In this document: piece by piece, positions 1-4,005 of the stretch
How the letters are laid out: every line of letters begins with the position of its first letter
How positions within the stretch are numbered: position 1 is the stretch's first letter
IMG/VR virus record: IMGVR_UViG_2778261417_000003
Origin: a virus
Taxonomy: Duplodnaviria; Heunggongvirae; Uroviricota; Caudoviricetes
DNA: 4,005 nt
Reading direction: 5' to 3' (one strand)
Translations under genes and position numbers: made by a program
The notes under the pieces: generated by a model
Told to the model about the DNA's origin: nothing
The model's database searches: none
What the model saw: the letters and a program-made list of their open reading frames with translations, nothing else

Positions 1-474
1 AACTGTACGATTAAGGGCATGCTGGAGGCGAATCAGGTCAGAGGCGATTTTGTTAAAACAGTATCCAAATCATTCCCGAAGAAGGCTGGTACGTGGGGTA
101 ACACGGAAACACCAAACGGGACGGTTACAGTCACCATAAGCGATGATCATAACTTTGACCGTCAAATCATTATTCCGCCCATTATTTTTAACGGTGTGGC
201 GTATGACGATCCGGGGAGCGGAAATAACCCCGGAGGCACGCGATACACGGGTTATGGTTTTGAAGTTCGCAAAAACGGCGTATTAATCGCATCCAGAGAA
301 ACTAAAGGGGCCATTCCCGGTAGTTACAGTGCAGTTATTGATATGCCGAGTGGTGGTGGTAGCGTCACTCTGGAGTTTAAGATTTTCCAGAAAGGCAATC
401 AGGGGGCAGGCAATATCACCGACTGTACGGTGATTGTGACCAAAAAAGCCGCTTCCGGCATCAGTATTCGTTGA
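1..474 (+). CDS. J: C-terminal fragment (5'-truncated by the window edge) of a J-like tail tip / host-specificity protein (central tail fibre, receptor-binding end)
   Basis: Frame 1 is open from base 1 (aac tgt acg att aag ggc atg ...) to TGA at 472-474, so the ATG at 19 in the ORF track is internal, not the true start. The gene sits immediately upstream of lom and stf, which is the lambda late-region order J-lom-stf. The product is Gly/Thr/Val-rich and looks beta-rich, as expected for a fibre tip domain. Identity as J is by synteny and general resemblance, not a verified alignment. Confidence 0.7.
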   Translation, partial: NCTIKGMLEANQVRGDFVKTVSKSFPKKAGTWGNTETPNGTVTVTISDDHNFDRQIIIPPIIFNGVAYDDPGSGNNPGGTRYTGYGFEVRKNGVLIASRETKGAIPGSYSAVIDMPSGGGSVTLEFKIFQKGNQGAGNITDCTVIVTKKAASGISIR

Positions 475-492
475 AATTGTTATAACCCATAT

Positions 493-520
493 AAGGGCAC
501 CAGAAATGGTGCCTTTTTTA
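493..520 (+). terminator. Rho-independent terminator downstream of the J-like gene
   Basis: Hairpin with stem GGCACC (496-501) pairing GGTGCC (508-513), extendable by A/U and G/U pairs to AAGGGCACC / GGTGCCUUU, 6-nt loop agaaat, followed by a run of six T (514-519). The T-run is on the + strand side only, so it is oriented for + strand transcription. Confidence 0.7.
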
Positions 521-532
521 TTGCAGAAAAGC

Positions 533-538
533 GAGAGG
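533..538 (+). promoter_or_regulatory. Shine-Dalgarno sequence for lom
   Basis: GAGAGG at 533-538, with 5 nt (taatt) between it and the ATG at 544. Confidence 0.55.
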
Positions 539-543
539 TAATT

Positions 544-615
544 ATGCGTAAACTTTATGCCGCCATTTTTTCCGCAGCCATTTGTCTGGCCGTATCCGGT
601 GCGCCTGCATGGGCA
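544..615 (+). other. Predicted signal peptide of Lom (24 aa, cleavage after AWA)
   Basis: Basic N-terminus (MRK), hydrophobic core (LYAAIFSAAICLAVSGA), and an A-x-A motif (AWA) followed by SEHQ. Confidence 0.7.
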
Positions 616-1143
616 TCTGAACATCAGTCCACGCTGAGCGCGGGGTATCTTCATGCCTCGACGAACGTTCCCGGCAGTGATGATCTGAACGGGATTAACG
701 TGAAATACCGTTATGAGTTTACGGACACACTGGGGATGGTGACGTCGTTCAGCTATGCAGGAGACAAGAATCGCCAGCTGACCCATTACAGCGATACCCG
801 CTGGTATGAAGATTCCGTGCGTAACCGCTGGTTCAGCGTGATGGCGGGGCCGTCTGTACGCGTGAATGAATGGTTCAGCGCGTATGCGATGGCAGGCGTG
901 GCTTACAGCCGTGTGTCGACTTTCTCCGGGGATTATCTCCGCGTAACTGACAACAAGGGGAAAACGCACGATGTGCTGACCGGAAGTGATGACGGTCGCC
1001 ACAGCAACACGTCTCTGGCGTGGGGAGCTGGCGTGCAGTTTAACCCGACCGAATCCGTGGCCATTGATATTGCTTATGAAGGCTCCGGCAGTGGCGACTG
1101 GCGCACTGACGGGTTCATCGTGGGTGTTGGTTATAAGTTCTGA
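544..1143 (+). CDS. lom: Lom, an Ail/Lom/PagC-family 8-stranded beta-barrel outer-membrane protein (lysogenic-conversion / virulence-associated)
   Basis: The 199-aa ORF begins MRKLYAAIFSAAICLAVSGAPAWA-SEHQSTLSAGYLHAS..., which closely matches the lambda Lom sequence as I recall it. It has a typical Sec signal peptide with an AWA-SE signal peptidase I site, alternating amphipathic beta-strand segments, and a C-terminal ...VGVGYKF ending in Phe, the usual OMP beta-barrel assembly signature. Position between J and stf matches lambda. Confidence 0.92.
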   Translation: MRKLYAAIFSAAICLAVSGAPAWASEHQSTLSAGYLHASTNVPGSDDLNGINVKYRYEFTDTLGMVTSFSYAGDKNRQLTHYSDTRWYEDSVRNRWFSVMAGPSVRVNEWFSAYAMAGVAYSRVSTFSGDYLRVTDNKGKTHDVLTGSDDGRHSNTSLAWGAGVQFNPTESVAIDIAYEGSGSGDWRTDGFIVGVGYKF

Positions 1144-1169
1144 TTAGCCAGGTAACACAGTGTTATGAC

Positions 1170-1196
1170 AGCCCGCCGGTTCAGGCGGGCTTTTTT
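1170..1196 (+). terminator. Rho-independent terminator downstream of lom
   Basis: Perfect GC-rich stem GCCCGCC (1171-1177) pairing GGCGGGC (1184-1190), closed by an extra A-T pair (1170/1191), 6-nt loop ggttca, then TTTTTT (1191-1196). It starts 27 nt after the lom stop codon. Confidence 0.85.
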
Positions 1197-1198
1197 GT

Positions 1199-1203
1199 GG
1201 GGT
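1199..1203 (+). promoter_or_regulatory. Weak Shine-Dalgarno-like element for stf
   Basis: GGGGT at 1199-1203, 4 nt upstream of the ATG at 1208. It is G-rich but only a partial match to AGGAGG. Confidence 0.4.
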
Positions 1204-1207
1204 GAAT

Positions 1208-4005
1208 ATGGCAGTAAAGATTTCAGGTGTACTGAAAGACGGCACAGGAAAACCGGTACAGAACTGCACAATCCAGCTGAAAGCAAAACGTAACAGCACC
1301 ACGGTGGTGGTGAACACGCTGGCATCTGAAAATCCGGATGAAGCCGGGCGTTACAGTATGGACGTTGAGTACGGTCAGTACAGCGTTATTCTGTTGGTGG
1401 AGGGATTCCCGCCGTCACATGCCGGGACCATCACCGTGTATGAAGATTCTCAACCCGGTACGCTGAATGATTTTCTCGGTGCCATGACGGAGGATGATGC
1501 CCGTCCGGAGGCACTGCGCCGTTTTGAGCTGATGGTGGAAGAGGTGGCGCGTAACGCGTCCGCGGTGGCACAGAACACGGCAGCCGCGAAGAAATCAGCC
1601 AGCGATGCCAGCACATCAGCCCGTGAGGCGGCAACCCATGCGACTGATGCTGCAGGCTCAGCACGCGCAGCCAGCACGTCAGCCGGACAGGCCGCGTCGT
1701 CGGCTCAGTCAGCGTCTTCCAGCGCAGGAACGGCATCAACAAAGGCCACTGAAGCGGAAAAAAGTGCTGCCGCTGCAGAGTCCTCAAAAAGCGCGGCGGC
1801 CACCAGTGCCGGTGCCGCGAAAACGTCAGAAACGAATGCTGCAGCGTCACAAAAATCAGCAGCCACTTCTGCATCCACTGCGACGACGAAAGCGTCAGAA
1901 GCCGCCACTTCAGCCCGGGATGCGGCGGCCTCCAAAGAGGCGGCAAAATCATCAGAAACGAGCGCAGCCTCGAGCGCCAGCAGCGCAGCTTCCTCGGCAA
2001 CGGCGACAGCAAATTCTGCGAAGGCGGCCAAAACGTCCGAGACGAACGCTAAGTCTTCTGAAACGGCAGCGGGACAGAGTGCCTCAGCTGCGGCAGGCTC
2101 AAAAACAGCGGCTGCGTCGTCTGCCAGCGCCGCGTCAACAAGTGCCGGGCAGGCCTCAGCCAGTGCCACCGCCGCCGGAAAATCGGCAGAAAGCGCCGCA
2201 TCATCCGCTTCAACAGCCACAACGAAGGCTGGCGAAGCCACTGAGCAGGCCAGCGCAGCAGCGAGGTCAGCTTCCGCAGCGAAGACATCCGAAACGAACG
2301 CGAAAGCGTCGGAAACCCGTGCAGAATCCTCAAAAACGGCTGCCGCATCGTCCGCCAGTTCGGCGGCGTCATCGGCATCATCTGCGTCTGCTTCAAAAGA
2401 TGAGGCGACCAGACAGGCGTCAGCAGCGAAGGGCAGCGCCACGACAGCATCCACGAAGGCGACAGAGGCAGCTGGCAGTGCGACGGCGGCAGCACAGAGC
2501 AAAAGTACGGCGGAATCCGCGGCAACGCGCGCCGAGACAGCGGCAAAACGGGCAGAGGATATTGCATCCGCCGTGGCGCTTGAGGATGCGAGCACGACGA
2601 AAAAGGGGATAGTCCAGCTCAGCAGTGCGACCAACAGTACGTCTGAAACGCTGGCGGCAACGCCAAAGGCAGTAAAATCAGCCTATGACAATGCAGAGAA
2701 ACGTCTGCAGAAAGACCAGAACGGCGCTGATATACCCGATAAGGGACGCTTCCTGAACAACCTTAACGCGGTCAGTAAAACAGACTTTGCTGATAAGCGT
2801 GGTATGCGTTATGTGCGGGTTAACGCTCCTGCAGGTGCAACATCTGGAAAATATTACCCTGTTGTTGTTATGCGTTCTGCTGGCTCAGTAAGCGAACTGG
2901 CATCAAGGGTCATTATCACCACGGCAACGCGAACCGCAGGCGATCCGATGAATAACTGCGAGTTTAACGGATTTGTTATGCCTGGTGGCTGGACTGACAG
3001 GGGGCGTTATGCTTATGGAATGTTCTGGCAATATCAAAACAATGAACGAGCCATCCACTCAATAATGATGAGTAATAAGGGCGATGATTTGCGCTCTGTG
3101 TTCTATGTTGATGGCGCTGCTTTCCCTGTTTTTGCGTTTATCGAAGATGGCCTGTCAATATCCGCACCTGGTGCTGATCTCGTTGTTAATGATACGACCT
3201 ATAAGTTTGGTGCAACAAATCCGGCGACTGAATGTATCGCGGCGGACGTTATCCTTGATTTTAAGAGTGGGCGTGGTTTTTATGAGTCTCATTCGTTAAT
3301 CGTTAACGATAACTTGTCGTGCAAAAAACTTTTTGCCACAGACGAAATTGTAGCGCGTGGTGGTAATCAGATTCGAATGATAGGTGGGGAGTATGGTGCA
3401 TTATGGCGTAATGATGGCGCTAAAACTTACCTGCTGCTTACCAATCAAGGTGATGTTTATGGTGGCTGGAATACATTAAGACCGTTTGCTATTGATAACG
3501 CAACCGGCGAGCTGGTTATTGGAACCAAACTGTCCGCAAGTCTGAACGGTAATGCATTAACAGCAACAAAGCTGCAAACACCAAGACTGGTTTCTGGGGT
3601 TGAGTTTGATGGTTCCAGAGATATTACTTTAACCGCCGCGCACGTGGCTGCTTTTGCCAGAAGGGCAACGGATACATATGCCGATGCGGATGGTGGCGTT
3701 CCCTGGAATGCCGAATCAGGCGCTTACAATGTCACCCGCTCTGGCGACAGCTATATTCTGGTTAACTTCTATACCGGAGTCGGAAGTTGCCGGACCCTGC
3801 AGATGAAGGCGCATTACAGAAATGGAGGTCTGTTCTACCGTTCCTCAAGAGATGGCTATGGTTTTGAGGAAGGCTGGGCAGAAGTTTATACCTCGAAAAA
3901 TCTTCCACCAGAAAGCTACCCAGTTGGCGCACCAATCCCGTGGCCATCAGATACCGTTCCGTCTGGTTATGCCCTGATGCAGGGGCAGACTTTTGACAAA
4001 TCTGC
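1208..4005 (+). CDS. stf: Side tail fibre protein Stf, long mosaic form, 3'-truncated by the window edge (at least 932 codons present)
   Basis: Hand translation in frame 2 from ATG 1208 shows no stop codon through base 4005. The N-terminus [62 protein letters not shown]... matches the lambda Stf N-terminus as I recall it. A long Ala/Ser/Thr-rich repeat region follows, then a central module, and the window ends in ...[29 protein letters not shown], which resembles the conserved lambda Stf / T4 gp37-type segment. The ORF track omits it because it lacks a stop in the window. The length and central module resemble the long Stf homologues of E. coli lambdoid prophages (StfR-like) more than lambda Stf itself. 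Confidence 0.9.
1820..2572 (+). repeat. Three imperfect in-frame tandem repeat units inside stf (about 210, 252 and 290 bp), each starting with the motif K-T-S-E-T-N-A
   Basis: The units start at 1820 (aaa acg tca gaa acg aat gct), 2030 (aaa acg tcc gag acg aac gct) and 2282 (aag aca tcc gaa acg aac gcg). Each also carries a recurring SSK-x-AAA-S/T-SA submotif (near 1778, 2093, 2321). Composition is almost entirely Ala/Ser/Thr with scattered Lys/Glu, and very GC-rich at the DNA level. Confidence 0.8.

Follow-up and report, generated by a model that had tools for sequence, protein, structure and literature searches.

Few genes of lambda-type phages are said to be active in the silent prophage; lom is one of them, and its product influences adhesion to host cells. 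To our knowledge, the promoter of lom has never been defined, and the question raised by the junction between J and lom is from where lom is transcribed. The DNA analysed here (the window, 4,005 nucleotides in all) was the subject of a preliminary description that treated the lom promoter as an open problem, in line with the literature found, which gives neither a mapped transcription start nor 5'-end data for lom and states that little is known about the lom promoter (PMC2147009). Three sources of lom RNA had been put forward: the extended -10-like element TGtTATAAC, a promoter further upstream within the coding sequence of J, and read-through of the J terminator. Direct reading of the sequence finds TTGAAA, TGtTATAAC, the hairpin, the T-run and the ATG of lom all where that description had placed them. 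These features are real and correctly placed, whereas the reading of TGtTATAAC as a promoter is not supported, and the evidence favours read-through among the options. What lies here is an ordinary J terminator that is already annotated as such, with a promoterless lom cassette behind it, and it is reasonably probable that positions 471-543 constitute the 3' untranslated region of J plus a short lom leader, with lom transcribed only by read-through of the J terminator.

The window is the tail region of a lambdoid prophage of the phage 434 type and carries the 3' end of J, lom and stf, all on the plus strand. J, the tail-tip gene (named central tail fiber in the annotation of OL657226), occupies 1-474 with its last 157 codons, which include the C-terminal receptor-binding domain of the 434 type (PF12421 Ig_GpJ_C, E = 1.5e-26), and ends with the stop TGA at 472-474. 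[quoted passage not shown] The 5' part of the side tail fibre gene stf (1208-4005; PF08400 phage_tail_N, E = 7.8e-72, together with a Gp34_trimer Pfam match), labelled stfR or side tail fiber in related records, comprises the first 932 codons and runs off the window. Over the first 1300 bases, J-lom-stf shares 96-97% DNA identity with mEp460_ev081, phi458, 434 and lambda h434, and of 5426 complete E. coli genomes searched, 5108 contain matches to the 4-kb window, the median genome having three such places. The window is, thus, a very common 434-type lambdoid tail region.

Approximately between 1560 and 2560, stf contains a long Ala/Ser/Thr-rich, GC-rich repetitive stretch that gives rise to long spurious ORFs in several of the other frames, on both strands. 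Lambda-like stf was also found in many assemblies of unrelated bacteria, among them Leeuwenhoekiella, Pseudomonas, Shewanella, Desulfosporosinus, Oceanobacillus and Kitasatospora (including L196-L213). In several cases it is on low-coverage contigs of about 48.4-48.5 kb, which has the look of contamination by lambda control DNA. The search of the genome collection with the Stf N-terminus returned mostly such lambda contamination, and from the profile search with the J C-terminus only near-identical loci were retained.

Immediately after J, the terminator scan identifies an intrinsic terminator on the plus strand (493-522), composed of a stem-loop at 493-516 with a GC core at 495-513, a T-run at 514-519 and ATT. 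The hairpin, AAGGGCACCA-GAAA-TGGTGCCTTT, begins 19 nt past the J stop and forms a stem of 10 pairs, with a folding energy of -15.6 kcal/mol (z = -3.9) and U6 followed by AUU behind it. The conservation of this structure was evaluated in junctions gathered from IMG/VR with anchors at the starts of lom and stf, which exclude both the hairpin and the box discussed below; this gave 154 junctions in 51 haplotypes, and 32 distinct versions were aligned. In this alignment, 90% of the cells of the stem are paired, while versions in which the partners were shifted pair in only 33-61%. In two pairs of the stem both partners are replaced, GC by AU at one and CG by UA at the other, with 6 haplotypes for each replacement, and the covariation score was reached by none of 500 shuffles. 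The curated record of phage 434 likewise marks the stem-loop as a terminator, along with the ribosome binding site and the terminator of lom; it annotates no promoter here. In its predicted structure and its covariation, the J hairpin has the marks of a genuine intrinsic terminator.

At the same position, lambda has a non-homologous and weaker hairpin (-9.9 kcal/mol), and Salmonella phage Fels-1 has a third, unrelated terminator hairpin between J and stf; the box TTATAACCC, which precedes the hairpin in the window, is absent from the J terminators of both phages. Given that these non-homologous terminators occupy the same place without the box, the comparison suggests that a terminator directly after J is the conserved function. 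In the late operon of phage 434, terminators are annotated downstream of D, J, lom and tfa, and also upstream of J.

A small ORF (506-541) also begins in the hairpin, with its ATG in the loop (506-508); it encodes MVPFLLQKSER and stops with TAA at 539-541, 2 nt before the lom ATG. The equivalent ORF of phages lacking lom encodes MAPFLFVE and ends 2 nt short of the start codon of stf. The small ORF has its start codon and a possible Shine-Dalgarno sequence hidden within the stem, a variant with an inverted loop has no ATG, and this ORF is probably a coincidence. The J stop TGA shares its reading frame with the lom ATG (472-546), with 24 codons and no stop between them, a relation that is not conserved given the indels of 1-2 nt in other alleles. 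On the minus strand of an IMG/VR contig (2563366..., L182), an insertion sequence with an IS4-like transposase lies in the 5' arm of the J hairpin, upstream of lom; this locus was set aside as an alternative context for lom, being an insertion in the hairpin.

Comparison of sites with and without lom delimits a lom cassette of approximately 674 bp on the plus strand (523-1196, the right edge being ambiguous by 1-2 T), located between the T-run of J and the stf ribosome binding site and composed of a 21-nt leader, lom and its own terminator. In Tritos, ev017, 2G7a and at least 20 IMG/VR loci, all without lom, the J stop is followed by TTATAACCC, the hairpin with TTTTTTATT, and then TGTGGAGTGAnTATG, where stf starts. 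Phages with lom have the same order up to TTTTTTATT, then GCAG, lom and GGCGGGCTTTTT, and then TGTGGGGTGAATATG of stf; in full, TTTTTTATT is followed in these phages by GCAGAAAAGCGAGAGGTAATT-ATG, lom, its TGA and GCCCGCC-GGTTCA-GGCGGGC-TTTTT, before TGTGGGGTGAATATG. The microhomology of the T-run cannot tell an insertion of lom from a deletion. The intrinsic terminator at the end of the cassette (1170-1196, plus strand) was found by the terminator scan, with a hairpin at 1170-1191 of 8 pairs, 7 of them GC, a T-run at 1191-1196 and a folding energy of -18.3 kcal/mol, and it is annotated in phage 434.

The DNA that precedes the ATG within the cassette is very short. The distance between the T-run and the ATG had been given as 23 nt; it is indeed short, the exact count being 24 nt (520-543). 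The lom leader (523-543, plus strand) carries the Shine-Dalgarno sequence GAGAGG at 533-538, by direct reading. Between 514 and 537 there is no hexamer with an A at position 2 and a T at position 6, and neither the built-in sigma70 scan nor the matrix scan found a promoter in the 21-nt leader. Judged from these letters, the leader leaves no room for a sigma70 -10 element. With no fitting -10 hexamer downstream of the T-run and ahead of the Shine-Dalgarno sequence, polymerase would have to pass the J terminator in order to transcribe lom.

The lom leader is identical next to lom alleles whose coding sequences are only about 75% identical. When compared with 523-552, three such alleles (L313, L314 and L315, approximately 75% identical) share the leader and the first three codons (GCAGAAAAGCGAGAGGTAATTATGCGTAAA). 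The shared leader points to a recombination breakpoint located a short way into lom, or else to selection acting on the leader. Two further contexts of lom were considered and rejected. In a degraded prophage (L091), the N-terminal part of the large terminase gene has been fused by a deletion to the lom leader, at a point some 17 nt upstream of the ATG, with lom truncated; what appears to be an alternative context is, thus, a deletion junction of terminase and lom leader. In the Rac prophage of E. coli K-12 (L231, 1427389-1428984), lomR is fused to ynaA and split by IS5, and it was rejected as a proxy with published start-site data given that its J-lom junction is deleted. Because this junction is missing in lomR, the transcription start maps of K-12 are uninformative here.

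The element TGtTATAAC is present exactly at 478-486 of the plus strand, with TG at 478-479 and the hexamer TATAAC at 481-486. Its resemblance to a promoter does not exceed what chance would give. The exact 9-mer is expected 0.06 times per window, which is not the appropriate comparison; the relevant class, formed by TGn and at least 5 of 6 matches to TATAAT, has 1 member in the window (both strands) versus 1.6 expected, a plus-strand member at 20-120 nt upstream of a fixed ATG being found in about 3% of simulations. The pattern TGNTANNNT, which demands both key bases of the -10, occurs 2 times versus 5.1 expected, and none of these occurrences is at the TGtTATAAC site. The built-in sigma70 scan of the window found no promoter near lom. 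With an admittedly crude sigma70 matrix, built on our own approximate frequencies, TGtTATAAC scores approximately 0 bits, versus 13.8 for lacUV5, 13.4 for lambda pR and 8.7 for galP1.

The hexamer TATAAC has the A at -11 but a C at -7, and this C is invariant in the 32 haplotypes. The preliminary description had seen no good -35 for TATAAC, and the matrix scan extends this to every spacing; the TTGAAA at 471-476 contains the J stop TGA (472-474). The TG is a minority feature: among 78 loci of the same J type (J C-terminus 95-99% identical to that of the window), it is found in about 10, which carry TTGTTATAAC, and most carry ATATTTATAAC. The majority Stx-type allele is TTTTATAAC, without TG, and lambda has TGTGTTACAG at the position of the box. 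A start about 7 nt past TATAAC, as had been proposed, does fall at approximately 493, the base of the hairpin stem; a transcript from TATAAC would start at the first paired base of the terminator, and the U-tract would lie at +22 to +27. Because the TG is not conserved, the -7 position is a C, a -35 is absent, the score is near 0 bits and lambda lacks the box, TGtTATAAC does not look like a dedicated lom promoter; the fact that the box is kept where lom is absent points in the same direction. Most likely, TGtTATAAC is not the lom promoter and represents one variant of a box associated with the terminator.

Other types of sites were sought by eye in this segment. A sigma32 site was rejected given that only 9-10 nt separate TTGAAA from CCCATAT, too short a distance, and a sigma54 site was rejected given that the offset from GG to GC is 15 instead of 11. 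No sequence here made a convincing PhoP box, IHF site or DnaA box. A minus-strand promoter that would use the palindromic TTATAA was dismissed with a best score of 3.4 bits.

A promoter inside the coding sequence of J, further upstream, combined with partial read-through of the J terminator, would be another source of lom RNA. The top-scoring site of the window is of this kind, with TTGATA (338), a spacing of 16 and TGgTAGCGT (357-365) on the plus strand. Its 11.5 bits are nonetheless within the range of the shuffled sequences (95th percentile 12.0), its -10 is replaced by GGGGAAGCGT in about 37 of the 78 loci of the same J type, and the built-in scan found no promoter inside J. Furthermore, J 3' ends that stand beside identical lom leaders are only about 40% identical in protein, so no shared internal promoter is evident. 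The suggestion that the promoter lies further upstream in J thus finds no conserved candidate, the best match at 338-365 being one that shuffling also yields, and we consider such a promoter quite unlikely.

What is conserved upstream of the hairpin is the box TTATAACCC (480-488, plus strand), identified in the haplotype alignment as part of the J 3' untranslated region and terminator module. In the 32 distinct haplotypes it shows only two variants, each in a single haplotype, TCATAACCC and TTAAAACCC, the latter in E. ruysiae and phage 2G7a. The 4-7 nt on each side vary and carry indels, those that separate the box from the stem being hypervariable, in at least 14 versions. Between the stop and the stem, the box accounts for 9 of the 22 non-coding columns and for 2 of a minimum of 24 substitution events, which gives a binomial P of about 5e-4, or about 7e-3 when corrected for position, in a crude model that ignores relatedness. 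The conservation of the box across related loci exceeds chance, while the TG, which is outside the core, is not conserved. Every 434/Stx-type junction retains the box, whether lom is there or not, and at least 20 loci without lom, with at least 3 different J 3' ends, have both the box and the hairpin.

Given these observations, it is conceivable, but on balance doubtful, that TTATAACCC is a selected functional element of E. coli lambdoid prophages, acting either as a weak attenuated promoter or as an RNA element. In the first case, the TATAAC box would be a weak constitutive sigma70 -10, TG-extended in the allele of the window, with a start at approximately 493 at the base of the hairpin; most transcripts would end after about 27 nt, a fraction would read into lom, or into stf where lom is absent, and the 5' hairpin would stabilise the RNA. 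The box is conserved beyond its flanks, no allele has lost the A at -11, not even TCATAAC or TAAAAC, the spacing between box and hairpin is roughly constant, and the allele of the window has the TG. T at -7 is nearly universal in sigma70 promoters. Here, the C at -7 is invariant, and so is the CCC, which a -10 does not require. Without a -35 and with the TG mostly absent, the majority allele is a bare hexamer with 5 of 6 matches. The terminator that such transcripts would meet is strong, as seen from folding and covariation, and the box is present where lom is absent and absent in lambda, where lysogenic expression has been reported. A weak promoter of this type is, therefore, unlikely.

The same box could act at the level of RNA, as a site for RNase E or other processing, as an Hfq site, or as the seed of an sRNA that comes from the 3' untranslated region and stops at the J terminator, in all cases unrelated to the initiation of lom transcription. 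A conserved single-stranded island with variable flanks, followed by a hairpin and a long U-tract, is the layout of a 3'-UTR sRNA. DapZ is a small RNA derived from a 3' untranslated region, and a very weak Rfam match to it is found at 460-523 (15.5 bits, E = 9.8). This match falls far short of the gathering score and reflects the terminator; at the permissive threshold used, the Rfam search of 300-1300 returned only noise (DapZ with 15.5 bits and isrK with 13.1 bits). In the genome of phage 434, no site complementary to the box was found near a start codon, and GGTTATAA occurs on the plus strand only in the C-terminal codons of lom and at one unremarkable position. Given also that the box is absent from lambda and Fels-1, a role of this kind is improbable.

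The conservation of TTATAACCC could also be without function, reflecting a recent shared ancestry of the junction together with a mutation or indel rate that is locally raised beside the hairpin. The T-run and the lom leader are also invariant, even beside divergent lom, which indicates that the junction is young or was spread by recombination; the variable bases abut a perfect palindrome, and more distant relatives have no box. Against this, variable columns are found within a few bases on both sides of the box, and the corrected P is about 7e-3, making this the explanation to which we give the least credit, as very unlikely. Three candidate readings of the box thus compete: a weak attenuated promoter, an RNA element, and shared ancestry beside a mutable palindrome.

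Additional observations were made on the box. As a repeated boundary motif it was rejected, given that its other copies in 1.6 Mb of related loci sit in coding sequence, and phage 434 does not have it at its remaining late-operon terminators. In the Stx-type allele the box does supply J with a second stop in frame (TGA ATT TTA TAA), but a role as backup stop was rejected given that the box is out of frame in the allele of the window. Together, TTATAACC at 480-487 and GGTTATAA at 1129-1136, which falls in the final lom codons (G-Y-K-F-stop), make up an 8-nt inverted repeat around lom. This is probably due to chance: the box is also found where there is no lom, and the C-terminal motif of the barrel protein constrains the second copy.

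Read-through of the J terminator, the explanation that we favour, places the origin of lom RNA upstream of the junction. In the lambda late operon, Q-modified polymerase coming from the late promoter passes the intrinsic terminators, and lom and stf are in this way made late. By analogy, it is most likely that during lytic growth the Q-modified, terminator-resistant polymerase of the late operon reaches lom of the window. The RNA of lom would in every case come from polymerase that passes the J terminator, and in the prophage this would be restricted to leakage from weak or cryptic starts upstream. If only such leakage reaches lom in the prophage, the lysogenic expression of the lom allele of the window should be low.

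Reports on lysogenic lom disagree. It is listed as transcribed in lambda lysogens (Chen 2005, PMC1151598; also PMC7067206), and it was not detected on arrays in another study (Osterhout 2007, PMC2147009). These disagreeing reports are consistent with an expression that is weak and variable. The short-tailed Stx phage Phi24B showed equal levels of lom RNA in the lysogenic state and after induction (PMC3342100); this phage is unrelated, and its lom is in a different context. Nonetheless, three points speak against the favoured explanation. The conservation of TTATAACCC beyond its flanks, with the A at -11 in every allele, is compatible with a -10-like function; the lysogenic expression reported for lom of lambda implies a promoter in at least that phage; and lom of Phi24B is expressed equally in lysogens and upon induction.

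The analysis removes one tempting candidate for the lom promoter and indicates that the widespread 434/Stx-type allele has no room for a lom promoter of its own behind the J terminator. The question becomes how much transcription leaks through the J terminator in the lysogen, and from where. Annotation pipelines and surveys of morons should not assume a promoter upstream of lom, although the practical consequence is modest, and the lysogenic expression of lambda lom is not transferable to 434/Stx-type alleles without data. If TTATAACCC were to act as a promoter, this would be very weak and attenuated by the terminator, giving a low constitutive level of lom (or stf) RNA in lysogens, and the rare TG allele of the window would be an up-mutation that raises the lysogenic expression of lom. 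If it were to act as RNA, it would provide a processing site or an sRNA seed from the J 3' untranslated region.

Among the known systems, lambda offers the closest comparison for the junction. Its J-lom region shares the order of J stop, hairpin, TTTTATT, a leader with GAGAGGT and ATG, and the left edge of its lom cassette is at the same point as in the window. It differs in having TGTTAC where the window has TATAAC, and in having TATTAT and TATAAA (18939-18947 in lambda, L002) directly after the T-run, where the window has ATTGCAG. A weak -10 that spans the J-lom junction is, therefore, conceivable in lambda, and it is not conceivable in the allele of the window. The J terminator itself resembles the intrinsic terminators of the lambda late operon, with a GC-rich hairpin and a U-tract directly after the late gene J, and when compared with those that Q-modified polymerase reads through there is nothing unusual in it. 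The extended -10 of the galP1 type (TGnTATAAT) has in common with TGtTATAAC a TG one base before a hexamer, which here matches at 5 of 6 positions, and the lack of a usable -35. Unlike in the galP1 type, the C at -7 is found here in all alleles, the TG is not conserved, and a terminator follows immediately.

The lom cassette as a whole is best compared with morons, extra genes that lie between conserved phage genes, such as gene 15 of HK97 and lom and bor of lambda. A moron is usually described as carrying its own promoter (PMC3594210). Unlike this usual moron, the inserted DNA of the present cassette has 21 nt before the ATG, with no -10-like hexamer in them. In other respects the cassette resembles morons: otherwise collinear phages differ in whether they have lom between J and stf, and the gene is followed by a terminator of its own, has a GC content somewhat above that of its flanks, and encodes an outer-membrane protein that serves the fitness of the host.

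Follow-up and report, generated by a model that had tools for sequence, protein, structure and literature searches.

An accessory lom cassette behind the J terminator of a lambda-like Escherichia coli (pro)phage is probably reached mainly by the late transcript

The window analysed here, meaning the whole stretch of viral DNA (4,005 nt), carries J, lom and stf sequences in that order on one strand, separated by two short intergenic segments. The features recognised, with coordinates counted from the first nucleotide of the window, are as follows:

1–474, + strand: 3′ end of the tail-tip/host-specificity gene J, encoding the C-terminal receptor-binding domain (Pfam Ig_GpJ_C, E = 1.5e-26; relatives annotate it as J)
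493–522, + strand: J terminator, hairpin and U-tract (consensus scan, folding and covariation; annotated in mEp460 and phage 21)
523–1195, + strand: optional lom cassette (~673 nt) with leader, lom and its own terminator (comparison with lom-less junctions)
523–543, + strand: lom leader with Shine-Dalgarno sequence (read from the sequence)
544–1143, + strand: lom, encoding a 199-aa Ail/Lom-family outer-membrane β-barrel precursor (Pfam PF06316, PHROG 108 and PDB matches)
1153–1165, no strand assigned: perfect 13-bp palindrome TAACACAGTGTTA in the lom 3′ untranslated spacer (read from the sequence)
1170–1196, + strand: lom's own terminator (consensus scan and folding; annotated in mEp460 and Ayreon)
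1197–4005, + strand: stf leader GTGGGGTGAAT and the side-tail-fibre gene stf, starting at 1208 (Pfam phage_tail_N, Gp34_trimer and Collar)

The last 157 codons of J fall within the window (stop codon TGA at 472–474), with the gene extending upstream beyond the window start, and the only intergenic gaps are those of 69 nt between J and lom and 64 nt between lom and stf. A preliminary description of this DNA had located lom between two structural tail genes, and the Pfam domains of its neighbours agree, with J on the left and the side tail fibre on the right. The window is a very common lambdoid prophage segment: related DNA was found in 5,108 out of 5,426 complete E. coli genomes (~94%), 1,162 of which cover at least 80% of the window, and the closest phages (ev099, Kati, PhiR34_1 and mEp332) are 96%–97% identical to it across the full 4 kb.

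The lom product matched Pfam Ail_Lom (PF06316) from end to end (residues 1–199 of 199, E = 1e-119, 397.7 bits against a cut-off of 23), as well as Pfam OMP_b-brl, and was assigned to PHROG 108, "Lom outer membrane protein" (E = 2e-108). Matches in the PDB were to lambda Lom (9wso, E = 2e-48) and, at approximately E = 1e-18, to OmpX (1qj8) and Ail (3qra). Reading the translation by eye gave an N-terminal Sec-type signal peptide, MRKLYAAIFSAAICLAVSGAPAWA followed by SE (MRK, a hydrophobic core, then AWA/SE; encoded at 544–615), and a C-terminus ending in GVGYKF, the terminal aromatic Phe of which is a β-barrel insertion signal. By homology, the protein is predicted to be a Sec-exported, BAM-inserted, eight-stranded outer-membrane β-barrel of the Ail/Lom/OmpX family, and the full-length Ail_Lom match, signal peptide and C-terminal Phe uphold the earlier statement that lom is intact. 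Lom scored 113 bits for Rck-type complement resistance and 97 bits for OmpX, short of the respective NCBIfam equivalog cut-offs of 258 and 176 bits, so it is a member of the family rather than an orthologue of either protein, and function cannot simply be transferred.

Full-length lom was present in 70 out of 75 window-type copies, and the median dN/dS over 63 distinct alleles was ~0.21; purifying selection thus maintains the gene. The five shortened copies (L028, L050, L064 and two other loci) encode 160, 166 or 47 amino acids and are occasional decaying alleles in prophages, an ~83-nt deletion near the lom 3′ end being common to three of them. The leader preceding lom (523–543, GCAGAAAAGCGAGAGGTAATT) carries the Shine-Dalgarno sequence GAGAGG (533–538) 5 nt ahead of the ATG; it was identical in all 76 of 76 window-type lom loci, with a single substitution in one further locus. 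G+C content is similar in lom (55.3%) and the N-terminal part of stf (55.2%) and lower in the J end (47.9%), the flanks being themselves mosaic. An antisense ORF of 239 aa (283–1002, − strand), opposite lom and the J end, was rejected as a chance ORF, given that the longest stop-free stretch was 62–192 aa in 67 out of 69 loci.

Both neighbouring genes show signs of exchange. The C-terminal receptor-binding domain of J (window 1–474; loci L003–L146) occurs as at least three main types with ~43% mutual identity, followed by the same DNA downstream from the J stop, and the J stop and terminator mark a mosaic recombination joint. On the other side, stf matched Pfam phage_tail_N (E = 8e-72), Gp34_trimer and Collar and remains open, with no stop codon, through the window end; its residues 1–94 matched the tail fibre protein 9e7m in the PDB. 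The middle of the gene (1550–2600) encodes ~350 residues of Ala/Ser/Thr-rich low complexity, with 60%–66% G+C and strong AT skew, and here we also encountered long spurious ORFs in other frames and on the opposite strand, together with weak sub-threshold isrG matches (~20 bits versus 100) on the − strand. Tandem Repeats Finder detected no array in the window, and an Rfam scan of the window gave sub-threshold noise alone (ST7-AS1, and isrG within the stf repeats at 21 bits, where the gathering score is 100), with no match in the lom flanks. The C-terminal part of stf (2700–4005; Gp34_trimer and Collar) is lower in G+C (43%–50%) than the remainder of the gene, and similarity in many relatives ends within stf at ~2046 or ~2690, suggesting that the distal fibre may be exchanged as a mosaic.

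The preliminary description had further placed canonical intrinsic terminators on both sides of lom. In a consensus scan of the window, the two top-ranked terminator-like sites were 493–516 followed by TTTTTTATT and 1170–1191 followed by TTTTTT. When both strands of the 4-kb window were scanned under strict requirements (≥8 bp of stem, ≥5 G-C pairs and ≥6 T among the next eight bases), two sites only were recovered, both intergenic and both on the + strand, which is the coding strand. As a chance control, we generated 300 random first-order Markov sequences with the dinucleotide transition frequencies of the window; these contained 0.017 strict-criterion sites per 4 kb, and two sites were found in none of the 300. 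No T-run follows either hairpin on the reverse strand. Each side of lom accordingly bears a G+C-rich hairpin and U-tract, on the coding strand and 3′ of a gene, at the positions originally proposed. A literature search for older work on the lambda t′J terminators did not find any.

The upstream hairpin (493–516) has the core GGGCACCA-gaaa-TGGTGCC, with a GAAA loop, and its U-tract TTTTTTATT lies at 514–522; it folds at −15.6 kcal/mol (z = −3.5 versus shuffles) and the mEp460 and phage 21 records list it as a rho-independent terminator. The 8-bp core was kept in almost all of 18 distinct variants sampled from more than 130 related loci, among which two pairs had changed on both sides (G-C to A-U and C-G to U-A) and one pair had become U.G. 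Overall, 89% of cells were paired, versus 33%–60% with the partners slid, and the covariation score was reached by 0 of 500 shuffles. The stem is thus held by compensatory substitutions. A third form of the upstream hairpin, GGGCACCTCAGGAGGTGCC followed by TTTTTTATT, accompanies the 207-aa O157-type lom.

The downstream hairpin (1170–1191, AGCCCGCC-ggttca-GGCGGGCT, then TTTTTT to 1196) has an 8-bp stem with seven G-C pairs and a 6-nt loop, and folds at −18.2 kcal/mol (z = −3.4 versus shuffles). It is almost invariant (95% of cells paired in 14 variants), and the changes that do occur are one-sided, mostly giving G.U on the + strand; because no pair changes on both sides, covariation is uninformative at this site. 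The spacer between the lom stop codon and this hairpin measures 26 nt. Within it, the palindrome TAACACAGTGTTA (1153–1165) is intact in lambda and in 65 out of 78 lom 3′ flanks, although the entire spacer is almost invariant and the count is consequently weak evidence of selection; the palindrome might bind a protein or form a small hairpin in the RNA.

Hairpins of this kind might do something other than terminate transcription, for example by stabilising mRNA 3′ ends, serving as processing sites, or acting as conserved linkers that provide recombination joints between mosaic modules. The operon around both of them is transcribed by terminator-resistant polymerase, and the intergenic segments, where mosaic breakpoints are located, by far exceed the J C-terminus and the 5′ two-thirds of lom in conservation. 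Nonetheless, the form is canonical at both sites (a G+C-rich stem directly before at least six U), the pairing upstream is kept by compensatory changes, an unrelated hairpin occupies the same place in lambda, and the one-sided changes mostly yield G.U, on the + strand only. Stabilising, processing or joint roles are in any case compatible with termination of unmodified polymerase, and we regard hairpins that are not working terminators as improbable.

Whether both terminators belong to lom could be judged from junctions that lack the gene. In phage 21 (OL657228), J is followed directly by stf: the J stop, spacer, hairpin (GGGCGCCA-gaaa-TGGCGCC) and TTTTTTATT lead straight into TGTGGAGTGAATATG, the stf start, and GenBank annotates a terminator there. 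A pattern search for this type of junction identified 60 more lom-less loci in IMG/VR, and the same 48-nt left flank was found both with and without lom. Comparison with these empty sites delimits the optional DNA to approximately 523–1195 (673 nt), consisting of the 21-nt leader, lom, the 26-nt spacer, and lom's own hairpin and T-tract; the cassette ends inside both T-tracts, such that each boundary is ambiguous by ~1–2 nt. All three main receptor-domain types of J (~43% mutual identity) occur with and without lom, which is hence a free accessory element, and the DNA from the J stop onward remains linked to lom despite the swapped J C-terminus. The empty site in phage 21 and in 60 viral contigs, together with the matching 48-nt left flanks, corroborates the earlier suggestion that lom is an accessory, "more-on" element.

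The same comparison divides the two terminators. The downstream one accompanies lom and is missing from empty sites. The upstream one is also found in lom-less phages, and for this reason it falls outside the cassette, as a resident feature of the J-stf junction. The original picture of a terminator-bracketed moron accordingly stands for the downstream terminator, which belongs to lom, and has to be amended for the upstream one, which is the resident terminator of J. Two further loci are of note with respect to this slot. One (L076, a viral contig) was considered as an empty site and ruled out as a rearranged prophage with an IS200-like transposase adjoining stf; in its positions 1–3000, J and lom are replaced ahead of the stf start by a transposase of IS200/IS605 type, a gene for a cold-shock protein and another terminator, with the joint exactly at GTGGGGGGAATATG. 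In Gifsy-2 (L083 3208–3500), the J/stf slot holds a different cassette, an unrelated 80-aa signal-peptide ORF with its own hairpin and T-tract, which suggests that the slot may be a hot spot for secreted-protein cassettes.

A classical moron comprises its own promoter, gene and terminator (PMC3594210). We searched for a promoter of lom by several means, all directed at sigma-70; a promoter for another sigma factor, or an activator-dependent one, is conceivable. In a sigma-70 consensus scan (9-of-12 threshold), neither the window nor lambda showed a promoter-like site close to lom. Weight matrices run over the 420 nt preceding lom in four sequences (the window, lambda, Stx2 phage 1717 and mEp460) likewise gave no site above the 95th percentile of shuffles. 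The best weight-matrix match in the window (338–365), which is not conserved, falls within J, ahead of the terminator. Individual candidates inspected by eye were also rejected, namely TATAAG (490–495), a TTTATAACCC motif, and a TATAAA after the T-tract in lambda; each lacks an acceptable −35 and is not shared by the phages that carry lom. With just 21 nt from the T-tract to the lom ATG, the leader is too short for a promoter. On the 5′ side of lom, nothing but the terminator is consistently linked to the gene.

In the preliminary description, lom was proposed to be transcribed independently of the late operon. The sequence lends this no support, owing to the lack of any sigma-70-like promoter and the 21 nt between T-tract and ATG. 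In phages without lom, the arrangement of terminator, ribosome-binding site and ATG seen here for lom is found for stf. Since stf is a late structural gene, it must be reached by terminator-resistant polymerase, and by parsimony the same should apply to lom; read-through by Q-modified polymerase is, on these grounds, the best-supported route to the gene. The late transcript would then be the main route, with Q-modified RNA polymerase ignoring both terminators and lom being expressed alongside the tail genes. While the prophage is repressed, the J terminator would shield lom from upstream transcription and the lom terminator would in turn shield stf, and any lysogenic expression of lom would come from a weak or non-canonical promoter or from leaky read-through. 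Our main reading, to which we assign a probability of approximately 0.8, places the window in a lambda-like E. coli (pro)phage as its J-lom-stf segment, in which an intact, ~673-nt accessory lom cassette sits directly behind the T-tract of the J terminator and is reached mainly by the late transcript.

Published expression data touch on both the lytic and the lysogenic state. Late expression of lambda lom is described in PMC9836094, as strong in the lytic cycle, and in PMC12366544, each paper referring to Liu et al. 2013, and the gene was scored as non-essential and dispensable for plaques (PMC10695390). In lysogens, lambda lom has been reported as expressed (PMC7067206, PMC1151598), while a microarray study of lambda lysogens recorded no lom signal and described the lom promoter as little known (PMC2147009). 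For relatives, lom of Phi24B was expressed equally with and without induction (PMC3342100), and lomW of O157 Sakai rose 4.6-fold in early stationary phase (PMC2241611). The lysogen reports from lambda, Phi24B and O157 imply some promoter that is invisible to sigma-70 consensus scans, and a non-sigma-70 promoter or leaky read-through is possible for lom.

These reports bear most directly on the view of lom as a classical moron, that is, an autonomous gene with its own promoter, expressed from the repressed prophage and conferring lysogenic conversion in the form of adhesion or serum resistance. The presence/absence polymorphism of lom, the terminator that the cassette brings with it, the expression of the lambda, Phi24B and O157 homologues without induction, and membership in the Ail/Lom family all suit such a gene. 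Against it stand the 420 nt ahead of lom in four phages, where no sigma-70-like site attained the 95th percentile of shuffles, the mere 21 nt between T-tract and ATG, a 5′ side to which the terminator alone is consistently linked, and the one microarray study without a lom signal in lambda lysogens. We consider full autonomy of this kind possible but doubtful. The associated role in adhesion was borrowed from lambda Lom, to which the window protein is only 46% identical, with the likeness mostly in the C-terminal strands, and the adhesion phenotype of lambda is therefore not simply transferable. By analogy with the lambda Lom literature, Lom may act in adhesion at the cell surface, in masking the receptor that the phage itself uses, or in both.

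The second of these functions would make lom a late gene that serves the phage rather than the bacterium, with Lom made mainly late in infection and binding or masking the phage's own receptor, which would lessen the wasteful re-adsorption of progeny, or superinfection. Over-expressed lambda Lom strongly protects against lambda-vir and not T7, and the 2025 authors propose superinfection exclusion or prevention of re-adsorption (PMC12366544); the strong lytic-cycle expression (PMC9836094) points the same way, and a promoterless position inside the late operon suits a late gene. PDB entry 9wso holds chains of lambda Lom and of the maltoporin LamB, the lambda receptor, in one solved structure; this implies a Lom-LamB complex and fits receptor masking. 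The window is nonetheless removed from that system, with identities of just 46% between the two Lom proteins and 36% between the receptor domains of the two J proteins. As an indirect test of receptor masking, we compared Lom type with J receptor-domain type, and the outcome was mixed. The same Lom type is found with four or five J receptor-domain types of ~43% mutual identity (five for window-type Lom), and lom is freely present or absent with each J type, which would speak against tight receptor-specific coupling; lambda Lom was found only with lambda J, in nine loci that are possibly clonal. PADLOC gave no defence-family match for Lom. A primarily phage-serving function is, in our estimation, somewhat unlikely for this Lom.

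A bolder version joins the transcriptional and functional arguments. Here, lom would be a promoterless passenger of the late operon, transcribed essentially only by Q-modified polymerase and masking the receptor against re-adsorption or superinfection, and the slot at the J terminator would be a general docking site for promoterless secreted-protein cassettes with their own terminators. We advance this combination as a speculation that is unlikely to hold in its entirety. The reading that we prefer is limited to an accessory cassette behind the J terminator that is reached mainly by the late transcript.

Much of the arrangement is already known from the literature and GenBank, including lom itself, its position between J and stf, its moron-encoded status (a review counts Lom among moron-encoded proteins; PMC3594210) and both flanking terminators. 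The present analysis adds a precise cassette boundary from empty sites, assigns the upstream terminator to the J-stf junction rather than to the cassette, and describes a cassette without room for a promoter, which sharpens an old gap in the definition of the lom promoter. A promoter-less cassette also fits the recent idea of Lom serving the phage late in infection.

With regard to known proteins, Lom shares the Pfam families Ail_Lom and OMP_b-brl with the eight-stranded outer-membrane barrels Ail (Yersinia), OmpX, PagC and Rck, without reaching the equivalog level of Rck or OmpX at the scores given above. The closest classical system is the J-lom-stf (orf-401) segment of lambda (NC_001416, 18.9–19.7 kb), where the gene order is as in the window and a hairpin and T-tract precede the lom ATG by ~20 nt. 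The lambda upstream hairpin is unrelated in sequence, CGTCCGGGAACGGGCG followed by TTTTATT at the same place, whereas the lom 3′ flank, terminator and stf start are nearly identical to those of the window, as is the C-terminus of Lom, which is identical. Lambda Lom has 206 rather than 199 aa and, as noted, is 46% identical overall, alongside a J receptor domain that is 36% identical. The lom gene is itself mosaic: its last 128 nt (1016–1143, versus L002 1059–1186), 3′ flank and the stf start are 83%–94% identical to lambda, and its first 470 nt have no detectable nucleotide similarity to lambda lom.

Like the morons of HK97 and HK022 (Juhala et al. 2000; Cumby et al. 2012, PMC3594210), lom is an extra gene between conserved tail genes, variably present and equipped with its own terminator. 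It differs from them in having no detectable promoter of its own, and in a G+C content (55%) that is unlike that of the J end (48%) and like that of stf (55%). Phages mEp460 (JQ182728), Ayreon, ev099, Kati and PhiR34_1, and many E. coli prophages, share 94%–97% nucleotide identity with all or part of the window; they differ from it by allelic changes only, plus mosaic swaps in the J and stf C-termini, and the GenBank records of mEp460 and Ayreon already annotate both rho-independent terminators around lom. Phage 21 shares with the window the J stop, spacer, hairpin, TTTTTTATT, and the stf ribosome-binding site and start, all without the 673-nt cassette, and its hairpin differs from that of the window by one compensatory pair, with G-C in place of A-T.

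Follow-up and report, generated by a model that had tools for sequence, protein, structure and literature searches.

A contig-truncated side tail fibre gene of the stfR type and the shadow reading frames over its shaft

Bases 1208-4005 of the window (the whole stretch of DNA analysed, 4,005 bases) almost certainly carry the 5' 82% of stf, the side tail fibre gene of a lambdoid E. coli prophage, in its Rac-type stfR allele. Thousands of E. coli genomes have genes of this type, which RefSeq names accordingly; the gene described here is ordinary, already known and biologically nothing new. The initial annotation had claimed that its frame is open from ATG 1208 to the last base and is missing from the accompanying list of open reading frames. 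Both statements hold: translation and a stop scan found no stop or frameshift, and the frame is unlisted because the contig ends inside the gene and the list, as its description states, leaves out any ORF reaching an end of the window without an in-window stop.

An open frame that runs off a contig end

Frame 2 of the + strand contains 16 stops, all at or before position 1166, and none between 1167 and 4005. From ATG 1208 it reads through 932 sense codons plus 2 bases to base 4005, a run without a stop that is far beyond chance, while each of the remaining five frames contains 30 to 67 stops across the whole window. Purifying selection in this frame confirms that it is coding, with a dN/dS against four relatives of 0.08-0.15 overall, 0.09-0.17 in the shaft and about 0.1 in all segments. 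A second in-frame start candidate, GTG 1202, was chosen by one gene caller; K-12 and the solved lambda Stf N-domain, whose sequence opens with MAVKISG, both use the start that corresponds to ATG 1208. The gene order within the window is lambda-like, with the J C-terminus, lom and stf arranged as follows.

1..474, + strand: 3' end of the tail tip gene J, encoding its C-terminal receptor-binding domain, open to the left contig edge (Pfam Ig_GpJ_C, 1.3e-26)
493..516, + strand: intrinsic-terminator-like hairpin and T-run after J (10-pair stem, then TTTTATT)
544..1143, + strand: lom, Ail/Lom outer-membrane beta-barrel gene (Pfam Ail_Lom, 1.1e-119, full length; phrog_108 Lom)
1170..1191, + strand: intrinsic-terminator-like hairpin and T-run after lom (8 pairs, 7 of them G-C, then TTTTTG)
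1208..4005, + strand: almost certainly stf (stfR allele), 5' 2,798 nt, codons 1-932 of ~1,132, running off the contig end (stop-free frame; 98% gapless StfR identity; dN/dS; stfR-annotated RefSeq relatives)

The J fragment has its first frame 1 stop at 472 and is 36% identical to the lambda J C-terminus. The T-run of the lom-side hairpin ends 11 nt upstream of the stf ATG. An Rfam scan of the whole window matched nothing. In four relatives (L001, L004, L006 and L007) tfa lies directly 3' of stf; in the genome of the window its position falls beyond the contig end.

The window appears to be one entire short draft contig in which an assembly break cuts stf, so the true stop must be read from a near-identical relative. 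It agrees with a 4,005-bp draft contig (NOSH01000082.1) in length, in gene coordinates and in the 431 bases compared, taken from the most variable stretch. Contig L007 matches window positions 2053-4005 with 0 mismatches. Its Stf is 1,132 aa long with seven HxH motifs, ends at a stop 200 codons past the equivalent of the window end, and is followed by a 194-aa Tfa, whose gene overlaps that stop. Taking L007 as proxy, the full-length gene likely encodes 1,132 aa and is likely followed by tfa; the HxH tip itself is visible in L007 alone, whose sequence equals that of the window from 2053 to base 4005. The last ~200 codons, among them those of the receptor-binding tip, and tfa lie outside the window, and the claim that the gene is intact covers its first 932 codons.

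The sequence beyond the window end is multi-copy in E. coli (median 3 places per genome, compared with 1 for the gene centre), and this alone explains the contig break at 4005. That stf instead truly ends or is disrupted here, for example through an insertion element or through an invertible segment of the Pin type rather than an assembly repeat, is improbable. Such elements are found near the genes of relatives, namely IS1 downstream of tfa in EC21Z-147, IS5 in K-12 lomR and a Pin-type recombinase after tfa in some relatives, and both kinds of element break short-read assemblies; however, L007 runs uninterrupted from the mismatch-free stretch to its stop, and the repeated downstream sequence suffices to account for the break. 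A greater, though still minor, chance attaches to the possibility that stf survives as a relic within a defective (Rac-like cryptic) prophage, unused for virions despite an intact-looking frame. Since, among named proteins, StfR of the K-12 cryptic prophage Rac comes closest, at 98% identity, the window copy could likewise belong to a defective prophage, and the contig is too short to reveal the rest of its own. Moreover, Stf is dispensable in lambda plaque formation, and stf lesions are present in relatives (a nonsense codon in ev099 and frameshifts in mEp332 and lambda PaPa). Set against this are the dN/dS of ~0.1 across all stf segments, the 96-97% identity of the phage genome records Kati, PhiR34_1, ev099 and mEp332 over the entire window, and the complete upstream tail set of L007 (tape measure, M, L, K, I and J). 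The reading retained below is that of a side tail fibre gene cut by an assembly repeat.

A separate search for a Hin/Gin-type crossover core gave a weak negative, with none in the window, none in L004 and, for L007, none in tfa or at the 3' end of stf, and an invertible segment at the contig end was rejected as a candidate on this basis. The lone 1-mismatch match to the core in L007 sits inside J.

Domain layout and relation to known tail fibres

The initial annotation had proposed a tail fibre product similar to lambda Stf or StfR, and the comparisons bear this out. The product is identical to K-12 Rac StfR (b1372, NP_415890.2, 1,120 aa) at 913 of 932 residues (98%) without gaps, differing by 19 substitutions, and is 80% identical to lambda orf-401 over its first 352 aa, the N-terminal half of lambda Stf. 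Pfam and PHROG agree: tail fibre families give the best PHROG matches, and Pfam phage_tail_N (PF08400) aligns over its full profile (1-134) with aa 1-134 at E = 7.8e-72, scoring 240 bits against a cutoff of 26.6. RefSeq relatives carry the annotation stfR, and an NCBIfam scan of the product matched no family. Further along the product, Pfam Gp34_trimer matches at E = 2.6e-27, and Collar matches at E = 4.9e-4 with 20.4 bits against a cutoff of 24, a score below the cutoff because the window end truncates the domain and leaves profile positions 1-26 of 57. The resulting layout is given below.

1208..1489, + strand: Stf N-terminal domain, aa 1-94 (PDB 9e7m/9mgh, aa 1-94, E = 4.7e-52; Pfam phage_tail_N, aa 1-134)
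1511..2572, + strand: predicted Ala/Ser/Thr-rich heptad coiled-coil shaft, ~aa 102-455, uninterrupted (Ala periodicity, registers)
2528..2773, + strand: conserved tail-fibre junction motif, aa 441-522, common to Mu S and lambda Stf (PDB 5yvq/8ju3; lambda orf-401 alignment)
2774..3193, + strand: segment without a Pfam domain, aa 523-662, within a ~400-aa module missing from lambda Stf
3194..3493, + strand: T4 gp34 C-terminal trimerisation-like domain, aa 663-762 (Pfam PF21446, 2.6e-27; PDB 4uxe/5nxf/5nxh/9x3r, aa 706-776)
3632..3928, + strand: Mu S-like distal domain, aa 809-907 (PDB 8ju3 alignment)
3926..4003, + strand: start of a phage tail collar domain, aa 907-932, truncated at the contig end (Pfam Collar below threshold; PDB 2xgf; lambda orf-314)

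The N-domain of Ur-lambda Stf assembles into a collar of 12 copies, by which four fibre trimers are anchored at the gpV/gpM tail junction, and the coiled coil of that protein begins at residue 102 (PMC12617516). In the window product, the N-domain is likewise followed by what is predicted from residue periodicity to be a long coiled-coil shaft. Alanine recurs every 3.5 residues over aa 101-460 with a power of 9.93, against a maximum of 1.58 in shuffles (0 of 2,000 as strong), and the heptad registers are occupied by Ala at 44 of 45, Ala at 33 of 46 and Ser at 36 of 46 positions in a shaft that is 73% Ala/Ser/Thr. This repetition lies at the level of the heptad pattern and not of tandem DNA copies: Tandem Repeats Finder reports a single trivial 9-nt repeat in the shaft DNA, and a repeat search of the shaft recovers only families of 63-76% identity. 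Past the junction motif, aa 523-662 have no Pfam match and no alignment to lambda orf-401 or orf-314, and a match to phrog_36614 spans aa 456-610.

K-12 StfR shares with the product its N-domain, shaft length, distal modules and position after lom. The two loci differ in that, in K-12 Rac, IS5 splits lomR and J has been lost, whereas the window retains lom and the J 3' end intact; the C-terminal proxy from L007 is 1,132 aa long, compared with 1,120 aa for K-12 StfR. Ur-lambda Stf, which corresponds to the frameshift-split orf-401 and orf-314 of lambda PaPa (PDB 9E7M/9MGH), is more than 90% identical to the product over N-domain residues 1-94. It also resembles the product in its heptad shaft, junction motif, collar motif (aa 70-98 of orf-314 are 83% identical to that of the product) and J-lom-stf-tfa order, for which the product's tfa is taken from relatives. 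The product's shaft is 105 aa (15 heptads) longer than that of lambda, and its residues ~500-900 hold a ~400-aa gp34/Mu S-like module, absent from lambda, between the junction motif and the collar. For the window allele, lambda's OmpC receptor is not to be assumed.

Mu tail fibre protein S (PDB 5YVQ, 8JU3) shares the junction motif at aa 441-522 and the distal domain at aa 809-907. Mu S lacks a lambda-type N-domain and a long Ala/Ser shaft, and the phage that encodes it has a contractile tail and an invertible G segment. T4 gp34 (PDB 4UXE, 5NXF) shares the C-terminal trimerisation-like domain at aa 663-762. The comparison with T4 gp37 that had been suggested at the outset succeeds at the collar motif, where residues 27-57 of PDB 2XGF align with aa 902-932 at E = 1.9e-10, and gives no match elsewhere; the needle region of gp37 falls past the window end. 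By sequence, the product shares a module with gp37 but appears not to belong to that family in its entirety. With both T4 proteins it has only short modules in common, and architecture, virion attachment and length differ.

Shadow frames over the shaft

The ORF list contains the four long alternative ORFs that the initial annotation had singled out as spurious, warning that they could yield fake Arg-rich or Ala-rich proteins. The two compositions were found as described, in the first two entries below.

1605..2612, + strand: shadow ORF, 335 aa, 27% Arg, not a gene (dN/dS 1.6-4.9; shuffle length; no PHROG match)
1705..2634, - strand: shadow ORF, 309 aa, 36% Ala, very probably not a gene (lambda orf206b / phrog_560 counterpart; shuffle length; K-12 stop)
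1431..2012, - strand: shadow ORF, 193 aa, not a gene (dN/dS 2.5-4.7; internal stops in PhiR34_1 and ev099)
2049..2567, - strand: shadow ORF, 172 aa, not a gene (dN/dS 2.5-6.9; internal stop in K-12; phrog_3324 match; annotated gp24 in phage ev099)

The evidence supports the view that these ORFs are composition by-products of the Stf shaft. A segment that is 73% Ala/Ser/Thr, written in GCN, TCN, AGY and ACN codons, leaves few stops in four of the five other frames and so produces four long overlapping ORFs. Lengths like those of all four also arise in synonymous-codon shuffles of stf. For three of them the spurious status is well supported by a dN/dS of 1.6-6.9, and the frame of 1605..2612 is in addition open for 359 codons, compared with 355 +/- 9 in synonymous-codon shuffles. 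For 1705..2634 the case is less decisive, and dN/dS had to be rejected as a universal discriminator of shadow ORFs: its value of 0.12-0.22 in this frame is uninformative because the third codon positions coincide with the wobble positions of stf. The verdict on this ORF is drawn instead from a shuffle test, in which the Stf protein was held fixed and synonymous codons were redrawn, and from an internal stop in K-12.

It is accordingly only a very slight probability that we assign to the antisense frame at 1705..2634 (the orf206b / phrog_560 family) being a genuine overlapping gene that encodes an Ala/Val/Asp-rich protein from the opposite strand of the shaft. The window, L001, L003, L004 and L007 all have this frame open and lambda has it open in part, its product matches the full phrog_560 profile at 4.8e-120, and its dN/dS is low; however, the wobble overlap with stf makes a low dN/dS automatic, and the PHROG family is mere evidence of repeated gene calling. 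The frame is open for 313 codons against 293 +/- 69 in the shuffles, giving no sign of selection that keeps it open, the K-12 copy is interrupted, and the product is of low complexity (36% Ala, 13% Val and 11% Asp). We therefore retain the shadow-frame reading for all four ORFs.

Proposed function and consequences for annotation

Ur-lambda Stf forms trimeric virion fibres and speeds adsorption (PMC12617516). By homology with that protein, the window product would trimerise, assemble through its N-terminal collar and contribute to adsorption. Residues ~102-455 would make up an unbroken heptad coiled coil with an Ala core, roughly 50 nm long, which keeps the distal part off the tail, and this distal part would be a mosaic of modules also present in Mu S, T4 gp34 and T4 gp37. 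The end of the fibre, outside the contig, would consist of the collar and a His-x-His needle dependent on the downstream Tfa chaperone. Reversible binding of the needle to a surface receptor may then lead to quicker adsorption, ahead of J engaging its own receptor. For residues 500-900 the lambda model is extrapolated, because this module has no lambda counterpart. The literature on a StfR receptor or on StfR experiments yielded incidental mentions only, in recombination and ChIP papers.

The practical value of the case lies in annotation quality. A gene truncated at a contig end will always be missed by a stop-to-stop ORF list, and in short draft contigs the end often falls within a tail fibre gene because the 3' ends of these genes are multi-copy. 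At the same time, the Ala/Ser-rich coiled-coil shaft of Stf reliably yields ORFs of 170-335 codons in other frames. The false calls of which the initial annotation warned have already entered public records: shadow-frame translations are deposited as lambda orf206b and as ev099 gp22-24, three "hypothetical" genes, and PHROG families 560, 3324 and 24241, of unknown function, are translations of Stf shadow frames. Marking phrog_560, phrog_3324 and phrog_24241 as probable antisense artefacts would reduce the false "dark matter" in phage protein catalogues.

The open frame and its product

Frame 2 of the + strand contains 16 stop codons, every one at or before position 1166, and none from 1167 to the last base. 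Translation from ATG 1208 yields 932 sense codons and two leftover bases, and both checks uphold the initial annotation's reading of an uninterrupted frame from 1208 to 4005. As that annotation had also observed, the gene, stf, is absent from the mechanical ORF list, which does not show frame 2 because it leaves out, by design, ORFs running past an end. A second in-frame start candidate, GTG 1202, is the one chosen by a public gene caller. GGGGTGAAT lies upstream of ATG 1208, and the encoded N-terminus, MAVKISG, is shared with K-12 StfR and the solved N-domain of lambda Stf. The features of the product and its surroundings are as follows:

Features of stf and its neighbourhood
Stf residues 1-134: phage_tail_N (Pfam, E = 7.8e-72)
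Stf residues 663-762: Gp34_trimer (Pfam, E = 2.6e-27)
Stf residues 907-932: first 26 profile positions of Collar (Pfam, below cutoff)
Upstream of stf, + strand: J, last 157 codons (Ig_GpJ_C, E = 1.3e-26)
Upstream of stf, + strand: lom, full-length (Ail_Lom, E = 1.1e-119)
493..516, + strand: intrinsic-terminator-like hairpin and T-run, 5' of lom
1170..1191, + strand: intrinsic-terminator-like hairpin and T-run, 3' of lom, the T-run ending 11 nt before the stf start codon

The Collar match falls under the Pfam cutoff because the window stops there. The top PHROG matches are likewise tail fibre families, and the 1,120-aa StfR from the Rac prophage of K-12 matches the product at 913/932 of its first 932 residues without gaps. 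Lambda orf-401, an N-terminal fragment of Stf, is 80% identical across 352 residues, and similarity resumes at the collar motif, where residues 70-98 of lambda orf-314 align with stf residues 904-932. Pfam, PHROG, K-12 StfR and lambda Stf comparisons thus agree on the tail fibre identity first proposed from sequence. The J-lom-stf order also agrees with J-lom-stf-tfa in lambda. Of 5,426 complete E. coli genomes, 1,162 contain at least 80% of the window; the top full-length match among them is 97.4% identical and carries the RefSeq gene name stfR. Records of phage genomes, among them ev099, Kati, PhiR34_1 and mEp332, carry the window at 96-97% identity. The gene is already known: it is an allele of stfR that a break in the draft assembly has cut short, and it reflects ordinary biology; the initial observation is confirmed and its interpretation supported overall.

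A terminator-bracketed gene is the classic 'moron' layout, and lom fits it. The second hairpin's T-run stands so close to the stf start that expression of stf presumably relies on terminator-resistant late transcription. J is also cut by the contig edge, with frame 1 open from base 1 to a stop at 472-474 (1..474, +); the ORF list starts this 3' end only at an internal ATG (19..474). The receptor-binding domain at the J C-terminus has only 36% identity to the LamB-binding C-terminus of lambda J, so the central fibre probably recognises another receptor. A 239-aa GTG-started ORF (283..1002, -) spans the J 3' end and lom and is open in the relative contig described below as well. Since no PHROG family matches it and two well-supported genes occupy the same DNA, it is presumably spurious.

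Truncation at the contig end

The 4,005-bp NCBI draft contig NOSH01000082.1 (GCA_002521985.1) encodes the window's exact Lom protein, has gene coordinates equal to the window's, and is identical across the stretch compared, the window's most variable 431 bases. On these coordinates and bases, the window is almost certainly the entire contig. A relative contig (GCA_035879935.1) differs at 39 positions, two of them at 135 and 138, and is without differences from 2053 to 4005. The other 37 crowd into ~400 nt of shaft (window 1656..2052, relative 7113..7509), which resembles a patch left by recombination or gene conversion within the repetitive shaft. In this relative, stf continues for 200 further codons to a protein of 1,132 aa, with seven His-x-His motifs in the tail; the stf stop is overlapped by the next gene, a 194-aa tail fibre assembly gene.

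Of 5,426 E. coli genomes, 5,232 contain the sequence just beyond the window end (stf 3' end and tfa), with a median of three sites per genome; the gene centre (2900-3800) is found in 1,819, with a median of one site. We infer that a short-read assembly broke at the switch from unique to multi-copy prophage sequence. An invertible Pin segment as the cause of the contig end found no support in a search with a Hin/Gin-type crossover-core consensus, a weak negative.

Anatomy of the fibre protein

Residues 1-94 align with the N-domain of Ur-lambda Stf in PDB 9E7M/9MGH, where twelve copies assemble into a collar at the gpV/gpM junction that holds four trimeric fibres (PMC12617516). Residues ~102-455, encoded at 1511..2572 (+) and 73% Ala, Ser and Thr, make up the lambda model's proximal coiled coil. 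Their 3.5/7-residue periodicity is very strong (Ala power 9.93 at period 3.5, against a maximum of 1.58 among 2,000 shuffles), and a fixed heptad register across residues 135-455 places Ala at 44/45 of one position, Ala at 33/46 of another and Ser at 36/46 of a third; the array therefore contains no stutter. The lambda shaft is shorter by exactly 105 residues (15 heptads), and copies of one DNA repeat family in the shaft are spaced in multiples of 21 nt (126, 84, 252, 21). Shaft length therefore seems to change by whole heptads, preserving the coiled-coil register. Comparison with K-12, EC21Z-147, PhiR34_1 and ev099 gives stf-frame dN/dS values of 0.08-0.15 for the frame as a whole, 0.00-0.09 for the N-domain, 0.09-0.17 for the shaft and 0.09-0.23 for the distal part, so the low-complexity shaft is genuine constrained coding sequence.

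After the shaft lies a conserved junction motif shared with Mu protein S, followed by a ~400-residue module, absent from lambda, in which one domain is a gp34-like trimerisation domain and another is Mu S-like. The last element in the window is a gp37-type collar; the comparison with T4 gp37 that the initial annotation proposed gives a match at this motif only. By homology with lambda, the fibre tip, which lies beyond the window, would contact a surface receptor reversibly, and this contact would make adsorption faster; lambda Stf uses OmpC and gains 10- to 30-fold in adsorption (PMC12617516).

Alternative-frame ORFs over the shaft

Four long alternative ORFs, listed as the initial annotation described, all sit on the stf shaft:

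Alternative ORFs
1605..2612, + strand: 335 aa
1705..2634, - strand: 309 aa
1431..2012, - strand: 193 aa
2049..2567, - strand: 172 aa

Redrawing synonymous codons with the Stf amino-acid sequence fixed leaves the +1 frame open for 355 +/- 9 codons (359 in the real sequence), the antisense frame of 1705..2634 for 293 +/- 69 (313 in the real sequence), and a third long frame for 108 +/- 36 (189 in the real sequence; p ~0.03, which is not significant when five frames are considered). Over the distal half, which is not repetitive, alternative-frame open stretches reach at most 51-88 codons. Own-frame dN/dS is 1.6-4.9 for 1605..2612 (+), 2.5-4.7 for 1431..2012 (-) and 2.5-6.9 for 2049..2567 (-), and two of these three have internal stops in some relatives. 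The value for 1705..2634 (-), 0.12-0.22, is low automatically, because its third codon positions share bases with those of stf (both 1 mod 3); its K-12 counterpart contains an internal stop. From shuffle lengths, dN/dS and internal stops, we take all four ORFs to be shadows of the stf shaft, spurious as first proposed, with a small residual doubt for 1705..2634 (-).

The risk of annotating a fake protein, also raised initially, is real in lambda, ev099 and PHROG records. In the lambda reference record (NC_001416), orf206b is a minus-strand annotation (20147..20767, -) nested in orf-401. It corresponds to 1705..2634 (-), to which it is 82% identical over 118 residues in the matching relative frame, and a CRISPRi essentiality table (PMC10695390) still includes it among its genes. 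The ORF 1705..2634 (-) matches the whole profile of phrog_560 ('unknown function') at 4.8e-120, and phrog_3324 and phrog_24241 (also 'unknown function') match shadow ORFs too. These three families and orf206b are probably artefacts of repeatedly mis-called antisense shaft ORFs.

RefSeq phage ev099 carries three minus-strand "hypothetical proteins" over the shaft and stf as two fragments only, with a CGA-to-TGA nonsense change at Stf codon 723 (NC_049953, 5874..5876). The mEp332 record leaves the shaft mostly without annotation and has a 1-nt shaft deletion (PV340541, near 4257; alignment A1 column 550, ~window 1757). These lesions, real or apparent, may reflect side-fibre loss in propagation or sequencing errors, and they have a parallel in laboratory lambda, whose stf is frameshifted. 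The stf case offers a modest practical lesson for annotation.

Follow-up and report, generated by a model that had tools for sequence, protein, structure and literature searches.

The Ala/Ser-rich tract of a StfR-type side tail fibre gene as the probable proximal shaft, in its standard long form, of a lambdoid prophage fibre

The window, that is, the whole 4,005-nt stretch of DNA that was analysed, carries the first part of a side tail fibre gene with a long Ala/Ser/Thr-rich tract, and this tract most probably (probability about 0.85) serves as the proximal shaft of a StfR-type (Rac) side tail fibre from a lambdoid prophage, the long form being the standard one. The real repeat unit of the tract is the heptad, and the three longer units that had been seen in it by the preliminary description, each starting with KTSETNA, have no detectable homology beyond the heptad pattern.

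Gene order and domain structure of the fibre

The fibre gene lies directly downstream of J and lom, as is usual for the lambdoid tail module and in the same order as in lambda and Rac. Its earlier designation as stf was confirmed, and its type could be specified as StfR. The neighbouring genes and the domains of the fibre protein are located as follows.

19..474, + strand: 3' end of J (central tail fibre), C-terminal receptor-binding domain (Pfam PF12421 Ig_GpJ_C, E = 1.3e-26; gpJ is annotated there in E. coli records)
493..516, + strand: candidate hairpin of terminator type with a trailing T run, in the gap between J and lom (consensus scan)
544..1143, + strand: lom, Ail/Lom outer-membrane beta-barrel protein (Pfam PF06316, E = 1.1e-119, full length)
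1170..1191, + strand: candidate GC-rich hairpin of terminator type with a trailing T run, 17 nt before the stf start codon (consensus scan; G-C in 7 of the 8 pairs)
1208..4005, + strand: stf, StfR-type side tail fibre gene, start codon at nt 1208, first 932 codons, continuing past the window end (translation; match to K-12 StfR; stfR annotation in the best E. coli matches)
1208..1489, + strand: N-terminal collar domain, aa 1-94 (Pfam PF08400 phage_tail_N, E = 7.8e-72; PDB 9e7m, Ur-lambda Stf residues 1-94, E = 4.7e-52)
1544..2572, + strand: coiled-coil proximal rod of 49 heptads A-x-x-S-A-x-x, aa 113-455 (heptad listing, position counts, AF2 monomer, equivalents in the literature)
2606..2677, + strand: conserved 24-aa unit (Pf2-type tail-fibre repeat) after the rod (identical block in lambda; aligns to Mu tail fibre S, PDB 8ju3 and 5yvq)
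3194..3493, + strand: T4 gp34-like trimerisation domain, aa 663-762 (Pfam PF21446, E = 2.6e-27; PDB 4uxe, 5nxf)
3926..4003, + strand: start of a phage tail collar domain, aa 907-932, truncated where the window stops (Pfam PF07484, E = 4.9e-4; T4 gp37, PDB 2xgf, E = 1.9e-10)

PF08400 was matched over profile positions 1-134 of 134, and in Stf this N-terminal domain has the role of a collar docking the fibre on the tail tip (PMC12617516). The PF07484 score is under the curated cut-off because the domain is cut by the window end, and PF03406, which is precomputed for close homologues, gave no match at E ≤ 0.01 in the window protein with hmmscan. The collar domain (aa 1-94) is joined to the 49-heptad array (aa 113-455) by a short linker. 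As in the rest of the family, the Ala/Ser-rich heptad rod comes straight after the N-terminal domain and ends in a conserved 12-aa stretch and the 24-aa unit, the latter being duplicated in three relatives (L013, L042 and P0105).

StfR of E. coli K-12 MG1655 (b1372, P76072), encoded by the cryptic prophage Rac, is 98% identical to the window protein over 932 aa without gaps, and has the same 49 heptads, KTSETNA at the same residues (205, 275 and 359) and the same downstream domains. It differs by about 2% substitutions, with 96.2% identity inside the tract, and its full length is 1120 aa; upstream of it, lomR is split by IS5, whereas lom is intact in the window, and tfaR lies downstream of stfR. 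A weak match was also obtained between aa 218-305 and residues 175-262 of T7 gp17, a part of the trimeric helical fibre shaft (E = 0.0043); this match is marginal and probably compositional, and gp17 has no N- or C-terminal domain in common with the window protein. The same succession of PfN domain (PF08400) and Ala/Ser-rich heptads (PCoil) occurs in EPclA and EPclB, collagen-like tail-fibre proteins of E. coli prophages (Ghosh et al. 2012, PMC3368898). Their PCoil is short (PfN-PCoil ends at residue 250), and after it come collagen triple helices, a feature absent from the window protein; a trimer was reported for EPclA, and the PfN-PCoil fragment is alpha-helical by CD (PMC3368898).

The heptad array, the KTSETNA motif and the overlapping reading frames

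The Ala/Ser/Thr-rich character assigned to the tract earlier was borne out (Ala 37%, Ser 23%, Thr 12%). It consists of 49 uninterrupted heptads in a single register without a break, in which position 1 is Ala in 46 heptads, position 4 is Ser in 37 and position 5 is Ala in 35, and shift-7 identity reached 0.443 against 0.226 ± 0.020 in residue shuffles (z ≈ 10.6). Of the boundaries proposed for the tract (1820-2572), the end was retained, but the periodic part begins at nt 1544. Heptad periodicity is unbroken, as in coiled coils, but the hydrophobic a/d core (Leu, Ile, Val) is not found: the stripe is Ala/Ser/Ala at positions 1/4/5, with two occurrences of Val at position 1, and a small-residue Ala/Ser seam is atypical for coiled coils (PMC3368898). 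The tract works like a coiled coil, though not a canonical one. The AF2 single-chain model, for which no alignment was used, gave one continuous helix over aa 98-505 with modest confidence (mean pLDDT of 67.5) and, being a monomer, shows helicity only. PDB coverage of the fibre is confined to residues 1-94 (9e7m), with none at the tract. Ur-lambda has a trimeric fibre whose proximal coiled-coil domain spans residues 102-393, the rod resting on cryo-ET and AlphaFold3 (PMC12617516), and the Ala/Ser heptad PCoil after the PfN domain is alpha-helical by CD, trimeric and differs in length by multiples of seven (PMC3368898). By homology with these published fibres, three chains of the window protein would form a parallel alpha-helical coiled coil with a small-residue (Ala/Ser) seam, and the 343 residues of the array, at ~0.148 nm each, would extend over ~51 nm. 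Both the Ala/Ser pattern of the heptads and the change of length in multiples of seven are already known, having been published in 2012 and 2025.

The KTSETNA copies and the adjacent features of the array are located as follows.

1820..1840, + strand: KTSETNA copy 1, aa 205-211, heptad 14 (AKTSETN) (motif listing)
2030..2050, + strand: KTSETNA copy 2, aa 275-281, heptad 24 (motif listing)
2282..2302, + strand: KTSETNA copy 3, aa 359-365, heptad 36, inside the segment absent from lambda (motif listing, lambda alignment)
2116..2430, + strand: segment absent from lambda stf, 315 nt = 105 aa = 15 heptads (protein and DNA global alignments)
2364..2382, + strand: 9-nt tandem repeat CGGCATCAT x 2.1, coding for part of a 16-aa stretch (Tandem Repeats Finder, TRF)

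The preliminary description had counted three in-frame KTSETNA motifs against two in lambda, and both counts held: there are exactly three in the stf frame (aa 205, 275 and 359; nt 1820, 2030 and 2282), and two in lambda (aa 205 and 275 of the 774-aa Ur-lambda form, which was rebuilt from NC_001416). Identical AKTSETN heptads occur three times among the 49, against ~0.004 expected from the position-specific composition, and with three further near copies AKTSETN appears to be a recurrent heptad "word" of the StfR-type fibre family. The reading built on these counts, namely that three KTSETNA-initiated units of 70-85 aa make up a higher-order tandem repeat, one of them gained relative to lambda by unequal recombination or slippage, draws further support from the likeness, once a single heptad is skipped, between the heptad blocks that follow copies 2 and 3, and from the joining of two relatives (L045 and P0142) between two K-x-S-E-T heptads. 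However, the supposed units (70, 84 and ~97 aa here) were no more alike than randomly ordered heptads, whether this was assessed against heptad shuffles by fixed-shift identity (family-wise p = 0.41 for protein and 0.76 for DNA), by the best ungapped diagonal (p = 0.36 for protein and 0.67 for DNA) or by gapped heptad-level self-alignment (p = 0.22 and 0.70). The last procedure detected a clear 9-heptad block duplication in the positive control, the E. ruysiae locus L094 (p < 0.001), which is itself a point for expansion by block duplication. Moreover, TRF, which is blind to heptads as diverged as these (~44% identical at the DNA level), found in the whole window only the 9-nt repeat at 2364-2382 and no long-period array; two relatives (P0053 and P0078) are without 3 aa (SAS) in the stretch of this 9-nt repeat. 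Several synonymous sites set the copies of the motif apart (family D1, with 70-75% identity across 40 nt), and therefore none of them is recent. The segment absent from lambda (aa 304-408) is not bounded by KTSETNA, and the three-copy layout is the majority form. The number of motifs does not follow rod length, since 49-heptad forms with one or two exact copies and 31-33-heptad forms with four to six are found. The reading as three long units is thus already largely refuted for the window sequence, and we consider it improbable.

It is still less probable that the tract is a disordered low-complexity linker of Ala, Ser and Thr with no structured rod. The summed content of these residues (72%), the near absence of hydrophobic core residues and the modest confidence of the AF2 model would fit such a linker, but the strict seven-residue phase across 49 repeats, the continuous helix predicted and the indels of relatives, which are whole heptads or 3-4 residues, argue against it, as do CD, electron microscopy and cryo-ET on homologues, by which a helical trimeric rod was seen (PMC12617516, PMC3368898). 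A further alternative, that an overlapping antisense gene of the lambda orf206b type constrains the tract and keeps an antisense frame open, bears on the alternative frames. The tract had been described as open in every frame on both strands, and it was found that, of the six, four are open or nearly so in 1820-2572 and two are closed; the accompanying notion that the composition of the tract keeps several alternative frames open was correct. Three frames are free of stops, one antisense frame contains just one (2049-2051), one sense frame is closed by four stops (2050, 2059, 2242 and 2401), and one antisense frame has ~20, one per in-phase TCA Ser codon. Two long ORFs lie over the tract.

1705..2634, - strand: antisense ORF, 309 codons (ORF list; 1 stop observed against 1.3-1.5 expected by codon shuffle)
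1605..2612, + strand: +1-frame ORF, 335 codons (ORF list; synonymous shuffles give 0.0 stops)

The 335-codon ORF is a by-product of composition, the synonymous shuffles giving 0.0 stops because hardly any codon has T at position 2, and the 309-codon ORF is best read in the same way rather than as a gene. What favours an antisense gene is that antisense CDSs are annotated on the tract in the records of lambda and phage ev099, and that one antisense frame contains one stop against 8.1 ± 2.3 in synonymous-codon shuffles (P ≈ 0.0008, a value overstated because T|A depletion can be inherited among related heptads), with the same trend in lambda (0 against 4.4) and L094 (4 against 8.8). Nevertheless, this stop deficit equals the shortfall of T|A at codon boundaries (4 against 12.2), the frame is interrupted at nt 2049-2051 of the window and is cut by the 15-16-heptad indels of relatives, and the translated products are Ala-rich low-complexity strings. 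No antisense frame intact and conserved across alleles was thus found, the other long antisense ORF agreeing with the compositional expectation. An antisense gene was rejected as the main explanation, with the frame broken in the window and the effect reducing to T|A depletion among non-independent repeats, and we regard it as extremely improbable.

Length forms of the shaft and the direction of change

The lambda (Ur-lambda) Stf of 774 aa has the same J-lom-stf gene order, a collar domain of 93% identity, a heptad array that likewise begins at aa 113 and keeps the same register, the same first two KTSETNA motifs and the same end, with the 12-aa stretch and the 24-aa unit; identity over the tract is 81%. 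The distal halves are unrelated, lambda passing straight into its distal domain, whereas the window protein has gp34-like and Mu S-like modules, and orf-194 lies downstream of stf in lambda. The fibre is indeed longer here than in lambda, but not by one extra unit of 70-85 aa: the gap is exactly 315 nt (nt 2116-2430) in both protein and DNA global alignments, i.e., 15 heptads, and this block, which begins 29 aa past the second KTSETNA and stops 43 aa past the third, is not bounded by the motif and is therefore not "one extra unit". Between the anchors VARNAS and AEDIASA, there are 336 residues here and 231 in lambda (48 and 33 heptad steps), and the lambda array of 34 heptads (238 residues, ~35 nm) is shorter by ~15.6 nm. 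Microhomology at the lambda junction is only 1 nt in the window sequence, a figure that is uninformative because the flanks have diverged (87% and 81% identity).

The long form, taken as at least 80% of the 1493-nt query, is present in 3570 of 5426 complete E. coli genomes and in 19 phage records, and the window is matched end to end, at 97.0-97.4%, by the J-lom-stfR regions of many E. coli genomes. The layout of 49 heptads with three KTSETNA was found in 60 of the 82 loci examined, in samples that favour the long form, since the relatives were taken by rank of similarity to the query. With a junction-specific query, used as a proxy for a tract-length census over 15,883 E. coli matches, the lambda junction was detected in 97 E. 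coli genomes, of which 96 match lambda at 99% identity or above. The 49-heptad, three-KTSETNA form is thus the standard, and lambda is the unusual short one; the description of the tract as expanded was misleading, because K-12 StfR and the majority share its layout and the lambda junction is nearly confined to lambda.

Among 92 cluster representatives, the tracts range from 0 to 49 heptads. When aligned with the 49-heptad form, relatives show gaps of 15 or 16 entire heptads at seven positions (4-18, 14-28, 15-29, 28-42, 29-43, 20-35 and 30-45), with 4-7 nt microhomologies at the inferred break points; intermediate deletion sizes are almost absent from the sample, and slips of 3 or 4 residues are rare. 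Comparison of these relatives shows that rod length changes by in-frame loss of whole heptads. Of the unequal recombination or slippage proposed earlier, in-frame length change was confirmed, and L045, P0142 and P0174, which make up one variant class, are joined exactly between two K-x-S-E-T heptads, the outcome to be expected of unequal recombination between motifs of this kind; at the same time, no expansions were seen among the relatives, and the events of readable direction were contractions from the long form. At least three short variants nest inside the diversity of the long forms (88-100%, median 96.5%, n = 190) and are therefore recent, independent deletions (P0137, 98.7%; L045, 98.3%; P0142, 97.4%; P0138, 95.4%); short variants are present in several independent genomes. 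At or outside the edge of this diversity are lambda (83% to the nearest long form), P0129 (92%), P0160 (84%) and P0141 (84.5%).

An older origin of the long form should be considered here, in which a 33-34-heptad ancestor gained 15 heptads once and the 49-heptad product then spread; in such a case, unequal crossover could have taken place between diverged 34-heptad alleles with different middles (heptads 14-28 and 29-43). Distant relatives do cluster at 31-34 heptads (P0169, P0175, P0182, L094, P0153 and P0154), which agrees with a short ancestral rod that gained 15 heptads long ago, the 190 long forms are all collinear, as expected from a single origin, and several 15-heptad gaps share the boundaries 13|14, 28|29 and 43|44, as though 14-28 and 29-43 were alternative versions of one segment. 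However, heptads 14-28 resemble heptads 29-43 no more closely than random heptads would (shift-15 identity of 0.408 against a null of 0.405), the gaps 4-18, 20-35 and 30-45 do not fit a two-segment scheme, and at least three short forms clearly derive from long ones. The contig search for outgroups returned mostly lambda contamination contigs and Escherichia or Shigella fragments, with few useful outgroups. An ancient expansion is accordingly possible, but we consider it unlikely. Slightly favoured is the view that the shorter rod of lambda represents a contraction or an old alternative allele, rather than that the window carries a recent expansion.

Significance for fibre length and annotation

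The layout of the window protein is that of the reference K-12 StfR, and both the shaft and its variation in multiples of seven are already in print, so that little weight attaches to it as a discovery. What is corrected is a likely misreading: the lambda shaft is unusually short, and the KTSETNA count is no gauge of shaft length. For annotators, the antisense and +1-frame ORFs on the tract (lambda orf206b, ev099 hypothetical proteins) are most likely compositional artefacts. For fibre engineering, the natural tolerated deletions are 15-16 whole heptads, or slips of 3-4 residues.

Additionally, since 15-16-heptad gaps recur with no sequence homology of that period able to drive them, rod length may conceivably be held at discrete classes of 33-34 and 49 heptads (~35 and ~51 nm) by selection for two fibre reaches, instead of drifting freely, although we see this as a rather doubtful proposal. 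If it were true, the two reaches could be matched, for example, to cell-surface layers or to tail-tip geometry, and fibre reach would be a testable selected trait.

The heptad array and the search for a larger unit

The window carries the following features, in window nucleotides or, for the fibre protein, in residues (aa).

19-474: 3' end of J (PF12421)
493-516: terminator-like hairpin on one side of lom
544-1143: lom (PF06316)
1170-1191: terminator-like hairpin on the other side of lom, ending 17 nt before the stf start codon
1208 to window end: stf, the side tail fibre gene, 932 codons
Fibre protein: prophage tail fibre N-terminal domain (PF08400, E = 7.8e-72)
Fibre protein, aa 663-762: T4 gp34-like trimerisation domain
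Fibre protein, aa 907-932: tail collar domain, beginning only

Expression of stf would presumably need read-through of the hairpin at 1170-1191, which is terminator-like by sequence. The J-lom-stfR regions of many E. coli genomes match the window end to end at 97.0-97.4%, and StfR of the E. coli K-12 Rac prophage is 98% identical to the window fibre protein, with zero gaps.

From aa 113 (nt 1544-2572), the protein runs through 49 heptads of the form A-x-x-S-A-x-x without interruption, with Ala at position 1 in 46/49, Ser at position 4 in 37/49 and Ala at position 5 in 35/49. Self-identity at a shift of seven residues is 0.443, against 0.226 ± 0.020 for shuffled residues, and the DNA repeat families of the window have spacings that are mostly multiples of 21 nt. 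The motif KTSETNA occurs exactly three times in stf, in frame, at aa 205, 275 and 359 (nt 1820, 2030 and 2282). The preliminary description read these copies as the starts of three units, apparently with an extra unit of about 70-85 aa relative to lambda, for which it gave only two; both counts of the motif were correct, since Ur-lambda Stf (774 aa, rebuilt from NC_001416 for comparison) has copies at aa 205 and 275.

As units, however, the three segments found no support. With heptad order shuffled, a control that preserves the heptad pattern but abolishes any longer repeat, no larger unit was detected by fixed-shift identity (family-wise p 0.41 for protein, 0.76 for DNA), by the best ungapped diagonal (p 0.36 and 0.67) or by gapped heptad-level self-alignment (p 0.22 and 0.70), and Tandem Repeats Finder reported in the window only a 9-nt repeat of 2.1 copies (2364-2382). 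The gapped test has power, since it was significant (p < 0.001, protein and DNA) for the Escherichia ruysiae locus L094, whose protein contains a real 9-heptad duplication. The window repeat is a heptad coiled-coil array rather than three long units. Both L094 and L103 (Escherichia sp. E1V33) have 33-heptad, AKTSETN-rich rods (tract aa 113-344) with this clear 63-aa internal duplication, significant in DNA; block duplication thus happens in this family, though none was detected in the window.

Within the window tract AKTSETN recurs as a heptad word, in three exact copies and in variants (AKASETR, and 14 protein letters not shown). Chance does not explain three identical copies (calculated expectation ~0.004 from position-specific composition), and because they differ at several synonymous sites (DNA repeat family D1, 70-75% identity across 40 nt), no copy is recent.

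Lambda and the prevalence of the long form

Lambda Stf aligns with the window protein without gaps to aa 303, lacks a counterpart to the next 105 window residues (aa 304-408) and then aligns again; in DNA, the gap is exactly 315 nt (window 2116-2430). The extra piece is accordingly 15 × 7 residues and not a unit of 70-85 aa, nor is it bounded by KTSETNA: its start lies 29 residues past the second motif, its end 43 residues past the third.

A 1493-nt query from the start codon to past the tract is present, at a coverage of at least 80%, in 3570/5426 complete E. coli genomes and in 19 phage records (ev099, 2H10 and mEp460 among them); the E. coli matches listed have no gaps and are mostly annotated stfR. 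Among 82 loci (80 from IMG/VR, lambda and ev099), 60 have the window spacing and three KTSETNA. Complete matches to a 160-nt query across the lambda junction were counted in only 97 E. coli genomes, 96 of them at ≥ 99% identity; BL21 and other K-12-type laboratory strains are among the four full-length matches listed, which suggests lambda or DE3 lysogens. The long form (49 heptads, three KTSETNA) is thus the norm and the short rod of lambda the exception, in samples ordered by query similarity and hence biased toward the long form. To call the window "expanded" relative to lambda was misleading, because the standard StfR layout is the three-KTSETNA long form and the events whose direction could be read are contractions.

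Lambda stf was also seen in assemblies labelled Leeuwenhoekiella, Pseudomonas, Desulfosporosinus, Shewanella, Oceanobacillus, Kitasatospora and others (L085-L093, L095-L102 and others), on contigs often of ~48.5 kb with coverage of ~1; one such locus, L085, when translated, has the laboratory orf-401 frameshift form. The 48.4-kb "Campylobacter phage CJLB-4" record (H35 in the phage-record search) is matched with coverage and identity equal to those of lambda. Such records appear to reflect contamination with lambda control DNA, or mislabelling. The NCBI name "short-chain fatty acid transporter, partial" on four partial StfR proteins (P0015, P0023, P0032 and P0037) is an evident annotation error.

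Reading frames across the tract

The preliminary description also held that every frame on both strands is open here. Within 1820-2572, three frames (stf, +1 and one antisense) contain no stop and a further, near-open antisense frame is interrupted once (2049-2051), but one sense frame has four stops and the codon-phase antisense frame ~20, one per TCA codon. Most of this openness is a consequence of composition. The near-open antisense frame has 1 stop against 8.1 ± 2.3 in synonymous-codon shuffles, because T|A is depleted at codon boundaries of the tract (1544-2572; 4 occurrences, where synonymous shuffles give 12.2; P about 0.0005, with shuffle P values overstated by the common descent of the heptads). 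The trend is also present in the tracts of lambda and L094. An NCT codon is followed by a codon starting with A in 1/29 cases in the window tract; in lom, J and elsewhere in stf, the T|A depletion is weaker or not seen.

As a gene, the near-open antisense frame was rejected, being interrupted in the window. Annotated antisense to the coiled-coil tract are orf206b in lambda (L001 2648-3268 (-)) and three "hypothetical protein" CDSs in ev099 (L002 3937-5360 (-)), all of which are probably compositional artefacts. The ev099 record has no stf CDS annotated across the N-terminal domain and rod.

Rod length and the direction of change

In 92 cluster representatives (clusters at 50% identity; N-terminal domain present, ≥ 330 aa), tract length ranges from 0 to 49 heptads, with modes at 33, 34 and 49, and exact KTSETNA copies number 0-6. 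The motif count does not track tract length: 49-heptad forms with one or two exact copies (L021, L042, P0161) occur, as do 31-33-heptad forms with four to six (P0153, P0154, L094). Heptad-level alignment to the window placed the gaps of the shorter relatives as follows.

Whole-heptad gaps relative to the window (heptads 1-49 numbered from aa 113)
Relatives; missing heptads; number
lambda; 28-42; 15
P0129, P0130, P0290; 29-43; 15
P0137, P0158; 14-28; 15
P0138, P0271; 15-29; 15
P0141; 4-18; 15
P0142, P0174, L045; 20-35; 16
P0160, P0284; 30-45; 16

The gaps lie at seven different positions with sizes clustered at 15 or 16 heptads, and no intermediate size was seen among close relatives except a single-heptad loss (P0158). 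The inferred break points have in-register microhomology of 4-7 nt, the junction of the 20-35 class lies exactly between two K-x-S-E-T heptads, and short variants are present in several independent genomes. No 15-16-heptad homology that could explain the clustering was found.

The 190 long-form tracts share 88-100% identity (median 96.5%). Compared with their nearest long forms, P0137 (98.7%), L045 (98.3%), P0142 (97.4%) and P0138 (95.4%) fall inside this range and are therefore recent deletions from long-form parents; lambda (83%), P0129 (92%), P0160 (84%) and P0141 (84.5%) lie at or past its edge. Most distant relatives have 31-34 heptads, so that a single old gain of 15 heptads may have occurred; among the long and short forms compared, no case of recent expansion was seen.

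Changes of other sizes correspond to classical coiled-coil stutters and stammers: P0054 has 3 aa more than the window, L025 4 aa more, and P0053 and P0078 lost 3 aa (SAS) in the stretch encoded around the 9-nt repeat. This repeat, the only DNA-level tandem repeat of the window, encodes part of SSASSAS, and the losses in the same stretch point to a small slippage hotspot at which the heptad register is shifted by a stutter. Past the rod, some relatives (L013, L042, P0053, P0054, P0105) carry two or three tandem copies of a unit of 14 residues, T/S and 29 residues (letters not shown); its copy number is a second, independent route to fibre length change.

Each Ur-lambda side fibre is reported to be a trimer, built from N- to C-terminus of collar domain (residues 1-91), linker (92-101), proximal coiled coil (102-393), hinge (394-422) and a distal domain of coiled coil (423-525) followed by the receptor-binding domain (2025 study, PMC12617516); PDB coverage is of residues 1-94 only (9e7m). 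The same N-terminal domain and the same kind of Ala/Ser region, named PCoil, were described with a seven-residue periodicity, length differences in multiples of seven, alpha-helical CD, a transition near 50 °C that was cooperative and reversible, and, by electron microscopy, a trimeric rod (Ghosh et al. 2012; PMC3368898). A single-chain AF2 model of window aa 95-520 gave a single unbroken helix (aa 98-505) with modest confidence (mean pLDDT 67.5). At ~0.148 nm per residue, the 49-heptad array would be ~51 nm long and the 34 heptads of lambda ~35 nm, a difference of ~15.6 nm.

The essentials of the window tract were thus already known from the literature and the K-12 reference protein. The one point of mild interest left is that independent deletions cluster at 15-16 heptads, alongside two apparent length classes.

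Follow-up and report, generated by a model that had tools for sequence, protein, structure and literature searches.

That unrelated phages swap tail fiber segments in mosaic fashion has stood in textbooks since about 1990. Such tail fiber exchange is well documented, and lambda itself recombines with stfR/tfa of the Rac prophage (PMC3945230). In Ur-lambda, the N-terminal domain of the side tail fiber (Stf) forms a dodecameric collar round the tail, and the shaft of lambda Stf runs from a proximal coiled coil (residues 102-393) through a hinge (394-422) to a distal coiled coil (423-525) (PMC12617516); chimeric lambda fibers have already been built at lambda R393 and S528 (PMC11338833). In phage T4, the part of gp34 that is relevant here is a triple beta-helix interrupted by beta-prism domains (PMC5537660). 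The S fiber protein of Mu joins a contractile-tail baseplate, and Mu carries a gix site at the end of the homology of its constant part. For Rac-type StfR, the literature on structure and receptors yielded nothing specific to the central region of the protein.

We compared these systems with a side tail fiber gene in the window, by which we mean the whole stretch of 4,005 nucleotides analyzed from the tailed-phage record IMGVR_UViG_2778261417_000003. The gene order is J-lom-stf, and DNA identity to the E. coli K-12 Rac prophage is 97.1% over positions 954-4005. A single HSP covers residues 1-932 of the stf product and aligns them collinearly with K-12 StfR at 97.96% amino acid identity, and stfR is the annotation that this gene carries in matching E. 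coli genomes. Judged from its PF08400 N terminus (240 bits; cut-off, 26.6), its place after J and lom, and its collinearity with K-12 StfR, which extends through the central region that lambda lacks, the protein is a Rac-type StfR, already known and not an unknown. Module position and domain order are the same in the two proteins. They differ in context: K-12 Rac lacks J and its lom is interrupted by an IS5-family element, whereas the window has an intact J C terminus and an intact lom, and the C-terminal ~190 residues of K-12 StfR extend past the end of the window. In three relatives with ~97% DNA identity to the window, tfa follows stf directly (it lies outside the window itself), and in K-12 Rac and phage 2H10 the invertase gene pinR lies 3′ of tfa. 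The features of the window are as follows.

1-471, C terminus of J (PF12421)
544-1143, lom (PF06316)
1208-4003, plus strand, stf (stfR-type side tail fiber gene), partial, with its ATG at 1208 and open to the window end (932 codons)
1208-1609, plus strand, N-terminal tail-attachment domain, Stf residues 1-134 (Pfam PF08400 phage_tail_N, E = 7.8e-72)
1610-2599, plus strand, Ala/Ser/Thr-rich proximal coiled-coil tract, assigned by composition (GC2 0.803) and by its lambda counterpart, the proximal coiled coil of residues 102-393
2600-2677, plus strand, conserved linker, the last part common to lambda and the left junction against it (lambda homology ends at 2676)
2678-2764, plus strand, module piece 1, module residues 1-29, resembling the end of the Mu constant part, Sc (Mu S 141-170)
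2748-2773, plus strand, degenerate gix-equivalent position from codon alignment with Mu, its left half partly conserved and its right half not
2798-3307, plus strand, module piece 2a (domain A), residues ~41-210, predicted autonomous beta-rich globular knob
3323-3535, plus strand, module piece 2b (B), residues ~216-286, T4 gp34-like, putatively trimeric beta-helix/prism (PF21446)
3578-3685, plus strand, fiber-repeat linker, module residues ~301-336, internal recombination junction between A+B and C
3686-3924, plus strand, module piece 3 (C), residues ~337-415, gp37_C/Mu S′-like (PF12604; PDB 8ju3)
3925-4003, plus strand, start of the phage tail collar domain and right junction against lambda (lambda homology is back at 3926)

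Short open reading frames of 45 to 71 aa on both strands inside 2678-3924 had no support and were dismissed, and scans of the module for Rfam families, tandem repeats, and promoters or terminators gave nothing convincing.

Lambda Stf shares with the window the N-terminal domain, the coiled-coil tract, and the KGIVQL...KAVK linker (80 to 87% DNA identity), and again everything from the collar motif onward. Against lambda (NC_001416), blastn aligned window positions 1016-2116 (87%), 2421-2676 (80%), and 3926-4005 (87.5%), with no match across 2677-3925. The window is longer than lambda by ~304 bp of coiled-coil tract (2117-2420), and where it has the 415-residue module, lambda has an unrelated segment of 441 bp (147 aa). 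The module is therefore a replacement and not a pure insertion, and what it replaces is lambda residues ~386-532, that is, the hinge plus the distal coiled coil. A first-pass annotation of this DNA had placed a segment of about 415 aa absent from lambda at 2678-3924, which lies within 1 to 2 nt of the computed breakpoints (2676/3926), and it had correctly stated how lambda continues: lambda KAVK ends at residue 385, and after the shared motif the protein runs on as ...TPKAVKVVMDETNRK. The segment is not collinear with lambda Stf. The first-pass description of the segment as rich in Gly (10.6%) and aromatic residues (Tyr+Phe+Trp, 11.3%), with four Cys (module positions 94, 186, 215, and 371), also stands. 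Alignment with the K-12 prophage fiber, in contrast, passes through the whole module without a breakpoint.

We consider it probable that this module is the middle shaft of StfR, built from at least three separately exchanged pieces and serving most likely as a structural spacer with a knob, in the place where lambda has its hinge and distal coiled coil. The first piece is a short tail like that of the Mu S constant part (2678-2764); the second, an AT-shifted cassette comprising the domain A knob and gp34-like B (~2765-3577); and the third, a fiber repeat followed by gp37_C/Mu S′-like C (~3578-3924). Exchange may have proceeded by recombination at short conserved linkers, namely KGIVQL...TPKAVK, the gix-equivalent FLNNL, the ATKLQT...FDGS repeat, and the PIPWPSD collar motif, and A+B may derive from an AT-richer phage gene pool. 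A trimeric spacer and knob of this kind would determine how far, how stiffly, and in what geometry the distal needle stands from the proximal coiled coil. This needle, a Tfa-assisted, lambda/T4-gp37-like structure beyond the window, would bind the receptor, and the module is not the primary receptor-binding tip. Of the collar domain, the window includes only the first 26 residues (PF07484, model positions 1-26 matched); in full-length relatives, the next 217 to 230 aa after the module are 70 to 72% identical to the lambda C terminus, and Tfa is 93 to 94% identical to lambda Tfa. The module works in viable lambdoid phages: 2H10, Kati, Chlobot, mEp332, ev099, and PhiR34_1 carry it at 98.8 to 99.3% identity. 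It is also present in 1,307 of 5,426 complete E. coli genomes, about a quarter.

Two-thirds of the module matches known fiber domains (Gp34_trimer and gp37_C, with Mu S/S′ and T4 gp34 as PDB matches). The conserved linker at 2600-2677 also occurs in Mu S (residues 116-140) and is 96 to 100% kept in most divergent E. coli alleles; together with module residues 1-29 it matches Mu S 116-173 (E = 1e-14), the homology of piece 1 ending at about Mu residue 172-173. Piece B scores 99.8 bits against PF21446 (Gp34_trimer) when the module is scanned alone and 96 bits within the whole protein (cut-off, 27; Pfam envelope, 3191-3493), aligns with T4 gp34 residues 1036-1106 (4uxe, 5nxf; phmmer E ~1e-11), and also matches Mu S residues 268-336 (5yvq). 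The likeness to T4 (PF21446; 4uxe, 5nxf, 5nxh) covers only ~70 to 100 residues, and the setting differs: T4 has the gp34 segment close to the knee of a fiber made of four proteins, while its StfR counterpart occupies the mid-part of a single-chain side fiber. Homologs of the fiber-repeat linker bear a precomputed PF03406 (Phage_fiber_2) assignment, and module nucleotides 928-1247 are found alone in other E. coli fiber genes. In a scan of the module by itself, piece C reaches 24.9 bits against PF12604 (gp37_C; cut-off, 22.5), a family not listed for the whole protein; by these sequence scores, the assignment is marginal but is backed by a much stronger Mu S′ match in PDB 8ju3, a Mu S/S′ chimera (residues 318-415, E = 5e-20), and C shares 46.5% identity with the variable part of Mu S′ (residues 164-249). 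The Mu fiber stops soon after its C-like domain, whereas StfR goes on to a lambda/gp37-type collar and needle. For the complete module with its flanks (468 aa, 13 sequences), an AlphaFold2 monomer model reached a mean pLDDT of 39.9 and was left out of fold comparison.

The boundaries between pieces show in divergent E. coli alleles, whose identity changes level at module residues ~295 to 310, in both directions: P0070 and P0074 are 99 to 100% identical in A+B and 28 to 35% in the repeat and C, and P0083, P0087, P0095, P0112, and P0100 are 57 to 62% identical in A+B and 97 to 99% in C. Piece 1 is 86 to 97% conserved in most alleles whose A+B is only ~60% identical, and in alleles that keep the conserved linker the left switch falls at about module residue 30, where Mu S homology ends and where Mu has gix. 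Relative to the lambda junction, the left junction is ~30 residues deeper in the module when Mu or several divergent E. coli alleles are the reference. Across phages, the module occurs in lambdoid genomes at 98 to 99% identity, in Queuovirinae 9g, JenK1, and HdK1 at 54 to 65%, in P2-like phages at 57%, and in P1 at 59%. The earlier proposal of a mosaic cassette gained by horizontal exchange accordingly holds in its main part, given the sharp lambda breakpoints and the presence of the module in unrelated phages, but the module is not one cassette; it is at least three pieces.

The Mu G-segment boundary is annotated inside TTATCCAAAACCTCGGTTTACAGGAA, and the codon-aligned sequence of the window is GCTTCCTGAACAACCTTAACGCGGTC. 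The window holds no Mu gix with ≤3 mismatches and no AAACCNNGGTTT core with ≤2 mismatches. The window stops short of the region where an inverted partner site would lie; in K-12 Rac and phage 2H10, the best candidate there spans 21 nt with 76% complementarity, which is chance level. We reject an active invertible (Gin/Cin/Pin-type) segment for this window because it has no intact gix-type site within these mismatch limits and the inverted repeats in K-12 Rac and 2H10 are at chance level only.

Domain A is the part of the module with neither a Pfam nor an NCBIfam model and with no solved structural relative. It is a conserved unit of ~165 to 175 aa, found in 133 representative clusters at E ≤ 1e-3 (114 at E ≤ 1e-10), and a 55-sequence alignment gives the signature AP.G..GKYYPV ... 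DPMNNC.F.G.V..GGW.DR ... ERAIHSI ... FYV...AFPV. From the same alignment, AlphaFold2 models it confidently (pLDDT 92). Among PHROGs it is covered by the whole-fiber families 6578, 454, and 745 only; its profile matched nothing among PDB sequences but antibody heavy chains (E ≥ 0.018), judged to be chance, and blastp and phmmer found no match to it in Mu S or S′. It travels well beyond the lambdoid phages. Queuovirinae 9g, JenK1, and HdK1 have the entire module (the 9g fiber was labeled "similar to lambdoid Rac prophage" by its depositors), while slur01, Vibrio phi 3, and Aeromonas phiAS4 gp37 have domain A only. The Queuovirinae and the T5-like and T4-like Vibrio and Aeromonas carriers are virulent phages with other backbones and tips (a Peptidase_S74-type C terminus in slur01), and domain A identity goes down to 25 to 40%. 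In all 69 fibers of at least 600 aa the domain is internal and is followed by 85 or more residues (median, 451), which speaks against its being the tip, and both the anchors (PF08400, PF12571) and the tips (S74, Collar, Phage_tail_C_2) vary.

For domain A, a purely structural role is the default reading and not a result. One might instead propose, although we think it unlikely, that an auxiliary binder of the host surface, made up of domain A with or without B, projects from mid-fiber, recognizes for example glycans in a lectin-like way, and adds a second specificity to that of the needle. Within its strongly conserved motif, polar residue N63 is invariant and T53, D78, and E94 are nearly so (model numbering), and by their conservation these could form a ligand or metal site and not serve core packing. 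Moreover, the E. coli A+B cassette occurs as discrete alleles ~60% identical within flanks that are 97 to 100% identical, a pattern often seen for host-specificity determinants, which by that analogy would count against the spacer reading. Profile and fold searches gave nothing significant in support of a lectin fold. That domain A should be an unrecognized, widely shared mid-fiber binding module, for instance for a conserved envelope glycan, we regard as distinctly unlikely.

Base composition bears on where the module came from. The hand counts of the first-pass annotation were exact (GC 0.667 at 2101-2160 and 0.450 at 2821-2880), and GC is indeed not uniform along stf (0.627 over the whole repeat tract, 0.473 over the whole module), but its interpretation of the sharp drop as a sign of foreign DNA survives only in reduced form. 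The coiled-coil tract consists of 38% Ala, 24% Ser, and 13% Thr (75% together), its GC is high because of GCN, TCN, and ACN codons, and for this reason most of the drop falls at codon position 2 (GC2 from 0.803 in the tract to 0.467 in the module). GC3 declines less, from 0.536 to 0.417. Compared with the rest of stf, module GC3 is 173/415 against 287/516 (0.42 versus 0.56; Fisher p = 2.4e-5), and at 4-fold degenerate sites the module has 0.416 against ~0.58 (p = 3e-4). By piece, 4-fold GC3 is 0.34 in A, 0.39 in B, and 0.52 in C, the last being near the flanks (upstream, ~0.58). The real GC3 shift is thus smaller than the raw drop and limited to the A+B part of the module. Homologs of A+B in virulent phages have GC3 of 0.37 (9g) and 0.30 (slur01), and we infer a possible AT-richer source for this cassette.

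These values also speak to the view, in our judgment very improbable, that lambdoid Stf had the module from the start and lambda lost it, the composition difference being a mere amino acid artifact with no horizontal gain. That view can draw on the codon position 2 effect of the Ala/Ser/Thr tract, on the closeness of module GC (0.473) to that of J in the same window (0.48), and on StfR-type genes being far commoner than lambda itself in E. coli genomes. A simple deletion nevertheless fails to explain the lambda difference because lambda has its unrelated 147-aa segment at the same place. The significantly lower GC3 and 4-fold GC3 in A+B (p = 2e-5 and 3e-4), the separate occurrence of the pieces in P1, P2-like, Mu, T4-like, T5-like, and Queuovirinae fibers, and the independent recombination of the sub-cassettes among E. 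coli alleles argue against it as well, and identity profiles suggest that trees of A+B, of C, and of the flanks would conflict with one another and with that of the phage backbone. An enzymatic module (depolymerase or glycan hydrolase) or an intramolecular chaperone, which the first-pass annotation had listed among the options, is scarcely credible, as neither sequence profile nor fold revealed a recognizable tailspike/depolymerase, hydrolase, or Peptidase_S74 chaperone domain in the module.

As a discovery the locus matters little, because the K-12 reference and roughly one in four complete E. coli genomes already carry the StfR annotation, and fiber mosaicism is textbook knowledge. Its use lies elsewhere. 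A raw GC plot over a low-complexity Ala/Ser/Thr tract overstates foreignness, and GC3 or 4-fold sites are preferable. The natural junctions, KAVK|S, the gix-equivalent FLNNL, the ATKLQT/FDGS repeat, and PIPWPSD, are ready fusion points for chimeric lambda fibers. Domain A, which folds confidently and is widespread and uncurated, would repay structure determination and binding assays. If it does bind, StfR-type fibers and many other lateral fibers would contact receptors at two points, and the separate A+B alleles seen in E. coli prophages would then represent variants of host range.

The open reading frame from position 1208 is the side tail fiber gene stf. Its product begins with the prophage tail fiber N-terminal domain (PF08400, E=7.8e-72) and in the window stops 26 residues into the phage tail collar domain. 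The stretch is organized as follows:

1-471: 3′ end of J (PF12421)
544-1143: lom (PF06316)
1170-1191, plus strand: terminator-like hairpin between lom and stf
1208 (ATG) to 4003, plus strand: stf, 932 codons, still open at 4003

Over all 932 residues this protein matches StfR, the side tail fiber of the E. coli K-12 Rac prophage, in one collinear alignment (97.96% identity); StfR is the closest known entity, and the gene is therefore already known. The window's Stf is also 97 to 99% identical to two further fibers, one from phage 2H10 and one from a clinical E. coli strain. Among 5,426 complete E. coli genomes, 1,162 contain 80% or more of the whole window, with the annotation stfR; 80% or more of the central module (2678-3924) occurs in 1,307 of them and some part of it in 1,970. 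The viable lambdoid phages 2H10, Kati, Chlobot, mEp332, ev099, and PhiR34_1 carry the module at 98.8 to 99.3%. In K-12, stfR is followed by tfaR and then by the invertase gene pinR, an order that 2H10 shares. An IS5-family element splits lom and J is absent in K-12 Rac (locus L006, 1-2466), whereas in window 1-1143 both lom and the 3′ end of J are intact. The best whole-window match among complete E. coli genomes in the collection is at most 97.4%, and the module alone reaches 99.4%; the window itself is therefore mosaic relative to every listed genome. Nine module-bearing database proteins (P0033, P0034, P0037, P0038, P0040, P0042, P0089, P0109, and P0110; 96 to 100% identity) are named by their sources as "short-chain fatty acid transporter," "terminase large subunit," or "ATP-dependent Clp protease proteolytic subunit," which appears to reflect faulty annotation or wrongly joined gene calls.

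Two strong intrinsic-terminator-like hairpins, both on the plus strand, flank lom. The first (493-516) follows J and has a 10-bp stem and a T run; the second (1170-1191) has an 8-bp stem with seven G-C pairs, followed by TTTTTGTGGG. They may insulate lysogen lom expression from the late operon, whose transcription may pass both by antitermination.

Against lambda (NC_001416), blastn aligned window 1016-2116 at 87%, 2421-2676 at 80%, and 3926-4005 at 87.5%, with zero alignments for 2677-3925. The first-pass annotation had placed a module missing from lambda Stf at 2678-3924, and both its absence and its limits, 1 to 2 nt from the computed breakpoints, agree with this result; the lambda continuation that it gave past the shared motif was also correct (lambda reads KAVKVVMDETNRK). 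Lambda carries an unrelated 441-bp (147-aa) segment in the same place, and the module is therefore a replacement rather than a pure insertion. In Ur-lambda Stf, residues 1-91 form the N-terminal collar domain, joined through a linker (92-101) to the proximal coiled coil (102-393); a hinge at 394-422 leads to the distal coiled coil (423-525), and a gp37-like receptor-binding domain comes last (PMC12617516). Since KAVK ends at residue 385 of lambda Stf and homology restarts at about residue 533, the module takes the place of the hinge and distal coiled coil. In full-length relatives, the 217- to 230-residue C terminus past the module is 70 to 72% identical to that of lambda Stf and Tfa is 93 to 94% identical to lambda Tfa, making the module a mid-fiber replacement between lambda-like flanks. 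The receptor-binding tip lies outside the window, past its end.

Upstream of the module, about 304 bp (about 101 codons; 2117-2420) of the Ala/Ser/Thr-rich coiled-coil tract have no counterpart in the lambda alignment, and the proximal shaft should therefore exceed lambda's in length. Tandem Repeats Finder detected no regular repeat at the DNA level anywhere in the window, and the tract is therefore repetitive in composition only. Long alternative-frame and antisense ORFs cross this GC-rich tract in four intervals:

1605-2612, plus strand: alternative-frame ORF, 335 aa
1705-2634, minus strand: antisense ORF, 309 aa
1431-2012, minus strand: antisense ORF
2049-2567, minus strand: antisense ORF

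Most likely they reflect GCN/TCN/ACN codon bias and are not genes, and lambda's hypothetical orf206b, on the minus strand in the equivalent place (lambda locus L001, 3148-3768), may be an artifact of the same kind.

The module comprises 415 residues with four cysteines, as first described, and the aromatic and glycine richness claimed for it is moderate and lies in Gly and Tyr. Its parts, in module residues, are as follows:

1-29: Mu-like tail, prolonging the match to the S fiber of phage Mu (PDB 5yvq, residues 116-173, E=1e-14)
about 41-210: domain A, matching fibers of T5-like, T4-like, Queuovirinae, and other phages
about 216-286: B, matching T4 gp34 1036-1106, Mu S 268-336, and Pfam Gp34_trimer (99.8 bits)
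about 301-336: fiber repeat, preceding the C domain
about 337-415: C domain, matching Pfam gp37_C (24.9 bits, cutoff 22.5) and the Mu S′ part of PDB 8ju3 (E=5e-20)

In gp34, the region matched by B folds as a trimeric beta-helix that includes beta-prism domains (PMC5537660). Divergent E. coli alleles, scored segment by segment against the window copy, show that these parts move separately. In P0070 and P0074, A+B is 99 to 100% identical and the repeat plus C just 28 to 35%; in P0083, P0087, P0095, P0112, and P0100, C is 97 to 99% identical and A+B 57 to 62%, with the switch at about residues 295-310. P0083 and P0087, which keep the conserved linker, are 86% identical across the Mu-like tail and 36% right after it, placing the left switch at about residue 30 rather than at the lambda junction. 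Part C (module nt 928-1247) was also found alone by megablast in other E. coli fiber genes. The mosaicism proposed in the first-pass annotation is thus borne out, in three pieces instead of a single cassette, and the segment is not an unknown one. Mosaicism of fiber genes was itself established long ago.

The left switch has a counterpart in Mu. There the annotated G-segment boundary falls inside TTATCCAAAACCTCGGTTTACAGGAA, encoding FIQNLGLQ, and Mu S homology ceases at about Mu residue 172-173. Window 2748-2773 (RFLNNLNAV), codon-aligned to the Mu gix site (locus L007, 1455-1480), partly keeps the left half-site and retains nothing of the right. Mu constant-part homology ends here, and several divergent E. 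coli stfR alleles begin diverging here; the StfR-type constant/variable junction thus sits at Mu's invertase crossover point. No intact gix site occurs within the window, and no convincing inverted partner site was found in pinR-carrying relatives. With the invertase gene pinR downstream of tfa in relatives, 2748-2773 appears to be what remains of an invertible fiber segment. De Paepe et al. showed homologous recombination between lambda and Rac stfR/tfa and suggested that stf-associated invertases drove ancient fiber-gene exchange among unrelated phages (PMC3945230).

The GC contrast first offered for a mosaic cassette was counted exactly (0.667 at 2101-2160, 0.450 at 2821-2880) and is largely confounded by composition. 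Because the upstream tract is Ala/Ser/Thr heavy (38% Ala, 24% Ser, 13% Thr), its GC2 is 0.803, compared with 0.467 in the module; the GC3 gap is far smaller (0.536 versus 0.417), and the bulk of the "sharp drop" therefore reflects amino acid composition. A smaller GC3 shift is nonetheless real: 173/415 in the module versus 287/516 in the remaining stf (Fisher p=2.4e-5) and 200/356 in J plus lom (p=7e-5), with GC at fourfold degenerate sites of 0.416 versus about 0.58 (p=3e-4). It is local, since fourfold GC3 is 0.344 in A, 0.391 in B, and 0.516 in C, and the A+B unit marked out by the allele comparison is thus also the one with the AT shift. Homologues of A+B in virulent phages have a GC3 of 0.374 (9g, whose fiber its depositors had already annotated as "similar to lambdoid Rac prophage") and 0.299 (slur01), consistent with a putative origin of A+B in an AT-richer phage gene pool.

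An exhaustive HMMER search of 1.84 billion representative proteins placed domain A in 133 clusters (114 at E≤1e-10), as a discrete block of about 165 to 175 aa within fibers of 400 to 2,700 aa. When 55 sequences are aligned (mean column identity, 37%), the motifs AP.G..GKYYPV, DPMNNC.F.G.V..GGW.D, ERAIHSI, and FYV..AFPV stand out. From this alignment AlphaFold2 predicts a compact, mainly beta domain (mean pLDDT 91.7, pTM 0.88), compared with a pLDDT of only 39.9 for the whole-module monomer. Confident matches in the viral model library (TM≥0.7) are exclusively tail fibers: JenK1, Vibrio phi 3, Aeromonas pAh6-C, Aeromonas phiAS4 gp37, navn, and two unnamed entries. Anchors before domain A vary (PF08400 or PF12571), as do tips after it (Peptidase_S74, Collar, or Phage_tail_C_2), and in none of 69 fibers of at least 600 aa is it terminal (at least 85 residues follow; median, 451). 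Its profile also weakly resembles antibody heavy-chain/nanobody CDR2-FR3 in the PDB (E=0.018 to 1; G..R.GG.TDY..SVKGRFTISRD...AVYYC against GfVrsGGWsDRgsyvsGvFtiY..ERaIHS..FYVE), a likeness that we judge to be chance because fold searches supported no confident immunoglobulin relationship.

In the main rival reading, domain A would be an auxiliary surface-binding module, as its conserved polar residues, the separate A+B alleles that differ sharply although their flanks are nearly the same, and the precedent of second binding domains mid-fiber in T-shaped fibers (PMC11990801) might suggest. We consider this unlikely: domain A has no significant lectin or carbohydrate-binding similarity, and its key motif is kept across phages of very different hosts. 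Enzymatic and intramolecular-chaperone readings of the module are unsupported by sequence, profile, and fold searches.

Literature searches found no published work specific to the StfR central region, and no Pfam or NCBIfam model matched domain A in profile scans; the one mildly new element here is domain A as a confidently folding, widely shared fiber domain that lacks a curated family or solved structure. We favor a module that forms a trimeric shaft with a knob and is probably not the primary receptor binder. Its pieces would be swapped by recombination at short conserved linkers, and shaft and knob together would fix fiber length and geometry from the proximal coiled coil to the distal needle.

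Follow-up and report, generated by a model that had tools for sequence, protein, structure and literature searches.

The final 80 nucleotides (3926-4005) of the window, which is the whole 4,005-nt stretch of DNA analyzed here, very probably encode the beginning of the collar domain, with which a trimeric fibre receptor-binding tip of the lambda-Stf/T4-gp37 type opens, with the collar start acting as an exchange seam. Comparison with phage and prophage sequences supports positions 3917-3926 as the putative joint where tips are exchanged. The seam of fibres of this type is already well described, and nothing about it is new here. Around 1990, the laboratories of Henning, Arber, Haggard-Ljungquist and Hendrix reportedly recognized that lambda stf/tfa are homologous to T4 genes 37/38 and that lambda, P1, P2, Mu and the T-even phages exchange fibre segments horizontally.

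Gene content of the window

The window is one entire 4005-bp contig of a draft assembly, NOSH01000082.1 (GCA_002521985.1); the locus found through its Lom protein (L005) has this length and 100% identity to the window. It contains the 3' end of J, a complete lom and an stf gene that is still open at position 4005. The contig starts within J, the tail-tip host-specificity gene, whose 3' end (1..474, plus strand) was recognized from the end of its open reading frame at 474 and from the gpJ annotation in all close matches. The complete open reading frame at 544..1143 (plus strand) is lom, encoding an Ail/Lom outer-membrane beta-barrel protein according to the Pfam Ail_Lom assignment of an identical protein, and is flanked on both sides by terminator-like hairpins (493-516 and 1170-1191). 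The StfR-like side tail fibre gene, stf, occupies 1208..4005 (plus strand) with 932 codons and no stop in translation up to the contig end; its relatives are 1132-1134 aa long. A lambda-type Stf was indicated by the Pfam phage_tail_N domain (PF08400), found over Stf residues 1-134 with 240 bits, and by the order J 3' end, lom and stf inside the window. Matches to the whole window were lambdoid prophages and phages with 96-97% identity, annotated as gpJ, Lom and stfR. A 50-kb contig used for comparison (L004) matched the entire window at 99.0% identity, with no differences across 3836-4005. NCBIfam gave no named family for a full-length Stf relative.

Among known systems, the locus resembles that of Ur-lambda, whose Stf (orf-401/orf-314 in lambda PaPa) and Tfa are encoded in the same order, J-lom-stf-tfa, with tfa here being seen in the relatives. 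The PF08400 N-terminal anchoring domain and an Ala/Ser-rich shaft are held in common, with lambda BLASTN matches over 1016-2116 (87%) and 2421-2676 (80%), and the tfa region of the relatives is mostly 92-100% identical to that of lambda. The two fibres differ between the two conserved islands, where 416 residues are found here and a 142-residue distal coiled coil in Ur-lambda, and the variable region of the lambda tip differs from that of the relatives. The E. coli K-12 Rac locus (StfR/TfaR/PinR) was likened to the window through the RefSeq annotation of the closest matches, in which stfR is followed by a tail fibre assembly protein; the PinQ/PinR-type recombinase of the Rac-type locus is present in phage PhiR34_1 and absent from L004 and L001, the latter an approximately 97% identical relative.

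Identity of the collar segment

Judged from Pfam, lambda and gp37 matches, the segment at 3926..4005 (plus strand) very probably encodes the opening 26-27 residues of a Collar domain (PF07484) in a receptor-binding tip of the gp37/Stf type. Position 1 of the Pfam Collar model corresponds to Stf residue 907, or nucleotide 3926. The window alone aligned with positions 1-26 of the 57 in the model at 20.4 bits (E 4.9e-4); the contig ends inside the domain, which leaves the score under the curated cut-off of 24. The full-length Stf of L001 gave 44.5 bits at residues 907-954, the same start as in the window, and a Collar domain is on record for L004. Lambda itself matched over 3926-4005 with 87.5% identity (70/80 nt; E 6e-19 when the segment was searched against a 2.3-Gb phage collection), so the match to lambda Stf claimed in the original prediction holds, with a start one base from the 3925 given there.

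The proposed link to T4 gp37 was likewise borne out. The C-terminal 287 aa of the L004 Stf aligned with the crystal structure of the T4 gp37 tip (2XGF) with an E value of 4.8e-86; this alignment opens at SSYPIGAPIPW, chain residue 27, and only its first 27 residues lie inside the window. Furthermore, the T-even phages F2 and AV113 matched at the DNA level (74%) from window positions 3917 and 3913, respectively, to 4005. The L004 Stf is homologous to gp37, which is paired with the chaperone gp38 in T4, from gp37 residue ~811 to the C-terminus, and in both, conserved flanks and HxH motifs enclose a variable middle. In gp37 the conserved flanks span 812-931 and 966-1026 around a variable 932-965, and a co-conserved assembly protein is encoded adjacently (PMC9659904); the gp37 tip and lambda Stf have sequence and structure in common, and both bind OmpC (PMC12617516). 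T4 differs in that everything upstream is unrelated, nucleotide identity is only about 70%, and gp37 belongs to the long tail fibre of a myovirus rather than to a siphovirus side fibre.

When the first 79 residues of the conserved block, which begins with the collar segment, were used as a tblastn query, 475 phage records were returned, including lambda, P2-like Peduovirus, P1-like Punavirus, T4, many Tequatrovirus and Gifsy-1. The segment is thus common to lambda Stf, T4 gp37, P1-like S and P2-like H. Alignment with Mu S and S' revealed shared upstream shaft modules and no collar segment. Of the fibre genes that the original prediction named for alignment (lambda stf, T4 gene 37, Mu S and P2 H), those of lambda and T4 and the P2-like H carry the segment, and Mu S does not.

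Modular shaft upstream of the joint

The first conserved island (2606..2677, plus strand) forms the left edge of the replaced 416-residue segment. Lambda similarity stops here (match end 2676), several phage matches end nearby at 2689 or 2694, and the motif of the island is present in P1-like S as well. Comparison of the 416 residues encoded by 2678-3925 with the lambda shaft segment of 142 residues gave no similarity (best BLASTP E 5.5). The residues preceding the collar had been described as unrelated to lambda, which is correct, but the unrelated stretch spans 416 residues and not roughly 25. Within it, a Gp34_trimer-like domain (PF21446, 96 bits) covers Stf residues 663-762 (3194..3493, plus strand), and residues 713-778 resemble Mu S (G+) with a BLASTP E value of 9e-15. 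The last shaft module before the joint (3548..3907, plus strand) was delimited by DNA matches starting at 3548 or 3560, some of which end at 3867-3877. This module is common to unrelated phages (9g, Ro157c2YLVW and T5-sized phages) and matched Mu S' residues 158-249 (E 6e-23) and PDB 8JU3 (E 1e-14).

Breakpoints and mosaic structure at the collar start

Breakpoints were taken as the ends of BLAST alignments, which may drift by a few bases. Of 5,426 complete E. coli genomes, 3,326 matched the region 3706-4005 used as query. Among 3,436 E. coli records, 1,833 covered at least 80% of this query, while about half of the records matched only from 3917, 3920 or 3925. Sampling the ranking at even intervals gave 28 partial E. 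coli matches, of which 26 started at one of these three positions, with 94-99% identity. The left ends of the partial matches in E. coli genomes thereby define a breakpoint cluster at 3917..3925 (plus strand), the codons Y-P-V directly before the collar. Left ends among phages fell at 3926 in the lambda group, at 3917-3920 in JL22, F2, Gifsy-1 and several P2-sized Salmonella phages, and otherwise at 3913 (AV113), 3938 (SEN4/5 and RE2010) and 3885 (the PhiR29_1 group).

When sequences were anchored on the collar start, at least seven unrelated upstream contexts (lambdoid, P1-like, P2-like and T-even) were found joined to it; identity was near random on the upstream side and 70-100% on the downstream side. 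The window reads YPVGAPIPW at the joint, while the corresponding contexts, with a slash at the joint, are GAGENSAF/PAGAPIPW in lambda, YISPHEL/YPVGAPIPW in the P1-like phage JL22, YTPSEQF/YPPGAPIPW in E. coli 319, SAHPPAEF/YPVGAPIPW in p11A and PhiR29_1, YSDAQIP/YPVGAPIPW in F2, GSANIEAF/PPGVPLPW in the P2-like context and TDIMSS/YPIGAPIPW in T4.

The mosaic pattern was read from a multiple alignment with L004 as the reference. From the joint to about +264, a conserved block of approximately 265 nt was 94-100% identical in E. coli prophages and JL22 and about 70-88% identical in lambda, T4 and P2-like phages. This block, which by analogy to gp37 would comprise the collar and the proximal part of the needle, is followed by a variable stretch from +284 to +507 and then by the conserved stf 3' end and tfa. 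L001 carries the upstream module of the window with a different tip, while L011 and L012 carry a different upstream module with the tip of L004. The upstream modules of L013 and L014 also differ, and across the tip the two diverge from L004 in the same way, suggesting that they share a third tip type. Because L001 and L011-L014 combine them differently, upstream module and tip assort independently across the conserved block. The recombination joint foreseen in the original prediction is supported by the clustered left ends, the multiple contexts and the mosaic combinations; the description of an isolated conserved island did not hold, as the window ends with the first 80 nt of the longer block.

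Tip, tfa and recombinase genes in relatives

The contig itself stops at 4005, and tip type, tfa and invertase were accordingly read from relatives of 97-99% identity. In L004, stf continues for 200 codons (1132 aa in total) and is followed directly by a gene for a 194-aa Caudo_TAP protein (tfa) and then by host genes. The order in L001 is stfR, tfa and IS1, and in PhiR34_1 (L002) stf and tfa are followed by a PinQ/PinR-type serine recombinase gene on the opposite strand; no recombinase follows tfa in L004 or L001. A tfa gene lies directly after stf in L001, L002, L004 and L011-L015. Beyond the window end, L001, L002 and L004 encode the HxH motifs GAHTHS, NHSHS, GAHAHT and SHGHT. The variable tip followed by tfa that had been expected downstream was therefore found, over about 200 more codons, in the 99% relative and in two relatives of about 97%. 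An early stop without tfa, or a lack of similarity to other fibre C-termini, had been named as outcomes that would speak against the prediction; the relatives read on past 4005, tfa is present, and similarity to other fibre C-termini was found.

On the model of the gp37 structure, the tip would consist of the collar, an HxH-motif needle and a variable head, and it would fold with a Tfa/gp38-type chaperone whose gene lies immediately downstream.

Origin of the junction

Conservation of the collar through constraint on its fold alone, with vertical descent and no exchange at the joint, would fit part of the codon data. Over the 26 codons in the window, T4 differs by 16 synonymous and 4 amino-acid-changing codons, F2 by 12 and 4, and lambda by 6 and 3; since the T4 differences are mostly synonymous, they indicate old divergence under protein-level constraint, and the T4 and F2 counts are what long-term purifying selection would produce. 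The E. coli prophages and the P1-like JL22 differ from the window by only 0-2 nt in the collar segment although their upstream sequences are unrelated, which indicates recent DNA transfer. E. coli prophages and a plasmid prophage of the P1-like type have nucleotide identity of 98-100%, synonymous sites included, beside upstream identity at random level, which purifying selection is unable to produce, and vertical descent does not account for upstream modules and tips being combined independently. Descent without exchange is thus very unlikely. It is also exceedingly improbable that an assembly artefact, i.e. a chimeric contig joined through a repeated block, produced the junction at 3917-3926. 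The contig does start inside J and end 80 nt into a block with up to 6 copies per E. coli genome, so that its ends look repeat-limited, but about 1,800 complete E. coli genomes have the upstream module directly joined to the collar, one of them with 100% identity over 3706-4005. The junction is likewise contiguous in L004, and the contig stops in the repeat and does not cross it. A break at a repeat is the usual signature of short-read assembly, and from the start inside J and the end 80 nt into a multi-copy block, the contig probably stops at 4005 because the conserved block is repeated in the source genome. A reading of the 80-nt overlap at the contig end as the assembler k-mer was rejected, as one contig cannot determine it.

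An invertible segment with its invertase had been expected downstream in some lambdoid prophages, and a further rival reading places a Gin/Cin/Pin-type crossover site at or adjoining the joint, with the downstream tip in an invertible segment. The PinQ/PinR-type recombinase after tfa in PhiR34_1 agrees with this reading, as does JL22, in which the collar-tip-tfa cassette (97.5% DNA identity to the window over 3926-4005) lies inside the Cin-invertible C segment as one of two alternatives; furthermore, the lambda position homologous to the P1-like cixL (IQYLGLRE versus LEYLGAGEN) is located about 10 residues upstream of the collar. Searches were made with cixL and cixR of JL22, allowing up to 3 mismatches in the full site and up to 2 in the palindromic core AAACCNNGGTTT. 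The window, the stf-tfa region of L004 and the whole of PhiR34_1 were free of cix matches and of AAACCNNGGTTT core matches. A search for inverted repeats in PhiR34_1 gave short chance pairs and no long repeats, and an inverted alternative tip cassette is absent from that phage. L004 and L001 have no recombinase after tfa. In JL22, inverted repeats of 602 nt (4942-5543 and 9804-10405 of L009) bound the C segment, cixL (TTATCCAATACCTTGGTTTAAGAGAA) is at about 4940-4965 and the collar starts at about 6010, which puts it approximately 1,050 nt from cixL on the downstream side and 460 nt beyond the inverted repeat. The Mu invertible segment differs in that S and S' lack the collar, and the window lacks a crossover site. 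No inverted tip cassette was found at the stf locus of any relative examined. With neither a crossover site nor an inverted tip cassette, it is highly improbable that the joint is or adjoins an invertase site; of the original expectation, the recombinase gene was seen in PhiR34_1 and the invertible segment in no relative examined. There is likewise very little likelihood that some of the joints go back to site-directed events in the distant past, invertase-mediated or otherwise, instead of having arisen at random and passed a filter of protein function, as could be read from the tight 9-nt breakpoint cluster (3917-3925) and from the lambda collar lying about 10 residues past its cixL-homologous position.

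As a side observation from the same searches, one AAACCNNGGTTT core match at chance level is located inside gene J of L004.

Proposed mode of exchange and relation to engineered fibres

The exchange of tips at the collar start is best pictured as the attachment of a tip-plus-tfa cassette, at a domain boundary, to many unrelated shafts. The approximately 265-nt block and the conserved 3' end with tfa are near-identical among coliphages and can therefore supply homology for exchanges, which may take place by homologous recombination inside the conserved block. The sharp left edge may represent older non-homologous joints that would have been kept because they fall between folded domains. The data fit either homologous exchange inside the block or repeated selection of non-homologous joints at the domain boundary.

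The collar start is very probably the natural seam at which coliphages, including siphoviruses, myoviruses and plasmid prophages, exchange tips together with their chaperone, and the host-range-determining part of the present fibre lies beyond the contig end. The motif GAGENS, which precedes the lambda collar, did not itself occur in the papers searched. In the Ur-lambda structure paper the distal coiled coil ends at residue 525, and receptor-binding proteins without homology to lambda Stf were all fused at Stf position 528 (bioRxiv 10.1101/2025.02.28.640725). Counted from the Pfam coordinates, position 528 corresponds to the S in GAGENS and lies five residues ahead of G533 in GAPIPW, and the published fusion point for retargeting lambda adjoins the collar seam.

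Modules and joints within the stf shaft

Besides the collar joint, stf holds a further module joint at window positions 2606-2694. This second joint carries a conserved motif of 24 residues that is also present in lambda and in P1-like S. Similarity to lambda ends at the motif, at 2676, and the matches of several other phages end at the same joint, at 2689/2694.

Farther along the shaft, comparison with the two alternative tail fibre tips of phage Mu yielded a match for each. The variable part of Mu S (G+) resembled Stf residues 713-778 (E 9e-15; window 3344-3541) and that of Mu S' (G-) resembled residues 809-900 (E 6e-23; window 3632-3907), so that pieces of both alternative Mu tips lie in tandem within a single shaft. 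The last shaft module (window 3548-3877) had DNA-level matches in very different phages, namely siphovirus 9g (81%), the 80-kb myovirus Ro157c2YLVW (91%), and two phages of ~108 kb, Cyrano and CMS-2020a (71-78%), whose matches end at 3867-3877, short of the collar. Long antisense and out-of-frame open reading frames of up to 335 aa were found on both strands over the Ala/Ser-rich repetitive shaft at 1600-2634; these look like by-products of biased, repetitive composition and not genes.

Crossover sites and recombinases in related loci

In the P1-like phage JL22, the left crossover site of the invertible C segment, cixL (4940-4965 of its locus, L009), codes for IQYLGLRE. The positional homologue in lambda is LEYLGAGEN (about 6210-6245 of the lambda locus, L003). 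By eye, similarity between lambda and JL22 seems to stop inside the crossover core, a position that in lambda is only about 10 residues ahead of the collar start. In phage PhiR34_1 a PinQ/PinR-type serine recombinase is encoded immediately after tfa (9280-9870 of its locus, L002). No crossover sites or invertible cassette were recognisable for it in this locus, and it is apparently an orphan invertase.

Contig ends and database records

The window corresponds to the entire 4005-bp contig NOSH01000082.1 (GCA_002521985.1), whose left end falls within J and whose right end falls within the repeated collar block. In a sibling assembly, GCA_002521915.1, a 1655-bp contig begins at the same base. The breaks at both window ends look like repeat-induced products of assembly.

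Among records matching the collar segment, the 48,361-bp MW057783.1, labelled "Campylobacter phage CJLB-4", matched at the same identity as phage lambda and at nearly the same coordinates, and is probably a mislabelled record or lambda contamination. In the E. coli records NZ_CP195607.1 and NZ_CP067299.1 the collar-matching stretch is labelled phage terminase large subunit family protein, an odd label for a segment of a tail fibre.
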